A DNA stretch of 62,220 bases from Parcubacteria group bacterium Greene0416_39. GTDB taxonomy: Bacteria > Patescibacteriota > Minisyncoccia > Minisyncoccales > UBA10102. Under the pieces are notes generated by a model. That model searched no databases, was not told the DNA's origin, and saw only the letters and a program-made list of their open reading frames with translations. The stretch spans positions 1 through 62,220 of the forward strand of contig VMEU01000006.1 of assembly GCA_007375675.1 (NCBI GenBank), written 5' to 3'. The first letter of the stretch is position 1. The number at the start of each line of letters is the position of its first letter. A program made the translations under genes and the position numbers. Positions 1 to 62,220 of this stretch are shown in pieces.

Positions 1-517
1 CGGCTATGGGATCCATTCCAATAAGAACCCATTCTCTCATCGGTTGGTCCGTGTACTGCTCGCGCAGGGCAGGACCGACCTCGGCCGGGCACTGCTGAAG
101 ACCCAGCTCCAAGGCACGCTCGTAGATCACATCACGTCGCGTATTGACCTTGAAGCCCAACTGACGGCCCGATACGCGCGCCAGGTCCACCTCGACCTCC
201 TCGTTGCTTACGGGAATCTTATCGAGGATCTGGTTGGCGTAAGTACCGATTTGGTACTTGCCGGCCAGCAGAGCCTTGCGGTACTCCTGGGGCGACTTGC
301 GAAGTCCGAGCTTGATGGTTTTCCAAACCTTAAACTTGGCCGTACTCCCATCGTCAGGCATGAGCACCTCGCGAAGCACTTTCTTGAGTGCTGCTTGATT
401 CTCACTCCATCCGTTTGCGATACCTTGGTCAATATCGCGCGGGAGTTGCCGCACCACTGCACCTGCAAACTCTGGAAACCACCCGGGAATCAAGGCTGTA
501 CCATGTTCTTCTGCCAT
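1..517 (-). CDS. Conserved hypothetical protein, truncated by the window edge
   Basis: Manual translation MAEEHGTALIPGWF...FKVWKTIKLG...ELGLQQCPAEVGPALREQYTDQP; ATG at 517 with GGAGGA upstream; open to position 1, so absent from the ORF track. Confidence 0.75.
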   Translation of the reverse strand, partial: MAEEHGTALIPGWFPEFAGAVVRQLPRDIDQGIANGWSENQAALKKVLREVLMPDDGSTAKFKVWKTIKLGLRKSPQEYRKALLAGKYQIGTYANQILDKIPVSNEEVEVDLARVSGRQLGFKVNTRRDVIYERALELGLQQCPAEVGPALREQYTDQPMREWVLIGMDPIA

Positions 518-710
518 GGCTGTTCCTCCTCTTGCTGGTTAGTTTTAGGAGACTTCTCCCACAGCAAGTGCTAAATAAAGTGTACACCTCAACTAAACTT
601 TTGTCAAGTTTTTTGTACGAGATGAGGGCATGGGTAACACTTACTACGAAAACTTGCGACCGCAAAGATTTATAGTTTCTGGCATTCCAAGCGCAGAAAA
701 AAGAGCACTC

Positions 711-824
711 AGGCGGCGGCTACCTACTTTGGCAGGGAAAACCCTACTATCATCGGCCTTGGAGTATTTCACTTCCGTGTTCGGAATGGGAACGGGTGGG
801 ACAACTCCAGTATAACCGCCACCT
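711..824 (-). rRNA. rrf: 5S rRNA
   Basis: Conserved CCCGTTCCCATTCCGAACACGGAAGTGAAA and AGTAGG motifs; paired termini extended by a flanking inverted repeat. Confidence 0.95.
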
Positions 825-842
825 CAATGCTCTTTTTGCTCC

Positions 843-965
843 TCACTATCGTTCGGAGCTTCCACTGATTTATACGGATTTTGCTGATTTATGCTGATAC
901 TAGTATCCGCATAAATCTGTCTAATCAGCATTAATCAGCGGTGTAGCGACGAGCGACAGCGAGGA
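843..965. repeat. Long imperfect palindrome with GC(T/G)GATTTAT-type subrepeats in the 23S-5S spacer
   Basis: Arms ctgatttatacggattttgctgatttatgctgata / tatccgcataaatctgtctaatcagcattaatcag; homologous to 5391-5520. Confidence 0.7.
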
Positions 966-1109
966 GCGAACAGTGATCACTAATTGCTAGTCGAGATCTA
1001 TTGCACAACAACCATTAGTACTCCTCGGCTCAATCCCTTGCGGGACTTACACCTAGAGCCTATCAACCTCATGGTCTCTGAGGGGTCTTTGAGTCCTCAT
1101 CTTGAAGTT

Positions 1110-1142
<33 letters not shown>

Positions 1143-1259
1143 TTTCCGAACTTAGCTACCCAGCGATGCCCTAGGCAGGACAACTGGTACACCAGAGGTT
1201 CGTTCCCTGAGGTCCTCTCGTACTGTCAGGAACTCTTCTCAAGACTCGACGCCTACGGT

Positions 1260-1290
<31 letters not shown>

Positions 1291-1330
1291 GAACCCAACT
1301 CACGAACCGCTTTAATGGGCGAACAGCCCA

Positions 1331-2148
1331 CAGATAGTTCCATAATTACTTATGGTCTAGACTATACCTTTGCTTTCTTTTCATCTAGAAAGCACCGACG
1401 TTTTATAGGGCATTAACCCTATCCCGTGCTCGATTTAATCGAGCGAACGAAGTCGTTACGGGGTTATACGGTAACTTATATTTCATTAAATCAAGGAGGT
1501 AAGGATCTACCAATGCAGAGAATTTTTGCGCATCCCTGCTTGGAATGTATAACCTATACCCGTCTTGAATCCAATGAATGCGAGGATTGAGAGAAAAGTT
1601 TCTTTGCAAGCACTCTGCCAGAATTTCATTTTCTCGCTTCGTGAATGAAAGTGTATTCAAGAATACTCCATAGCAATCGTTTCTCCTTCCTCCATCATCC
1701 ATATACCATACCGCTAAGGTTAAGGGAGATGTAAGAAGAGAAACAATTTTGCTTGGTACGATTTTCCTTTTGCCTTTATAGAATAATTTCCAAAGTTCAG
1801 TAAAGTACGTGTGTGTTTTCGTTTTAAATCTCCACTGCACATACGTTTTCTGAGCTCTCTGGTCAAAATTCTCAAATTGGACAGGTTTTGTGCCTGTGAA
1901 TTTCTTGAGTTCTTGGTACTTCCAGAAAACGTATGCTTTCTGGGTTTCAGAATGCCCAAGTTCCAGGCGTGCATTAAACTTAAGCATGCTTAGATGAGCA
2001 TCTCCTAAAATAGTACCGAGAATGATCTCTTTTTCTCTCGATGAAATCGCTGATTGCCGTAAACTTCCCACGGTGTTGTCCATGTTATTTCATTATACCA
2101 TGGATTTCTCCGTTATGAGTCGATTTTACAAGGGCTAATTTAAAGCTA
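1331..2148 (-). mobile_element. Group I intron in 23S rRNA (after ~E. coli U2546)
   Basis: Exons rejoin as CCAAGGGT|TGGGCTGTTCG; exon ends in U, intron ends in G; P1 AGGGU/GCCCU with U.G pair; GTATAGTCTAG core motif. Confidence 0.9.
1403..2083 (-). CDS. Intron-encoded LAGLIDADG homing endonuclease (two-motif)
   Basis: ILGTILGDA and LAVWYMDDG motifs. Confidence 0.92.
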   Translation of the reverse strand: MDNTVGSLRQSAISSREKEIILGTILGDAHLSMLKFNARLELGHSETQKAYVFWKYQELKKFTGTKPVQFENFDQRAQKTYVQWRFKTKTHTYFTELWKLFYKGKRKIVPSKIVSLLTSPLTLAVWYMDDGGRRNDCYGVFLNTLSFTKRENEILAECLQRNFSLNPRIHWIQDGYRLYIPSRDAQKFSALVDPYLLDLMKYKLPYNPVTTSFARLNRARDRVNAL

Positions 2149-2194
2149 ACCCTTGGCAGCTTCTCCACCACCAGGATGCGATGAGCCGACATCG

Positions 2195-3007
2195 CTTGTC
2201 GGCATTTTTCTCCCTTTACAGGGAGGTTCGGACTATATCTTCACCCGCCAACATCTACGAAGTTGTGGCGGGGCTGGCATATTAGCTCTCTTTTTCAGAG
2301 AACTCCGTCCCGCTAAGCAGGACAAGTCTCTACGGGGTTATAACCCAATTTATATTGCATGGAAGGAATCACTCTATCTCCTATTAAGTCTTTCAAACGC
2401 GGAATTGACCGAGAAAGAAATCGGATTCGATAGTACTGTTTGTCTTTATTCAGACGCGCCTGCAGTCCTAACATTTTCAGTTTCTCTATCAATCTCTTTT
2501 GGTCTTCTACGCTGAACCTCTGGGTGTTGAGATAGAAATTTGATCTTCCACTTCTCCCTCCGTCATCCATGAACCATACGCTCAAGATAAGAGAATTAAT
2601 CCGAAGTTCTTTTGGGATAATCTTTTCTTTACCCACATAAAACATCCGGTACAACTCACTCAGAACAGGATGCTGTCTGGTATAAAACCGATAGGCAACC
2701 CTGTTCCCGTTTCCTCTCCTCATCTTTGGCGCGGAACGACAGATACTTTTGAGCGCCTGGAACTTCCAATCAACATATTCCTTTACGCCAAGTGAATGAT
2801 TGACTTCCAGAAACGCTTCTTTTCTTCCTGGCACAATTCGTAAGTATCCATCGCCCAAAATGGTTCCAATAACAAGAGATTTCTGCAATTGCGTTAAACT
2901 TCCCACGGTGTTGTCCATAGATATTGAGTTATTATACCATATGGAGTTCACCGTTATAAGCCAGATTTATTGTACGACATTACTGTCGTAGCACACCGAT
3001 ATCTTCA
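2195..3007 (-). mobile_element. Group I intron in 23S rRNA (after E. coli U2500)
   Basis: Exons rejoin as GGCACAT|CGATGTCGGCTC; P1 GCACAU/GUGUGC; AGAGACT and AAGATATAGTCC core elements; terminal G. Confidence 0.92.
2313..2918 (-). CDS. Intron-encoded LAGLIDADG homing endonuclease
   Basis: VIGTILGDG and LSVWFMDDG motifs; start set to the MDNTVGSL ATG by analogy with 1403-2083. Confidence 0.92.
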   Translation of the reverse strand: MDNTVGSLTQLQKSLVIGTILGDGYLRIVPGRKEAFLEVNHSLGVKEYVDWKFQALKSICRSAPKMRRGNGNRVAYRFYTRQHPVLSELYRMFYVGKEKIIPKELRINSLILSVWFMDDGGRSGRSNFYLNTQRFSVEDQKRLIEKLKMLGLQARLNKDKQYYRIRFLSRSIPRLKDLIGDRVIPSMQYKLGYNPVETCPA

Positions 3008-3755
3008 ATGTGCCGAACGGAGCCGTAGATATGGACTCGCGGGCTCCACTAGCCTGTTATCCCCGGGGTAACTTTTGTCTGATGATCTTTGCGTTTTCTA
3101 CAAAAACGCATCGGTTCACTAAGTTCTGCTTTCGCACCTGCTCGACATATCCGTCTCGCAGTTAAGCTGGCTTGTGCCTTTACACGACCGCGAGGATTTC
3201 CATCCCTCGTTAGCCAACCTTATAAACGCCTCCGTTACTCTTTGGGAGGCAAGCGCCCCACTTAAACTGACCACCTCCCACTGTCATCCCTTGCGGGAAT
3301 TAGTTTTACCCTTTCAAAAGATGGGTGTTTCATTGTCGGCTCCATCCCGCCCGAAAGCGGAACTTCAAAGCCTACCCACTACGCTACGCATCCGAAATGA
3401 TAAAACAATAGGAAGCTACAGTAAAGCTCCCGGGGTCTTTCCGTCTAGCCGCAGGTAACCGGCATATTCACCGGTATTGCATTTTCACTGGACAGCTCCT
3501 GGAGACAGTTCCCCAGTCGTTACACCTTTCATGCGGGCCTCAACTTACGAGGCAAGGGGTTACGCTACTTTAACACGATTATAGTTATCGCGGACGTTCA
3601 CTGGGGCTTAGCTCAGTAAGCCCCCGCCACAAAGGCGGAGACCTCCAAGTTTAACACTCCAGCACTGGTCAGGTGTCAGCCCCTATACATCCTCTTACGA
3701 GTTTAGCAGGGACTTGTGTTTTTGGTAAACAGTCGCCAGGGATACATTCGCTGCG

Positions 3756-3840
3756 ACCCCGCACCACTTTGGCCTAAATTTTCACGAATTAACCATATCT
3801 TTTGGTCTTTCGTTAAATTAAAGACAAAGTGGTGCGGGGT
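3756..3840. repeat. ~85 bp REP/MITE-like element inside 23S rRNA
   Basis: Terminal inverted repeat ACCCCGCACCACTTTG...CAAAGTGGTGCGGGGT; second copy at 13310-13393. Confidence 0.85.
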
Positions 3841-5390
3841 AGTCCTTATCGCGAACTTACGGACACTTTTTTGCCTAGTTCCTTCAGGAGCTTTCATCCA
3901 TTCACCTTGGCGCATTTACGCCAACCCACCTGTGTCGGTTTTCGGTACGGACTCATCAAACTCATATCCATGAAGCTTTTCTGGGAAGGATGCTCGCTTG
4001 AATCCTGTCCCGCGAACGGGACAGTTTCTCCAACGCTTGTCCTAACCTTGCGGCTAGGACTTAGCGCCAGAAACAGAAATCCCATAATCTGCTCAAGGTA
4101 CTATCCTTCGTCACTTTATGGAAGCATTTGACGAGGGGTAGGAATATGAACCTACTTTCCATCATCCCGAGCCTTTCGGCGAGGGACTAAGGACCGCCTA
4201 ACCCTTGGTCGATTACCGTTGCCAAGGAACCCTCGGGTTTTCGGTGTTCCGAGTTTTCATCGGAATTGTGGTTACTCATGCCAACATTCTCACTCCTCAT
4301 CGCTCCACCTTCACTTGCGTTAGGGCTTCACTGCAATGAGGACGCTTCCCTACCACTCCGCCAACATCTTCGAAAGAAGTTGTGGCGGAATTCTTATCTT
4401 CGGTACCAAGCTTAGCCCCTATGAATTTTTGGCGCAGAACTCCTTAACTAGTAAGCTGTTACGCACTTTTTAAAGGATAGCTGCTTCTGAGCTAACCTCC
4501 TAGCTATCAAAGGAATTCCACTGCCTTGTCTGTTCGCACTTAGCTTGAATTTGGGGACCTTAGATGAAGATCTGGGCTATTCCCCTTTAGAGACACGGAC
4601 CTTAGCGCCCGCGTTCTGACTGCCCACTATTCACTGAAGCATTCGAAGTTTGATAAGAAAACCTGGATTGCTCCAAAATTTTCTTTTCAGAGCTCTACCT
4701 CTCCAATGATTCGGTGGACGCTAGCCCAAAAGCTATTTCGGGAAGAACCAGCTATCACCAAGCTCGATTAGTTTTTCGCTTCTTACCACAGCTCATCCCA
4801 GAGGGTTGAACAACTCACGGGTTCGGACCTCCTCCACCACTTCTGGCGGATTCATCCTGGCCATGGCAAGCTCGCTTGGCTTCGGGTTTTATGCATACTG
4901 CATATTGTTCGCGCATTTAGCACTTGGTTTCCCTTTGCCTTCACTCCGTAATGGAGCTTAGACTGCAATATGCGATAAACTCGTTGGCTCGTTTCGCAAA
5001 AAATACGCCGTCAGGGGGTACCGGACGGCACCCCCCTCCGACTCTTTGTGGGCAAAATGGTTTCAGGTTCTGTTTCATCGCGATTACCTCGCTGCTTTTC
5101 ACCTTTCCCTCACGGTACTGGTTCACTATCGGTGATGTTGAGTATTTAGCCTTGGCCTGGTAGTCAGGCCTGATTCCCACGGGGCTTTCGTTCCCCATGG
5201 TACTTAAGAAAAATAGCAAGGAGCATGAAAGGGTTTTCGAATACAGGGCTTTCACCTTCTTTGGCCTCCCTTTCCAGGGTAGTTCTTCTAACGCCTTCAC
5301 CTAAGTGTTCTCCCTCGAATACTCCACTCCACGTCCCCTATACTACGGACATGGAGTAAAGCTCCGACGCCATTCCCTTGCAACCCCAAT

Positions 5391-5520
5391 CGTGACTCGC
5401 TGCTGCTCGTCACTTCCGCGGATACATGCGGATTTTTGCGGATTTATGCTGATAACGTATCCGCATAAATCAGCTGTATCCGTATAAATCAGCGGTGTGG
5501 CGAACAATAGTGAGCCACGA
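5391..5520. repeat. Palindromic repeat-derived expansion segment in 23S domain I
   Basis: Long hairpin with GC(G/T)GATTTAT units, homologous to 843-965. Confidence 0.7.
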
Positions 5521-5967
5521 CTGGTTTAGGCTTCTCCCTCTTCGCTCGCCGCTACTAAGGGAATAATATTCGTTGTTTGTTCCTCTGGGTACTGAGATGA
5601 TTCACTTCCCCAGGTACGCTACCCCGTCATTCGACAGGGCTATCCCGATTTTCATCGGGATGGGTTTCCCCATTCGGAAATCTCCGGATCAAAGGCTGCT
5701 CACCGCCTCCCCGAAGCTTATCGCAGGCACGCCACGTCCTTCATCGCCTCAACATCCCAAGGCATCCACCATTTGCCCATAACAATGCAATAGATACGAC
5801 TAGCAATTACTAATCACTGTATCTCTGTATTCAGTTGTCAAAGTGCTCGCATGACCAACATAAAACCGCCTAGTTCTGAAGCGGTTCACAAACGAAATCA
5901 AAGGAGTCTGGTCTTTCAGCCGCTTCGAACGTTGTTGTTTGATTTTATATTACTCATGCGTGCAGCC

Positions 5968-5996
5968 AGTATATCGTACAGGAAAACCCGTGTCAA
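5968..5996 (-). promoter_or_regulatory. Sigma70 promoter for 23S-5S
   Basis: TTGACA-17 bp-TATACT; boxA-like GCACTTTGACAA downstream near 5836-5846. Confidence 0.85.
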
Positions 5997-6057
5997 TAGG
6001 CAAAAGAAAACCGCCCCGCAAGACGCAAGGACGGTCTCCTTTTTCTGTCTTCAAGCT

Positions 6058-6738
6058 CTATGGCTTGAATTTCCTTTTGAGATCCTGGAGAACTTCTCCT
6101 GCTACTTCTTTGCCTCCCAAGCCAAATGCCAAACCTCCTGCTACCACAAGGAACGCGACAACGCCTGTGAATAAAGTCTGGAGCAAGAAAGGAGTGACGC
6201 CAAGCTGGAGAAGAATTGCGATTATGGCAAAAATCCAGATTGACCACTTCACGATTACTCCAACAAAATGTCCGTACCCCATGCCAGATCCCTCTACGGT
6301 AGCTCGCAGTATCTTCTCTGTTAGTTCAGCGATAATCACTGCGACCACGAAGATAAGCGATGCAACAAGCACATTGGGGATGTACCCCAATACGCTAGTA
6401 AGGAATGCTGCAAACTGGGCCAACCCAAGAATCTCAACTGCCGCAAGCAGGAAGACAATCAAAAGCGCCCACTTAAAAAGCCCTCCCACAAACTCTGCTG
6501 GGTTTACCTTAATCTCTGCTTTTGCCAACGCATCTTTCCAGCCAGTTCCTGCAAAGAGCTGGTTAAACTGGATGCGCTTTAAAATGTCTGTCATCACTTT
6601 TTCTACTGCTTCTGCGACAAACCAACCAATCACAAACACAATCACCGCTCCTATCACTTGAGGAATAAATCCAAGAAATCCCTGCCACAAATTCGCAAGG
6701 GAGTTCAAGGTTACGCTATACCAATTGAGTAAAATCAT
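6058..6738 (-). CDS. Multi-pass membrane protein, CmpX/small-conductance mechanosensitive-channel TM-helix family
   Basis: Repeated FIPQVIGAVIV / YIPNVLVASLI helices; C-terminal GLAFGLGG. Confidence 0.8.
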   Translation of the reverse strand: MILLNWYSVTLNSLANLWQGFLGFIPQVIGAVIVFVIGWFVAEAVEKVMTDILKRIQFNQLFAGTGWKDALAKAEIKVNPAEFVGGLFKWALLIVFLLAAVEILGLAQFAAFLTSVLGYIPNVLVASLIFVVAVIIAELTEKILRATVEGSGMGYGHFVGVIVKWSIWIFAIIAILLQLGVTPFLLQTLFTGVVAFLVVAGGLAFGLGGKEVAGEVLQDLKRKFKP

Positions 6739-6758
6739 ATGATGTAAAACTTGTTATG

Positions 6759-6838
6759 CCCCGTAGTAGAACTTTGGCTACCTTCGGCGACGATGTGTCT
6801 CGCGTAGCGAGACACATGCCAAAGTTTCACTACAGGGT
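6759..6838. repeat. ~80 bp nested palindromic element (CCCCGTAG...CTACAGGG family)
   Basis: Near-identical core at 25864-25944. Confidence 0.85.
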
Positions 6839-6919
6839 ATGAATGAGTACAATCGACCTTTCCGGGTATTACGATAGTATACCAGGGGTCAAGGGAACTG
6901 TCCTGTGGATAACTTAAGA

Positions 6920-6997
6920 TAATGCAAATTTACGAATGACTGCGAATGTACAAATTCGAGTATTCGCGGCATTCGTTTTCATTTGTAGATTTGCATT
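6920..6997. repeat. Palindrome of ACGAAT/ATTCG subrepeats downstream of sodN
   Basis: aatgcaaatttacgaatg...cattcgttttcatttgtagatttgcatt. Confidence 0.6.
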
Positions 6998-7457
6998 ATT
7001 TATTCTTTGCGGCCTCAGTCTTTGCAAACATCTCTGCAATTTCCTCTACTACGTCCTGCAAGGCCTTTGCAGCTTCCATATTTACCTCCTGTTTTACCTT
7101 AGAGCAGAGTTTTGCAGCTTTCCAAAATTTCTCATGCAAGCCAGGAAACATTACAAGATGCTCTGGTTTGAAGTAATCGGTCCAGAGGATCAGTAGTTCT
7201 TTCTTGCACAGTTGCGCGTGCTCCTCTTTCACTGCAATATATCGAACCAGAGAATTTGCTTTGGAGGGTACAGGACTGTACCCTCCTTTGCCCTCCGCTA
7301 TCTCTGCTTTTTCAATAAGTTCCACCATGCGCACCACGGTTTTTGCCGCAGTTCTCGCAGGCTCTGGGGTATAAATCCCGCATGGAATATCGCAGTGGGC
7401 ATACACCATCTTGGCAGGGAAAAACTTGTTCAAAAACGAAAACATAGAATACAGCAT
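6996..7457 (-). CDS. sodN: Nickel superoxide dismutase precursor
   Basis: Ni-hook AHCDIPCGIY after a short leader; LILWTDYFKP motif; start trimmed from the ORF track. Confidence 0.93.
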   Translation of the reverse strand: MLYSMFSFLNKFFPAKMVYAHCDIPCGIYTPEPARTAAKTVVRMVELIEKAEIAEGKGGYSPVPSKANSLVRYIAVKEEHAQLCKKELLILWTDYFKPEHLVMFPGLHEKFWKAAKLCSKVKQEVNMEAAKALQDVVEEIAEMFAKTEAAKNK

Positions 7458-7539
7458 ATGAGTGTAGTGTACCCCACTAAAAAAACGAGTCAAGAGCGAG
7501 CAGTAGCCAAAAACCCATAAAAAGTGGTAGAGTGATGTA

Positions 7540-8463
7540 ATGAAGACCTGGGCATTCCTTGGAATCTTTTCTCTCCTCTTTTTCTGTTTTACCACCGCAC
7601 AAGCTCAAACTCTTAACGCGGGGCTGGTAAGCGGGATCTGGTATTCAAAAACTCCTTTCTTTGCCGGAGAAACCGTACGCATATACGCAGCAATACAGAA
7701 CAATTCAGGCTTTGATATTGCGGGAAAGGTGAAATTCTTAAAAGACGGCAGCGCTCTTGGAGAATTCTCTTTTTCTGCGGCAAAGGGCGGGCTCGTCCAA
7801 ACCTGGACAGACTGGAAGGCTCAAGAAGGAACGCACAAAATTATGGCTGAAGTTGTTGAAATGAAACGTCTCCAAATTGGAAAACCTCCAGAGTCCATAA
7901 CTCTGGGGTCTTCTGTCGGCGCTGCCAGTGTTGTGTCTGTGGAAAGAGACACAGACCAAGACCAAATTGCAGACCCCGAAGATCCTGATGACGACAATGA
8001 CGGACTCACCGATGAAAAAGAAACTATACTCAGAACCAACCCGCTTAACCCGGATACCGACGGTGACGGCATTAAAGACAACGTGGATAGAATTCTCGTG
8101 AAAGAATCAAAGGCAGGAGAAAAAATCTACTCTAACTTAGAAGAGCAGATTGATTCCTTTGTGGAAACAGTCACAGAAAAACTTGCGTCCTATAAAGAAG
8201 AGAGAACAAAACAACGCAAGTCCCCCTTCGGGGGATCTCCCGTAGGGAGAGAACCTTCCAAACCAGTCTTTGCGGGCACGATTCAAAAAATTGATGACGC
8301 CATTCCTATCTTTGAGATTCCAAAAGAACGCATACCCACAAAAGAGGGAATAACCGACTTCCTCCTTGCAGGAGCAATTACTGCTCTTCCCCAGTGGCGC
8401 ATTGGAGTTTTAATTATAGGAGGCATTCTTCTTTTTCAACTCATCCGCCGATTTTTCTTCTAA
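7540..8463 (+). CDS. Surface protein: signal peptide, CARDB/Ig-like domain, Ca-binding DxDxDG repeats, C-terminal TM
   Basis: AQA cleavage motif, DTDQD/DDDNDG/DTDGDG, hydrophobic tail. Confidence 0.75.
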   Translation: MKTWAFLGIFSLLFFCFTTAQAQTLNAGLVSGIWYSKTPFFAGETVRIYAAIQNNSGFDIAGKVKFLKDGSALGEFSFSAAKGGLVQTWTDWKAQEGTHKIMAEVVEMKRLQIGKPPESITLGSSVGAASVVSVERDTDQDQIADPEDPDDDNDGLTDEKETILRTNPLNPDTDGDGIKDNVDRILVKESKAGEKIYSNLEEQIDSFVETVTEKLASYKEERTKQRKSPFGGSPVGREPSKPVFAGTIQKIDDAIPIFEIPKERIPTKEGITDFLLAGAITALPQWRIGVLIIGGILLFQLIRRFFF

Positions 8464-8471
8464 AATTTTAG

Positions 8472-8543
8472 TGGACCCTGCCGGATTCGAACCGGCGACC
8501 TCTTCATTGCAAATGAAGCGCTCTACCACTAAGCTAAGGGCCC
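8472..8543 (-). tRNA. tRNA-Ala(TGC)
   Basis: Cloverleaf GGGCCCT...TTGCAAT...GGTTCGAATCC...AGGGTCCA with G3.U70. Confidence 0.95.
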
Positions 8544-8731
8544 ACGATCACACGGTTTCCCCCGACCCCCCTCTTTTAGAAACCCACGGTTTCTAACGCT
8601 CACTTCGTTCGCTGTTTTCCTACACGGGGGAAACCGACAAATTACCCCGTGGTGGAAAGATCCGACCCCGCAGCGCGGGGGAGCTAAGAAACCGAAGGTG
8701 TCTTAAGCTGGGGGTCGGGGTAATTTGCTTG

Positions 8732-8805
8732 TGCGCGTGCCTGGACTCGAACCAGGGACCCCGTCATTATCAGTGACGTGCTCTAACCAGCTGAGCTACA
8801 CGCGC
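8732..8805 (-). tRNA. tRNA-Ile(GAT)
   Basis: Cloverleaf, anticodon loop CTGATAA, GGTTCGAGTCC. Confidence 0.95.
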
Positions 8806-9104
8806 ATTTACTCTGCCCCATTCTAAACCCCGCTCCACTTTTTTGCAAGAGAAACAGAATAACGTTACCCGTAAAAAGTGGGGCGGGGTAAACAAAAACA
8901 TGCCTTAAGTAAAGGCCTGCCTTGTTGTGTTAATCTCTGAAAGTTGTTCCTACCTCATCCTGCGAAACCTCGCAGGATAGGAGCCGACATATATAGGTTA
9001 TCGACTAACACCACACATTAGTGTGCAAATTTTACACACCAATAATGATCGACACTCAAAGAATGAAATGATCCACGCACAGCTTCCGCTACGCGTGCCT
9101 TGTT

Positions 9105-9947
9105 CATGTTTCTCCACGTCTTTCGACGGGCATGGACTATATCTTCATCCTGCATCTCTTTTGCAGGAGCCAACGTGTAGTCTCTACGGGGTCAAGAGTT
9201 TATATCGCAACGAAGGGTGGACAAATTTCCTGACAATGTTATTGAATTTTTCTTTCGATGCTTTCCCAAAATACAAACGGTATCCAGAATTATTCCACTG
9301 ATGCGTAGAATCCAATCCAAGGCTCTCCCTGAATATTTTCTGAACTACCTTAACTTGTTTGAGTGAAAGTCTCTGTACATTCAACAAAAGTCCATGATCT
9401 TTTCCATTTTGTCCTTTTAACTTTCCTCCATCATCCATAAACCAAACAGCTAACACAATGGGATGCCTTAAGAATATACCAAGATCTTTTGGTAGAATCT
9501 TTCTCCCACGTCTATAGAAAACTTTATGCCACCTTGTAAGCTCTGGGTGGCTTATGGTTCGAAATCTCCAAGAGCTTGTCTTTGCCTGGAATTTGGGTTT
9601 TGAGAAAACCCAGTTCTCAAAAACTTTATATTTCCACCATAAGTAAGCTTTCTGTCTCTCTCCATGTCCGATCTGAAGTCTCCAGTTTGTTTCCCATCCG
9701 TTGGGCAGCAAACACGCATCCCCCAATAAGGTTCCAAAAAGAACCCTCTCTTGGTATGGAGTGAACCGATTGAGATTTTCTCTAAAATCCCTAAGGGCTC
9801 TTGAATTTGTGTTAACTCTTCTTCCGACTTCCCTCGGTATTACCTTCATTCATTCATTTTATCACAAAATGAATAGGAGGGCTCCACCGATACAGTTAGA
9901 TTTTTCTACCCCTTCTCAAGGGTAGGTCGCAAAGTCCTCGTTGGACC
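9105..9947 (-). mobile_element. Group I intron in 16S rRNA (after E. coli U1498)
   Basis: Exons rejoin as AAGTCGT|AACAAGG; P1 GUCGU/GCGAC; AGAGACTA and AAGATATAGTCC; terminal G. Confidence 0.92.
9184..9849 (-). CDS. Intron-encoded LAGLIDADG homing endonuclease
   Basis: LFGTLLGDA and LAVWFMDDG motifs. Confidence 0.92.
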   Translation of the reverse strand: MKVIPREVGRRVNTNSRALRDFRENLNRFTPYQERVLFGTLLGDACLLPNGWETNWRLQIGHGERQKAYLWWKYKVFENWVFSKPKFQAKTSSWRFRTISHPELTRWHKVFYRRGRKILPKDLGIFLRHPIVLAVWFMDDGGKLKGQNGKDHGLLLNVQRLSLKQVKVVQKIFRESLGLDSTHQWNNSGYRLYFGKASKEKFNNIVRKFVHPSLRYKLLTP

Positions 9948-10032
9948 ACGACTTAGCCCCTCTCACCGAGCCCAGCTTATTTACCCTTGCGGGCACTTTC
10001 GGCTGTTCCCGGCTCGCTTGGCTTGACGGGCG

Positions 10033-10872
10033 AATATTTTCTACGAACTTAGAATTGACGTTCCCATCGCGCCTGCGGATTTCCCGCACGCGACGAGCTC
10101 TAGTGCATCTGCTGTTTTAAAGCATACAGATTTGCTAACCCTATTTTGGTCAAATGTTCTCCCTTCTTAATTCTTTTCATCAAATCGCAGAAAATTCTGA
10201 AGTCTTTCAGCTTAGATTTTAATCGCAATCGGTATCGCCTAAAGAAAGGAACGATAATTTTCTCCAAATCCTTTCTATTCGCTACCTCATAGCGATAGCA
10301 ATTCTGATGATTCTTTCGTTTATCCACTTGGAAGTAGACATTTCCACAGCGAAAGAACTCTTTAAGCTTATAGAGAATATCTTTATCCCTTTCAATAAGC
10401 TTAAGATAGAATCGAGGTTCAACTTTGACTCTTCTTTTTACTTGTGTTTGTATCTGAGGATTCTTCACGTACACCGTAAAGCTTCCTTCCCCATCTACAA
10501 GCCCAAGAATGTAATCAGGAGTTAACATAATTAGAGAAAGTCCTTCCCCTTGCGGGTACTATGACTTAGCTGACTTCTGACGCTGCGTAAGTTCATTATA
10601 TCTCACATCCTGTGAAATAACAACGTCAGATCTCCTCGGGTTACTCAGTACTCTATTCCAGGCATCCTAGATGGACTTTCATTCTAACCTTCCTCATCCT
10701 CACCGCCTGTAATGAGTCGGTCATCCATTGTTTTTCTAGGCTGTCTTTTGCCGCCAGGTCCTTCGCTTGCCATCTCGCGATGGCAAACTACCTTTTGGCT
10801 ACGTCCCGAAGGCGTACATCGGGAGTGCGGATTTGAACCGCACAGAATACTAAGCTGCCGAGCGCTTTTATT
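10033..10872 (-). mobile_element. Group II-like intron in 16S rRNA (after ~E. coli C1399)
   Basis: Exons rejoin as TGCACTCAC|CGCCCGTCA; no U|...G group I ends; DIII-like AAGTCAGC..ATAGTAC..GAAGG and DV-like hairpin with a 2-nt bulge near the 3' end. Confidence 0.75.
10100..10528 (-). CDS. Intron-encoded single-motif LAGLIDADG endonuclease
   Basis: YILGLVDGEGSF, FFRCGNV, IIVPFF, GEHLT motifs. Confidence 0.92.
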   Translation of the reverse strand: MLTPDYILGLVDGEGSFTVYVKNPQIQTQVKRRVKVEPRFYLKLIERDKDILYKLKEFFRCGNVYFQVDKRKNHQNCYRYEVANRKDLEKIIVPFFRRYRLRLKSKLKDFRIFCDLMKRIKKGEHLTKIGLANLYALKQQMH

Positions 10873-11342
10873 GTGAGTGCAGGACCCAGGAACATATTCC
10901 GCGCCACATGGCTGATTGGCGCGTACTAGCGATTCCGACTTCATGAGGTCGAGTTTCAGACCTCAATCCGAACTGAGGAATAGTTTAAGGGATTAGCTCC
11001 GCGTTGCCGCCTTGCAACCCTCTGTCTATTCCATTGTAACATGTGTGCCGCCCAGGATATCAAAGGGCCACGCTGACTTGGCGTCATCCCCGCCTTCCTC
11101 TTGGTTGTCCCAAGCAGTTCTCTGTGACACATAAAACACAGAGTAGGGGTTGCGCATGTTGCCCGATTTAACGGAGCGCCTCAAGGTACATGCTGACGAC
11201 AGCCGTGCAGCACCTGGACTAATGTCCTTGTGGGTGGCCCCGACTTTCGTCGGGGTTTCATTAGTCTGTCAAACCCTGGTAAGGTTCTTCGGTTGTTGAC
11301 GAATTAAGCCACATGTTCCACCGCTTGTGTGGGTCCCCGCCT

Positions 11343-11374
<32 letters not shown>

Positions 11375-11470
11375 TCCCAGGCGGGATGCTTAACGCGTTA
11401 GCTTCGCCACGTGAAGGGTCGACACTTCACATAGCCAGCATCCAATGTTTAGGGCGTGGACTACAAGGGT

Positions 11471-12449
11471 CATCTTGTAGAATTTTTACTATCCGTGTTG
11501 CCACGGAGATCGGACTATATCACTTTCTGAAATCGCTTATACCTTGATTTTTTCTCTGCAAGATATTTTTCTATCACGTCACGAGAAAACGATGTTTTCT
11601 CGACGACTTCAGAAATCCAGCGTTCTTGTAATTGGGAATCTTTGTAAAGAAGAATAACTTTGGGTAGTATACTTGCCACTGGAACATACGGTAGAATGAT
11701 GCGTAAGAACTTTTTGAGTTCTTCGCTCGAACGGATCCATAATCGGTAATACTCACGCTTTGTCCCGTCACGCTCTCGAACAATCTTCGCAATCGCGACT
11801 TTAACTTTCCAGACCTTCTGCAGGTACTGTGCTAAAATCTTTTGGTCTTCGAGCAGAAACGGGTCCGTGCAAAACACTCCGCGTTTTCCATTACCAATCA
11901 ACGAACCATCATCAAGCCACCACACCGCCAACGAAAGCGGTGTCAGCTGGTTAAGCCATTTTCGCTTAATGACTAAGCGATTATGCTTATGGGTCAGCTG
12001 GTATAATTCACTAAGTTGCTCTAGTGCTAGGCTCTGATATCGCAACATTTCTCCACCATAGCCATTCGGTTCTTGCTTCCACCAGCATTTTTCTCCGGAA
12101 ATCTCTTTCAACTGTTCAACTTTCCAGAAGAAATAATCCTGTTGGAGAACCGAGTGACGAAAAGAAAAACGTGCGTTCTTGTAGGGTTTTTGGATCCTTA
12201 AAGATCCGTCACCAAGCAAAGAACCCAGCATAACTTCTTTACATCGATCCGACAAAAATGAATGCTTTGTATTCATTTTCTATCTTCTTACTTACATAGT
12301 CTCTACGGGGTCAATACCTCTATCGAGGCTGACTTCCCTCGGGATTGTCCGTTCGACTGAACGGAGTTCCCCGATATAGCTAGATGCGCACTCCGATGTT
12401 GCCACCGAAGGGGACACCATTCGTCTCGTTTCATACGAGACAAGGATTT
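11471..12449 (-). mobile_element. Group I intron in 16S rRNA (after E. coli U793)
   Basis: Exons rejoin as GGATTAGAT|ACCCTTGTAGTCC; AGAGACTA and GATATAGTCC core; terminal G. Confidence 0.92.
11515..12276 (-). CDS. Intron-encoded LAGLIDADG homing endonuclease
   Basis: MLGSLLGDG and LAVWWLDDG motifs. Confidence 0.92.
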   Translation of the reverse strand: MNTKHSFLSDRCKEVMLGSLLGDGSLRIQKPYKNARFSFRHSVLQQDYFFWKVEQLKEISGEKCWWKQEPNGYGGEMLRYQSLALEQLSELYQLTHKHNRLVIKRKWLNQLTPLSLAVWWLDDGSLIGNGKRGVFCTDPFLLEDQKILAQYLQKVWKVKVAIAKIVRERDGTKREYYRLWIRSSEELKKFLRIILPYVPVASILPKVILLYKDSQLQERWISEVVEKTSFSRDVIEKYLAEKKSRYKRFQKVI

Positions 12450-13188
12450 ATCTAATCCTTTTTGCTCCCCACGCTTTCGTCCCTCACCGTCAGGGTTGCC
12501 CCAGCTGAATGCTTTCGCCTTTGGTGTTCTTCTCGATATCAACGGATTTCACCCCTCCACCGAGAATTCCATCAGCCTCTAACACCCTCTAGCCCGCCAG
12601 TTTTCCCTGCAGTTCCAAGGTTGAGCCCTGGACATTTAACAAGAAACTTGGCGGGCCGGCTACGGACGCTTTACGCCCAGTAAATCCGGATAACGCTTGG
12701 AGGCTCTGTTTTACCGCTACTGCTGGCACAGAGTTAGTCCCTCCTTATTCTCAGGGTACCTTCTTCCCTCGATTGCTCTCGGGATTATTCCCCTGCAAAA
12801 GTGGTTTACAACCCGAAGGCCTTCATCCCACACGCGGTGTCGCTGGATCAGGGTTTCCCCCATTGTCCAATATTCTCGGCTGCTGCCTCCCGTAGGAGTA
12901 TGGCCCGTATCTCAATGCCATCGTTGGGGAACGCGCTCTCACGCCCCCTACCCGTCATAGCCTTGGTAGGCTTTTACCCTGCCAACTAGCTGATAGGACG
13001 CAGACCGCTCCCAAAGTGGATTACTCCTTTACCCTTCGATTGCTCTCAGGGACCATCGGGAATTAGCTCCGCTTTCGCGGAGTTATGCCCGTCTTTGGGG
13101 TACGTATCTACGTGTTACTAACTCGTTTGCCGCTGCTCCCTCGGTCTTGCGACCTCGGGAACCGCTTGACTTGCATGCCTTATCCACA

Positions 13189-13224
<36 letters not shown>

Positions 13225-13309
13225 TGGCTAAACTTGAGAGTAGGAACAACTCTCAGAAATCAACTGTATTCAATTGACAATGTCCTACCCCCGCGGAAAA
13301 AGTCATTCA

Positions 13310-13393
13310 ACCCCGCACCACTTTGACCTGAATTTTCACGATTAACCATATTGTTTGGTCTTTCGTTGAATGAAAGACAAAGTGGTGCTGGGT
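13310..13393. repeat. Second copy of the ACCCCGCACC element, in the 16S leader
   Basis: Aligns end to end with 3756-3840. Confidence 0.85.
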
Positions 13394-13489
13394 CAAAACA
13401 ACTCCCGAAGATATTCGCAAAGAATACCTTCGGGAATCGTCTTATTCAACAAATTGTACTGAAAAAAGTTTCTGTTTTTCTCTGAGGGT

Positions 13490-13518
13490 ATAATACTCTC
13501 GCACCAATCCCCTGTCAA
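13490..13518 (-). promoter_or_regulatory. Sigma70 promoter for 16S
   Basis: TTGACA-17 bp-TATTAT. Confidence 0.75.
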
Positions 13519-13528
13519 GACATAGCTG

Positions 13529-13600
13529 AGCCTGAGGTCGGATTCGAACCGACAACCTACTCTTTACAAAAGAGTTGCTCTGCCGTTGAGCTACTCAGGC
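13529..13600 (-). tRNA. tRNA-Thr(TGT)
   Basis: Cloverleaf GCCTGAG...TTTGTAA...GGTTCGAATCC. Confidence 0.95.
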
Positions 13601-13605
13601 AGACA

Positions 13606-13920
13606 TTATCCTTTTTTCTTGAGCTTATTCCAATAGTTTGAAGAGAACCTGCCGTTTTTTTCTTGCGACTTCTTGCGCAACGACACTAACCAGTCACTGG
13701 TTTTTGCCTCTGCTTTCATAGAAAAGATTCTCGCCTTTGAAACAAGCTTCTGGAGAAAAATCTCAGGCGAACTCAAGAGTTTTGAAACTTTAAACTCTGC
13801 CAATCCTCCTTTCTTTTTTATAGGAACTGCAAGAATCAAGGGAAGTTTTTTTCTTGTCATGTATGCCAATCCTGCAAAACTCCCAAGAAAAAGAACGATG
13901 GCAATAAGAGTTGGAACCAT
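13606..13920 (-). CDS. Hypothetical protein with N-terminal TM helix
   Basis: ORF abutting tsf; hydrophobic N-terminus, basic tail. Confidence 0.7.
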   Translation of the reverse strand: MVPTLIAIVLFLGSFAGLAYMTRKKLPLILAVPIKKKGGLAEFKVSKLLSSPEIFLQKLVSKARIFSMKAEAKTSDWLVSLRKKSQEKNGRFSSNYWNKLKKKG

Positions 13921-13922
13921 TG

Positions 13923-14372
13923 TTAGATCTCAAGGCGTGAGAATTGTTTTACTACAATATTCTCTCCAAGCCTTGCGATATACGTATTGACAAGATCACG
14001 AACCTGGTAAGAAGGATCTTTTACATAAGGCTGAGACAAAAACTCTTCTGTATTTTGCGGGTTCATAGAAGCAACCTGCAAAGCAAGTTCATGGCACAAA
14101 ACCTTAAACTCTGGCGATCTTGCCACAAAATCCGTTTCGCACCGCACGTCAACCAACGCTCCCAGTTTTCCTGTAGAGTGGAGGTACGAGGCCACCACGC
14201 CTTCTCCAACCTCTCTCGCTTGTTTCTTTTCAGCAACTTCTTTCCCCCACTTCTTAAGCAACTCTCTTGCCTTTTCACTATTCCCTTCTGCTTCTTCTAA
14301 AGCTTTCTTGCACTCTGAAATAGAAATTCCGGTTGCCTCTCTCAGTTCTTTTATTTGATCAATTGTTGCCAT
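13923..14372 (-). CDS. tsf: Elongation factor Ts (short form)
   Basis: IKELREATG, ECKKAL, CETDFVAR, LGENI. Confidence 0.95.
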   Translation of the reverse strand: MATIDQIKELREATGISISECKKALEEAEGNSEKARELLKKWGKEVAEKKQAREVGEGVVASYLHSTGKLGALVDVRCETDFVARSPEFKVLCHELALQVASMNPQNTEEFLSQPYVKDPSYQVRDLVNTYIARLGENIVVKQFSRLEI

Positions 14373-15081
14373 TGGCAGTCGTAATTTTTTCTTTGAGCTT
14401 TAAAAGGATATATGCAATGGAACTGGCAGCGTCGTCGTTGGCTGGAATTAGGAAGTCAAGGAGCGAAGGGTCGCAGTTGGTGTCGCAGACTGCAAACGTG
14501 AGAATCTTTTTTTTCTTTGCTTCTTTTACTGCAAGCTCGTTTTCGTCAAGGTCGCACACGAACACAGCGTCAGGAAGCTTCATAAGATTTCTTATCCCTC
14601 CAAATTTCACTTCAAGACCCTTCCTCTCTTCTTCGAGTTTTGCCTGCTCCTTTTTTGTGTACTTTGCAATGTCGCCAGACTCTTTCATCTTTTCTATCTC
14701 CAGGAGCCGCTGAATCCTTTTTGAAATGCCTTCAAAGTTGGTTAAGGTGCCTCCAATCCAACGCTCGCAAATGTATGGAAGACCAAGTACTTTTGCAGTT
14801 TCCATAACCTGGCTTTTTATCTGAATCTTTGTTCCAACAAAAAGGATATTCTTGCCTTCCTGTTTGAGTTTTACCAGAGCTTCAAGCGCTTCTGCAAGTT
14901 TTTCCTTGGTCTTTTCAAGGTCAATAATATGAACGGTGTTTTTCACCCCTCCAATAAAAGGCTTCATCTTTGGGTGAGTCTTGGATGTTTTATGCCCAAA
15001 GTGAAGACCCGCTGCCATCATCTCTTCAATGACAGGGTCTTTCTGTATTTCTAGTTTTGCTTCAATAACTTCTTGTGCCAT
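14359..15081 (-). CDS. rpsB: 30S ribosomal protein S2
   Basis: AGLHFGH, HIIDL, RWIGGTLTN, DTNCDP, IPANDDA. Confidence 0.97.
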   Translation of the reverse strand: MAQEVIEAKLEIQKDPVIEEMMAAGLHFGHKTSKTHPKMKPFIGGVKNTVHIIDLEKTKEKLAEALEALVKLKQEGKNILFVGTKIQIKSQVMETAKVLGLPYICERWIGGTLTNFEGISKRIQRLLEIEKMKESGDIAKYTKKEQAKLEEERKGLEVKFGGIRNLMKLPDAVFVCDLDENELAVKEAKKKKILTFAVCDTNCDPSLLDFLIPANDDAASSIAYILLKLKEKITTANGNN

Positions 15082-15161
15082 ACATACCCTTGTACCACAG
15101 AGAACAAAGGATATCAAGAGGAGGGGTTGATTTTTTTCTTAAGATATGATAAAGAAAAACT

Positions 15162-15374
15162 ATGAAAAAAGACATTCACCCAACGTACTACCCAAAAGCG
15201 AAGGTTTCTTGCGCGTGCACAAATACGTTCACCATAGGAGGCACAAAAGAATCCTACGATATTGACATTTGTTCCTCATGCCACCCTTTTTATACAAACA
15301 AGGAGAAAATCCTTGATACGTTAGGCCAGGTGCAAAAGTTTAGAAAACGCTTGAGCCAGAAGAAGGCAAAATAG
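15162..15374 (+). CDS. rpmE: 50S ribosomal protein L31 (zinc-binding)
   Basis: MKKDIHP, CAC, CSSCHPFYT. Confidence 0.97.
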   Translation: MKKDIHPTYYPKAKVSCACTNTFTIGGTKESYDIDICSSCHPFYTNKEKILDTLGQVQKFRKRLSQKKAK

Positions 15375-16424
15375 ATGCCAGATCTCAAAGCCCTCAAAGA
15401 GGAGTATGCGACGGTCCTGGAAGAACTCATGAATCCTGAGTTGATTGCAAATTGGGAAAAATTCCAGGAGTTTTCCAAAAGGAAGAACAACTTAGAAAAG
15501 ATTCTCAAAAAGACAGAGGAGCTTGAAGAGCTCACGAATCAAATTGAAGAAAACGAGGGAATCCTCTCCTCTCAAGAAGACAAAGAACTTGCAGTATTGG
15601 CCCAGCAAGAACTTGTCGTGCAAAGAGAAAAAATAAAGGGCATAGAAAAGGAACTCCAAGAACTTACGAAAAAAGGCGCGGAACAGTTCCCTGCTGCTCT
15701 TGTTATGGAAATACGGGCCGGAACAGGAGGAGAAGAGGCAGCGCTCTTTGCGAAAGACTTGCATGAAATGTATGTAAAATATGCGATCTCTAAAGGCTGG
15801 AGCTCAAGGGTTCTCAACCTAAATGAAACAGATATTGCTGGACTAAAAGAAGTGTCTTTAGAAATTGAAGGGGAAGACGCATTTGAAAAATTACGGTTTG
15901 AGGGAGGCGTGCATAGAGTGCAAAGAATCCCTGTCACAGAAAAAGCAGGGAGGGTTCATACTTCCACAGCCTCTTTGGCAATACTCCCAAAGCCAAAGTA
16001 CGAGGAACTTCAAATAAGCCCAAACGACATTCTCCTTGAGTTCTACAATTCTTCGGGCCCTGGAGGCCAGAACGTAAACAAAAGAAAAACTGCTGTGCGC
16101 GTCACGTATCTCCCAACAAAACTTGTCGTTACCTCCCAAACCTCAAGGAGCCAAGAGAAAAACAAGGAGTTTGCTATGGCACTTCTTTCAGCAAAACTTT
16201 TGGAACAGAAAGAAAAAACAGAAGAAAAAGAATTCTCAAAGGAGCGCAAAGCGCAGATTGGCTGGGCAAAGAGAGCAGAAAAAATCCGCACGTACAACTT
16301 CCCTCAAGATAGGTTAACAGACCACCGCATTGAGAAAAGTTGGCACGGCTTAGAGAAAATCTTATCCGGAAACCTTGATCCAGTTATTGGGGCGCTTCAA
16401 GAATTCCAAAACTCTCAAAAATAA
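15375..16424 (+). CDS. prfA: Peptide chain release factor 1
   Basis: EIRAGTGGEEA, PVT recognition motif, GGQ, IRTYNFPQ. Confidence 0.97.
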   Translation: MPDLKALKEEYATVLEELMNPELIANWEKFQEFSKRKNNLEKILKKTEELEELTNQIEENEGILSSQEDKELAVLAQQELVVQREKIKGIEKELQELTKKGAEQFPAALVMEIRAGTGGEEAALFAKDLHEMYVKYAISKGWSSRVLNLNETDIAGLKEVSLEIEGEDAFEKLRFEGGVHRVQRIPVTEKAGRVHTSTASLAILPKPKYEELQISPNDILLEFYNSSGPGGQNVNKRKTAVRVTYLPTKLVVTSQTSRSQEKNKEFAMALLSAKLLEQKEKTEEKEFSKERKAQIGWAKRAEKIRTYNFPQDRLTDHRIEKSWHGLEKILSGNLDPVIGALQEFQNSQK

Positions 16425-16550
16425 ACTATCGTATTAATCCTGCTATAGCAGTAATAATACGACAGCTTGTTTGTCTCTGTCCGAAGTAGGACTTCGGACA
16501 GATATCATTGATTACTGAAGAAACTTAGTTTCTCGGTTGATCTCGCTTCA

Positions 16551-17963
16551 TTAGCGATCGCTTACCAAGCGAGATATACCGTTTACTACAATTTTCAATG
16601 TAGATTGGGTTGAAGAAAGAGAACCGTTGAGGGCTTTGATGTCTTCCTCATAGTTGGCGGCAATGCGCATCACAGAGTCTCCGTAGAAGCGGTAGCGGGT
16701 CTTTGAAGAACCTGAAAAGTAAATGAGGGCGGATTTCCACTCTGCGTTATATGTTTGCTTTGCCGCGCCAAAATCTGAAAGATAGAGGCCAGCAGCCATA
16801 AACGCGTCTTTAATGTCCCACGGGTTAGCCGGCCTTCCGAGGATCGCTGAAAGACGCGAGCGATACGCCTTCCACGTAGAAGGAATAAATTGGGCAGGTC
16901 CCATTGCTCCTCCATACCCTCCAACGCTTGGAACTGGGCAGGAAACAGGCGTGTTCAAGGGATCTCTCCCAAGTTCCTGCACAATCTCAAGAAACGGCTT
17001 GACGTCTCGGGAAGGTTTCATTACGTTTTTCACAAAAGCTGCCGAAATTACTCTCGTTCCGCTTCCTGTCTGAATATCCTTGAGAAAACACTGGCCCACG
17101 TTTTTCCCAAGGTTTGACTCTTGCGTGATCACGGCAAGCAAGAAGGCGGGCCGAACTCCGGTTTGGAGAGATACCGCATTTGCAATAGCAAGCGCTTCTC
17201 CAAAAGTTGGGGCTTCAGGCACTCCTATTAATTCAAAGATGCGCGACCTAATCTCTTGCGCGCGCTTCTTTTTATCCTGCAGAAGCTTCTGGTACTCAGA
17301 CTCTTTGCCTTTGGTAGTTTCTAAAAGTCCTTGTGCCTGGCCTTGGAGGTTTTGGCTTTCCTGCTTTTGGAGAATTTGGATGCGCCTAAAGTTTTCTTCT
17401 TCGGTTTTTTCAGTTGCAAGGGCGCCTTTCTGGTTCTCAAGGTACTGCGTGAGACTTGTTAAATCTTCAAGAAGTTCCTGATTTTTTGCCGTCAAAGCCT
17501 GGAGCGCGGCAATGTTGGAGAAGAAGTCAGAAAGCGTTGCGCCAGTCAGTATGATCTCTGGCGTGCCTTTCTGATCTTCCTCCCAAATACGCCTGAGTGT
17601 TTCTGCCATTTGTCTCCTTTTCTTCTGAATGTCTTCGTTGGTCTTGATAATGGACCCTTCGGTATCTGCAATCTGGGAAGTAAGGTCTTTGAGAATCTTG
17701 GTGCTTTTCTCAATCTCAAGATTGGTCTTTTGAATTTTGCTTTGGAGAACCTTAACCTGATTTTGCAGCGTCTGTTTTTGCTGCTTGGTTTTCGTAATAT
17801 CCCCTTCAATACTCTGAATCTCTTTTTCTAAAGCTTGCAGCTCTTGTTCAAGCTGGGTTCGTTCCTCAAGAGGAGTCTGCGCCAAAGCGTCATTCCACAC
17901 CAAAAACAGCACAAGCAAGCACGCTTGCGTCACCATCAAAAGTTTATTCCGTAATCCACGCAT
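16551..17963 (-). CDS. Secreted coiled-coil protein with C-terminal lytic transglycosylase domain
   Basis: Signal peptide, long heptad region, QES, GAMGPAQFIPSTW. Confidence 0.85.
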   Translation of the reverse strand: MRGLRNKLLMVTQACLLVLFLVWNDALAQTPLEERTQLEQELQALEKEIQSIEGDITKTKQQKQTLQNQVKVLQSKIQKTNLEIEKSTKILKDLTSQIADTEGSIIKTNEDIQKKRRQMAETLRRIWEEDQKGTPEIILTGATLSDFFSNIAALQALTAKNQELLEDLTSLTQYLENQKGALATEKTEEENFRRIQILQKQESQNLQGQAQGLLETTKGKESEYQKLLQDKKKRAQEIRSRIFELIGVPEAPTFGEALAIANAVSLQTGVRPAFLLAVITQESNLGKNVGQCFLKDIQTGSGTRVISAAFVKNVMKPSRDVKPFLEIVQELGRDPLNTPVSCPVPSVGGYGGAMGPAQFIPSTWKAYRSRLSAILGRPANPWDIKDAFMAAGLYLSDFGAAKQTYNAEWKSALIYFSGSSKTRYRFYGDSVMRIAANYEEDIKALNGSLSSTQSTLKIVVNGISRLVSDR

Positions 17964-17971
17964 TTTGTATA

Positions 17972-18032
17972 TAGTATTTAGTATGCAGTATTTAGGGATC
18001 CCTAAATACTAAATACCAGACACTAAATACTA
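17972..18032. repeat. Inverted arrays of the 7-mer TAAATAC
   Basis: tagtatttagtatgcagtatttaggg atccctaaatactaaataccagacactaaatacta. Confidence 0.75.
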
Positions 18033-18680
18033 TTTTTTTGGCTGCTCTGCAGCTTCTTCTTTCTTTGGTTTTTCTACCTTTGCGACATCTTCAACTTTCT
18101 CTTCCACTGGTTTTGCTAATTCTTCTTCCACTTTTTCTGGAGGCACCACTTGGGCAACAATGTCTTCGGGCTTAGCAAGAATCTCAACTCCTTCTCCTTG
18201 GAACAAATCTTTCACGAGAATCTTGTGTTCAAACGTTGTGAGGCCTACAACCTGAACTTTTATCTCATGGGGCAAGTTCTGAGGAAAGGCGCGCACCTGA
18301 ACCTCTTGGATGTTTTTAATGAGCGTGCCTCCAAAGTCTTTCACGGCGGGAGCCTCTCCTTCAAACACAATAGGTATGGTTACTTCAATTTTTTTGTCTA
18401 GGGGCGGCTGGTAAAAATCAACATGGATAACCTTGCTTGAAACAGGATCGCGCTGAACTTCACGAATAAGCACGGGAATTGTTTTCTCTTCTGTTCCTAA
18501 ATTCAAAAGCGAAGAGGAGCCTACTTCCTGATACACCTTTTCAAATTCCTTTTCCCCAACACTCAAAGAAAGAGTGCTCAGGACCGGCCCGTACAGTACG
18601 GCCGGGATAGAACCGGCCTTTCTCATAGTTCCTGTTTTTCTTCCCCGTTCAGTTCGGGGAGCTGTAGAAAGTTTCAGCAT
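18030..18680 (-). CDS. rplY: 50S ribosomal protein L25/Ctc
   Basis: IPAVLYG, EVQRDPV, HVDFY. Confidence 0.95.
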   Translation of the reverse strand: MLKLSTAPRTERGRKTGTMRKAGSIPAVLYGPVLSTLSLSVGEKEFEKVYQEVGSSSLLNLGTEEKTIPVLIREVQRDPVSSKVIHVDFYQPPLDKKIEVTIPIVFEGEAPAVKDFGGTLIKNIQEVQVRAFPQNLPHEIKVQVVGLTTFEHKILVKDLFQGEGVEILAKPEDIVAQVVPPEKVEEELAKPVEEKVEDVAKVEKPKKEEAAEQPKK

Positions 18681-18698
18681 ATAACCCTTTCCATACTC

Positions 18699-20687
18699 TT
18701 AAACCAAAAACTTTGCAAGTAGAATGGCAATGATATTCACGACTTTGATAACAGGATTAATGGCAGGCCCTGCGGTATCTTTGTAGGGATCCCCCACCAT
18801 ATCGCCGGTTACCGCTGCCTTATGCGCGTCAGACCCTTTTCCTCCAAAATGCCCTTCTTCAATAAACTTCTTGGCGTTATCCCACGCGGCTCCGCCTGAA
18901 GTCATAGAGATTGCAACAAACAGCCCTGTGATGATAGTTCCAATTAAAAATCCTCCCAAAGCTTCAGCTCCCAACAAAAATCCTACTGCAATGGGAGCTC
19001 CCACCACAATGAACGTGGGAAGAACCATTTCTTTGAGCGCGGCTTTGGTCACAATATCCACTGCTACGCCGTAGTCTGGTTTTCCTGTCCCGTCCATGAT
19101 TCCTTTAATTTCCCTAAACTGTCTGCGTACTTCTTGAACCACTGCTCCCGCAGATTTACCCACTGCTCTCATCGCAAGAGATCCAAACAGATACGGGAGC
19201 GCGCCTCCCAATAACAATCCTGCCAAGACTTCGGGATTCGCCAGCTCAAAGACAAATACCTTTCCTGCTCCTAAACCAAGAAGCTCGTGGGTGTATGACA
19301 CAAAAAGCACCAACGCCGCCAATCCTGCTGAACCTATTGCGTAGGCCTTGGTCACCGCCTTTGTTGTATTTCCTACAGCATCCAAAGGATCTGTTACATC
19401 GCGTACGCTTTGGGGAAGACCTGTCATCTCAGCAATGCCTCCTGCGTTATCAGTGATGGGGCCAAAGGCATCAATCGCAATAACAATACCGGCCAAGGAA
19501 AGCATCGCGAGAGCAGCTAAAGCAACGCCGTAGAGCCCTGCAAATGTGAACGCGAGCAATACTCCTGCAACGATAATAATCATTGGGGCAAAGGTAGCTT
19601 CCATGCCCATGGCAAGCCCAATAATGACATTGGTGCCGTGGCCTGTTTTGGAAGCTTCAGCAATTGCCTTCACGGGCCTAAATTTCTTTGACGTGTAGTA
19701 CTCGCAAACCACAACAAGAAGCAAGGTCATTACAATTCCAACCGCCATTGCCCAAAACCAAGGCAGTACATTCTCTTGCGCAACAACATCCATTGCAACC
19801 AACACATAGTAAAATCCAGCCAATGAAAGCACTGCGCTTAAAACCAGCCCTTGGTACAAAGCTCGCATTATTCCTTTGCCAGAAATGCGCACACCCAAGC
19901 TCCCAATAATGGAGCCAAGGAGGGCAACCCCTCCTATCAAGAGAGGAATAAATGCTATGGCAGGAGAAGAAAATAGTAGCGAACCTAAAAACATTGCTGC
20001 AACAAGCGTAACCACATAGGTTTCAAACAGATCGGCAGCCATGCCAGCGCAGTCTCCCACGTTGTCGCCCACATTGTCGGCAATCACTCCGGGATTGCGA
20101 AGGTCGTCTTCTGGTATTCCTGCTTCCAACTTTCCCACCAGGTCAGAGCCAACATCAGCAGCTTTGGTAAAGATACCTCCTCCAAGACGCGCAAACACGG
20201 AAATTAAAGAACCTCCAAAGCTAAGACCAATAAGGGCAGTAATATCAGAGGTTAAAAGATAGTACCCTGACACCGCAAGGAGAGCTAACCCAACAACGAA
20301 AAATCCCGTGACTGCTCCTCCTCGAAATGCCAAGGAGAATGCGGGGGACAACCCTCTCTTTGCTGCCTCTGTGACTCTCACGTTTGCCCGTACGGCTATC
20401 ATCATGCCCAAAAATCCTGCTAATCCTGAAGCTGCAGCACCAATCAAAAAACCAATCGCAACAGCTGGATTATCTAAAAAGAGAAACCAGAGAATCGCTC
20501 CAACAGGAAACGCAACCAATGCAATCGTTCGGTATTGCCTTTTTAAGTATGCCCACGCTCCTTCTTGAATAGCCAAAGCGATTTCTTGCATTTTTACATC
20601 GCCTTTGGGCTGCTGGAGTACTTGCCAAGCCAAAAAAACGGCATATCCAATTGACAAAACAGAAGCAAAAATAGGAAAAACCAACAT
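18699..20687 (-). CDS. hppA: Membrane H+-translocating pyrophosphatase (K+-independent signature)
   Basis: [32 protein letters not shown] (Lys at the K+-dependence position), [10 protein letters not shown]. Confidence 0.95.
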
Positions 20688-20792
20688 ATTTAGTATTCAG
20701 TATCTAGTATCTGGTATTTAGGGCGAGTACTATTTGATTTTCTGCAGACGCGTAGGGCCCCGCGCGAAGCGTGGGGTAAAGCGCAAAGAAAA

Positions 20793-21794
20793 TCAAATAG
20801 TACGAGCTATAACTTCTACATGTTTCACTAACGTGGAAGCGTATCCCCATTCGTTGTCGTACCACGATAGCACTTTTACCAGGTCTCCGTCAATAACCCT
20901 CGTAAACGAAAGGTCTATGATTGCTCCATAAGGCTCCCCTATGATGTCTGAAGAAACAATAGGGTCTTTTGTCACCTTGAAAATCCCCTTCCATTTGGGC
21001 AAAGCGGCAGCATCTTCAAGGATTTTGTTGATTTCTTCTACGCTTGTTTTGCGCTTTGCAACAAAGGTGATGTCTGCAATGGAACCTGCGACAATAGGCA
21101 CTCTCATTGCGATGCCATCAAACTTGCCTTCCAGTTCTTTCACGGCACGGGTCACTGCAATGGCTGCTCCTGTACTTGAAGGAACAATATTTTGACCAGC
21201 AGCTCTGCCGCGCCTCACGTCAGAACCTTTCACTGGTCCGTCAACCAAATTCTGGGTTGCGGTATACCCATGCACCGTGTTTAAAATTGCTTTTTTAATT
21301 CCCGGGTTTTCGCTCAACACCTGAACAACCGGAGCAGCAGCATTGGTAGTGCAAGAACCATTTGAAGAAATGGTGCAGCTTTTCAAATCGTCTTCATTGA
21401 TTCCCATTAACACTGTTTTACCTCCTATTTCTTCACCCCCGACCAAACCCGTCTGCTGGCGAGCAGGAGCAGTAAGAACCACCCGCTTTGCTCCTGCCTT
21501 GAGGTGCAGACTCGCTAACTCATACGACTCAAAGGCTCCAGTTGATTCCACCACAATATCCACGCCAAGCTCTTTCCAAGGAAGTTTTACAGGGTCTTTT
21601 TCTTGGAGAACTTTCATCCCTTCCAATCCTCTATTAAATTTCCCATAGACCGTATCGTACTTGAGCAAATATTCCAAATTCTCCACGTCCCCTAAATCAT
21701 TAATCGCAACAACCTCAAACTCCGACAAGTCTGTGATCTGCCGAAAGAAAAGCCGCCCAATTCTCCCAAACCCATTTATAGCAATCCTTGTCAT
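20793..21794 (-). CDS. gap: Glyceraldehyde-3-phosphate dehydrogenase, type I
   Basis: AINGFGRIGR, SNGSCTTN, SWYDNEWGY. Confidence 0.97.
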   Translation of the reverse strand: MTRIAINGFGRIGRLFFRQITDLSEFEVVAINDLGDVENLEYLLKYDTVYGKFNRGLEGMKVLQEKDPVKLPWKELGVDIVVESTGAFESYELASLHLKAGAKRVVLTAPARQQTGLVGGEEIGGKTVLMGINEDDLKSCTISSNGSCTTNAAAPVVQVLSENPGIKKAILNTVHGYTATQNLVDGPVKGSDVRRGRAAGQNIVPSSTGAAIAVTRAVKELEGKFDGIAMRVPIVAGSIADITFVAKRKTSVEEINKILEDAAALPKWKGIFKVTKDPIVSSDIIGEPYGAIIDLSFTRVIDGDLVKVLSWYDNEWGYASTLVKHVEVIARTI

Positions 21795-21878
21795 ATTGTA
21801 GTATTGTACCACGCAAAAAAGAAAAGAGGAAGCCATACGGCCCCCCAAACCTGCTTTTTACACAAGCCTATTGAAGAA

Positions 21879-22184
21879 TTAATACTCCAATTTCATTCCA
21901 AGCTTCCCGGCGAGCTGCTGAATCCATTTTTCGTGGCGAGTTGTCTGCATTGCTATTGCAGAGTATTCAATCCTCAAATCATCTATTGCTTTTGCAAGAC
22001 TATCAATTGCAGTGGTCAGATGATGCACAGACTCCTCAAGTTTTTCTACTCTTTCAGCGAGATTCTGTATCTGTATGCGTAATTCAAAAACGTCTTCCTT
22101 TGTGGCGGTCTTTTCAAGCTTCTCGTTTACTTTTTCGAACTTTCCATCCAGATATTCAATTAACTCAGAGAAATCCTGGTTCAT
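21879..22184 (-). CDS. Hypothetical coiled-coil protein
   Basis: Heptad pattern, ATKED motif. Confidence 0.75.
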   Translation of the reverse strand: MNQDFSELIEYLDGKFEKVNEKLEKTATKEDVFELRIQIQNLAERVEKLEESVHHLTTAIDSLAKAIDDLRIEYSAIAMQTTRHEKWIQQLAGKLGMKLEY

Positions 22185-22341
22185 AGCTCTATTATAGATC
22201 CTCCAAAATGAGTGTCAAATACTGCTCTGCTTGCGAGATTGTCTAACAGCTACTACGCGAGCTAACATGTCTGTTGTAACTACGATCGTAGTTACAAGAG
22301 ACATCCTCCGCATTACTCCTCCTGCGAGATGAAGCTAGAAC

Positions 22342-22713
22342 CTATTTTATCTGCTGATAAAAAACAATCTTGTATCCATCTGGATCTCGAATGACAAATT
22401 CTCTATTCCCCCAAGGCCAGTCACGAGGTTGACTTGAAGGTTTTAGCCCTTTATCAAGTAACGAGTTGTAATACTCATTAATGTTTTCAACGTTGACATA
22501 GATGTAAATTCCCAGCCCTTTTGGTCCTTTGCCCGATTCATCGTTAAGCTAGACTGTTGTTTCATCATGAAAATCTATGTAAAACTCTCCAAGCTCTGCG
22601 CTTATCTTATCCTTTGTTTCTTCTGTAATAATAAAACCAAGCTGTTTGTAGAACTTCGCAGTCTCGACAGTGTCTTTGACTAAAATCACTAATACATCAA
22701 GTTTTTTAAGCAT
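22342..22713 (-). pseudogene. VOC/glyoxalase-family gene with an in-frame TAG
   Basis: Manual translation ...KFYKQLGF...DETTV*LNDE...IYIYVNVENI...DWPWGNREFVIRDPDGY; TAG at 22549-22551. Confidence 0.85.
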
Positions 22714-22769
22714 GTGTTCATATTACCAAAAAATCGCCCACTTGGCGATTCTTTGGTTCTACTCGTAGA

Positions 22770-23633
22770 TTAACCAATGACGTCTTTGATGGAGTCAATA
22801 ATGTCTGTTGCGACAAGAGATTCTTTGTATATTTTCGCGGCGGCTTCTCCTGCTTTCCCGTTGATATATGCTGCTGCCTGCGCTGCGACAAACGGATTTA
22901 TTCCTCGCGCAAGCAATGCTCCTGCGATTCCTGCCAACGTATCCCCTGCTCCTCCAATACTCATATAGGGAGACCCAGTTTCATTAAGCGCAACGTCAGT
23001 CCCATTGGTAATAATGTCGGTTTTGCTTTTTAGTAAGATGGTGGTGCGCAGTTTGCTTGCGATCTCCCGCACCTCCTGAATTCTTTGATCAAGTTCAAGA
23101 GGCTTCACGTCCTTTCCTCCAAGAAGCGTCAACTCAAAGGTATTGGGCGTGATGAGAAACGGCTTTCCCGCAAGAACATCCAGGCGTTTTGCAATCGCAT
23201 GAATAGCGTCTGCGTCAATAACCACAGGCACGTTGATATTGCTCAAATACTCTATAATTGTCTCCTGGGTTTCCTGGGATCTTCCCATGCCTCCTCCTAT
23301 GACCACAGCAATCTTGCCATGAGCACTCTCTCTCGCGCCCTCAGTCATGGTTAAAAGCGTTGGAAGATGCGCTTTCAGCAGATGAGTACTGTCAAGGGGA
23401 AACGCGGCAAGAATCGGAGAAAAGGAAGCGATAATGTCGGCTGCGCGCTTTGGAGCAATAAGCCGAACCATATCAACTCCTGCTTTGAATCCTGAAAGCG
23501 CTGCTAGCGCAGGAGATCCTGAATAAAACTCGCCTCCTCCAATAATAAGAAGCAGCCCGTAGTCATATTTGCTCACCTCGGCAGGCCGTTGAGGATAAAC
23601 TTCTTTTATTATACGTGTAGTTACTGTATTCAT
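22770..23633 (-). CDS. nnrD: ADP-dependent NAD(P)H-hydrate dehydratase
   Basis: SKYDYG, YSGSP, VIDADA, ITPN, GGAGDTLAG. Confidence 0.92.
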   Translation of the reverse strand: MNTVTTRIIKEVYPQRPAEVSKYDYGLLLIIGGGEFYSGSPALAALSGFKAGVDMVRLIAPKRAADIIASFSPILAAFPLDSTHLLKAHLPTLLTMTEGARESAHGKIAVVIGGGMGRSQETQETIIEYLSNINVPVVIDADAIHAIAKRLDVLAGKPFLITPNTFELTLLGGKDVKPLELDQRIQEVREIASKLRTTILLKSKTDIITNGTDVALNETGSPYMSIGGAGDTLAGIAGALLARGINPFVAAQAAAYINGKAGEAAAKIYKESLVATDIIDSIKDVIG

Positions 23634-23652
23634 GGTTTTCTGTCGTAGATTA

Positions 23653-24504
23653 TCATATATGTTCGTCTTTGAGAAATTTCTGCATAAGGTACAGGTTAGA
23701 CCTCATCCATGCTTTTTTGTTCCCACACTCCAGCCACTTTCCTTCAAGCTCATAGCCATACATGACCCTTCCCTCGTTTACCATATCTCCCAATGTCTCC
23801 CCAAACGAAATCTCTCCTTGTTTATTGGGCTTTGCCTTTTTAAGATAATCAAACACGTCTGGAGTGATGATTCTCCTTCCTGGCATTGCAAGGTTTGAAG
23901 GAGCAGTCCCTGGCTCTGGCTTCTCCATAATCTTTCTAATCTTGGTGAGCCGTGTCGCAATCTGCTCTCCCTGGCACACGCCATACAAATGAAGTTGGTC
24001 TTCAGGGAGTGCAAATAGCCCGGTGACCGGACACTGCGCGCTTCTGAAAATCTTGGCCAATTGCGCTAAAGCTGGCACTTTTGATTCTATCACATCATCC
24101 GGGGAAAGCACAAAGCAAGGTTCGTCTCCTATAAGCTTTTGAGCCTGGAGTATCGCGTGCCCTTCGCCTAAAGGCCTTGTTTGCTGTACGAACGAAAACG
24201 ACATGCCCTCAAATGCTTTCTGAAGACCCTTTAACTCCTCGAGGGCCTGCGTTGCTTTACGTTCTTCCAAGAGTTTCTCAAGGATTGGAGACCGTTTTAA
24301 GTACTCAGAAAGAAACCTGAAATTCCTTGCGTCTACCACAAACACAACGTGTTTTACTCCGGAGTCTACCATTTCTTCAAGCGCGTAGTGAACCAATGGC
24401 TTGTCAGCAAGGGGAAGAAATTCTTTAGATACTGCCTTAGACAGGGGAAAAAATCTTGTTGCAAGACCTGCGGCAGGAACAATCGCTTTGGTGATCTCGG
24501 TCAT
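23653..24504 (-). CDS. galU: UTP-glucose-1-phosphate uridylyltransferase
   Basis: KAIVPAAGLATRF, KEFLP, PLGEGHA. Confidence 0.9.
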   Translation of the reverse strand: MTEITKAIVPAAGLATRFFPLSKAVSKEFLPLADKPLVHYALEEMVDSGVKHVVFVVDARNFRFLSEYLKRSPILEKLLEERKATQALEELKGLQKAFEGMSFSFVQQTRPLGEGHAILQAQKLIGDEPCFVLSPDDVIESKVPALAQLAKIFRSAQCPVTGLFALPEDQLHLYGVCQGEQIATRLTKIRKIMEKPEPGTAPSNLAMPGRRIITPDVFDYLKKAKPNKQGEISFGETLGDMVNEGRVMYGYELEGKWLECGNKKAWMRSNLYLMQKFLKDEHI

Positions 24505-25802
24505 GCTTTCTTGGCGCGCAAAAACGCGGGGATATCCCAGGCTTTTTCTTTTTCTTGGAGTTCTTCGATTTCTTCTTCAATTGCCTTCTGAAGCTCAAGC
24601 GCGTTTCTCCTTGGTTGAACCTGAAGAACCGGCTCCTGTTTCTCTGCGGAAGATCCCCCGAAGGGGGAGGGTTTTTCTTTTGTTTTTGGAGTCTCTTTTC
24701 TCAGAGCAAGACGAGCTTGCTTTTTCTGTTGTATTACAAGCGGTAAGCTCCTTGGCTTGGGAACCTCTCTCTGTACGGTTTTTGCTTGTTCCTTTTGAAC
24801 TCCCAGCGCAAACAGCGTAATCCTCATTTTCTTCTCAAGCGCATTCTGCAAAGTGATGCCAAAAATAACTTTTGCTTTAGGGCTTTCCTGGGAAAGCGCC
24901 TTGCAAACCTGAGAAACCTCCTGCATCTTCAAATCTTTTCCCCCTGAAATGTTGAAAAGCACTCGCTCTGCTCCTTTGCTTGAGTATTCAAGCAACGGGT
25001 TTGCCAGCACTTGCTCCAAAACCACGCTGGCGCGATCTTGGCCAGAAGAAACTGCGCTTGCGAGGTAGCTCAACCTATCTTTCCCTTCCAACAAAGACTG
25101 AATATCTGCAAAATCAATGTTGATAAGCCCTGGCAAAGAAAGAGTTTCCATAAAACCTTGGAGGCTTTCTGCGAGTTTTTTGTTGAGGGCAGAAAGCGCA
25201 ACGGTAAAGGAAACTTGTTTTTCAACAATGCCAAATATGTTGTCATTGGGAATTAAAACGTACGCATTCACCAATGGTTTCAATTTTTCTAAACAAGAAA
25301 GTGCCAGCTCCCTCCTTTTTTCTCCTTCAAAAGAAAAAGGCATGGTGAAAATGCCAATGGTCAAACATTTAAGTTCTTTTGCAGTCTGCAAAAACACGGG
25401 GGCAGCGCCAGTGCCTGTGCCTCCCCCAAGCGAAGCAACGAGGATAAGAAGGTCTTGCCCTTCCATGAGCTTTACAAGCTTTTCTTTGTCTTGTTGGGCT
25501 GCTGTTTCTCCCAAAACAGCGTCCATGCCGCATCCCAACCCATGGGTGAGCTTCTCTCCAAATGTAAAAGTCTTAACATTCTTGCGAGCAATTTGCCGCA
25601 ATGCCTGAACGTCTGTGTTTGCCGCGACAAAATCAAGTTTTTTTACGCGCTGGGCAATCTCTGCAATAATGTTGCTCCCGCCCCCGCCCACTCCCACCAT
25701 TTTAATCTTTGGCTTGTACACCCTGTCAAATATATCCTGTGCTTTGGCCCGCCCTAATGCCTTGCCGGCTTTAGGCGGGTTTTTGATTTTCTTTTTTGCC
25801 AT
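24501..25802 (-). CDS. ftsZ: Cell division protein FtsZ
   Basis: GVGGGG, GGGTGTG, INIDFAD, C-terminal DIPAFLR. Confidence 0.97.
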   Translation of the reverse strand: MAKKKIKNPPKAGKALGRAKAQDIFDRVYKPKIKMVGVGGGGSNIIAEIAQRVKKLDFVAANTDVQALRQIARKNVKTFTFGEKLTHGLGCGMDAVLGETAAQQDKEKLVKLMEGQDLLILVASLGGGTGTGAAPVFLQTAKELKCLTIGIFTMPFSFEGEKRRELALSCLEKLKPLVNAYVLIPNDNIFGIVEKQVSFTVALSALNKKLAESLQGFMETLSLPGLINIDFADIQSLLEGKDRLSYLASAVSSGQDRASVVLEQVLANPLLEYSSKGAERVLFNISGGKDLKMQEVSQVCKALSQESPKAKVIFGITLQNALEKKMRITLFALGVQKEQAKTVQREVPKPRSLPLVIQQKKQARLALRKETPKTKEKPSPFGGSSAEKQEPVLQVQPRRNALELQKAIEEEIEELQEKEKAWDIPAFLRAKKA

Positions 25803-25817
25803 TCATATAGTCTACTT

Positions 25818-25859
25818 AAAACAAAACACCCCGTCAAATGACTAGGGCGTTTTGTTTTC
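25818..25859 (-). terminator. Intrinsic terminator-like hairpin upstream of ftsZ
   Basis: aaaacaaaacaccc...gggcgttttgtttt. Confidence 0.55.
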
Positions 25860-25863
25860 GCTT

Positions 25864-25944
25864 ACCCTGTAGTGAAACTTTGACCGCCTTCGGCGACGAT
25901 GTGTCTCGCGTAGCGAGACACATGTCAAAGTTCTACTACGGGGT
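25864..25944. repeat. Second copy of the ~80 bp nested palindromic element
   Basis: Core ccttcggcgacgatgtgtctcgcgtagcgagacacatg identical to 6759-6838. Confidence 0.85.
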
Positions 25945-26126
25945 TATCTTCGGAAATCTCTCTGAGGCTTTGGCCTGTTGCGATAGCACTCCTGGCAGTA
26001 TACGTCGCTTCCTTCCCTTGGAGGGAAAGGAAGTTTCGTAATGGCAGTGCCGCATTGAGCGCATGTCCAGTTTCCTTCGTACATTGGCCTCTCAAAAGAT
26101 CGTCCTCCGTCGTTTCTCTCTTCCAT
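25944..26126 (-). CDS. CxxC-x17-CxxC zinc-ribbon protein
   Basis: CAQCG...LPFPP...VYCQECY. Confidence 0.85.
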   Translation of the reverse strand: MEERNDGGRSFERPMYEGNWTCAQCGTAITKLPFPPREGSDVYCQECYRNRPKPQRDFRR

Positions 26127-26248
26127 GGTATGTTGAAAGTTCAAATTGCTTGCTCATATTCTATCTATATGATGCTGTACCTCGACTTATGTACAATAAG
26201 AGTATAGCATACCTGTCCACCTCTTGTCAACCCCGTAGATCTACGGGG

Positions 26249-27112
26249 TCAACCCCTGTTGAACAATCTCAGACGGCTTTCTACCAACTGCTCAATTTTA
26301 TCAAACGCGGGAGCTAAGAGACGGTACGGGGCCACCTCATCAGGATTTTTTTGCAAGGCCTCTTCAACTCCTTGCCTCCAGGCCTTGCGAAGCTCTGTAT
26401 TAATATGGATAATAGATATTCCATCCTCAATTGCTTTGACAAAATCCTCGTCTTGAATCCCAGAACCTCCGTGAAGCACCAAAGGAACGCCAGCTGCTTC
26501 TCTGATTTCTTTGATCCTTTCAATGTCCAACCTTGGATCGGAACTGTCTTTCAACATTCCATGGATATTGCCAACTGCAGGAGCGAACAAATCAACTTTT
26601 GTTTGTTTCACAAAGTCTTCTGCGTCTTGTGGCAAAGTGAAATCCTCTTGTTTTGAAGCTGCGCCCTTAGGAAGTTCATTCAGAATCTGGGAAGAACCTC
26701 CAATATATCCCAACTCTCCTTCTACCAATATGCCAGGATTCTTTGACTTCACATACTCCACTGCCTCTTTTGTTTTCTTTACGTTTTCCTCAAAAGGAAA
26801 TTGCGCTCCGTCAAAAATCACCGAGTCAAACCCGGCTTCAACTGCTTCTTTCACGCTCTCCAAGGTATGGCAATGGTCTGCGTTAAGGAACACGGGCAGA
26901 TTCTGTTCTTTGAGTGAACGAACGAGCGCCGAGGCCTCTTTTGTCCCAAAGAATTTTCTTTCGCCTTCTGAAAGCCCAATAAGCACTGGGATCCTTAGTT
27001 TGGAGGCAGCAGATACAATCGCATGGAAGGCCGTGGTATCGGAGATGTTAAAGTGACCTATAGCGACTCTTTTTTCTTCCGCTTCCTTAATGTATTCTTT
27101 TAGTGTTTTCAT
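26249..27112 (-). CDS. fba: Class II fructose-bisphosphate aldolase
   Basis: GHFN, NADH, EGELG, GNIHG, VLHGGSG, INTE. Confidence 0.93.
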   Translation of the reverse strand: MKTLKEYIKEAEEKRVAIGHFNISDTTAFHAIVSAASKLRIPVLIGLSEGERKFFGTKEASALVRSLKEQNLPVFLNADHCHTLESVKEAVEAGFDSVIFDGAQFPFEENVKKTKEAVEYVKSKNPGILVEGELGYIGGSSQILNELPKGAASKQEDFTLPQDAEDFVKQTKVDLFAPAVGNIHGMLKDSSDPRLDIERIKEIREAAGVPLVLHGGSGIQDEDFVKAIEDGISIIHINTELRKAWRQGVEEALQKNPDEVAPYRLLAPAFDKIEQLVESRLRLFNRG

Positions 27113-27507
27113 AGAAAAACGAGAATAAGAATCAACCCGTTGATAATCGCGCTCGCGATGCAATATTCGCACCACATTTTGAGCTTGAACACCTGAATGC
27201 TAATGAGATAGAACGAAGCAAGAGATGCGAGGACAGCGGAGATTCGCAAGAGAGAGATAACTCTCAAGTCAACAATCATTTCTTTTCCCTGGCTTAGCAA
27301 CAAAACGCCCCCAAATACTACAAGGTAAAAAAGAATTCCTGGCACCTCGTTGGGAATTCCAAGGGTCTTGCTGTACTTGCTTTTCACAACGTTATCGCAA
27401 TCTTGCCCAAGAAAACAAACAATCTTTTCGTTCTTGAGTTTCTTTGAAAGAAGATGCGCAGAGATGCCAAGCCCGAGGAAGGAAAGGATGAACAAAGACA
27501 CGATCAT
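27109..27507 (-). CDS. Vitamin K epoxide reductase family protein
   Basis: C..C loop, GIPN, WCEYC, four TM helices. Confidence 0.9.
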   Translation of the reverse strand: MIVSLFILSFLGLGISAHLLSKKLKNEKIVCFLGQDCDNVVKSKYSKTLGIPNEVPGILFYLVVFGGVLLLSQGKEMIVDLRVISLLRISAVLASLASFYLISIQVFKLKMWCEYCIASAIINGLILILVFL

Positions 27508-28256
27508 CGAATTTCAAACTTAAGGGTCACGTCAACGGTAATGTCTTGGGAGCCTGGCTCAATAGTAGGCAAAGAGGATCTTTCTTTGCCTTGGGCTTCA
27601 AGAGTATAGAACGGAGTAGGGCTTACCCCTCCTTCTTCAATGGAGATCAGCTTGCCTAATTTAAATCCACCTGCGCGGGCCAAAGCCCTTGCTTTTCCTT
27701 TTGCTTTCTCGATAGCTTCTGCCCTTGCCTCGTTTTGCACCATCTCAGGGTCGTCCACGCCAAAGGAAAGTCCCGACACCGTATTCGCTCCTTTTCCCAC
27801 GAGCCCCGCAAGGATCGTTCCTATCTTTTCAAAATCGCGTATCTTGAGTTCAACCATCTGACTGATTGAGTACCCTACAATTTCAGGAGGAGGACAGATA
27901 CCGTCTCCCTCAGAACACCTTGAGTACTGATATCTGGGTTGAATGTTGTACGCGCTTGTTTTGATATCTTTTTCATCAATCCCCTGATCTTTTGCAAAGG
28001 CGATGGCGTCATTAGCCTTTTGAGTGTTTTCCTGCTGGAGGTTCACCAAGTCAGTGCCACCGTCTGTGAGAACGGAGAAACTCAAGCTCGCAATGTCTGG
28101 AATGACCGTGACCTTCCCCTCAGCCTGCACAAAAAAGGTCCTGGCAGGATACACTGATTTCCCGTACGAGAACGCAAGAAGCAACGAGGAAACTCCCAAG
28201 GCTGCCATCAAGAATATGCCTACGGCAAGAACGTATGGTCTGATTGTGTTATTCAT
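27504..28256 (-). CDS. SIMPL/DUF541 family protein
   Basis: GKVTVIPD, DIKT, IEPG..I.V.V motifs. Confidence 0.9.
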   Translation of the reverse strand: MNNTIRPYVLAVGIFLMAALGVSSLLLAFSYGKSVYPARTFFVQAEGKVTVIPDIASLSFSVLTDGGTDLVNLQQENTQKANDAIAFAKDQGIDEKDIKTSAYNIQPRYQYSRCSEGDGICPPPEIVGYSISQMVELKIRDFEKIGTILAGLVGKGANTVSGLSFGVDDPEMVQNEARAEAIEKAKGKARALARAGGFKLGKLISIEEGGVSPTPFYTLEAQGKERSSLPTIEPGSQDITVDVTLKFEIR

Positions 28257-28260
28257 ATCT

Positions 28261-28782
28261 TTATTTCACGTCAAGGAGTTCCACCTCAAACATAAGGGTA
28301 GCATTGGGAGGAATGGCTCCTGGAATTCCCTGCTCTCCGTAGGCAAGAAAAGGAGGAATAACAAGCTTTCTCTTGCCTCCAACTTTCATTCCAAGAACTC
28401 CTTTCTCCCAGCCCTGGATAACCTGGTTTTGGCCAAGAACAAACTCAAAGGGTTTCCCCCTGTCATGGGAACTGTCAAACTTTGTTCCGTCTAAAAACGT
28501 GCCTTTGTAGTGAACAGAAACTCTGTCTTCTGTTTTTGCCTCTTTGCCTTGGCCCAAGGTAATGTCAGTAATCTGGAGGCCCGCCTCTTTATCGGGCGGG
28601 CTTGCCTCGCCAAGTACAGTACTGTACTTGGCCTCGCCAGGTACAGTACTGTACTTGGCCTCGCCAGCAGGCGCTCCCTCTTTATTTTGCTGTTGGCTAG
28701 TTGGAGATTTAGAAAAAAGCACAGTAAAAAGAAGCACGCCGAGCACCCCTACAATCAAAAGAATAAAAACAATTGGTTTCAT
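28261..28782 (-). CDS. FKBP-type peptidyl-prolyl isomerase, membrane anchored
   Basis: [28 protein letters not shown]. Confidence 0.95.
28604..28666. repeat. 27-bp in-frame tandem palindromic repeat in the FKBP linker
   Basis: GCCTCGCCA(A/G)GTACAGTACTGTACTTG x2 (GEAKYSTV x2); related hairpin at 60919-60948. Confidence 0.85.
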
Positions 28783-29801
28783 GGTGTATTAAGATATTGT
28801 ATCATCGCTGGAGGTTCTTTTGCAAGGTATTCCCAGAAGAGATGCCCAAGGAAGAGCAAAACAATCAAACTAAGATAGGCAAAGAAAAACTGCAGATACG
28901 TAAGGCTAAGGTTTGCAAAGAAGTCCGCAAAGGTAATGGTGCCCCAGGAAGAAATGGAAATAACGCCGGCAACATCTCCTATTCTTTCCCATTTCTTTGC
29001 CAACTGTTTGCCCCCCTCCTTTACTGAAGCCATCATTTTTCTCGTGATGGGGCCCGCAAGCAGAGCGCCGTTAACAATCAAGATGCCCACCACGGTCTGC
29101 ATAAAAAAGAATTTTGGCGTAAGGGCAATGGCTTCTTGAAATATGAAGGCAACGCTCAAGAAATCAATGCCAAGCCCAACCCAGATAACCTTGCTTATTG
29201 TGGGAAACAAGGGGTAGACATGCTGTTTTAAAATTGCAGAGGATTTTGACGTGAGAAACAGAAAGTCCAACACCAGCACCGTGCCAACAGTAAGAATAGA
29301 GTGAAGCGTATGCCCCCAAAAAAACACTTGCGCTTTATCAAACGCGCCGTGCCAAGAAAACAGCATCATCAAAAGCACAACAAACCCAAGCTGCAATGCA
29401 TAGAACCATTCCATATGCTTTTGGAAGAGTTGAGGCCGTAGGCGGCGCAGCGCAAAACCCCCGGCAAACGCAAGCATCCAGAGAAAAACAAAGGGGCTCG
29501 AAACTTCTAGTCCCAAAGAGCGCTGTTCTTCTGTTGCAACAATGCCTATTCCTTCATGGGCGTATGCTGGGAGAAAAGAAGAGAGCAGAAACCACGAAAG
29601 AAACGCTATGAAGAATCCAGCTGCAAGAGGAAAAAGGAGTCTGGCCCCAAGCCATTCGTAGATTATGCAGGAGGCTGCTTCTTTGGCACGGTGTTTACTC
29701 CATTTGGTAAATACAAACCCCCACAGGGATACGGCTCCCGCCAAGGCTAACCCAAGCTGTCTTCCAAAAAGAAGGAATTCTGAAAATTCAACGCTAAACA
29801 T
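28779..29801 (-). CDS. Hypothetical polytopic membrane protein
   Basis: 340-aa ORF with ~9 hydrophobic segments, overlapping start/stop with neighbours. Confidence 0.8.
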
Positions 29802-29982
29802 TTGTTTTCCCTTGAAGGGAATTTTGAAAAAGAAATAATAGCACCCCTATCCCGTAGAAAATCTTTCCAACCATCCACGCAAAAAAGCTTCCGGTAAAGA
29901 AGATAAAGGGAAGACTCAAAAGAAGGGTTGCCCCTGCAAGCAACAAAAAGATCTCGCTTATGTGTCTATTATTGTACCACAT
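29794..29982 (-). CDS. Small two-TM hypothetical protein
   Basis: Hydrophobic ORF coupled to neighbours; start uncertain. Confidence 0.55.
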   Translation of the reverse strand: MWYNNRHISEIFLLLAGATLLLSLPFIFFTGSFFAWMVGKIFYGIGVLLFLFQNSLQGKTNV

Positions 29983-30139
29983 GAGGCGGTGCTCCGTGAG
30001 CTATTATCTCTATATTACAACTTTTGTGCTCTTTGCACCACGCTTCGCATTTCTCGGCCCATTCTTTCTCTGCATACATAAAACCGCACTCTTTACACCG
30101 ATACAATTCTTTACCTTGCTGTTGAATTGTTTTAACCAT
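29969..30139 (-). CDS. Small Cys-rich putative zinc-finger protein (56 aa)
   Basis: Manual translation MVKTIQQQGKELYRCKECGFMYAEKEWAEKCEAWCKEHKSCNIEIIAH...; below the ORF-track cutoff. Confidence 0.8.
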   Translation of the reverse strand: MVKTIQQQGKELYRCKECGFMYAEKEWAEKCEAWCKEHKSCNIEIIAHGAPPHVVQ

Positions 30140-30219
30140 AAGTGGCGTGTACCTCGGTTCATCGAATCTGAAGATTCTTCAGAATCTGAATGATCTAGAA
30201 CCGAGGATTTTAAAGGGTA

Positions 30220-30247
30220 TTGACACCCAGCGAACGCTTGCTATACT
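30220..30247 (+). promoter_or_regulatory. Sigma70 promoter convergent on the NYN gene
   Basis: TTGACA-16 bp-(TG.)TATACT. Confidence 0.7.
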
Positions 30248-30252
30248 GTAAC

Positions 30253-30310
30253 TATCACTACGAAAAAGACCCTTATGAGGTTCCGTCCCCATCGGGGGCT
30301 TTTTCTTTTT
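30253..30310 (+). ncRNA. Candidate small RNA overlapping the NYN 3' end
   Basis: Promoter, then hairpin AAAAAGACCC...GGGGCTTTTT and a U-tract; no convincing ORF. Confidence 0.5.
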
Positions 30311-30800
30311 CGGCCCCTAGAATTGAACGCTGGTCGTTTATATATGCAATCCGCGCACCCGTTCTTTTAAGAAGTATTGAGCACCTTTTTTCATTACTTG
30401 GTGATAATATCGCCAGAAACTTATGCTTCTCTAGTAAAAACTTAACCAAACCTGCATAGTCACCATCGCTTGCTATAATAACCGCCCCTTCGAACTTATT
30501 CTCATATGCGTCACGCGTTGCCTGCAATACCAAATCAGCATCACAATTTCCTTTTGGCTTTCCGTCGCCATCATAAACCACTTCTTTGAACACAAGCGTG
30601 AAACCTGATTCTTGCAGGTGCTTATAAAGCTCTTTGTATTTTGGTATCAATCCAATGAATAAGTAGGCGGTACGCACTCCGTATTTTTCAGATAACCACA
30701 CTCTGAATCTTTTGTAATCAAGCTTCCAGCCCAAGCTCGCAACGCCTTTATATAGGTTAGCACCATCTATATAGGCAAAATTCTTTTCTTTCAGATTCAT
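30273..30800 (-). CDS. NYN-domain (LabA/DUF88, PIN-like) putative RNase
   Basis: AYIDGANL, KGNCDADL, ASDGDY. Confidence 0.92.
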   Translation of the reverse strand: MNLKEKNFAYIDGANLYKGVASLGWKLDYKRFRVWLSEKYGVRTAYLFIGLIPKYKELYKHLQESGFTLVFKEVVYDGDGKPKGNCDADLVLQATRDAYENKFEGAVIIASDGDYAGLVKFLLEKHKFLAILSPSNEKRCSILLKRTGARIAYINDQRSILGAEKEKAPDGDGTS

Positions 30801-30989
30801 AAAAATGTTGTGTATCTCGGTCTAGCCGCCCATTTCAATGGGCGAGCCTCGCCTTCTTGGCGGGGTCATTTTAGCACAAAACCTGTCCCGTAGTGAACTT
30901 GTTCTACTACTGGGATGAGATAAATGAGACACTGGATAGGGGTATTATCTCGTGTCTCATTTCGCAATGTATTTCAGAAGCGATTCTTC

Positions 30990-31688
30990 CTAGTCAAAAC
31001 AGGTTTCTTTACCTTTTAGTTCGTTGAACGCTTTTGCGCAAGAAGAATCAAGTTTTGTATATTCCTTGAGTACCCGCACGGTCTCCTCAATAAATCCTCC
31101 CACGGTACCATCAGAGTCATCGACGCCGCCCCGGCACAGTTTATCATCAAGCCGCAAAAGCATATCAATTAGTAACTTGGTTGTTTGCTCACTTACCGGC
31201 AACTCGGAAACAATCTTTGATAGACGATTACATCCTTCCGAAAGTGAGTTTTGATATGAAAACCATATCCGGGACGGGCCATTGTATGGCTTGATATATT
31301 TCATGGCGCCAGTGATAGATTTTTTAGTTGTGGACAATTCTTCTTTGCTTAATGCTCCCAACCGACCGCTGCAAGTGACCTGAGATACGGGTCGCTTGTC
31401 TTCGTCGCTAAGTTTTCTACCGCCCATCACGGCATAGATTGCCACTGCCACCATGTGCTTGCAGAGCGTATCGTTCTGACCAAGATAGCATTCGCAGCTC
31501 CCCCGGTCATAACGATGACTATCAACATAAACTCGATAAGGCTTGGTGCCCAAAACAGTTGCGAAAAAGCCGTTCAGTTCTTCTGTCCATTGGGTTACCT
31601 TTCTGCTTTCATACGCATTAACCGCCTTCTCAAAAGTCGGCTCATCCGTTGCAAACTTAATTTTTTCTAGATCGTAGGCTGGCAACAT
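30990..31688 (-). CDS. SWIM zinc-finger protein, possibly slightly truncated
   Basis: CEC...CKH SWIM motif, GGVDDSDG; frame continues 10 codons past the TAG. Confidence 0.85.
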   Translation of the reverse strand: MLPAYDLEKIKFATDEPTFEKAVNAYESRKVTQWTEELNGFFATVLGTKPYRVYVDSHRYDRGSCECYLGQNDTLCKHMVAVAIYAVMGGRKLSDEDKRPVSQVTCSGRLGALSKEELSTTKKSITGAMKYIKPYNGPSRIWFSYQNSLSEGCNRLSKIVSELPVSEQTTKLLIDMLLRLDDKLCRGGVDDSDGTVGGFIEETVRVLKEYTKLDSSCAKAFNELKGKETCFD

Positions 31689-31742
31689 AAAAATACAATA
31701 GTAATTTGACATTAGCACCTCAATGTGTAAAAATAAAGGTGT

Positions 31743-31925
31743 ATGAAAAACGGCAATCAAGCCACAATCTTGACCCCAAAAGAGGTGACAGAATATAAAA
31801 CACCTTTGCCTGCAAGCTGGAAAAGGGCAGTCGGGCTTTTACGCAGAAAAAGAAAAGCTCTGGAGCAACATTTAAAAACCGTCCGCAAAGAATGGGGTCG
31901 TCATTCTCCTCAATATGACGATTGA
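31743..31925 (+). CDS. Putative antitoxin of the PIN toxin
   Basis: 60-aa ORF overlapping the PIN gene start; C-terminal RKEW. Confidence 0.7.
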   Translation: MKNGNQATILTPKEVTEYKTPLPASWKRAVGLLRRKRKALEQHLKTVRKEWGRHSPQYDD

Positions 31926-32286
31926 TGCAAATATTGCTATCGCATTCCTTGGAGGAGATACTTTGGTTGTTTCTGAACTCTCCAAGTGGAGAGAAGAAGG
32001 ACTACCTCTTTTTCTTTCCACCGTTGCGGAAACCGAAATACTTTCCTTCTCTCATTGGACAAGCCAAGAACGAATCGCTACAGAGCAATTTCTTGAGCAG
32101 AACTTCACCTCGATTCCCTTTGATCGCAACCTCTCCAGGATTGCGGCTTCCATTCGTAGAGACGTAAAGATCAGATTCCCCGATGCTGCCATTGCAGCAA
32201 CTGCTCTCTTTACTCATACTCCTCTTGTCACTCGCAACCAACGCGACTTCAAACGCATCCCAAATCTGCGTATTGTAAGCATGTAA
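31915..32286 (+). CDS. vapC: VapC-family PIN-domain toxin
   Basis: IDAN, E, PDAAIAATA, LVTRN..DF. Confidence 0.92.
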   Translation: MTIDANIAIAFLGGDTLVVSELSKWREEGLPLFLSTVAETEILSFSHWTSQERIATEQFLEQNFTSIPFDRNLSRIAASIRRDVKIRFPDAAIAATALFTHTPLVTRNQRDFKRIPNLRIVSM

Positions 32287-32292
32287 TGCGCC

Positions 32293-32430
32293 AGAAACGT
32301 GGACGCGGATATGAAGAACTACGCAAAGTACATCTTGCGGGAAGGAAACATATTTGAGAAGCGAGAACTGCTCACCTATCTTAAAGACCGGATACTGCTG
32401 GCAAACAAGGTTATCACGCTCGCAAAGTAG
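32293..32430 (+). pseudogene. Gene remnant resembling the C-terminus of CPR serine recombinases
   Basis: RNVDADMKNYAKYILREGNIFEKRELLTYLKDRILL; family assignment from recall only. Confidence 0.45.
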
Positions 32431-32714
32431 GCAGAACAAACGAAAAGCCACCGATGAGGTGGTTTTCGTTCTAAATACGGCGCTCGGCCAGCATGCCATT
32501 TCGGAATGGAAATGTTGGAATTTCGAGGGGTCTAGGTCACCTCGATACTTCCAACCTTGGCTGTGTGCCTCGGTCTAGAACTCATCGAGTCTGAGACTCT
32601 CAGAGTCGAATGACCAAGGGTTTAAGAGGGATTCTAGGGCTTTCTAGGGGTGTCTCATCTACCCCTCTCGGTCGGGGTCATTTTAACACAAATGCGACAC
32701 TGGATAAGGAGGGA

Positions 32715-33453
32715 CTATTTGAAGGCTTTTAGAGAAAAAAGTAGCGGTATTTGGATGTTTTTATCTTTAAATCTATAGATTCCTTTCTCGTCCTCTTCCA
32801 TGAAACCCGGAAACTGTTCATATACAGTAAAGGGGAACTCATGCAGAAATTCGATCTTTAGCCCTTCTCCTAGTAAAACATTGATAATATCGCTGAGAGT
32901 ATGCGTCCACATGTATGCTTTGCTTTCTATGATCACAGTATTATCTGCATAATCAGGACCAGACTCTTCGATAAATGGCTCCTTAGTAAAATATGGTTCA
33001 GTTATTTTAAAGTCTTTACTGAGGATAGTAGTTAGAGGATGAATCTCAGCTATATAAAAGACACCCCCATCTTTAAGGAAATGATGTATGACCTCGGCCC
33101 ACTTTTTCAAATCTGGTAACCAAGCGAGAACTCCGTAGGAGGTAAAAATAATATCAAATTTCTTATCAAGGACATCTGGTAAGTTATAAATATCAGAGCA
33201 GATAAAATGGGCTGATACTCCTACTTCTTGGCTTAACTGTTTAGCCCACCGCCCAAGATATAGTTCCCATCCCAAAATGGCATTGAAGATGTAAAAGAGT
33301 TTTCCCCTTAACATTCCCCATCTCTTCAAGTTCTACCGAATTCAAGTTACTCTTTCCTTTTTTAAAACTCTCCACATCATAATGTTTAGAGTTTGCATGG
33401 ATAGGCGTAACTTTATCCCACCATTCTTTATTAGCTCTCAAGTAGTCATTCAT
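32715..33453 (-). pseudogene. Class I SAM-dependent methyltransferase, deletion plus frameshift
   Basis: N-part LLHLQCHFG..TISWA (33241-33453) and C-part FDIIFTSYGVLAWLPDL in another frame; the VTGVDFS-type strand is missing at the junction (~33250). Confidence 0.85.
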
Positions 33454-33523
33454 AAATTATTCATGTAAGCATAGGGCTGGCTAAACCAACTAATGTCTCC
33501 CGGTCACTTGACTTAGCATATGC

Positions 33524-33766
33524 TTACTTTATTAAGCCGAGTTTCTTTTCTCGGCGCCAACCTTTGATTTCTCGCTCGCGTCTTCTGGCATCTTTCAGAT
33601 TATCAAACGTTTCGGAATACTTTAATTCAACTGGTCTTCTTATTTTTGTGTAGTGAGCACCCCACGTTGATTCGTTGTGTTGTTTTATGCGTTTTACCAA
33701 ATCATTGGTGCATCCGACATACAATGACTTGTCTGCACACTCAACGATATAGACGTAAAACTTCAT
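33524..33766 (-). CDS. GIY-YIG nuclease family protein
   Basis: FYVYI...LYVG.T..L..R...H, RE..IK.W.R.KK. Confidence 0.92.
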   Translation of the reverse strand: MKFYVYIVECADKSLYVGCTNDLVKRIKQHNESTWGAHYTKIRRPVELKYSETFDNLKDARRREREIKGWRREKKLGLIK

Positions 33767-33927
33767 GAGGAACGAAATTGTATTAGGCCCTTCGTCGTCC
33801 TTCGTTGATACTCAGGATTCCTCAGGGACTTCGATTTTCTTAGCGTTATTGATGATGGTCGGAGTTTCTGAGGGAGTACCCGAAGAAACGGAGACACTGA
33901 GATTTGAACGAAGTGAAAATCGAAGTG

Positions 33928-33998
33928 CTGCCAGGCTAGGAATCGAACCTAGATTAATGGATTCAGAGTCCATCTTCCTACCTTTAGAAGACCTGGCA
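33928..33998 (-). tRNA. tRNA-Gln(CTG)
   Basis: TGCCAGG...CTCTGAA...GGTTCGATTCC...CCTGGCAG. Confidence 0.93.
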
Positions 33999-34067
33999 AA
34001 GTATTTCAATCTTATCTCATTTCTCTCAAAAAATCCAGGCCTTCTCATAAAATAGAGGGGGGCGTTG

Positions 34068-34096
34068 TTGACGTTTTGTGAAAAGCATTTTAAAAT
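34068..34096 (+). promoter_or_regulatory. Sigma70 promoter for the acyltransferase gene
   Basis: TTGACG-17 bp-TAAAAT. Confidence 0.7.
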
Positions 34097-34155
34097 ACAT
34101 CTTGGTACCTGCTAACGCTGGCTCATTCCATCAAAAAGAGAACGAGGAGGCCAAA

Positions 34156-35088
34156 GTGAATATTGTTGTATTCCAAGGTTTACGGCCTATACACCCTGCG
34201 GCATGGCAAGACATGCTTTCCATACCTGCGGTATCGCTAAAAATCCAGGCAGCTCAGGCAATCCTTAAGGAGGAGGATATAAGAGTGGAGGGTTACCCCT
34301 TGAACCTGATTGATTACTCAACGGGAAAGATCCCGCCGCTCTCACATCATACCCTCACGGTGTTTGAACATCCCATGATCTTCCTCACAAGCCTTGCTTT
34401 ATGGGAAGCGAAAAAACCGCCGTGTGATGGTGTCATGGGCTTCAGTATGGGAGAGTGGACAGCTGCCGTCGCAGCAGGATGTCTTGGTTTCCGAAAGGGA
34501 TTTCTCACAATAGTCAAACGAGGAATGCTCACGTCCCAAGCTGGAGGATCTTCTCTACTCTTGAGGGGACCACTTCCCATCAAACGGCTGAGAGCATTCT
34601 CTGCATTCACAAAGGACGTGTGGCTTGCGAATATTAGTAGCTTCTCCCAAGGGATTATCTCGGGCGAATCAGAGAAAATCACAGCAATCCAACAGGAACT
34701 CGGGAAATCCCACCGCCAGCTCAAAGTAAATCCCCTTGACATTGGAGGTGCATTCCATACCCCTGCCATGAGAAATGCTAGGAAAGAGTTGACAACCTTT
34801 CTGAGGGATGTAAAATTCCGCAGTCCGCGAGTTCCTCTCATCCTAAACGCCACAGGGGAACCGGAGGAAAATCCAAGTGAAATCAAACGACTCCTCTTGC
34901 GGCAGATGACTGCTCGCCTCTATTTCCCAAGAACCGCAAGAAAACTGCCTCCTAGCGCAAGCATTCACGAAATTGTCGTTCCTCTTGGGGGACGACTCAC
35001 CGTATCTCAATTCATCAACGATGGAAAGAAGAGACCACGTCAACTTTCTTTGCCAAAAAGAACAGCTATCGCTGGGCAATCTGCGTAA
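34156..35088 (+). CDS. FabD-like (malonyl-CoA:ACP transacylase family) acyltransferase, divergent
   Basis: VVFQG, GFSMGE nucleophile elbow, KRG, LAN, GGAFHT; GTG start after GAGGAGG. Confidence 0.8.
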   Translation: MNIVVFQGLRPIHPAAWQDMLSIPAVSLKIQAAQAILKEEDIRVEGYPLNLIDYSTGKIPPLSHHTLTVFEHPMIFLTSLALWEAKKPPCDGVMGFSMGEWTAAVAAGCLGFRKGFLTIVKRGMLTSQAGGSSLLLRGPLPIKRLRAFSAFTKDVWLANISSFSQGIISGESEKITAIQQELGKSHRQLKVNPLDIGGAFHTPAMRNARKELTTFLRDVKFRSPRVPLILNATGEPEENPSEIKRLLLRQMTARLYFPRTARKLPPSASIHEIVVPLGGRLTVSQFINDGKKRPRQLSLPKRTAIAGQSA

Positions 35089-35105
35089 AAGCGCAAAAAC
35101 AAGAA

Positions 35106-35145
35106 GGGGGCCCGCTCCAAACCAATTTGGAGATGGGCCCTTTTT
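35106..35145. terminator. Bidirectional terminator-like hairpin
   Basis: gggcccgctccaaa...tttggagatgggccc followed by T run between convergent genes. Confidence 0.65.
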
Positions 35146-36052
35146 ATATCCTCAAATACTTTTGTATGGCAACAACACTTGAGACAACTCCAAGGCCAAT
35201 GCCTACTCCGAACTCAAGGGCCAAGAAGAGAAAAACATGGGAAGTGAAATATTCAAACAGGTTGAACCCTGAAAGAAAACTTTCAAATCTTGGCCCTGCA
35301 AACCAGCTCAAAAAGAAGAGAAAAAGAAACGTGAGGAGCCCTCCAAATACCCCTACTACAATGCCTTGAACCACAAAGGGGCCTTGGATAAACGAGTTTG
35401 AAGCTCCCACAAGGCGCATCACTTCTATTTCGTCTCTTGAGTTGTATATGGTGAGGCGTATGGTGTTGAACGCAACGAGAACCGCGATGAAAGCAAGCCC
35501 AACGCTCACAATTAAAACCACGAGCCGGATTCCCTTGGTGAGCTCTTCCATTCTTTGAATAACATTCTGCCTGTCTTTGTAGTCAACGCGCTCCACAATG
35601 CCGGAAAACGCTTCCTGCTCAAGAAACTGCGCAATTTTGGGATACTGGCCAGGATCTTTTGCAAGAATATTAAGAGAAGCCAACAAAGGGTTGGTTCCAA
35701 TTGTCTCAAGCGCGTCTACGATAAACTGGTCGTTTTTATGAAGCGCGACAAATTCTTCTAAGGCTTTGTCTTTTGAAATATACACTGCGTCCTTCACTTC
35801 AGGAACTGGGAGTAGGCGTTCCTTGAACGCAAGAATGTCTTCTTCTGACGCGTCTTGCGCAAAGTACACGCTCACGTCAACTGAATTCTCAAGACGAGAA
35901 AGCAAAAATACGCTCACCCCCTGCAAAAAAAGCAGGGAGCTGAACATAAAGACGACAACCGCAGTAACAATGAGCGCGGCCCAAGTGGAACTCTTGTCTC
36001 TTGAGAATTTTTCCCATCCAAGCAGAATTATTCTTTCTAAGGCAAGAAACAT
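35144..36052 (-). CDS. ftsX: Cell division permease FtsX
   Basis: NPL, NTIRL, EIEVMRLVGA, PF..G; four TMs. Confidence 0.93.
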   Translation of the reverse strand: MFLALERIILLGWEKFSRDKSSTWAALIVTAVVVFMFSSLLFLQGVSVFLLSRLENSVDVSVYFAQDASEEDILAFKERLLPVPEVKDAVYISKDKALEEFVALHKNDQFIVDALETIGTNPLLASLNILAKDPGQYPKIAQFLEQEAFSGIVERVDYKDRQNVIQRMEELTKGIRLVVLIVSVGLAFIAVLVAFNTIRLTIYNSRDEIEVMRLVGASNSFIQGPFVVQGIVVGVFGGLLTFLFLFFLSWFAGPRFESFLSGFNLFEYFTSHVFLFLALEFGVGIGLGVVSSVVAIQKYLRI

Positions 36053-36057
36053 TGTGG

Positions 36058-36768
36058 TCAGAGAATAAACTTTCCCCGTTGTTCATCTCGTATAAGTCTG
36101 CCTTGTTCTAACGTGAGAACCCTTTTGCCCAAATGATTGATAACCTCTTTATTGTGAGTTGCAAGAATAACCGTGGTCCCAAGATCATGAATCTTGATCA
36201 AAAGCTGGATAATGTCATGGGTGTTATAAGGATCAAGGTTTCCGGTAGGCTCGTCTGCAATAATCACTTCGGGTCTGTGGATGAGGGCGCGCGCTATTGC
36301 AACCCTCTGCTTTTCTCCTCCTGAAAGTTGGGCTGGAAAATGATGGCCTCGCTCACTCAACCCCACAATCTCCAGTACATCATGCACGTCACTCTCAATC
36401 ACTTGGTTTGGAGCTCCCATAACTGCCATCACGTACGCGACATTTTCATACGCGGTTTTTGCAGAAAGGAGCTTATAGTCTTGGAACACCACGCCTATCT
36501 TTCTCCTTAAGTTAGGAATCTTTGCCCTTTCAATCTCGTGCACATTCTCCTTGCCAAAATAGATCTGGCCTGCAGTTGGTTTTTCTTCTGCAAGCAAAAG
36601 CTTCAAGAGCGTGGTCTTCCCTGCTCCAGATCTTCCGACAAGGGAGACAAATTCCCCTGTCTGTATCTCAAAAGAAACACCTTCTACCGCAACGCTCTTT
36701 GGGGGCCTTCGGCTCTGAGGCTCAGTCTCGAAGAGGTATATCTTGCTTACTTTTTCAAACTTTATCAT
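36058..36768 (-). CDS. ftsE: Cell division ATPase FtsE
   Basis: [27 protein letters not shown]. Confidence 0.95.
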
Positions 36769-37806
36769 TTTCTGATTTGGGCTTCAATAAACTCATCCAA
36801 GCGTCCGTCAAGCACTCCTGCCGTATCTGATGTCTCCACATTTGTCCGGTGATCTTTTACCATTTGGTAGGGATGCAGAACATACGAGCGGATCTGGCTG
36901 CCCCATTCAATAGCCATTGGCTTGCCTTGAGCTTGTCGAAGGGTTGCCAATTCTTTGTCCTTTTCTTGCTCTCTTATTTGGTACAGCTTTGCGGCAAGGA
37001 TTTCCAACGCGCGTTCTTTATTCTGCTGTTGGGAGCGCTGGGTTTGCGATTCTACCGCAATGCCGGTTGGAATATGCACAATGCGCACTGCGGTTTCCCT
37101 TTTGTTCACATTCTGGCCTCCGGGGCCTGAAGACTTTGAAACCTCCAAAACAATCTCTTCTGGTTTTATCTCAATCTTCTCTTCTCCCAACCTAATTTCG
37201 GGCAATACTTCAACTGCGGCAAAAGAGGTATGGCGCAACGCCTTTGCAGAAAAGGGTGAAATCCGCACGAGGCGATGCACGCCAGTTTCCTTTTTCAAAA
37301 ACCCATATACAAAGGAACCTTCAATGCCCATACTCACTTGATTGGCTGACTCATGGATAATGCTCGTTTTGAAACCTTTTCTCTCTGCATAGCGCTGGTA
37401 CATTCTCAAGAGCATGGTTGCCCAGTCTTGCGCGTCTTGGCCCCCTGCTCCTGCCGTAATGGTGAATATGGCGTCTCCCGTATCATACTTTCCTGAAAGG
37501 AACGCTTTGGTTTCTTCCTTGCTCAACTCCTCTCCCACAAGCTGAAATTCTTTTTCGCTTGCCTCTTCTCTTAAACCCTCAACTTCTCGTTTTAACTCAA
37601 CAATCGCAGAAACGCTTTCTTGGAGGCGCGCAAGGTCCCTGCTCATCAATGCAGCCCTGGCCCTGTCTTGCCAAATCTGGGGATTCTCTAATTCTTTCCC
37701 AATGCTTTCAATTTCTTGTTTCTTTTTTGCAATGTCAAAGACGGTCCTCCAGAAACTTGAATCGTTTCTGAAGGTCTAAGACTCTCTCTCCCATGGTTTG
37801 CGCCAT
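36765..37806 (-). CDS. prfB: Peptide chain release factor 2 with programmed +1 frameshift
   Basis: SPF and GGQ motifs; CTT TGA C at 37740-37734 joins a short upstream frame (ATG 37806 or 37794) to the main frame. Confidence 0.95.
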
Positions 37807-37845
37807 ATACCTTATTGTAGAGGAACTAGAGAGAAAATCAAATCT

Positions 37846-37920
37846 TGGAGCCGATGGTCGGATTCGGACCGACGACCTACTCTTTACGAAAGAGTTGCTC
37901 TACCGCTGAGCTACATCGGC
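37846..37920 (-). tRNA. tRNA-Thr(CGT), encoded CCA
   Basis: GCCGATG...TTCGTAA...; T-loop reads TCCGAAT rather than TTCGAAT. Confidence 0.92.
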
Positions 37921-37940
37921 ATGTACGGAAAGCCTCATAA

Positions 37941-38999
37941 TTACTTAGCAAGAATATACGCGGACGAAGGCCCTTTGCCAACCTGGCTAATCATTTTTAG
38001 TTTCTTAAGTTTTTGCAGGCATAATTGAGCTGTCCTTTTAGGACATCCAAGAACATCCATTACGTCCTGCACCGTAATCTTACTCACTTGATCTAAAAAT
38101 TCAAGGATTTTCATCTGGTCTTTATTAAGATAAATCTGGGATGTGATGTTTTGATCAATTTTTCGCAAAGCGAGAGTGGCAACCTTGGCCTTTACGTTAT
38201 CAATTTCCTCTTTGAAGCCACGCACGAAGTACTCGAGCCAGCGAGTAAAATCAATCTTCCTTTCTTCGTAGGTTCTGCCCAAATTGATAGCCTTGTAGTA
38301 TTTTGACCGATCTGTATTATAGTAATCCTCCAGCGCAAAGAGCCGCCTAAAATCGTAGCCCCGAGCGTAGAGAACTAAAGTTGCAAGCGCCCGGGCGGTT
38401 CGGCCATTACCGTCGGCAAACGGGTGAATAGCTGCAAATTCCGCATGCGCTATGCCAGCGGCAATAATCGGGTTGACCCCATTCTTATCGCTTTTCTGTA
38501 TCCACTCTACCAAATCTCTCATAAGTTGAGGGACCTTCTTAGCCTCGGGTGCCGTATAGACGGTCTCTTGCGGCATGCCGAGCCGTCTCCTTACGACATG
38601 CACAGGGCCCTTCCTATAGTGGCCGGATTGTTCTTCAGGCAAGGTCTTGTTGGTAACTAATGCATGAATTTTTAATATTGCCTTTTCGGTAATAGGCAGT
38701 TTTCTCTCAACCATCTGGCTGATATAACGCAATGCTTTAATATAATTCTCAACTTCATATATATCGCGCGCGGGCGCATCAATTTTTTGATGCCCAAGAA
38801 TCGCCTCCACTTGATTGAGATTTAGCATGTTGCCTTCAATGTGCGTAGAGCTGTGCGTCATTCGGATCAACGCCTGACGCCTTAGTCGAAGCTCTTGTTT
38901 TGGAAGAAGTTTCGCACGCCCAATCACCACCCTTGCCTCGGCTATGGCGGTAAGCATATTGAGAATTATATTGGTAAGCCTGTAGCGCAGATGTAACAT
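37941..38999 (-). CDS. Fic-domain protein with C-terminal winged HTH
   Basis: STHIEGN inhibitory motif, HPFADGNGRTAR, GKGPSSAY tail. Confidence 0.93.
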   Translation of the reverse strand: MLHLRYRLTNIILNMLTAIAEARVVIGRAKLLPKQELRLRRQALIRMTHSSTHIEGNMLNLNQVEAILGHQKIDAPARDIYEVENYIKALRYISQMVERKLPITEKAILKIHALVTNKTLPEEQSGHYRKGPVHVVRRRLGMPQETVYTAPEAKKVPQLMRDLVEWIQKSDKNGVNPIIAAGIAHAEFAAIHPFADGNGRTARALATLVLYARGYDFRRLFALEDYYNTDRSKYYKAINLGRTYEERKIDFTRWLEYFVRGFKEEIDNVKAKVATLALRKIDQNITSQIYLNKDQMKILEFLDQVSKITVQDVMDVLGCPKRTAQLCLQKLKKLKMISQVGKGPSSAYILAK

Positions 39000-39007
39000 A
39001 TATACGT

Positions 39008-39059
39008 ATTATAACGCCCATTACATAATCGCGCAAGTATCGCGCAATTAATCGCGCAA
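39008..39059 (-). promoter_or_regulatory. Fic promoter with triple direct-repeat operator
   Basis: TTGCGC-17 bp-TATAAT; ATCGCGCAA at 39028, 39039, 39051. Confidence 0.65.
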
Positions 39060-39183
39060 GGTAAACTCAAAAGGTATCAATCTCTCCCCTTCCTCATGTC
39101 GTGTTGTGTTCCAACCATGCCGACGGATAATTTCATAACAAATCTTTGTTGGTGCCATACGGATGTATTAATAATATCACACT

Positions 39184-39223
39184 TGAGCGGGATACCGGAA
39201 TTGAACCGGCGCCTCGACCTTGG
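39184..39223 (-). pseudogene. 3' half of a tRNA-Gly-like gene
   Basis: CCAAGGTCGAGGCGCCGGTTCAATTCCGGTATCCCGCTCA; no matching 5' half nearby. Confidence 0.7.
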
Positions 39224-39322
39224 GGCCAGAGACAACTGCTTGTCTCTGGCGGGCATTTTAGCGAACCCTCCGTGGTGAGCGTTAAAAAATGCCCAGGGGT
39301 TCACCGAAGGTGAACTACCTTG

Positions 39323-39393
39323 AGCGAGTGAGGGGAATCGAACCCCTGTTTCAACCTTGGGAAGGTCGTGTTCTGCCATTGAACCACACTCGC
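39323..39393 (-). tRNA. tRNA-Gly(CCC)
   Basis: GCGAGTG...TTCCCAA...GGTTCGATTCC...CACTCGCT. Confidence 0.95.
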
Positions 39394-39397
39394 ATTG

Positions 39398-39772
39398 CTA
39401 TTTGGAGAACCAGGCGAAAGGATTCCACCAGGGTTTTTTCTTTGGGGGCTGGTTTACTTGAGTCTGGGTTTGGGGAGGCAGTATCGTAATCACCTGTTCT
39501 CCTGGTTTTTGGTATAAGCCCTGCTCTCGCAATATCTTTTCCTGGTATTCTGGGGTCTGATTCTCTGTGATTGCAGCCTGCAACTGTATTCCCTCTTGAG
39601 TCAACCTCATAATTTCAGCTTGAAGCTCTCTCGTTTTTTTAAGAAGTTCTGAACGCTTCTGGAAAAGCTTTGTATTCTGGTACACAAAAAATCCTCCTAT
39701 ACCAACAAAAAGCGCAAGGAACACAAACCAAACAAAAACGTTGGAAGAATGCTGTTTTTTGCGAAATTCCAT
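39398..39772 (-). CDS. Septum formation initiator (FtsB/DivIC family)
   Basis: TM, coiled coil, EKILREQGLYQKPGE. Confidence 0.85.
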   Translation of the reverse strand: MEFRKKQHSSNVFVWFVFLALFVGIGGFFVYQNTKLFQKRSELLKKTRELQAEIMRLTQEGIQLQAAITENQTPEYQEKILREQGLYQKPGEQVITILPPQTQTQVNQPPKKKPWWNPFAWFSK

Positions 39773-39793
39773 AGGTTCTGCTAAACTAAACGT

Positions 39794-39889
39794 ATGCAAC
39801 AAAAAGGCATCTTTCGCGTCATCTGGATTATTCTTGTATCTCTCGTTGCCCTAAGCACGGTCGGCTTTCTCCTCGCGCCTCTATTCTAG
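39794..39889 (+). CDS. 31-aa single-TM microprotein
   Basis: MQQKGIFRVIWIILVSLVALSTVGFLLAPLF fills the gap; TG.TAAACT -10 box just upstream. Confidence 0.55.
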   Translation: MQQKGIFRVIWIILVSLVALSTVGFLLAPLF

Positions 39890-39896
39890 CTGATTT

Positions 39897-41708
39897 CTAG
39901 GAGCGGAACAAGTTCAAAAAAACTCTGGCTGGAATAATAACCTTGCCTTTTGCTTTCAGCTCTTTTTTGCCTTTCTTTTGAATCTCCAGCAATTTCTTTT
40001 TTCTCGTTACGTCTCCTCCATACAAAGGAGCTGTCACGTCTTTTCTTTGCGCGTGGATCGTTTCTCTCGCAATGATTCTTCCTTCTGCCAAGGCCTGAAG
40101 CGCAACGTCAAAAAGCTGGGGAGGCAAACTTTCTTTGAGCTTCTCCACCATTGTTTTCCCAATAGAATATGCTCTATCTTTTGGCACAATGGTTGCCAAC
40201 GCCTCTTCCCTTGCCCCTGCAACCAGAAACTCAAGCTTCACCAAATCCCCCTTTCTCTCCCCTATCAACTCATAGTCCATAGAAGCCATGCCAGACGTTG
40301 CGCTCTTCAACCTGTCGTAAAAGCCCCCTATAACCTCCCGCAAAGGAGTTTCTTTTGTGAACACCGCTTTGTTGTCTGCAATATTCTGCACCTCAAACTG
40401 GGTGCCTGAAACGAGCTGCAAAAGATGAGAAACTTCTTGAAAGAAATGTAAGGGAGTTAAAACTTCAAGTTTTGCCCAGGGCTCATAGGTTTCTTTAATT
40501 TCAGAATCTTGAGGCCAGTCAACAGCGCTGCGCAAGCGCGCTTTTCTTCCTTTATTGTCCACTAGGGTAATTTCCACCACAGGCTGAGAAATGACAAGCT
40601 CAATGTGGAATTCTCGCTGAAGCCGTTCTGCAATGATTTCAGAATGCAGCACTCCAAGAAACCCGCAACGGAATCCTCGCCCGAGCGCCTCTTTCACCTC
40701 CACTTCAAAAGAAAAGGAAGGGTCGTTCAAGCGAAGTTTTGAAAGAGCATCCTTGAGAAGATCAAACTCATTTGGATTTGCAGGATAAAAACTCACAAAC
40801 ACCACCGGCTTTGGAATGGTAAACCCCGGCAAGGCAAGATTTGCCCAGTCATCCGACTGGGCACCCCGTCGGATGACGGGGTGGATTTTTACTACAGTAT
40901 CTCCAATGCGAACCGATTCTGGCTCTTTGACTCCTGTTGCAATATACCCTATCTCCCCTGCGCCCAATACCTGACAAGGAGTCTCTTGAGGAAAAAACAC
41001 TCCCACCTCTTTGGCTGTACATGAAATCCCGGTTCCAAGCAAAGAAATAAGGTCGTCTTTTTTTACGCTCCCTTCCACGACTCTGACAAACGCAACAACA
41101 CCCTTGAACGTATCGAATCTTGAATCGAAGATGAGCGCGCGAAATGGCTTTCCATCTTCGTCTTTGGGAGCTGGGATCTTTTCAACCACTCCTTTGAGCA
41201 AATCAGGAATATTTGTGCCTTCTTTTGCAGAAATACGCCACACGTCTTTCTCGGAAACTGAAAGAAGTAAAGCTACTTCTTTGACCACTTCGTCGGTTCT
41301 TGCCTGTGGCAGGTCAATTTTGTTCACCGCAGGAAGAATCACAAGATTCTGCTTTTTTGCAAGGTTTACATGGGCAAATGTCTGCGCCTGAATCCCTTTT
41401 GTGGCGTCAACCAAGAGAATGACGCCTTCCACTGCAGCCAAAGATCTTGAAACTTCATACGAAAAATCCGCATGGCCCGGAGTATCAATAAGATTTAAGA
41501 TATAGTCCTTGTAATACATGCGCACAGGCTGTAGCTTAATAGTAATTCCACGCTCACGCTCAAGCTCCATCTGGTCTAAAAACTGTTCTCGCATTTTACG
41601 CTTTTCAACAGAGCCGGTGAGATCCAAAAAACGGTCAGCCAAGGTAGACTTCCCGTGGTCAACATGAGCAATGATGGAAAAATTACGTATGTTGCTAACG
41701 GGGCTCAT
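39897..41708 (-). CDS. lepA: Elongation factor 4
   Basis: IRNFSIIAHVDHGKSTLADR, GFRCGFLG, YGGDVTRK. Confidence 0.97.
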   Translation of the reverse strand: MSPVSNIRNFSIIAHVDHGKSTLADRFLDLTGSVEKRKMREQFLDQMELERERGITIKLQPVRMYYKDYILNLIDTPGHADFSYEVSRSLAAVEGVILLVDATKGIQAQTFAHVNLAKKQNLVILPAVNKIDLPQARTDEVVKEVALLLSVSEKDVWRISAKEGTNIPDLLKGVVEKIPAPKDEDGKPFRALIFDSRFDTFKGVVAFVRVVEGSVKKDDLISLLGTGISCTAKEVGVFFPQETPCQVLGAGEIGYIATGVKEPESVRIGDTVVKIHPVIRRGAQSDDWANLALPGFTIPKPVVFVSFYPANPNEFDLLKDALSKLRLNDPSFSFEVEVKEALGRGFRCGFLGVLHSEIIAERLQREFHIELVISQPVVEITLVDNKGRKARLRSAVDWPQDSEIKETYEPWAKLEVLTPLHFFQEVSHLLQLVSGTQFEVQNIADNKAVFTKETPLREVIGGFYDRLKSATSGMASMDYELIGERKGDLVKLEFLVAGAREEALATIVPKDRAYSIGKTMVEKLKESLPPQLFDVALQALAEGRIIARETIHAQRKDVTAPLYGGDVTRKKKLLEIQKKGKKELKAKGKVIIPARVFLNLFRS

Positions 41709-43260
41709 CGTGGGAAAACTGAGTTTTAAAGGAAGAAAAAAATTCTTTCAGCTCTTGTGATTTCAACAGGAAGGAAGACACAACAAACACTCCTGCAGCG
41801 CCAAGTCCAGCAAAAACGAGCTGGAACAATGCCCCTTGTTTTTGGAATATGGAAAGAAGCAACACGCAGGCAATACTAAAGAGAACCGAGGAAAGAATTG
41901 GTTTCTTTAATCCTTGCAATAATTCCATCCAAGAAAAAACAGAGCGTCTCTGCAAAAACAAAAGTAAACCGAGGCACTGCCCAATGCTTGAGAGCGCGTA
42001 CGCTAAAGGCAAACTTTGAATACCAAGATTCGTTCCTTTGATCAATAAAACTGCCGAAGCAATATTAACCGCAACTCCTCCAAGACTTACAAGCGTGGGA
42101 ATCTTGGTGTTCTGCAAAGAAAAGAACGTTCTCACAAGTAAGGGGATTAAGACCTGGAAGGGAATGCTCAGCGCGAACGTAGCTAGAAGCAAAGACGTAA
42201 GGTCCGCGTTCTCTTGAGTGAACTTTCCTGTGCGAAAGAGAACCTGGATAATGGGTGAGCTGGAGAAGAACAAGAACAGGGCTATAGGAAGCGCAAAAAA
42301 TACTATCTGGCGGAATATTGAAGAGAATGTTTTCTGAAACTCTTTTGTGTTGTTTTCAGAAAATGCGCGAGTCAAACTCGGAAACACGGCGAGAGCAAAT
42401 GAAATCCCGATAAGGCCCACAGGAAACATCTGCGCTCTGTTTGCAAAGTTAAGAACAGCAAGGCTCCCTACAAACAACGTGGAGGATAACGCGTTCATCA
42501 CAATAGGATTGAAAAAGACTCCGGCTGCTCCTATGATTCGGGGCAAGGCAAGCTTGAATACTTCTTGCAGCCCGGGGTGTGAAAACTCGAGAATTGGCTT
42601 CCAGCGAAATCCCGTGGCAAGCACTGCAGACAACTGCACTAAGGCGTGAAGCAAAGCTCCCAACACCACGCCCATAACAATACCCCATATGCCAAACACA
42701 GGGCTTAAAAACAAAATGCCCAAAATAATTCCTATGTTGTATGCCAAAGGAGCAAGAGCGTATGCTAAAAATCTGTTAAAATAATGCAGCACAGAAGAAA
42801 ACACCGAAGAAAGCGCAAAGAACAAAGGACTCAAAAACATAATTCTCATTAAGCCCGTTGTGAGGTCAAGTTTTTCTTGAGGAAACCCAGGAGCAATGGC
42901 ATGCACCAAAACAGGGGCAAGAAAAAATAGGACGAGAGAAAAAACGCCCAGGGCCAGAAGCGCTGCGTTGAGAAGGTTGTTCGCAAAGCGCCAAGCTTCT
43001 TCTTTGCTCTTGTGCACATACTCAGAAAACACAGGCAAAAAGGAAGCTGCAAGCCCTCCCATAACAAGAATGCCATAGAGAAAATCAGGAATGCCAAACG
43101 CGGCAAGGTAGGCGTCGAGTTCGTCTCCTGCTCCAAAACGCGAGGCCAGCAGACGCTCTCTCACAAACGCAAGCAAGCTGCTCAACAAGGCGGAACCAGC
43201 GAGAATGACGGCCGCGAACGTAACCGTCTTGCTCTGAGAATGAAGAATTCCTGAGATCAT
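41695..43260 (-). CDS. murJ: Lipid II flippase MurJ
   Basis: RE..A..FGA, F.IPD, FLPV, RTFFS...TKIP; ~14 TMs. Confidence 0.93.
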   Translation of the reverse strand: MISGILHSQSKTVTFAAVILAGSALLSSLLAFVRERLLASRFGAGDELDAYLAAFGIPDFLYGILVMGGLAASFLPVFSEYVHKSKEEAWRFANNLLNAALLALGVFSLVLFFLAPVLVHAIAPGFPQEKLDLTTGLMRIMFLSPLFFALSSVFSSVLHYFNRFLAYALAPLAYNIGIILGILFLSPVFGIWGIVMGVVLGALLHALVQLSAVLATGFRWKPILEFSHPGLQEVFKLALPRIIGAAGVFFNPIVMNALSSTLFVGSLAVLNFANRAQMFPVGLIGISFALAVFPSLTRAFSENNTKEFQKTFSSIFRQIVFFALPIALFLFFSSSPIIQVLFRTGKFTQENADLTSLLLATFALSIPFQVLIPLLVRTFFSLQNTKIPTLVSLGGVAVNIASAVLLIKGTNLGIQSLPLAYALSSIGQCLGLLLFLQRRSVFSWMELLQGLKKPILSSVLFSIACVLLLSIFQKQGALFQLVFAGLGAAGVFVVSSFLLKSQELKEFFSSFKTQFSHDEPR

Positions 43261-43321
43261 TACCTCCCTATTCTATCATAAAACAAACCCCCCACCACTT
43301 TTGAAAAAGTGGTGGGGGGAA

Positions 43322-43644
43322 AAGCAGGCAATAAGCCGAATTCTGTCGAGGGCAATCATCTATCTGTTCTCGATGTTACCATCGGAATCAAGCGAGTTAC
43401 TTTGCCAAGAGCTCCACATGAAAAGCGAACCTCCTGGTTTACTCTTGCGCCCTACAGGGATTTAGCCGTTTCACTTCCACGATCTTGCGATCGGGACATC
43501 GTCACTGTTCGCACCCCTCGCCTCACGGCGGCCGGGCATTACCCGGAGTAGTTGACCCTGCACCCTACGTGGTACAGGGGAGTGTTCGGACTTTCCTCCC
43601 CCACTACTCATAGATGAGCGTGAGAGCGACTGCCTTGCCTGCTT
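43322..43644 (-). ncRNA. rnpB: RNase P RNA
   Basis: GAGGAAAGTCCG and ACAGAATTCGGCTTA conserved regions; paired termini; downstream hairpin 43288-43319. Confidence 0.95.
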
Positions 43645-43658
43645 GTATAATTAATGTA

Positions 43659-44630
43659 TCAATACCCTGCGGTTTTGTCAATAAGATTTGGCAGGCGCTC
43701 CCCTTTCAAGTATGCCTGAAGATTCAGGCAAAACAGATCAACCGCCCTATCCATGTACTTTTCTGAAATGCCAGAATGATGAGGGGTAATGACAACATTG
43801 TCCATATCCCACAAAGGGCTGTCTTTTGGCAAAGGTTCTTGTTCTGTTACATCCAGGGCTGCCCCGCCAATCTTCTTCTCTTTGAGCGCCTTTATCAAAG
43901 CCTGCTCATCCACCACCCCTCCCCTTCCAATGTTCAAAAGCACTGCATGAGGCTGCATTGCGCTCAATCTATTTTGATTTATAAAATGATGGGTGTCTTT
44001 GGTATAAGGCAGGCAAAGTACCACAAAGTCTGCCTTGCCAAGAAACTCGGGGAGCGCTTCTATTGTTCCCAACTCTTGCACAAACTCTGGTTTTTCTACC
44101 CCTGGAGTGTCTACTGCAACAACCCGCGCCCCAAAAGAGGCGGCAAGGCGGGCAGCCTCCCTGCCAATGTGCCCCAAGCCAACTATCAGTATGATTTTGT
44201 CTCGGAGTTCTGTTAGGGTATCTATCCTCTGCCATTTCTTTTGCTGCTGCTGTTCAAAGCTTTCTTTGAGCTTTCTGGTAAACGTCAAAAGAAAAGCAAT
44301 AATGTGCTCTGCAATGGGGGTTGCGTGAATGCCAGCAGAATTGCTGGCAAGAACCAAAGAGTTTACCAATTCTGGAGTAAGCACCCTATCCATGCCAGCT
44401 GAAAAAGAATGCACCCATTTCAAGTTCTTTGCCTGAGACAGATCCGGTATGGACTTTGGAATCCCAACCATAACTTCAGCATCTGCAACATGCCTTTCTA
44501 TCTCCGAGATATTAGAAGCAGCAACAACCCGAAGGTCAATGTCGGAGCTGACAGAACGGATCTTTGCCAGATGCTCTTTGGTTACGTTGCACAAAGGCCT
44601 TTCTTCTGGCGTTATAAAAAGTATTTTCAT
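43659..44630 (-). CDS. D-2-hydroxyacid dehydrogenase family
   Basis: GLGHIG, NIGRG, LDV.E.EPL, ITPH. Confidence 0.93.
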   Translation of the reverse strand: MKILFITPEERPLCNVTKEHLAKIRSVSSDIDLRVVAASNISEIERHVADAEVMVGIPKSIPDLSQAKNLKWVHSFSAGMDRVLTPELVNSLVLASNSAGIHATPIAEHIIAFLLTFTRKLKESFEQQQQKKWQRIDTLTELRDKIILIVGLGHIGREAARLAASFGARVVAVDTPGVEKPEFVQELGTIEALPEFLGKADFVVLCLPYTKDTHHFINQNRLSAMQPHAVLLNIGRGGVVDEQALIKALKEKKIGGAALDVTEQEPLPKDSPLWDMDNVVITPHHSGISEKYMDRAVDLFCLNLQAYLKGERLPNLIDKTAGY

Positions 44631-44645
44631 CCCGTTAGAGATACT

Positions 44646-44936
44646 TCATTGAGAAAATGTAAAGAAATATTGTTTCCCAACCTTTCCATTTTTCACATCG
44701 ATTCCGTCTTTCTTGAGCAATTTCTCTTTTGTCGCAAGCCCTCCTTTCCCGCTGTATCCGCACAATCTTCCATCAAAGCCAACCACCTTATAGCAAGGAT
44801 AATGCACAGGATCGGGATTACTTGCCATAATCCTTCCAATAGCCCTTGGAGAAGTGCGGCACACCCTGGCAAGTTCCTTATAGGTTGCAACCTTACCTTT
44901 TGGAATCTTTTTGAGCAATAAGATTGCTTTGTGCAT
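44646..44936 (-). CDS. O6-alkylguanine alkyltransferase (MGMT-family) DNA-binding domain protein
   Basis: IPKGKVATY, RAIG, PCYKV (PCHRV-like), GYSG. Confidence 0.88.
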   Translation of the reverse strand: MHKAILLLKKIPKGKVATYKELARVCRTSPRAIGRIMASNPDPVHYPCYKVVGFDGRLCGYSGKGGLATKEKLLKKDGIDVKNGKVGKQYFFTFSQ

Positions 44937-44961
44937 AAAAATCTTCAGGATAACAGCCCTC

Positions 44962-44990
44962 TTGACGGGCACCGATCCCTCATATAGAAT
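44962..44990 (+). promoter_or_regulatory. Sigma70 promoter convergent on the second NYN gene
   Basis: TTGACG-17 bp-TAGAAT. Confidence 0.7.
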
Positions 44991-44995
44991 AGAAA

Positions 44996-45041
44996 TACCA
45001 AACGTGGGGCGGATATTTCGTATGTCCGTCCCTTTACTTTT
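44996..45041 (+). ncRNA. Candidate small RNA ending at the NYN stop
   Basis: Hairpin GGGGCGGATAT...ATGTCCGTCCC plus TTTACTTTT directly after the promoter. Confidence 0.5.
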
Positions 45042-45681
45042 CCTCAAACTTAATTTCATTCTCCAAGCGGACAAAATCCCGAAAGTTGCTGCCAGCAAAC
45101 TGCCGCAATTCCTTTGCCGTCCTCGGCCCCCTAGCCAAAATAAGCACATCTTTCCCAGTTTCTTTCAGGTACTTGAGCACGGGCAGAAAGTCGCCATCCC
45201 CAGAAAGGATTATCGCCCTATCAAAATTATCCTTTTCTTTCATAAGATGAAAAGCCATATCCACGTCGCAATTCGCTTTCCTTTTTGTGCTTCCATCATC
45301 TTGATCGTATAACTTTACCGGCTTGAGGAATAGTTTGTATCCAAACTCCTGCAGCCGTAAGTAGAATCGAACTCGCCGTAGGTGACGATCCAGCAATAAA
45401 AGCTTTGCTTCGGTAAACGCGCTTCCTTTTCGAGCAATTAAACCTTGGAGATAACCAGCCAGTTCCCCTACTGGAACGGAGTTGTTTTGAAGGTAATTAT
45501 AGGGAAAGTCATAAATTTCCACTCCGCCAAAATAAAATGCTTCAGAAGTATCATACTTCTTCCGTAGGTAATGCAAAAGCTTTTCATAATCAATACTCCA
45601 CCCCAAACTCTTCACGCCTCCGTAAAACAGGTTCGAGGCGTCTATAAACGCGTATGTTCGTTTTGGGTTTTTAGAATTCAT
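45034..45681 (-). CDS. NYN-domain putative RNase
   Basis: AFIDASNL, KANCDVDM, SGDGDF. Confidence 0.92.
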   Translation of the reverse strand: MNSKNPKRTYAFIDASNLFYGGVKSLGWSIDYEKLLHYLRKKYDTSEAFYFGGVEIYDFPYNYLQNNSVPVGELAGYLQGLIARKGSAFTEAKLLLLDRHLRRVRFYLRLQEFGYKLFLKPVKLYDQDDGSTKRKANCDVDMAFHLMKEKDNFDRAIILSGDGDFLPVLKYLKETGKDVLILARGPRTAKELRQFAGSNFRDFVRLENEIKFEEK

Positions 45682-46634
45682 AGAGTAGTAATTGGCCTCG
45701 CCTGAAGAATATAGAACTGACTGTTTTCAAAGCCCCATTCAATATCTTGAGGATACTTACAGTGATTTTCTATTTTCATACAGATATCTGCAAGAGCAAG
45801 GACTTGTTTATCAGTTAATTTCTGTTTTCCTTGTTTTGCTTTTGGAACCGGTACTTCTTTGGTGCCCTTCGTATTCCTAATAATCATAGTTTCTTGGCGC
45901 GAGATATTCTTGTCAAGAATAGTAGTAGGCTTCCCTTGGGTGTACTTGTGAATGATGTAGGTATCAGGAGTAATTTTGCCTCCCACAATTGCCTCGCCCA
46001 AACCATACCCTGCCTCAATAACCATTTGGCCCTTATCTTTGGTAACTGGATGCACGGTAAAACAAATCCCTGAAACCTCTGACTGAATCATTTTTTGCAC
46101 CACCACAGCCACAGACACTGGTTTTTTGTGGAGGCTTTTCTCAAATCTATAAAAAATAGCTCGCGGAGTAAAAAGCGAGGACCAGCATTTCTTTACTGAC
46201 TCTAACAGATTTTCTTTTGTTACATTGAGGTAGCTTTCGAGTTCGCCGGCCCAGGAAGCGACAGAAGAATCTTCTGCTGTTGCAGAGGAACGTACCGCAA
46301 CATACTTTGCCCCCAGTTTTGAATACTCTTTGAGAATCTTTTCTCCCAAGTCCCGGGGGAATTCTGCATCAGAAATGAGCTCTCGTATTTCGTTGGAAGC
46401 TCTATCTACCGAGTTTATATCTTTGTAATTTACCTCGTGCATTTTTGCCTCTATTTCTGGGTCTAAATCAGTATCGGCAAGAAACTTGTCAAAGACAGAC
46501 GCAAGAACCACAAAACCAGGGGGCACTGGAAACCCTGCCCTTGTCATTTCTCCAAGCGACGCACCCTTGCCCCCTGCAATAAATATATCTTTTGCGCTGA
46601 TTTTCTCAAAGCGAAGAATAACTTCTCTGTTCAT
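45678..46634 (-). CDS. PEP/pyruvate-binding ATP-grasp domain protein (PEP synthase N-terminal half)
   Basis: GGKGASLGE, VAVRSSATAED, GLGEAIV, DIEW, ILQARPITT. Confidence 0.92.
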   Translation of the reverse strand: MNREVILRFEKISAKDIFIAGGKGASLGEMTRAGFPVPPGFVVLASVFDKFLADTDLDPEIEAKMHEVNYKDINSVDRASNEIRELISDAEFPRDLGEKILKEYSKLGAKYVAVRSSATAEDSSVASWAGELESYLNVTKENLLESVKKCWSSLFTPRAIFYRFEKSLHKKPVSVAVVVQKMIQSEVSGICFTVHPVTKDKGQMVIEAGYGLGEAIVGGKITPDTYIIHKYTQGKPTTILDKNISRQETMIIRNTKGTKEVPVPKAKQGKQKLTDKQVLALADICMKIENHCKYPQDIEWGFENSQFYILQARPITTL

Positions 46635-46641
46635 TTAGCGT

Positions 46642-48048
46642 TTAGAGTATCGTTACTATTCCTTTATTTGCATTTACTTCAACCATATCTCCGTCTTTTA
46701 GTACTTGAGTGGCTATTTTTGTATTCACAACACAAGGAATTTTTAGCTCACGAGAAATTATAGCAGCGTGCGATGTGATCCCGCCAGAATCTGTGACTAT
46801 AGCTTTGCATCGGCGAATTGCCAACATCAAATCAGGATGTGTAGTTGGCGCAACCAAAATGTCCCCAAAATTAACTTTCCCTATGTCTTTTCTTCCCTTA
46901 ACAATTTTTGCTAATCCTTTTACAATGCCTAAAGATGCAACAATACCAGAAATTGTACTTACTTTTCCTAATGTAGTATTCTTATCAACAATTATTTTAA
47001 TTTTTTGAAAAATTTTCTTTCCATAAAAGAACGCAACCTTCCCACCAATCTGCGCCATCACTCGATACTTTTTCCTCACTTCTAAAGCATCCTTCGTAAG
47101 CTTTATGCTTTTTACCACTAAATTCTCCAATTCTTCAAATGAATAATATGAAAGATCGGAAAAGCTAATATTAAAACGTTCTGATAAGTCTTCACTCATT
47201 AAATAGTCTAACTTTGCAGAAAGATCAGCGGCATAGTTGTCAAGAAAGATATGCCTATGAACTAGTTTGAAAAAATAGATATCCTCTTTACTTAATAGTT
47301 TTTTTGTTGTTTGTGGTAATTTGCTTACTTTATTTGGAGCTTTAATTGGTATGCTATAGAGCCTATCGAAAAAGTCTCTAATAGTGTAAGGCTGCGTATC
47401 GAGATCCAATGCTGTTAAATATTGATAGTGCTTACAATGGGCACTGAATAATTTCTTAATATCATTCGTAACATCCTCAAAGTTAATTTTTTTACCATTA
47501 TACTTTTTGTAAATTAGCAAACAGATTTTTCGAAGCTCGTCTTCTTCCTTTTGGTATCCAAGTGGGTGTTTAAAGTTAAAGCAATAATCCATTACCTTCT
47601 CTATTTGTTTTTTGCTTAACCCTCGCTTGACTAATCTTTCTTGTACATTTTCGGACAAATGCTCTCCCAAATCAGAATGGAAAATATTCCATAAAATTAG
47701 CTTTCCATGCTTAACTTCTCCTAAAATATATTTATCCACCCTCTTCAGATTTTCTACATTTTTAATTATCTCTTTAACCTGATCTATAGATTTTTCCGTT
47801 TCAAAAATAAGTGTTTTAAGAAATTTAGAACCTTCTTTTACAGCATTTTTTATATCCTCTCCCCATATATCACTCTGTCTGTAAAAATATCGGGTATTTA
47901 GCGCTATTGCATTAAGTCTATGTTTTGAGAGAACCAAGGGAATAGCGCCTTTACTAAAAACTATAAATATCAACTCAGTGTTATACCACTTGTCAAACCA
48001 CTCCTCCCCTCTTTCCCATTGAATTTTACCGATATCTTCTATTCTCAT
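46642..48048 (-). CDS. Protein with C-terminal PEP-utilising phosphohistidine swivel domain
   Basis: GDILVA..T.P, TDSGGITSHAAIISRELKIP; visibly AT-rich. Confidence 0.88.
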   Translation of the reverse strand: MRIEDIGKIQWERGEEWFDKWYNTELIFIVFSKGAIPLVLSKHRLNAIALNTRYFYRQSDIWGEDIKNAVKEGSKFLKTLIFETEKSIDQVKEIIKNVENLKRVDKYILGEVKHGKLILWNIFHSDLGEHLSENVQERLVKRGLSKKQIEKVMDYCFNFKHPLGYQKEEDELRKICLLIYKKYNGKKINFEDVTNDIKKLFSAHCKHYQYLTALDLDTQPYTIRDFFDRLYSIPIKAPNKVSKLPQTTKKLLSKEDIYFFKLVHRHIFLDNYAADLSAKLDYLMSEDLSERFNISFSDLSYYSFEELENLVVKSIKLTKDALEVRKKYRVMAQIGGKVAFFYGKKIFQKIKIIVDKNTTLGKVSTISGIVASLGIVKGLAKIVKGRKDIGKVNFGDILVAPTTHPDLMLAIRRCKAIVTDSGGITSHAAIISRELKIPCVVNTKIATQVLKDGDMVEVNANKGIVTIL

Positions 48049-48083
48049 GATTCTTACATTTGGTATGTTTTGAACGGCCGGTA

Positions 48084-48341
48084 TCAACGATAAATATCTT
48101 TCCGGTGATCAACATCGAAAAACACCGCGGTTTCTGCATCTTTGAAATAGAAAAATACCCGATAGCGACGGGTAATACGAAAGGAAAGTGCGTAGGGAAG
48201 CGTTTTTACCTTCTTGATGTGAAGACGCGGATCTCGCCAATTGCTCAGGAAACGGTCCTTTTGAACAGCATAGAGACGTTGAATCTCGCTAGGGAGTTTC
48301 CGAAACGATTGTTCGAAATCTTCCGTGCGGATTATTTCCAT
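48084..48341 (-). CDS. RelE/ParE-superfamily toxin
   Basis: F..SFRKLP, PRLH.KK, SFRIT..YRV.F, DVDHRKDIY. Confidence 0.82.
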   Translation of the reverse strand: MEIIRTEDFEQSFRKLPSEIQRLYAVQKDRFLSNWRDPRLHIKKVKTLPYALSFRITRRYRVFFYFKDAETAVFFDVDHRKDIYR

Positions 48342-48547
48342 GCAAGAGAAACAGGAGGATGCTGTTTTATCGCCTTCTCATAGAAGCGTTTAACACGGGC
48401 TGGGTGAGCATACTCCTCTAAGTTTTCTTGAGGGAAAAGAAACAGAACCTCGTTTCTGAGAAGACGTATTTCTTTTAAAATAGCCTTGAGTATTATAGAT
48501 GATCCTAAATCGGGTTTATTTTGTTTGTAGGTTTTTACTTGGTTCAT
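48332..48547 (-). CDS. Putative antitoxin
   Basis: Small ORF overlapping the toxin start. Confidence 0.6.
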   Translation of the reverse strand: MNQVKTYKQNKPDLGSSIILKAILKEIRLLRNEVLFLFPQENLEEYAHPARVKRFYEKAIKQHPPVSLAWK

Positions 48548-48584
48548 ACTACTAGCGTAGCATACCGACATCTAACATACAAGC

Positions 48585-49025
48585 TCAAAAGAGACGTTTT
48601 GCCTTTCCCTGCGCGTCTAGGGCTTCGTTCACAAGACGATCTGCCTCTTTGTTTTTTTCTCGGGGGATTGCGGTAAAACTCACTTTTTTAAAATCTATTT
48701 TAAGATTCCATAGCTCTAAGAACAATGATTGAATGTTAGAATGTTCGATCTTGTATTCTCCGTTCATCTGCTTCACGAGCAATTCAGAATCCGCAAAAAC
48801 CTGCACCTCTGATTTTTTTGCAGTATCTTTTCCCCAGAGCGATTTAATCTTTTTTAAGGCAAAAATCGGGGCTTGATATTCTGCCGTATTGTTTGTTGTT
48901 TCCCCAATATACTCCCCGTATTTTTTCAGCGCCTCCCCTTTTTCATTCGCTATAACAACCCCAAGAGCCGCAGGCCCTGGATTGCCTCTGGCGCCCCCAT
49001 CAGTATGAACAATAAACTTTTGCAT
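48585..49025 (-). CDS. rnhA: Ribonuclease HI
   Basis: TDGGARGNPG, TNNTAEY, DSEL, N..ADRL. Confidence 0.93.
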   Translation of the reverse strand: MQKFIVHTDGGARGNPGPAALGVVIANEKGEALKKYGEYIGETTNNTAEYQAPIFALKKIKSLWGKDTAKKSEVQVFADSELLVKQMNGEYKIEHSNIQSLFLELWNLKIDFKKVSFTAIPREKNKEADRLVNEALDAQGKAKRLF

Positions 49026-49044
49026 TATTTGCGGCATTCGCATA

Positions 49045-50199
49045 TCATTTGCGGATTTGCATTTTAAAATAGGTTGCAAGATACTTCTTAAATTTGGCAA
49101 GGTTCTTGGTTTTCAGCCTGAATCCTGAAGCAGGAGCGTGGCCTCCGTATGCAACCAGAGATTTTGCAAAACCTTTCATTGCTTCTACGGTGTTGTACCC
49201 TGCCGGAGCCCTTACGCTCCCTATGCTTTCTCCTCGCTTTTTCTTATAGAGAAACACGGGTTTATCAAGCTCTCTTGCGAGAATAGAAGCTGCTCCTCCC
49301 AAAAGCACGTACTCAAAGGAGGGATCCCCTTCAAATATCACTGGGGAATCGGAAATTCCGATTCTTTGTTTTATCGTATTGACGATAGCATAAATCGTAT
49401 CCTGGCGCACTTTGTTTTTTTCTACAAGTTCTTTTGCAATGTCTCGTGCGCTTTCAAGGGAAGAGGTGGTAAAGAGACGATATGCTCCCGGAAGCCTATC
49501 TTTGATATCTCTCACGTTAAGCACTGAAATTGCATGACCAAGCCTATCTCTAAGGTTCCCCTGGTCAATTCCAACGGCTTCAAACAATGCTTGAATGCCA
49601 GGTCTCCATGAAGCAAACAGGCGCGACACCCCTTCTTCAATAATGAGAAGATTGTCGTCTGTTTGAGGCATCATGTCTGCAATCGTACCGAGAGCTGCCA
49701 ACTCTACGAGAGCCCCTCTTAGAGAAGGAGACATCCGTTTTCCTAAAAGCTCGTTGGCCAAAAGAAATGTCACGCCGCATGCAGCCAAACCCTTAAAAGG
49801 ATACGGGTCTGAAGGCTGTTTCGGGTCAACAGTAAGATATGCTTTGGGAAGCTTATCTAATACTTCGTGGTGGTCCACAATAATAACGGTGAATCCTAAT
49901 TTCTTTGCAAGCAGCATTTCTTTAAAGTTTGAAATGCCAAGATCCATGGTAATAAGCAGCGCAGGAGCAAACTTTTTGAGTGATTTCAACGCAGTTTCAG
50001 TAAGGCCATACCCTTCTTTCTCTCGGTCTGGGAAGTAGAGTGCAGAAATTTCCCCTCCAAGGCTTTGGATTGCCTCCTTGAGAATGATAACAGAGCATAT
50101 CCCGTCCAAATCGCCGTCTCCATAGAGAATAATGCGCTCTTTTTTTGAGATCGCTTTTTCAATGCGTTCTGCCGCTTTTTTGAGATTCTTAATTTCCAT
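49045..50199 (-). CDS. recJ: DHH-family phosphoesterase, RecJ-like
   Basis: GDGDLDG, EGYG, D.G, DHH, GTIAD, GGH..A.G. Confidence 0.85.
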   Translation of the reverse strand: MEIKNLKKAAERIEKAISKKERIILYGDGDLDGICSVIILKEAIQSLGGEISALYFPDREKEGYGLTETALKSLKKFAPALLITMDLGISNFKEMLLAKKLGFTVIIVDHHEVLDKLPKAYLTVDPKQPSDPYPFKGLAACGVTFLLANELLGKRMSPSLRGALVELAALGTIADMMPQTDDNLLIIEEGVSRLFASWRPGIQALFEAVGIDQGNLRDRLGHAISVLNVRDIKDRLPGAYRLFTTSSLESARDIAKELVEKNKVRQDTIYAIVNTIKQRIGISDSPVIFEGDPSFEYVLLGGAASILARELDKPVFLYKKKRGESIGSVRAPAGYNTVEAMKGFAKSLVAYGGHAPASGFRLKTKNLAKFKKYLATYFKMQIRK

Positions 50200-51196
50200 A
50201 GTATCCGAGCGCTTCCAGCCCTGGAAGTTTCTCTCCTGCCAAAAACGCAAGGGCTGCTCCTCCAGCAGTGGAAAGGTATGAAAATTTGTCTTCCACATGA
50301 TGAGAACGCAGAAAACCTACTAAGTCTCCTCCTCCTGCAACCGAGAATGCCTTGCTCTTGCCAATTGCCTTTGCAATTGCAAGAGAACCTTTGGCATACT
50401 CCTCTTTTTCAACTTGGCCCAATGGCCCTGTCCAGAAGATTGATTTTGCTTCTTGAACGTGCCGAGTGAATAGTGTAAGCGTTTTTGGCCCAATGTCAAA
50501 CCCTCCATCTAAAGGCAAAACAACTTTCAAAGGATTTTTAAAGGAACTAAAAGGATTGGTAAGGGAACTGGCGTATTCTTGGCTAAGCAGATTGCCCAAA
50601 AGCACGGAGTCAGCAATCTCGGAGATTGCCTTAACAAACGAAAGCTTGTTTTCTGCTTTTTTGCCTCCTACAATTGCAAGAAAGGGTCTTTGTGGGTTTG
50701 AACGAAACCTTTCAAGACATGCTAACTCCTTCTCAAAAAGCAGCCCTATTGCAGAAGGAAGAAACTCTGCAATTCCTGCAACGGAAGCGTGGTTTCGGTG
50801 AGACACGGAGAAGGCGTCGTTGATATATATGTCCCCAAGTTTTGAAAGAGCCTTTGCGAATTTTTTTCCATTCTCCTCTTCTTCTTTGTGGAACCTCAAA
50901 TTTTCAAGCAAAAGAATTTTCCCTTTTGCCTTAGCTTGAGAATAATCAAGATATGCAAAGAGCTTCTCTTGCACTTTTCCTAAAGCAAGAGATTCCACTC
51001 TCTTGCCTCCAGGATCTCCCAGGTGAGACATGAGAATAACCTTTGCGCCATGAGAAAGAAGATACGCAATCGTAGGAACAGCTTCTGTAATGCGAAAATC
51101 GTCAGTACTATTTCCCTTTTCGTCTAAGGGAACGTTCAAGTCGCATCTGAGAAGAACCCTTTTATCTTGGAACGAAAAATCTTGGAGCCGCTTCAT
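50189..51196 (-). CDS. pgk: Phosphoglycerate kinase (short)
   Basis: R.DLNVP, SHLG, LLENLRF, NDAF, STAGGA. Confidence 0.93.
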   Translation of the reverse strand: MKRLQDFSFQDKRVLLRCDLNVPLDEKGNSTDDFRITEAVPTIAYLLSHGAKVILMSHLGDPGGKRVESLALGKVQEKLFAYLDYSQAKAKGKILLLENLRFHKEEEENGKKFAKALSKLGDIYINDAFSVSHRNHASVAGIAEFLPSAIGLLFEKELACLERFRSNPQRPFLAIVGGKKAENKLSFVKAISEIADSVLLGNLLSQEYASSLTNPFSSFKNPLKVVLPLDGGFDIGPKTLTLFTRHVQEAKSIFWTGPLGQVEKEEYAKGSLAIAKAIGKSKAFSVAGGGDLVGFLRSHHVEDKFSYLSTAGGAALAFLAGEKLPGLEALGYYGN

Positions 51197-52818
51197 GAAA
51201 AGTAGACGGTCTCTCCGGGATTGATAACTTTTTTTTGTTCGGGCTCGCCTTGTGGCTTCTTCCCGCCATGGAAAAACGTAGGGCCTTTTTGGAATGCCTG
51301 GTTCAAAGAGATCGGCCCGTCTGGCGGCGAGGCAGGCTTGCCCGCCCCGTTAGAGGCAAGGCCTCTAACGGGGGCCTCCGCAGCCCCGCTACGCTTCTTT
51401 CTGCAAGATTTGCAAAAAACCGGGCGCTTAGGGTCAGGCAAGAACACCACTTTTGTGGGTTTTTTGCAGTTTGAACATACCGCATCATACAAAGTTTGCT
51501 GGGGCAAGAGAGGAACAACAGGCATAGATTTTCCAGCAAGTTCTACTGCTCCGGTCCATTTGGCGATTTGTTCCTCAACTTCAACAATGGGCGCTCCATA
51601 GCGCTCTCTTGAGGAACGTATGATATCCTCTTCATAATTCTTTTCAGGCAAAGGCCAGGGAGGAAGCGTCTGGGCCGAAAAAGGGCGCGAGGCAATTCCG
51701 TCTATCATGAGCTTCACATAGATATTATACTTTCCAAGGTTCACAAAATCTGTGGCGAGAAACTCTGGAGTAAACTCTTTTTCCAGGAACTCTGCGTCCT
51801 CGGCCCCTACGCGAAAAGTAATAATGGTTCCCACGTTTCCAAACACTGCCGGCCTCACCTCTTCTTCGTCAAGCTGGGCAATGTACTGATGCCCCAGAAT
51901 CAAAGAGAGCCGGTACTTTCGGGCCTCTGAAAGAATGTTCGTAAAACTGTCTGTTGCAAAATTTTGAAACTCGTCAATATATAAGAAAAAGTCGTGCCTT
52001 TGCTCTTCTGAAATGTCAACGCGAGACATCGCAGCCAACTGCAGCTTTGTCACGAGAAGCCCTCCTAACAAATGGGAAGTGTCTTCTCCTATTCTGCCCT
52101 TGGAAAGGTTTGCAATGAGAATTTTCTGGCCGTCCATGACCTCGCGCATATCAATTGAGGAGCGAACCTGGCCTACGATATTTCGAATAACAGGGTTTGA
52201 GATAAACTGCCCTACTTTGTTTTGAATTGCGGCTGTTGCCTCAACTTCATAGCGCTGGGTATACCTGGCGTATTCCTGAAGCCAGAAAGCGCGCACCACA
52301 GGGTCTTTAACCTTGTCTACCACGCTCGCGCGAAAATCTGGGTCTGACAAAAGCCTGTTTATGCCCAACAAGGTAGAGTTAGGAGATTCCAAAAGCGCCA
52401 GAATGGCGTAGTTTAAAATATATTCCATGCGGGCAGACCATACGTCGGGCCACAATTTTTTGAACACTGACATTAATCCTGAAACCACAATGTGCCTGTG
52501 CTCTGCTGCCACCTTTTCCATGACGTTGAAAGCAATTGGGAAAGACACGTCTGAAGGATTAAAGTACAACACGTCTTTTACTCTGTTCTCCAGCACAAAA
52601 TCTAAGAGTTCCTCTGCTGCTTCTCCGTGAGGGTCAATAAATCCTATGCCTGCTCCTGCCTGAATATCCTGGATTGCCATGTTCTTAAGCATCACGGTTT
52701 TGCCCATGCCGGTTTTCCCAACAACATAAAAATGGCGGCGCCTGTCGTCAAGCTTTATTCCGAATTTCTTCTTGATGTTGCGAAAGTTTGTTTCTCCAAA
52801 AAACGTGATGTCGCTCAT
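51193..52818 (-). CDS. HerA/VirD4-like ATPase with C-terminal CxxC-x17-CxxC zinc ribbon
   Basis: GKTGMGKT, IDPHG, YIDEFQNF, SEARKY, CSNC...CKSC. Confidence 0.88.
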   Translation of the reverse strand: MSDITFFGETNFRNIKKKFGIKLDDRRRHFYVVGKTGMGKTVMLKNMAIQDIQAGAGIGFIDPHGEAAEELLDFVLENRVKDVLYFNPSDVSFPIAFNVMEKVAAEHRHIVVSGLMSVFKKLWPDVWSARMEYILNYAILALLESPNSTLLGINRLLSDPDFRASVVDKVKDPVVRAFWLQEYARYTQRYEVEATAAIQNKVGQFISNPVIRNIVGQVRSSIDMREVMDGQKILIANLSKGRIGEDTSHLLGGLLVTKLQLAAMSRVDISEEQRHDFFLYIDEFQNFATDSFTNILSEARKYRLSLILGHQYIAQLDEEEVRPAVFGNVGTIITFRVGAEDAEFLEKEFTPEFLATDFVNLGKYNIYVKLMIDGIASRPFSAQTLPPWPLPEKNYEEDIIRSSRERYGAPIVEVEEQIAKWTGAVELAGKSMPVVPLLPQQTLYDAVCSNCKKPTKVVFLPDPKRPVFCKSCRKKRSGAAEAPVRGLASNGAGKPASPPDGPISLNQAFQKGPTFFHGGKKPQGEPEQKKVINPGETVYFS

Positions 52819-52825
52819 TTGTTTT

Positions 52826-54127
52826 TCATTCAGTGGGTAGTTCGGACGGCGCTTCTCCTTTCTTTGACTCAATGCGGGGAACCGCCACCCCGGGAACCGT
52901 CATCTTCCCTGGAAAGTGAAATATGGTTGCCAGCTCCTCAATATTTAAAATGTATTTCCCGTGCTCTGTCTCCTCACTGCCTTGCCATGGGTAAAAAGGC
53001 GAAAGGCGCGAGGTATAATACCGGTAGACTCTCCGTTTCCTTAAGAATAGTCTCCTGGCGTCAAGAAACCAGGTGAATATGGTTTTCTCTTTTGTATAGG
53101 TGCGTTTGATTGGCCTAAAATTGTTGAGCGTTGTACTGCTCATCTGGTTAAAAAAACTTATGGGCAAAGCCTTTGTTGGCGAGAAGTAGTTCTCCTGCTT
53201 GGCAAGATATATGCACCTAATGGACGCCTGAAACGCAGGCTTGCTTATTTTCTGTTCAATCGCGGCAACAATGTCCCGTTCCCCTGGAGTAAGCCGCGCT
53301 TCAGGAGGAAACATTTCTTCTTTTGCAACTGCTTCTTCAGGCATATGCCCTGTCGCAAGAAAATAGGCTGCTTTCCGTTCTGGCGCGAACCCTGAAGCCT
53401 TTGCCTTTTCTGGCCTTTTCACAAGCTTGTTAACAATTTCCGTGCCCCGTTCCACATACTTGTCTTCAGTAGGAAGTTTAGGCCAGAGAAGAATCTGAAT
53501 CCACAAATGCTCGCCCTGCCCAAGCTTGGCTAAGCCTTCCAACAGCAAAGACAAAGGATCAATGCGCTTTTCCTCTTTTTCTGCGGTACTCTCTTCAAAA
53601 AACATTGCGTAGGTTCTTATGGGATAGACATCGGGTTTTTCTAACTTGAAGTTTGTACCCCACATTTCCCAGTCTTTGTTGGGAATGTCGCGCGGGAAAA
53701 ACTTGGTGTAGTCTTCCACAACCGAAATTTCAGTTTCAGGGTATTGAGAGTAAATGGCAGATTCCACAAGCCTCTGGGCCTCTTGGGGAATACGCATATA
53801 AAAGTGAACCTGGCCTTCAGAAGATACAATCTCAATAGAAAAATTGACCTGATAGTGGCCCTCAAACCATATTTCTCTTGGCCTTGCGGGATCGTGCATT
53901 TGCCAAAACCCCGAGAACACGCTTTCCATTGCCTTGATTGGCTTCAAAACTTCAGAAGGAACTTTCAGCTCAAGCATGATGCTCCTCTGCTCTGAACCAA
54001 AGATGTCTTGTCTCCACTGGAACCAAAAATAAAGGGCCGGCTTCCAAAGCAAAAACGGCAGAAACAGCCACCACCAGGTTTTTGCAAACTCCCAGAAGAA
54101 ACCCAAGATTGAACCAAAAAGTTCCAT
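52826..54127 (-). CDS. Conserved hypothetical membrane-anchored partner of the ATPase
   Basis: N-terminal TM, FSIEI, YSQYP, ELATIFHFP, E.P..LP. Confidence 0.8.
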   Translation of the reverse strand: MELFGSILGFFWEFAKTWWWLFLPFLLWKPALYFWFQWRQDIFGSEQRSIMLELKVPSEVLKPIKAMESVFSGFWQMHDPARPREIWFEGHYQVNFSIEIVSSEGQVHFYMRIPQEAQRLVESAIYSQYPETEISVVEDYTKFFPRDIPNKDWEMWGTNFKLEKPDVYPIRTYAMFFEESTAEKEEKRIDPLSLLLEGLAKLGQGEHLWIQILLWPKLPTEDKYVERGTEIVNKLVKRPEKAKASGFAPERKAAYFLATGHMPEEAVAKEEMFPPEARLTPGERDIVAAIEQKISKPAFQASIRCIYLAKQENYFSPTKALPISFFNQMSSTTLNNFRPIKRTYTKEKTIFTWFLDARRLFLRKRRVYRYYTSRLSPFYPWQGSEETEHGKYILNIEELATIFHFPGKMTVPGVAVPRIESKKGEAPSELPTE

Positions 54128-54132
54128 CTACC

Positions 54133-55164
54133 TTACCTTACAAGGTAATAATTGCCAGCTTCGTCTTGTTGAAAGATGCTTTTGTCTTGCAGGTTGAGAA
54201 GAATGGTGCTTGCTTTCACCTGCCTTTGTTCTAATGTTTTTTGCACGATTGCTTCTTTTGCAAGACGAGTCTTTGAACTTGAGAGAATGCTTTGTATGAC
54301 TTCTTTAACGGTGCCAGGAGTATACCCCCATTCGCAAAGCGCGTATGTTCCTCTTCCTACGAGCACGCATCTCTCGTCTTTGATAAGCTCGTTGTGAACG
54401 GTCTGGGCAAGCACTGGCTTTACAATTTTAAGAGGAAACTTGTGCTGGAACTCCGCGATAACTTGGGCAAGCTTTCTAAAATGTAAGGGTTCTCCTTGTT
54501 CTTTGAGCACAAGGTACGCCTTGTCTCTTACAGTCTTGGGGTTCACCTCGGGCCATTCGGCCAAGCCCCATTTCCTGTTGTGGCTAAGAACAAGGTATTT
54601 GGAAATCTCAAGAAAAGAGGCGAGTGTTTGCGGAGCAAAATCGTCAAGTTCGTTCTCAAGCTCCTCTATAGAAAGAGCATCATTCTTTTCTTTAAGCAAA
54701 GAAACAATGCCGTCTAATAGGTTGAGAGCGTCTTGAACAAATTCTTCCTTGTTTGCCCAAAAGGTATGAACCTCATCGGTCTCCCGGTGGTAAAATAGAT
54801 TCTCTGTGAGGTGCAGCAAAAACACCAACTGGCATTGGAGGTTGGAACACCCCAAGGCGCTCGCCAATAAATCCTCTCTCTTTAAAGACCCTTGAGAAGA
54901 CAAAGTTTTTGAAACCCTTGTATAAAATTCAAGGAGGGAGGGCTCTGCCTTTTCTTCCCAGATTTTGTCTTTTAAAAATGTGAGGGAGTTATTGACTATT
55001 TGACGAACGCGCTCTCTTGTAATATCGTGTTTCTTGCCTATCGCCTCTAATGTCAAAGGGGTGCCGTCTTGCAGGCCAAAACGTTTCGCCACAATGTCCT
55101 GGGATCTTGAATCAAGGTTTGAAATAAGTCTTGAACTCACTTGCTGAACAGGAAATAAAATCAT
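54133..55164 (-). CDS. Sigma region-4 HTH plus RNAP delta-like HTH protein
   Basis: RFGL, TLEAIG, ITRERVRQI, TVHNELI, GRGTYAL.EWGY. Confidence 0.85.
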   Translation of the reverse strand: MILFPVQQVSSRLISNLDSRSQDIVAKRFGLQDGTPLTLEAIGKKHDITRERVRQIVNNSLTFLKDKIWEEKAEPSLLEFYTRVSKTLSSQGSLKREDLLASALGCSNLQCQLVFLLHLTENLFYHRETDEVHTFWANKEEFVQDALNLLDGIVSLLKEKNDALSIEELENELDDFAPQTLASFLEISKYLVLSHNRKWGLAEWPEVNPKTVRDKAYLVLKEQGEPLHFRKLAQVIAEFQHKFPLKIVKPVLAQTVHNELIKDERCVLVGRGTYALCEWGYTPGTVKEVIQSILSSSKTRLAKEAIVQKTLEQRQVKASTILLNLQDKSIFQQDEAGNYYLVR

Positions 55165-55216
55165 ACTATCTATTAAACCAGGTTTATAAACGTTTGTCAA
55201 CCACATTCGACTTCGC

Positions 55217-56110
55217 TCAGTGTTGACCCTGAGTACGAGTCGAAGGGTCAACCATTTTGAGCAAGAAAGGGGGAGAAAGCAGTATAGAAGAATAGAGGCC
55301 CGCCACAATCCCCACGCCCAGAACCAACGAGAAAGCTCTCAAGGTCTCGCCTCCAAAGAAGAAGATGGCAAGCACCGGAAATAAGGTGCACAAAGAGGTG
55401 TTCAGATTGCGGGAAAGAGTCTGTTTAATGCTTATGTTCATCACTTCTTGCATGCCAAGGCCCTTGTTCTTGAAGACGTTTTCCCGCACCCTATCAAAAA
55501 CTACGATATTGTTGTTGATGGAATACCCCAACACCGTAAGAAGCGCCACCACAACAGGAATGCTTAATTCCATGCCTTCAAGCTTGCCAAAGAGAGCAAA
55601 TACCCCCAAGGGAACCATTAAGTCAAACACAAGAGCCAGCAGGCTTGCTAAGGGCCAGTGCCAAGGATGCACAGGATGCGTAACCTTGCGGAAAGCAAAA
55701 GCAATGTAGGAGACCAGCACGAGCAAAGAAAGAACCGTAATGAGAAACGTCTTCTTGGTCAATTCTCTGCCGATCACAGGACCAATGGATTCAAAGCGAA
55801 GCTCCTGAACCTCCTTGCCCAGTAATGAGAGCACTTCTTGATGCATGTTTTCCTCTATATCTTTCATGCGAACAAGTACGTTCTGCTCCCCTACTGGCTG
55901 AATTTGCAGACTTCCAAGTTCAAGATCCATAAGTCGTGCCTGAATGTCTTGGGTAGAGGGACGACTCTCTGTATACTGCACTTCCATGATGCTTCCTCCG
56001 GTAAAATCAATGCCAAGCGTGAGGCCAAATACGATAATACTCCCCACGCTCAAGAGTATGAGAGAAACAGCCAGAGCAAGATAAAAATTGGAATATGTAA
56101 AAATGTTCAT
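55217..56110 (-). CDS. secF: Protein translocase subunit SecF
   Basis: LGIDFTGG, IGP.IG, GYSIN..IVVFDRVRE. Confidence 0.95.
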   Translation of the reverse strand: MNIFTYSNFYLALAVSLILLSVGSIIVFGLTLGIDFTGGSIMEVQYTESRPSTQDIQARLMDLELGSLQIQPVGEQNVLVRMKDIEENMHQEVLSLLGKEVQELRFESIGPVIGRELTKKTFLITVLSLLVLVSYIAFAFRKVTHPVHPWHWPLASLLALVFDLMVPLGVFALFGKLEGMELSIPVVVALLTVLGYSINNNIVVFDRVRENVFKNKGLGMQEVMNISIKQTLSRNLNTSLCTLFPVLAIFFFGGETLRAFSLVLGVGIVAGLYSSILLSPPFLLKMVDPSTRTQGQH

Positions 56111-56121
56111 CCCGTTAGAAA

Positions 56122-57462
56122 TTACCAAAGCCATTTGAATTTCTGAAGAAATGTTCCCTCAAATACTCGCAGGAAGTTTCGGGTGATAAAAAGCGCCGTG
56201 AACATGCTTGTTATCGTCCCAAGAAGCAAGGTGAATGCAAATCCTTGCACAAAAGAAGATCCAAACCAGAACAGAATGAGCGCAACAAGCATAGCCGTCA
56301 CATTCCCGTCCCAAATGGAAGGCCAAGCTCTCTTGAATCCTTCAGCTAAAGCGCCGCTAAGGCTTCTCCCTTCTTTCAACTCTTCTCGCATTCTTGAGAA
56401 TACAAGGACGTTGGCATCCACCGCCATGCCAATAGAGAGAATAAAGCCTGCAATACCTGCCAAGGTAAAAGTTAGGGAAATAAATTTGAAAATGGCAAGA
56501 AGCAACACGACATACAAAACAAGAGCAAGGGAAGCAAGAAGCCCAGGAAGCCTGTACCAAAGCGCCATAAAAACAATCACTGCAATAAATCCTCCTATTC
56601 CCGCTTTAAGGCTTTTGGCAAGAGAATCATGGCCCAACGTTGCTCCAATACTCTGCTGGGAAATGAGGGTTATGGGTATGGGCAATGCTCCCGCGTTGAG
56701 GTTGCGCACAATGGTTTTTGCTTCCTCAATAGTGAACTTCCCTGTGATCTGCGCTCTCCCTCCCGCGATAACGCCTTGAACAGTGGGAGCCTGCAAAAGC
56801 TGGCCGTCTAAAAATATTGCAACGGGCTTGCCAAGATTCTTTTGAGTTAACTCTTCAAAAATCTTTGCGCCTTCGTCATCAAACTGAAGGAGCACCAAGG
56901 GCTCCTGCGACAGGGAATCAAAGCCAAGCTCTGCTTTTTTAAGATACCTTCCCGTCAAAGCAGTAGATGCGTAAGGATCAGTAAAATCAGTCTTCCCCTC
57001 TTTGAAAAGCTCCTGGTTCTTTTCAATAATCTGGGAATAATCTGGTTTTGTTTCACGGAACTCAAGGTACGGAGTCTGGCCAATAAGCGCGATTGCCTGG
57101 CTAGGGTCTTGCATGCCGGCTAACTCCACAATGAGTCTGCGTTTCTCCCTTTTCCCTTCTGTCTGCACGAGAGGCTCTTTCACGCCAAACAGGTTTACCC
57201 TTCTTTCAATCACGTCACGAAGCCCCTGCATTGCAGAATCGTAGTCAGCAGAAGTAATTTGAGACAAATCCGCTTCATACACAAGGTGAATTCCTCCTTG
57301 AAGGTCAAGGCCCAGCTGAAAGGACTTATCAGGAATTGAGGGCAAAGAAAACGGAAGCTTCTTTGCTAAGGAATTTGCGTACTGTGGCATATCAAAAAAA
57401 CCCGCGGCGATTCCCGCAATAAGTATAATCCCAACTGTGAGAAATGTTCTGCCTTTTCTCAT
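56122..57462 (-). CDS. secD: Protein translocase subunit SecD
   Basis: LGLDLQGG, GALP, IGMAVDANV. Confidence 0.96.
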   Translation of the reverse strand: MRKGRTFLTVGIILIAGIAAGFFDMPQYANSLAKKLPFSLPSIPDKSFQLGLDLQGGIHLVYEADLSQITSADYDSAMQGLRDVIERRVNLFGVKEPLVQTEGKREKRRLIVELAGMQDPSQAIALIGQTPYLEFRETKPDYSQIIEKNQELFKEGKTDFTDPYASTALTGRYLKKAELGFDSLSQEPLVLLQFDDEGAKIFEELTQKNLGKPVAIFLDGQLLQAPTVQGVIAGGRAQITGKFTIEEAKTIVRNLNAGALPIPITLISQQSIGATLGHDSLAKSLKAGIGGFIAVIVFMALWYRLPGLLASLALVLYVVLLLAIFKFISLTFTLAGIAGFILSIGMAVDANVLVFSRMREELKEGRSLSGALAEGFKRAWPSIWDGNVTAMLVALILFWFGSSFVQGFAFTLLLGTITSMFTALFITRNFLRVFEGTFLQKFKWLW

Positions 57463-57545
57463 GGTTCAACTCAATTCACCATGACCCTGAATTATATTGA
57501 AGGGTCATAGAGATTTTCTTACGATACCACATTCCCTCTTTTTTC

Positions 57546-58004
57546 TCAAGGGAGTTGCTCAAGAGAATATTCTTGAATGGTGTTCTGATCTTTGAACAAA
57601 AACCTCCCTTTGAATCGCTTCCCTTGCAAACACAAAGGATACCAGTACCTATCGTCTGGCCACATGGAATCAAAGGGGATCTCCTGTATGGGAAACCAGC
57701 AAGGTTTCATCTCTTCTGTTTCTTGGGGCTCCCCTTCAAAATCAAGAGCTTTGAACACATGGGTCTCAAGAATTTCAGAGTTGCCCAAAAATTCAAACTC
57801 CAGCACTCCTTGTTCTTCAAACTCTTTGAGAGAAATTCCTGCCTCCTCTCGCACCTCCCGTTTCATTGCTTCAACAAGCCCTTCTCCTTCTTTGAGTTTT
57901 CCTCCAAATCCATTCCACTTGCCTTGTCCAAACCCTCGCTTCTTCATTCCCAAGAGCACCTTATCTCCCTTGTGCACAATGCACAAAGTAAGAATCTTTT
58001 TCAT
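57546..58004 (-). CDS. Nudix hydrolase, 8-oxo-dGTPase (MTH1-like)
   Basis: KKRGFG, WNGFGGK, REVREE, MWPDD. Confidence 0.9.
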   Translation of the reverse strand: MKKILTLCIVHKGDKVLLGMKKRGFGQGKWNGFGGKLKEGEGLVEAMKREVREEAGISLKEFEEQGVLEFEFLGNSEILETHVFKALDFEGEPQETEEMKPCWFPIQEIPFDSMWPDDRYWYPLCLQGKRFKGRFLFKDQNTIQEYSLEQLP

Positions 58005-58105
58005 ATTTTTCGCATTTTTTTACATTCTTCTTCTCCAGCGTACTTTCCTCTTATCTCCATAACACTGCCATGGCAATGATAAAAAGATAAGTTTTTCTAT
58101 TCCGC

Positions 58106-60514
58106 TTATACCCCGTGACACTTTTTGTATTTCTTCCCCGAATTGCATGGGCAGGGGTCATTTCTGCCCACCTTGGGGCCTGCGGTAATGTGCCCCTGAA
58201 CTGGATTCGTTGTCACTGATGCTCGCATGACAAAATCTGCTGCGAGAGCGTCTATGCCAGTTAAAAGCCGCTGAAACATTTGGTGCCCTTCATTTTTGTA
58301 TTCTACCAAAGGATCCTGCTGACCGTAGGCGCGCAATCGCACTGATTCACGCAGGTATTCCATGCTTTCCAAATGCTCAACCCATAAAGAATCTATCGCC
58401 CTCAAGAACGCGGCCTTTCCTAGCTGACGCATATTCTCTCCCCCTATCTCCTGCTCCCGTTTCTCATAATTGAGGGCTGTGTATCCGTGTGAAAGGATGA
58501 CATTCCGCACGTATTCCCTTAAGTCCTCACTGGATTTCTCCAAAACTTCCCTTCTCTTTTTGTAGATAATCTCTCTGTGCTTGTTTAATACGTCATCATA
58601 CTCAAGCAAATGTTTTCTCGCGTCAAAATTAAACCCTTCTATTTTTGACTGCGCGCCCTCAATAGAGCTTGCAACAAGGCCTGATTCAATCGCTTGATCG
58701 TCTGGAATATGAAACCGTTCTAACACCCCTTTTAACCTATCTCCTCCAAAAATACGGATGAGGTCGTCTTCCAAAGAAACAAAAAACTGGGAAGATCCCG
58801 AGTCTCCCTGCCTTCCTGACCGGCCTCGCAGCTGATTGTCAATGCGCCGTGCTTCGTGGCGTTCTGTTCCAATTACATGAAGACCGCCAAGCTCCACGAC
58901 CCTTCGAGTTTCTTCAGGGTCGTTTTGGGGATTACCCCCCAAAACGATATCAACGCCGCGGCCTGCCATGTTTGTCGCAACCGTAACCTGGCCTTTTCTC
59001 CCGGCCTGGGCAATGATCTCTGCTTCTCTCTCATGGTTTTTTGCGTTGAGCACTTCATGAGGGATGCCTTCCATTTCAAGCATTTTCCCGAGATACTCGT
59101 TCTTTTGGATAGACACGGTGCCAACCAGCACGGGCTGGCCGAGCTCGTGCCTTGCTTTCACTTCTTTTACCACTGCCTCAAACTTTGCCTTCTCGGTTTT
59201 GTACACTCTGTCGGCAAGGTCTTTCCTTACCATGGGCTTATTTGTGGGAACAGCAACAACTTCAAGTTGATAGACTTTGTAAAACTCCTCTGCTGAAGTT
59301 GCCGCGGTTCCTGTCATTCCTGCCAGCTTCTTGTAGAGACGAAAATAGTTTTGAAAAGTTATAGAGGCCAAAGTCACGGATTCTGGCTGCACCCTCACCC
59401 CTTCTTTTGCTTCCAGGGCCTGGTGAAGCCCCCCTGAATACCTTCTGCCTGGCAGAAGCCTTCCCGTGAATTCGTCAACAATCACCACCTCTCCCTGGCG
59501 CACCACATAATCACGGTCTCGCTCAAAGATAACCTGGGCTTTCAGGGCTTGCTCTAAATGGTGCAGATATTTGATGCCTCGTTCCTGGTAAATGTCTTGG
59601 ACTCCAAGCATTTTCTCTATCTTGTTGATTCCTTCGTCTAACATACTTACTGCCTTAAGCTTCTCGTCTACTTCAAAATCCGGCCCCTGCTTGAGGTTTG
59701 GAACAATGTTGGCAAACTCGTGGTACCAATGGGAACTTTCCATATCTGGAGCAGAGATAATCAGTGGGGTGCGCGCTTCGTCAATGAGGATTGAATCAAC
59801 CTCGTCAACAATTGCGTATTGATGCCCTCTCTGCACCATCAAAGAAAGATCAGAAGCCATATTGTCTCTTAGGTAGTCAAAGCCAAACTCATTGTTCGTC
59901 CCATAGGTAATATCAGCTGCGTATGCTTCTTTTCTTGTTGAGGGCTTCAAATATTTTTTAAACAACTTGAAACTCCCTTGGAGATCCCGTTGTTCGTCAG
60001 TTTCGCTATCTTCATACGCAGGATCGTATATATAGGAAGTATCATGCGTAATGCATGCAACCCTCAGCCCCAGGGCATAAAAAATCTGGCCCATCCACAC
60101 GCAGTCTCTCTGGGCAAGGTAATCATTCACCGTTACGATGTGCACCCCTTTGCCTTCCAGAGCGTTCAGGTACGCGGGAAGAGTTGCGGTTAAGGTTTTT
60201 CCCTCTCCTGTTCTCATCTCCGCAATCTTCCCTTGGTGAAGCGCTATGCCGCCTAGTAGCTGAACGTCAAAATGGCGCTGGCTGATTTCTCTTCTTGCCG
60301 CTTCCCGCACCAAAGAAAAAGCCCCAGCCAAGCACTGGTCAAACGGAGTTCCCTGCGCAATCTTTTCTTTGAGCTCTTTGGTTTTTTCTTTGAGCGCGTC
60401 TGAAGAAAGCTCCTGGAGGTTTTGCTCCAGCAATCCTATCTCTGTAATAAGAGGAGTGAAAGATTTAAGGGAGTGCGCTTGCGCGTTTCCAAAAACTTTT
60501 TCAAGAAATCCCAT
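58106..60514 (-). CDS. secA: Preprotein translocase SecA
   Basis: [43 protein letters not shown]. Confidence 0.98.
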
Positions 60515-60875
60515 CTGGTAGCATGCCCCGTTTTAGTGTTTGTATGAAAACTTTCTTTGGCTTAAGTTCTTTTTGCAAAAACTCAAGAGCTTTTTTTGGC
60601 TTCACGTTTTTGCCGCAAGTAAAAATATCCACGGCCATATATCCTATCTCAGGCCAGGTATGAATTGCAATATGGGACTCTGCAACCAACACCACGCCTG
60701 TTAAACCACAGGGAGAAAACGCATGGAGAGAAATTTCAAGAGGAATACTGTTTGCTTCCTTTGCCGCTCTTAACAAAAGACGCTTGAGCTGTTGTACGTT
60801 CTCAATATCCTTTGGGGACCAAAAATCAGCGACAACGTGAACCCCTATAAATTGCGGAATCCGTGATTCTTTCAT
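60501..60875 (-). CDS. speD: S-adenosylmethionine decarboxylase proenzyme
   Basis: [21 protein letters not shown]. Confidence 0.93.
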
Positions 60876-60906
60876 CTCCTCTCTTATTATTATATGGGGT
60901 TCTTTT

Positions 60907-60948
60907 AAAAAAAACAACCCCGCCAGGTACAGTCCTGTACCTGGCGGG
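60907..60948 (-). terminator. Intrinsic terminator built on the CCAGGTACAG palindrome
   Basis: 14-bp stem followed by GTTGTTTTTTTT on the minus strand. Confidence 0.7.
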
Positions 60949-60966
60949 TGTAAAGAAAAGATAAGC

Positions 60967-61005
60967 TTATCTCTTCTTTTTCTTTCCTCCTTTTTTCTTT
61001 GCCAT
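60967..61005 (-). CDS. Candidate 12-aa Lys-rich micropeptide
   Basis: ATG...TAA encodes MAKKKGGKKKKR and is followed by the terminator. Confidence 0.4.
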   Translation of the reverse strand: MAKKKGGKKKKR

Positions 61006-61166
61006 GTATGTGTTTTCCGGATTCCCGGATATGGTTAAGTTACAAGATGGTGTTATGAGAAGCAACATCGACGTTTCTTTTTTTGCTGCCCGCATACCTC
61101 TGCATTCATTTTTTCACTTGCAGCGCGTCGTGTCAATGTGGATAACTTATTTCCCTGCTGGGAATA

Positions 61167-62111
61167 CTATAAAAATTCAATTTCTTCTTCCAAGTTCACA
61201 GAAAACCGCTTTTTTATTGCCCTCTTGACCTTTTCAATCAGCGTTCTCACGTCTTTGGCCCTTGCTCCGCCCAAGTTCACCATGTAGTTGGGGTGTTTTT
61301 CTGAAACCTGCGCGCCTCCTTGTCTTAGACCCTTCAATCCTGCCTGATGCACAAGAAATGCGGTAGGAACAACAGGAAACGGATCAACTTTCACGGCAGG
61401 CTTCACAAAATCCTGCAGTTTCAATGGGATCAATTTCAAATCGCAGTTTTTAAAAATGCTCCCGGCGTTGGGAAACTCAAGAGGATGGCGCTCTTTGCGA
61501 TAGCGAATGTGGTCTTGGGCCGCCTCCTCTATAAGTTTTTTGTTCCCTTTCTTCAGCTGGAAAACCGCAGAAAGAACAATCCATTTCTTGTGTTTAAAAA
61601 TGGAAGAGCGATAGGAAAACTGACACTCTTTATTTGAAAGTTTTCTAATCCCTCCTTTTTCGTCAACGCACTCAACAGAAACCAGGGAATCTTTCACCTC
61701 TCCTCCAAACGCGCCCGCGTTGCCCCGCACTGCTCCTCCTACAGTTCCTGGCAATCCGCCTGCCCATTCCAAACCTGCCAGTCCCTTTTTGCCTGCTGCA
61801 AGAACAATTGCAGGGAAAGAAACGCCAGCTTCAGCATACAATCTGGTATTTAGTATTTGGTATTTAGTATTTAGTATTTTAATTACAAGGCCATTGAACC
61901 CTTGGTCTGAAATAAGGACATTGCTCCCCTCTCCCAAAATAAAAAAGGATATGCGCAATTTCTTTGCGGCGCCTGCCGCTTTTAGAATATCTCTGCTTGA
62001 TTTTGCAACAAAAAAATACCGCGCTTTCCCGCCAATCTGAAACGTCGTATGGGGAGCAAGCGGTACATCTTTGCACACTCCTGGCAACAGCTTCTCAAGC
62101 TTTCCTATCAT
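61167..62111 (-). CDS. murB: UDP-N-acetylmuramate dehydrogenase
   Basis: TFQIGG, GEGSN, PGTVGGAVRGNAGA, GSIFKN, VSEKH.N. Confidence 0.96.
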   Translation of the reverse strand: MIGKLEKLLPGVCKDVPLAPHTTFQIGGKARYFFVAKSSRDILKAAGAAKKLRISFFILGEGSNVLISDQGFNGLVIKILNTKYQILNTRLYAEAGVSFPAIVLAAGKKGLAGLEWAGGLPGTVGGAVRGNAGAFGGEVKDSLVSVECVDEKGGIRKLSNKECQFSYRSSIFKHKKWIVLSAVFQLKKGNKKLIEEAAQDHIRYRKERHPLEFPNAGSIFKNCDLKLIPLKLQDFVKPAVKVDPFPVVPTAFLVHQAGLKGLRQGGAQVSEKHPNYMVNLGGARAKDVRTLIEKVKRAIKKRFSVNLEEEIEFL

Positions 62112-62220
62112 AGTCTCCTAATGGATCGGGAGAGTGAACTCCAACTGTAAGTCTTTGTGGGTACATGCCTCCCGATCCGCTTTCTATTGTACTTAAAAAC
62201 CCTCCTTCGCACAAGGCTAC

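Follow-up and report, generated by a model that had tools for sequence, protein, structure and literature searches.

The sequence that we studied, hereafter the window, is a 62,220-nt stretch of the Parcubacteria group bacterium Greene0416_39 (VMEU01000006.1), whose genome is 517 kb. It carries two genes for NYN-domain proteins, and each of them is faced, at its 3' end, by a promoter and a hairpin on the opposite strand (Table 1).

The copy-1 protein matched PF01936 with 47.9 bits (cut-off 24.2) over residues 10-133. Its AF2 model (pLDDT 91.1, with a low-confidence tail at residues 163-175) has a predicted PIN-like alpha/beta fold, for which the best Foldseek match was 2QIP (TMq 0.73), with the MARF1 NYN domain at 0.60-0.63; 2QIP was also matched by sequence (E 3.5e-6). 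The residues D12, D87, D112 and D114 were invariant in 39/39 aligned NYN sequences and, judged by what is known of the NYN family, are probably the catalytic metal-site positions. With these acidic residues kept, NYN copy 1 looks active. It belongs to a large family, with 3537 clusters at E<=1e-10; the names given to the members go no further than NYN or LabA/DUF88, and two bear Parcubacteria-type source names. The PADLOC candidate defence proteins include NYN models, of which HEC-09 matched with E 1.7e-6 and NYN with E 3.6e-4. The tentative promoter-like site upstream of the gene was not conserved, and the NYN 5' regions of the relatives all differ.

Just beyond the 3' end of this gene, the sequence-only reading had pointed to a near-consensus plus-strand promoter with an extended TG. 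This promoter was the top scorer among the seven promoter-like sites found when positions 29000-32000 were scanned. Over both strands of the whole 517-kb genome we counted 45 sites of at least 11/12, against 12.2 in shuffles; only 8 of them also had the TG extension, against 1.0 in shuffles, and the copy-1 RNA promoter is one of these 8. Note that window sites of the same promoter class (for example 5996 and 13518, minus strand) lie, by position, before rRNA and tRNA genes.

The same reading had held that the promoter serves no convincing ORF and that its transcript would be a hairpin of about 60 nt, ending in a U-tract and antisense to the last NYN codons (KEKAPDGDGTS). These points were borne out. 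The only ORFs on the promoter strand were mechanical ones, of 31 and 79 aa. The predicted RNA is about 58 nt, and the interval 30250-30312 folded with an MFE of -18.2 kcal/mol (z -2.9), a value equalled by 2/200 shuffles. The hairpin spans the NYN stop codon (30273-30275) and the 11 final codons. It also has the features of an intrinsic two-way terminator, a G+C-rich stem followed by a U run; on the minus strand, the 3' arm of the outer stem serves as the U run. This terminator role is in addition to the reading as an RNA gene, not instead of it.

No known RNA was recognised here. Rfam 15, run on the whole window at gathering thresholds, placed no family at the copy-1 locus; in a scan of 30100-30400 with E up to 10 the best match reached 15.8 bits, where the gathering score is 39; and ARAGORN found no tRNA or tmRNA at this locus. 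The covariance model that we call R1 matched the locus at 30245-30316 with 70.4 bits.

Table 1. Features of the two NYN loci, in positions of the window
Feature	Position	Strand	Details
Small-RNA promoter, copy 1	30220..30247	+	TTGACA, 16-nt spacer, TG-extended TATACT; 11/12
Predicted small RNA, copy 1	30254..30311	+	about 58 nt; both ends inferred
5' leader of copy-1 RNA	30254-30262	+	AUCACUACG; loosely (partly) conserved among relatives
Hairpin of copy-1 RNA	30262..30305	+	starts 14 nt after the -10; then U run to about 30311
Loop of copy-1 hairpin	30281-30286	+	UUCCGU, closed by G-C
Terminator call, inner stem of copy-1 hairpin	30285..30299	+	then TTTTTCTTTT
NYN-domain gene, copy 1	30273..30800	-	175 aa; Pfam NYN PF01936 (LabA/DUF88)
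Promoter-like site upstream of copy-1 NYN	30868..30897	-	TTCACT-18-TAAAAT with TG, 9/12; tentative
Promoter of second small RNA	44962..44990	+	TTGACG-17-TAGAAT, 10/12
Predicted small RNA, copy 2	44997..45043	+	leader ACCAAACGUG; U-rich tail into NYN stop codon
Hairpin of copy-2 RNA	45006..45032	+	11 bp
NYN-domain gene, copy 2	45034..45681	-	215 aa; 29% identical to copy 1

Conservation of the promoter and the hairpin in relatives

With the NYN protein as query, we searched 61 related genomes and inspected the sequence downstream of the stop codon at 19 homologous loci. Of these, 17 have a TTGAC[AT] promoter that faces the NYN gene from 55-97 nt beyond its stop and is followed by the same hairpin. 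The two exceptions both involve the RNA: in L005 the NYN gene has a premature TGA at codon 65 and the RNA is carried, and in L015 (genome G045) the RNA has a promoter of its own and shares the NYN strand, in tandem orientation. In 5/19 loci the hairpin was wholly beyond the NYN stop codon; in the others the NYN reading frame runs into the hairpin, which explains the odd conserved tails of these proteins (KEKAPDGDGT, KRKSTA, PHKDET). Since the hairpin is past the stop in those five loci, and since the tail is the low-confidence part of the AF2 model, its conservation is not due to protein coding.

Two alignments of the RNA gave the same picture. The first, a MAFFT alignment of 17 RNAs made independently of R1, contained one 17-pair helix in which 92% of the cells were paired, compared to 82% in shuffles, and two-sided changes were seen in 8/17 pairs (29 cells, a count reached by 0/500 shuffles). 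The second, with 53 RNAs and fitted to the model, was 93% paired, with compensatory changes in 13/17 pairs (115 cells); 0/500 shuffles reached any of the five measures, and all slid registers were far worse. Moreover, among the 895 cells of this helix there were 72 G-U pairs on the promoter strand and just 9 A-C pairs, which are what a G-U pair on the NYN strand would look like. The selected fold is therefore the one on the strand opposite NYN. The hairpin loop, G[UYYYGU]C, was kept throughout the R1 RNAs. A resemblance of the RNA leader to the 16S 3' end was considered and set aside; the sequence at the annotated 16S 3' end lacked the tail that would be expected there.

The promoter was conserved together with the hairpin. 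A TTGACA or TTGACT -35 was present in 48/53 RNA loci and the TG extension in 40/53; the best scores were 12/12 in 9 loci, 11/12 in 21 and 10/12 in 18 (n=53). The distance from the end of the -10 to the hairpin was 13-17 nt in 50/53. At the level of comparative sequence, this shows that the promoter-driven hairpin RNA gene is real and under selection on its own strand.

The sequence-only reading had also noted that the layout of copy 1 recurs at the NYN gene at 45 kb. The copy-2 protein is clearly of the same kind (PF01936 51.2 bits in the genome scan; PADLOC NYN model E 1e-10), and we aligned its locus with eight orthologues from other genomes (alignment A3, nine loci in total). The convergent RNA was found in 9/9 loci and promoter scores of 10-12/12 in 8/9. 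The leader ACUAAAC(G/U)UG was conserved across the nine; in the hairpin 99/99 cells were paired, with compensatory changes in 7/11 pairs and one U-G wobble that was invariant in 9/9. Promoter and hairpin thus recur as claimed. The RNA is not the same one: R1 matched neither the copy-2 nor the copy-3 NYN locus, and the copy-2 RNA is therefore a separate family. No such RNA accompanies the third NYN gene, on contig 4, which is followed by a pnp-like gene. The conserved loop of the R1 RNAs and the invariant wobble of copy 2 seem to be more than a terminator needs.

Overall, a conserved convergent promoter and a covarying hairpin were present among the NYN homologues for both copies. The recurrence is not due to chance, as had been argued from the second copy: judged by the rarity of the promoter and by conservation, the arrangement is far beyond it. 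The earlier interpretation is partly supported by these comparisons, insofar as they point to a conserved, covarying small-RNA gene tied to NYN.

Linkage of the RNA to NYN genes and setting of the units

In the 61 related genomes R1 gave 24 matches of 55-85 bits, in 20 genomes, and the next best match scored 35. The strong matches numbered one to four per genome, mostly one or two, and the 20 genomes were exactly the 20 with the NYN subfamily at E<=1e-16. A generic dispersed repeat as the identity of the hairpin is ruled out by the few copies and by their tie to NYN. Matches of just 27-35 bits were seen in nine further genomes of the 61. In a class-wide sample of 151 genomes, the RNA (E<=1e-4) was present in 47 and NYN (E<=1e-5) in 68. 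In a phylum-wide sample the RNA was matched in 16/151 genomes, and NYN abutted the RNA in 7/10 newly fetched loci.

Pooling the samples of 61 related and 151 class-wide genomes gave 78 RNA matches; since related genomes are not independent, counts from this pool overstate the number of events. The RNA adjoined a full-length NYN gene in 57/78 (this includes G003:C8, which is L005, cut by the premature stop) and a partial or split NYN remnant in 11/78; in 10/78 there was no NYN within 250 nt, one of these being at a contig end. Where a NYN gene or remnant adjoined the RNA, the orientation was convergent in 67/68 and tandem in 1/68. The tandem case, G045, means that antisense overlap is not obligatory.

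The association was not symmetrical. The RNA was present beside every NYN match of at least 48% identity, while RNA genes also occurred in three genomes without any NYN match (G099, G112 and G148), and in our own tally promoters of 10-12/12 were kept in 10/12 loci in which NYN was broken or absent. Within the R1 subfamily, such one-sided decay (21/78 RNAs with a broken NYN or none, and no NYN of at least 48% without RNA) is what one would expect of a poison-antidote pair. G007:C43, whose NYN is 47% identical, had no R1 match with the filters off and has its own convergent promoter, TTGACA/TGCTATAAT, and a different hairpin. Of 17 NYN loci at a greater distance (35-56% identity) and unmatched by R1, 9 had a convergent promoter of at least 10/12, with further hairpin types, and weaker promoter matches were seen by eye in 5. 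The remaining 3/17 (L107, L119 and L120, all of one family) had no convergent promoter, and in these a mutM-like gene directly follows NYN.

We also looked at what surrounds the units. The 80 ORFs that flank 40 of them were unrelated between loci, and no conserved protein partner emerged, in agreement with the earlier remark that no protein antitoxin is apparent. Some units separate genes that are usual neighbours: the transketolase halves, atpG|atpD and hsdM|hsdS. Genes for AbiEii, Fic, SocA-like, RhuM or integrase proteins occur at some loci, and the copy-1 unit of the window has a PIN-domain (VapC-like) gene 1.1 kb away. The insertion points are between unrelated genes or inside their 5' parts. 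More than one copy was present in several genomes, and G092 has tandem units of different subtypes.

Direct repeats (16-111 nt, E<1e-3) bracket 16/42 units, compared to 5/300 random sites, and repeats of at least 34 nt bracket 11/42, compared to 2/300; the 300 control sites all come from this one genome. One repeat copy runs from a point shortly upstream of the NYN start codon, the other from shortly past the RNA promoter, and the NYN 5' regions are accordingly unrelated. In L071, L002 and L093 the repeats take in the opening codons of the host gene that lies downstream, and in L130 the two copies, of 60 nt, are identical. In several NYN genes, no more than 6-7 nt separate an extended -10 from the ATG. 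At the other edge, a recurrent 9-mer was found 0-15 nt outside the RNA -35 in 14/53 loci, against 0.022 expected per locus. It resembles the DnaA box; a neighbouring dnaA as its source was rejected, since a DnaA domain was present in 0/80 flanking ORFs. Copy 1 in the window has neither the 9-mer nor a significant flanking repeat. A short similar stretch precedes the start codons of its NYN gene and of the next gene.

The unit therefore behaves as an inserted and apparently mobile cassette, which the sequence-only reading had missed. No other mobility gene was found inside the unit. A phage or plasmid origin was considered and rejected: no relatives were found in viral contigs (searched with a single protein) or in a phage collection, and the plasmid relatives, in Sinorhizobium and others, were only NYN genes of about 30% identity.

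Possible roles of the RNA

What could such a pair do? The sequence-only reading had put forward an antitoxin, substrate or guide for NYN as candidate roles. We tentatively favour the reading that a two-gene cassette, widespread in genomes of the CPR/Patescibacteria type, is present twice in the window and that in it a NYN RNase is accompanied by an RNA antidote of about 58 nt that binds the protein. The hairpin RNA would be made in excess, from one of the strongest promoters of the genome, would fold into a stem with a conserved loop, and would bind NYN as an inhibitor or pseudo-substrate. NYN would be the poison, and the pair would work like a type III toxin-antitoxin. That NYN may be harmful if left unchecked is suggested by a CRISPR-associated NYN protein that is a sequence-nonspecific, Mn-dependent ssRNase (PMC11346440). 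The convergent layout with its shared two-way terminator would keep the unit compact and prevent the strong promoter from driving NYN, and the whole cassette could be selfish insertable DNA that persists by addiction.

Direct inhibition of the protein is favoured because of the conserved loop and wobble, the tandem locus, the lone RNA genes and the very strong promoter. Other observations speak against it. A convergent overlap, which is seen in 67/68 and in all three RNA families, is unneeded for an RNA that binds a protein and needed for an antisense RNA. The RNA is a single hairpin with no toxin-processed tandem repeats, and the NYN fold is unlike that of ToxN or AbiQ. Just 9 of the 17 distant NYN loci have the strong convergent promoter. 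The intact NYN genes without a convergent RNA (L107, L119, L120 and the third NYN gene of this genome) argue against any poison-antidote reading, and the RNA of the NYN-free genomes G099, G112 and G148 could have a use of its own.

It is also possible that the RNA acts as a type I-like antisense RNA. It would pair, through complementary loops, with the NYN mRNA at its 3' end and terminator, to which it is fully complementary, and RNase III would cut the duplex or the mRNA would be destabilised, so that NYN stays low. This reading is nearly as good as that of a protein inhibitor because nearly all units of three RNA families have the convergent overlap (67/68, 9/9 in the copy-2 family, and the further RNA types) and the genome has an RNase III gene. 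Precedents also exist in par Fst/RNAII, the txpA/RatA type and, with nuclease toxins, SymE/SymR and RalR/RalA. However, the RNA of the tandem locus G045 cannot be complementary to the NYN mRNA, RNA genes are kept without NYN, and the loop sequence and the wobble pair are conserved even though complementarity would be automatic. Where the hairpin lies wholly past the stop (5/19 loci), the 3' UTR would be the sole target. A par-like second pairing site between the RNA and the NYN 5' region was unsupported in a crude duplex test (mean z -0.1 over 16 loci). Moreover, the toxins of type I pairs are usually small membrane peptides.

More doubtful is a working ribonucleoprotein, in which both parts are needed and the RNA is a cofactor, specificity element, decoy or dedicated substrate of NYN, for instance in defence or RNA turnover. 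The tight linkage of RNA and NYN, the conserved loop and the partly conserved 5' leader would fit such a particle, as would the NYN models among the PADLOC candidate defence proteins and the defence or TA neighbourhoods of some loci, including the VapC-like PIN gene near copy 1. Against this, the RNA sequence is too conserved across genera for a variable guide. The survival of the RNA where NYN is broken or gone (21/78), and the existence of some NYN genes without RNA, would be unexpected if the two were interdependent.

We consider it unlikely that NYN itself moves the cassette, like a free-standing homing endonuclease, with the RNA restraining or assisting it. The direct repeats (16/42 units, 5/300 random sites) with the identical 60-nt pair of L130, the insertion of units between unrelated genes or within their 5' parts, the 9-mer at the outer edge in 14/53 loci and the lack of another mobility gene within the unit would all suit this idea. 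However, the characterised NYN domains act on RNA, as PMC11346440, on a CRISPR-associated NYN, and the entry titles of MARF1 and KHNYN indicate, and the variable repeat length fits no known cut-and-paste chemistry. The repeats could also stem from recombination instead of a nuclease, and their random-site control is from one genome. A related idea seems similarly improbable to us, namely that NYN and the hairpin RNA form an integrase-free mobile element whose ribonucleoprotein targets or makes the insertion at host-gene 5' ends, while the RNA also protects the cell; the direct repeats (16-111 nt) and the fixed 9-mer at one unit end would then be traces of the insertion.

Finally, a mere two-way NYN terminator beside a chance promoter-like sequence is very improbable: the A run and U run allow termination on both strands and the NYN-less RNA copies sit at the ends of unrelated convergent genes, but this reading is already contradicted by the R1 search (generic terminators score at most 35 bits in the 61 genomes), by the G-U bias, which points to selection on the promoter strand, with the conserved loop sequence, and by the promoter at a fixed distance in 48/53 loci.

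If the antidote reading is true, the window would contain an RNA family absent from Rfam 15 and a new kind of nuclease-plus-RNA module. This RNA is found in about one third of the sampled genomes of one CPR class (47/151), and also outside the class. To our knowledge, almost no regulatory RNAs or characterised toxin-antitoxin systems are known in CPR bacteria, and this pair would allow the idea of an RNA antidote to a NYN/PIN-like RNase to be tested. The apparent insertion into operons of essential genes, with long repeats, bears on how minimal genomes gain and lose DNA. Moreover, the covariance model lets annotators mark the RNA, and the NYN tails can be explained as translated hairpin.

Comparison with known systems

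By fold, the closest proteins are VPA0982 of Vibrio parahaemolyticus (2QIP; TM 0.73) and the MARF1/KHNYN domains (5YAA, 6FDL, 8WZC; 0.60-0.63). They share the fold of the copy-1 NYN at 16-22% identity, and their entry titles name no partner RNA gene. We found no description of a NYN protein paired with such an RNA in the freely accessible literature that we searched.

The free-standing homing-endonuclease cassettes of T4-like phages are single-nuclease units located between conserved genes and have their own regulatory hairpins. Like them, the NYN-RNA unit is a single-nuclease insertion between conserved genes with a putative regulatory hairpin and, possibly, an antisense RNA. It differs in its nuclease fold, in its location on bacterial chromosomes, in its long and variable flanking repeats and in that no relatives were found in the viral collections.

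A NYN protein that works with a small RNA is known from Bacteroides fragilis. According to Chi and White 2024 (PMC11346440), the CRISPR-associated NYN is a metal-dependent ssRNA endonuclease that trims crRNA and belongs to a type III CRISPR locus. As there, a small NYN-domain protein goes with a defined small RNA, on which its action is here only predicted; unlike the B. fragilis locus, the present one has no CRISPR array and no cas genes, and its RNA has its own promoter.

The unit can also be compared with toxin-antitoxin systems. In the type III families the antitoxin RNA is a series of tandem repeats, encoded upstream of the toxin gene in the same orientation, with a leaky terminator; the toxin has the ToxN/AbiQ fold, cleaves the precursor of its antitoxin and remains bound to it. 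The NYN-RNA unit resembles ToxIN, AbiQ/antiQ, CptIN and TenpIN in that it joins a presumed endoribonuclease gene to a small non-coding RNA with no protein antitoxin, that its RNA would be strongly expressed, to judge by the promoter sequence, and that its distribution is patchy and island-like. The sequence-only reading had named this known type (ToxIN, AbiQ) as a precedent, but the unit is not a member of it: the RNA is a single hairpin, downstream and convergent (67/68), and the nuclease is of the NYN/PIN-like fold, not that of ToxN/AbiQ.

Among type I pairs, par Fst/RNAII of pAD1 has a shared two-way terminator, the B. subtilis pairs txpA/RatA and bsrG/SR4 have convergent RNAs that overlap at their 3' ends, and SymE/SymR and RalR/RalA have nuclease toxins. 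As in those pairs, a short RNA would run toward the presumed toxin gene and may overlap the 3' end and terminator of its mRNA; geometrically, an overlap with the NYN 3' end exists in 67/68 loci and not in G045. As in SymE/SymR and RalR/RalA, the presumed toxin is an enzyme. It is, however, a soluble NYN enzyme of 160-215 aa (175 aa in copy 1) instead of a small hydrophobic peptide, and its RNA has a conserved loop, outlives the toxin gene and lies in tandem in one locus. Unlike in par, a second pairing region with the NYN 5' end was not found (16 loci). Because the repeats, placement and fold of type III and the peptide toxin of type I are all absent, we set the NYN-RNA unit outside both types, with a layout that is intermediate between the type I and type III systems.

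Edges of the NYN and small RNA cassette

The cassette consists of an NYN-domain gene and a convergent hairpin RNA gene with its own promoter. Direct repeats of 16-111 nt were present on both sides of 16 of the 42 units, compared to 5 of 300 random sites. These repeats bracket the units of loci L130, L071, L002, L093 and L067, among others, and frequently take in the beginning of the host gene that lies downstream. In L093, a RhuM-like gene has its 5' portion present in three copies.

In some loci, the outer edge of the cassette also carries a 9-mer that resembles the DnaA box and is located 0-15 nt outside the -35 of the small RNA. Allowing at most one mismatch to the DnaA-box consensus, in either orientation, the 9-mer was found in 14/53 loci, against an expectation of 0.022 per locus. 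The carriers include L067, L068, L071-L078, L080, L086 and L003; by eye, it was additionally seen in L102, L110 and L111. The window copy is without this 9-mer, and no dnaA gene adjoins the cassettes bearing it.

RNA and NYN genes found apart

In a related genome (contig 2 of G001), the RNA gene of locus L066, with promoter 12/12, has no adjoining NYN gene. It is instead convergent to a Doc/Fic toxin gene, upstream of which lies an AbrB-type antitoxin gene.

NYN genes lacking the RNA gene were also found. The third NYN gene of the genome under study (L031) scores highest against the Pfam model, at 130 bits, has a pnp-like gene 3' of it on the same strand, and shows no convergent promoter. It looks like a core paralogue. 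In one genome family (L107, L119 and L120), the RNA gene has been lost from the loci of NYN homologues that end in LEYKKK, and a mutM-like gene (MPELPEVE) lies within ~10 nt 3' of NYN. These may represent a domesticated form.

Surroundings of the two NYN copies

The stop codon of the preceding gene and the start codon of NYN copy 2 overlap (45678-45681), so that translation of this copy may be coupled to that of a host gene.

Features of the window and of contig 4 of the same genome
Feature	Location	Strand	Remark
16S rRNA match	window 10808-13230	-	
Zinc-ribbon gene, DUF7128	window 29969..30139		small
Near-perfect long hairpin	window 30153-30207	-	in leader of zinc-ribbon gene
SWIM zinc-finger protein gene	window 30990-31760	-	adjoins NYN copy 1
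60-aa ORF and PIN-domain (VapC-like) gene	window 31743-32286	+	ORF overlaps PIN gene start
PEP-utilising-enzyme-like gene	window 45678..46634		upstream of NYN copy 2
Third NYN gene (L031)	contig 4, 32140-32586	-	

At 2423 nt, the 16S rRNA match is longer than its model of 1533 positions, so this gene contains ~0.9 kb of inserted sequence. Near NYN copy 1, the long hairpin has outer arms of 9 bp (CCUCGGUUC/GAACCGAGG) with a palindrome inside. Note that ACCGAGG..ATG-like stretches also precede other genes, NYN among them. The SWIM zinc-finger protein matched PDC-S62, a candidate defence model in PADLOC, with an E value of 2.8e-13. The 60-aa ORF and PIN-domain gene, 1.1 kb away from NYN copy 1, are probably a VapBC-type toxin-antitoxin pair.
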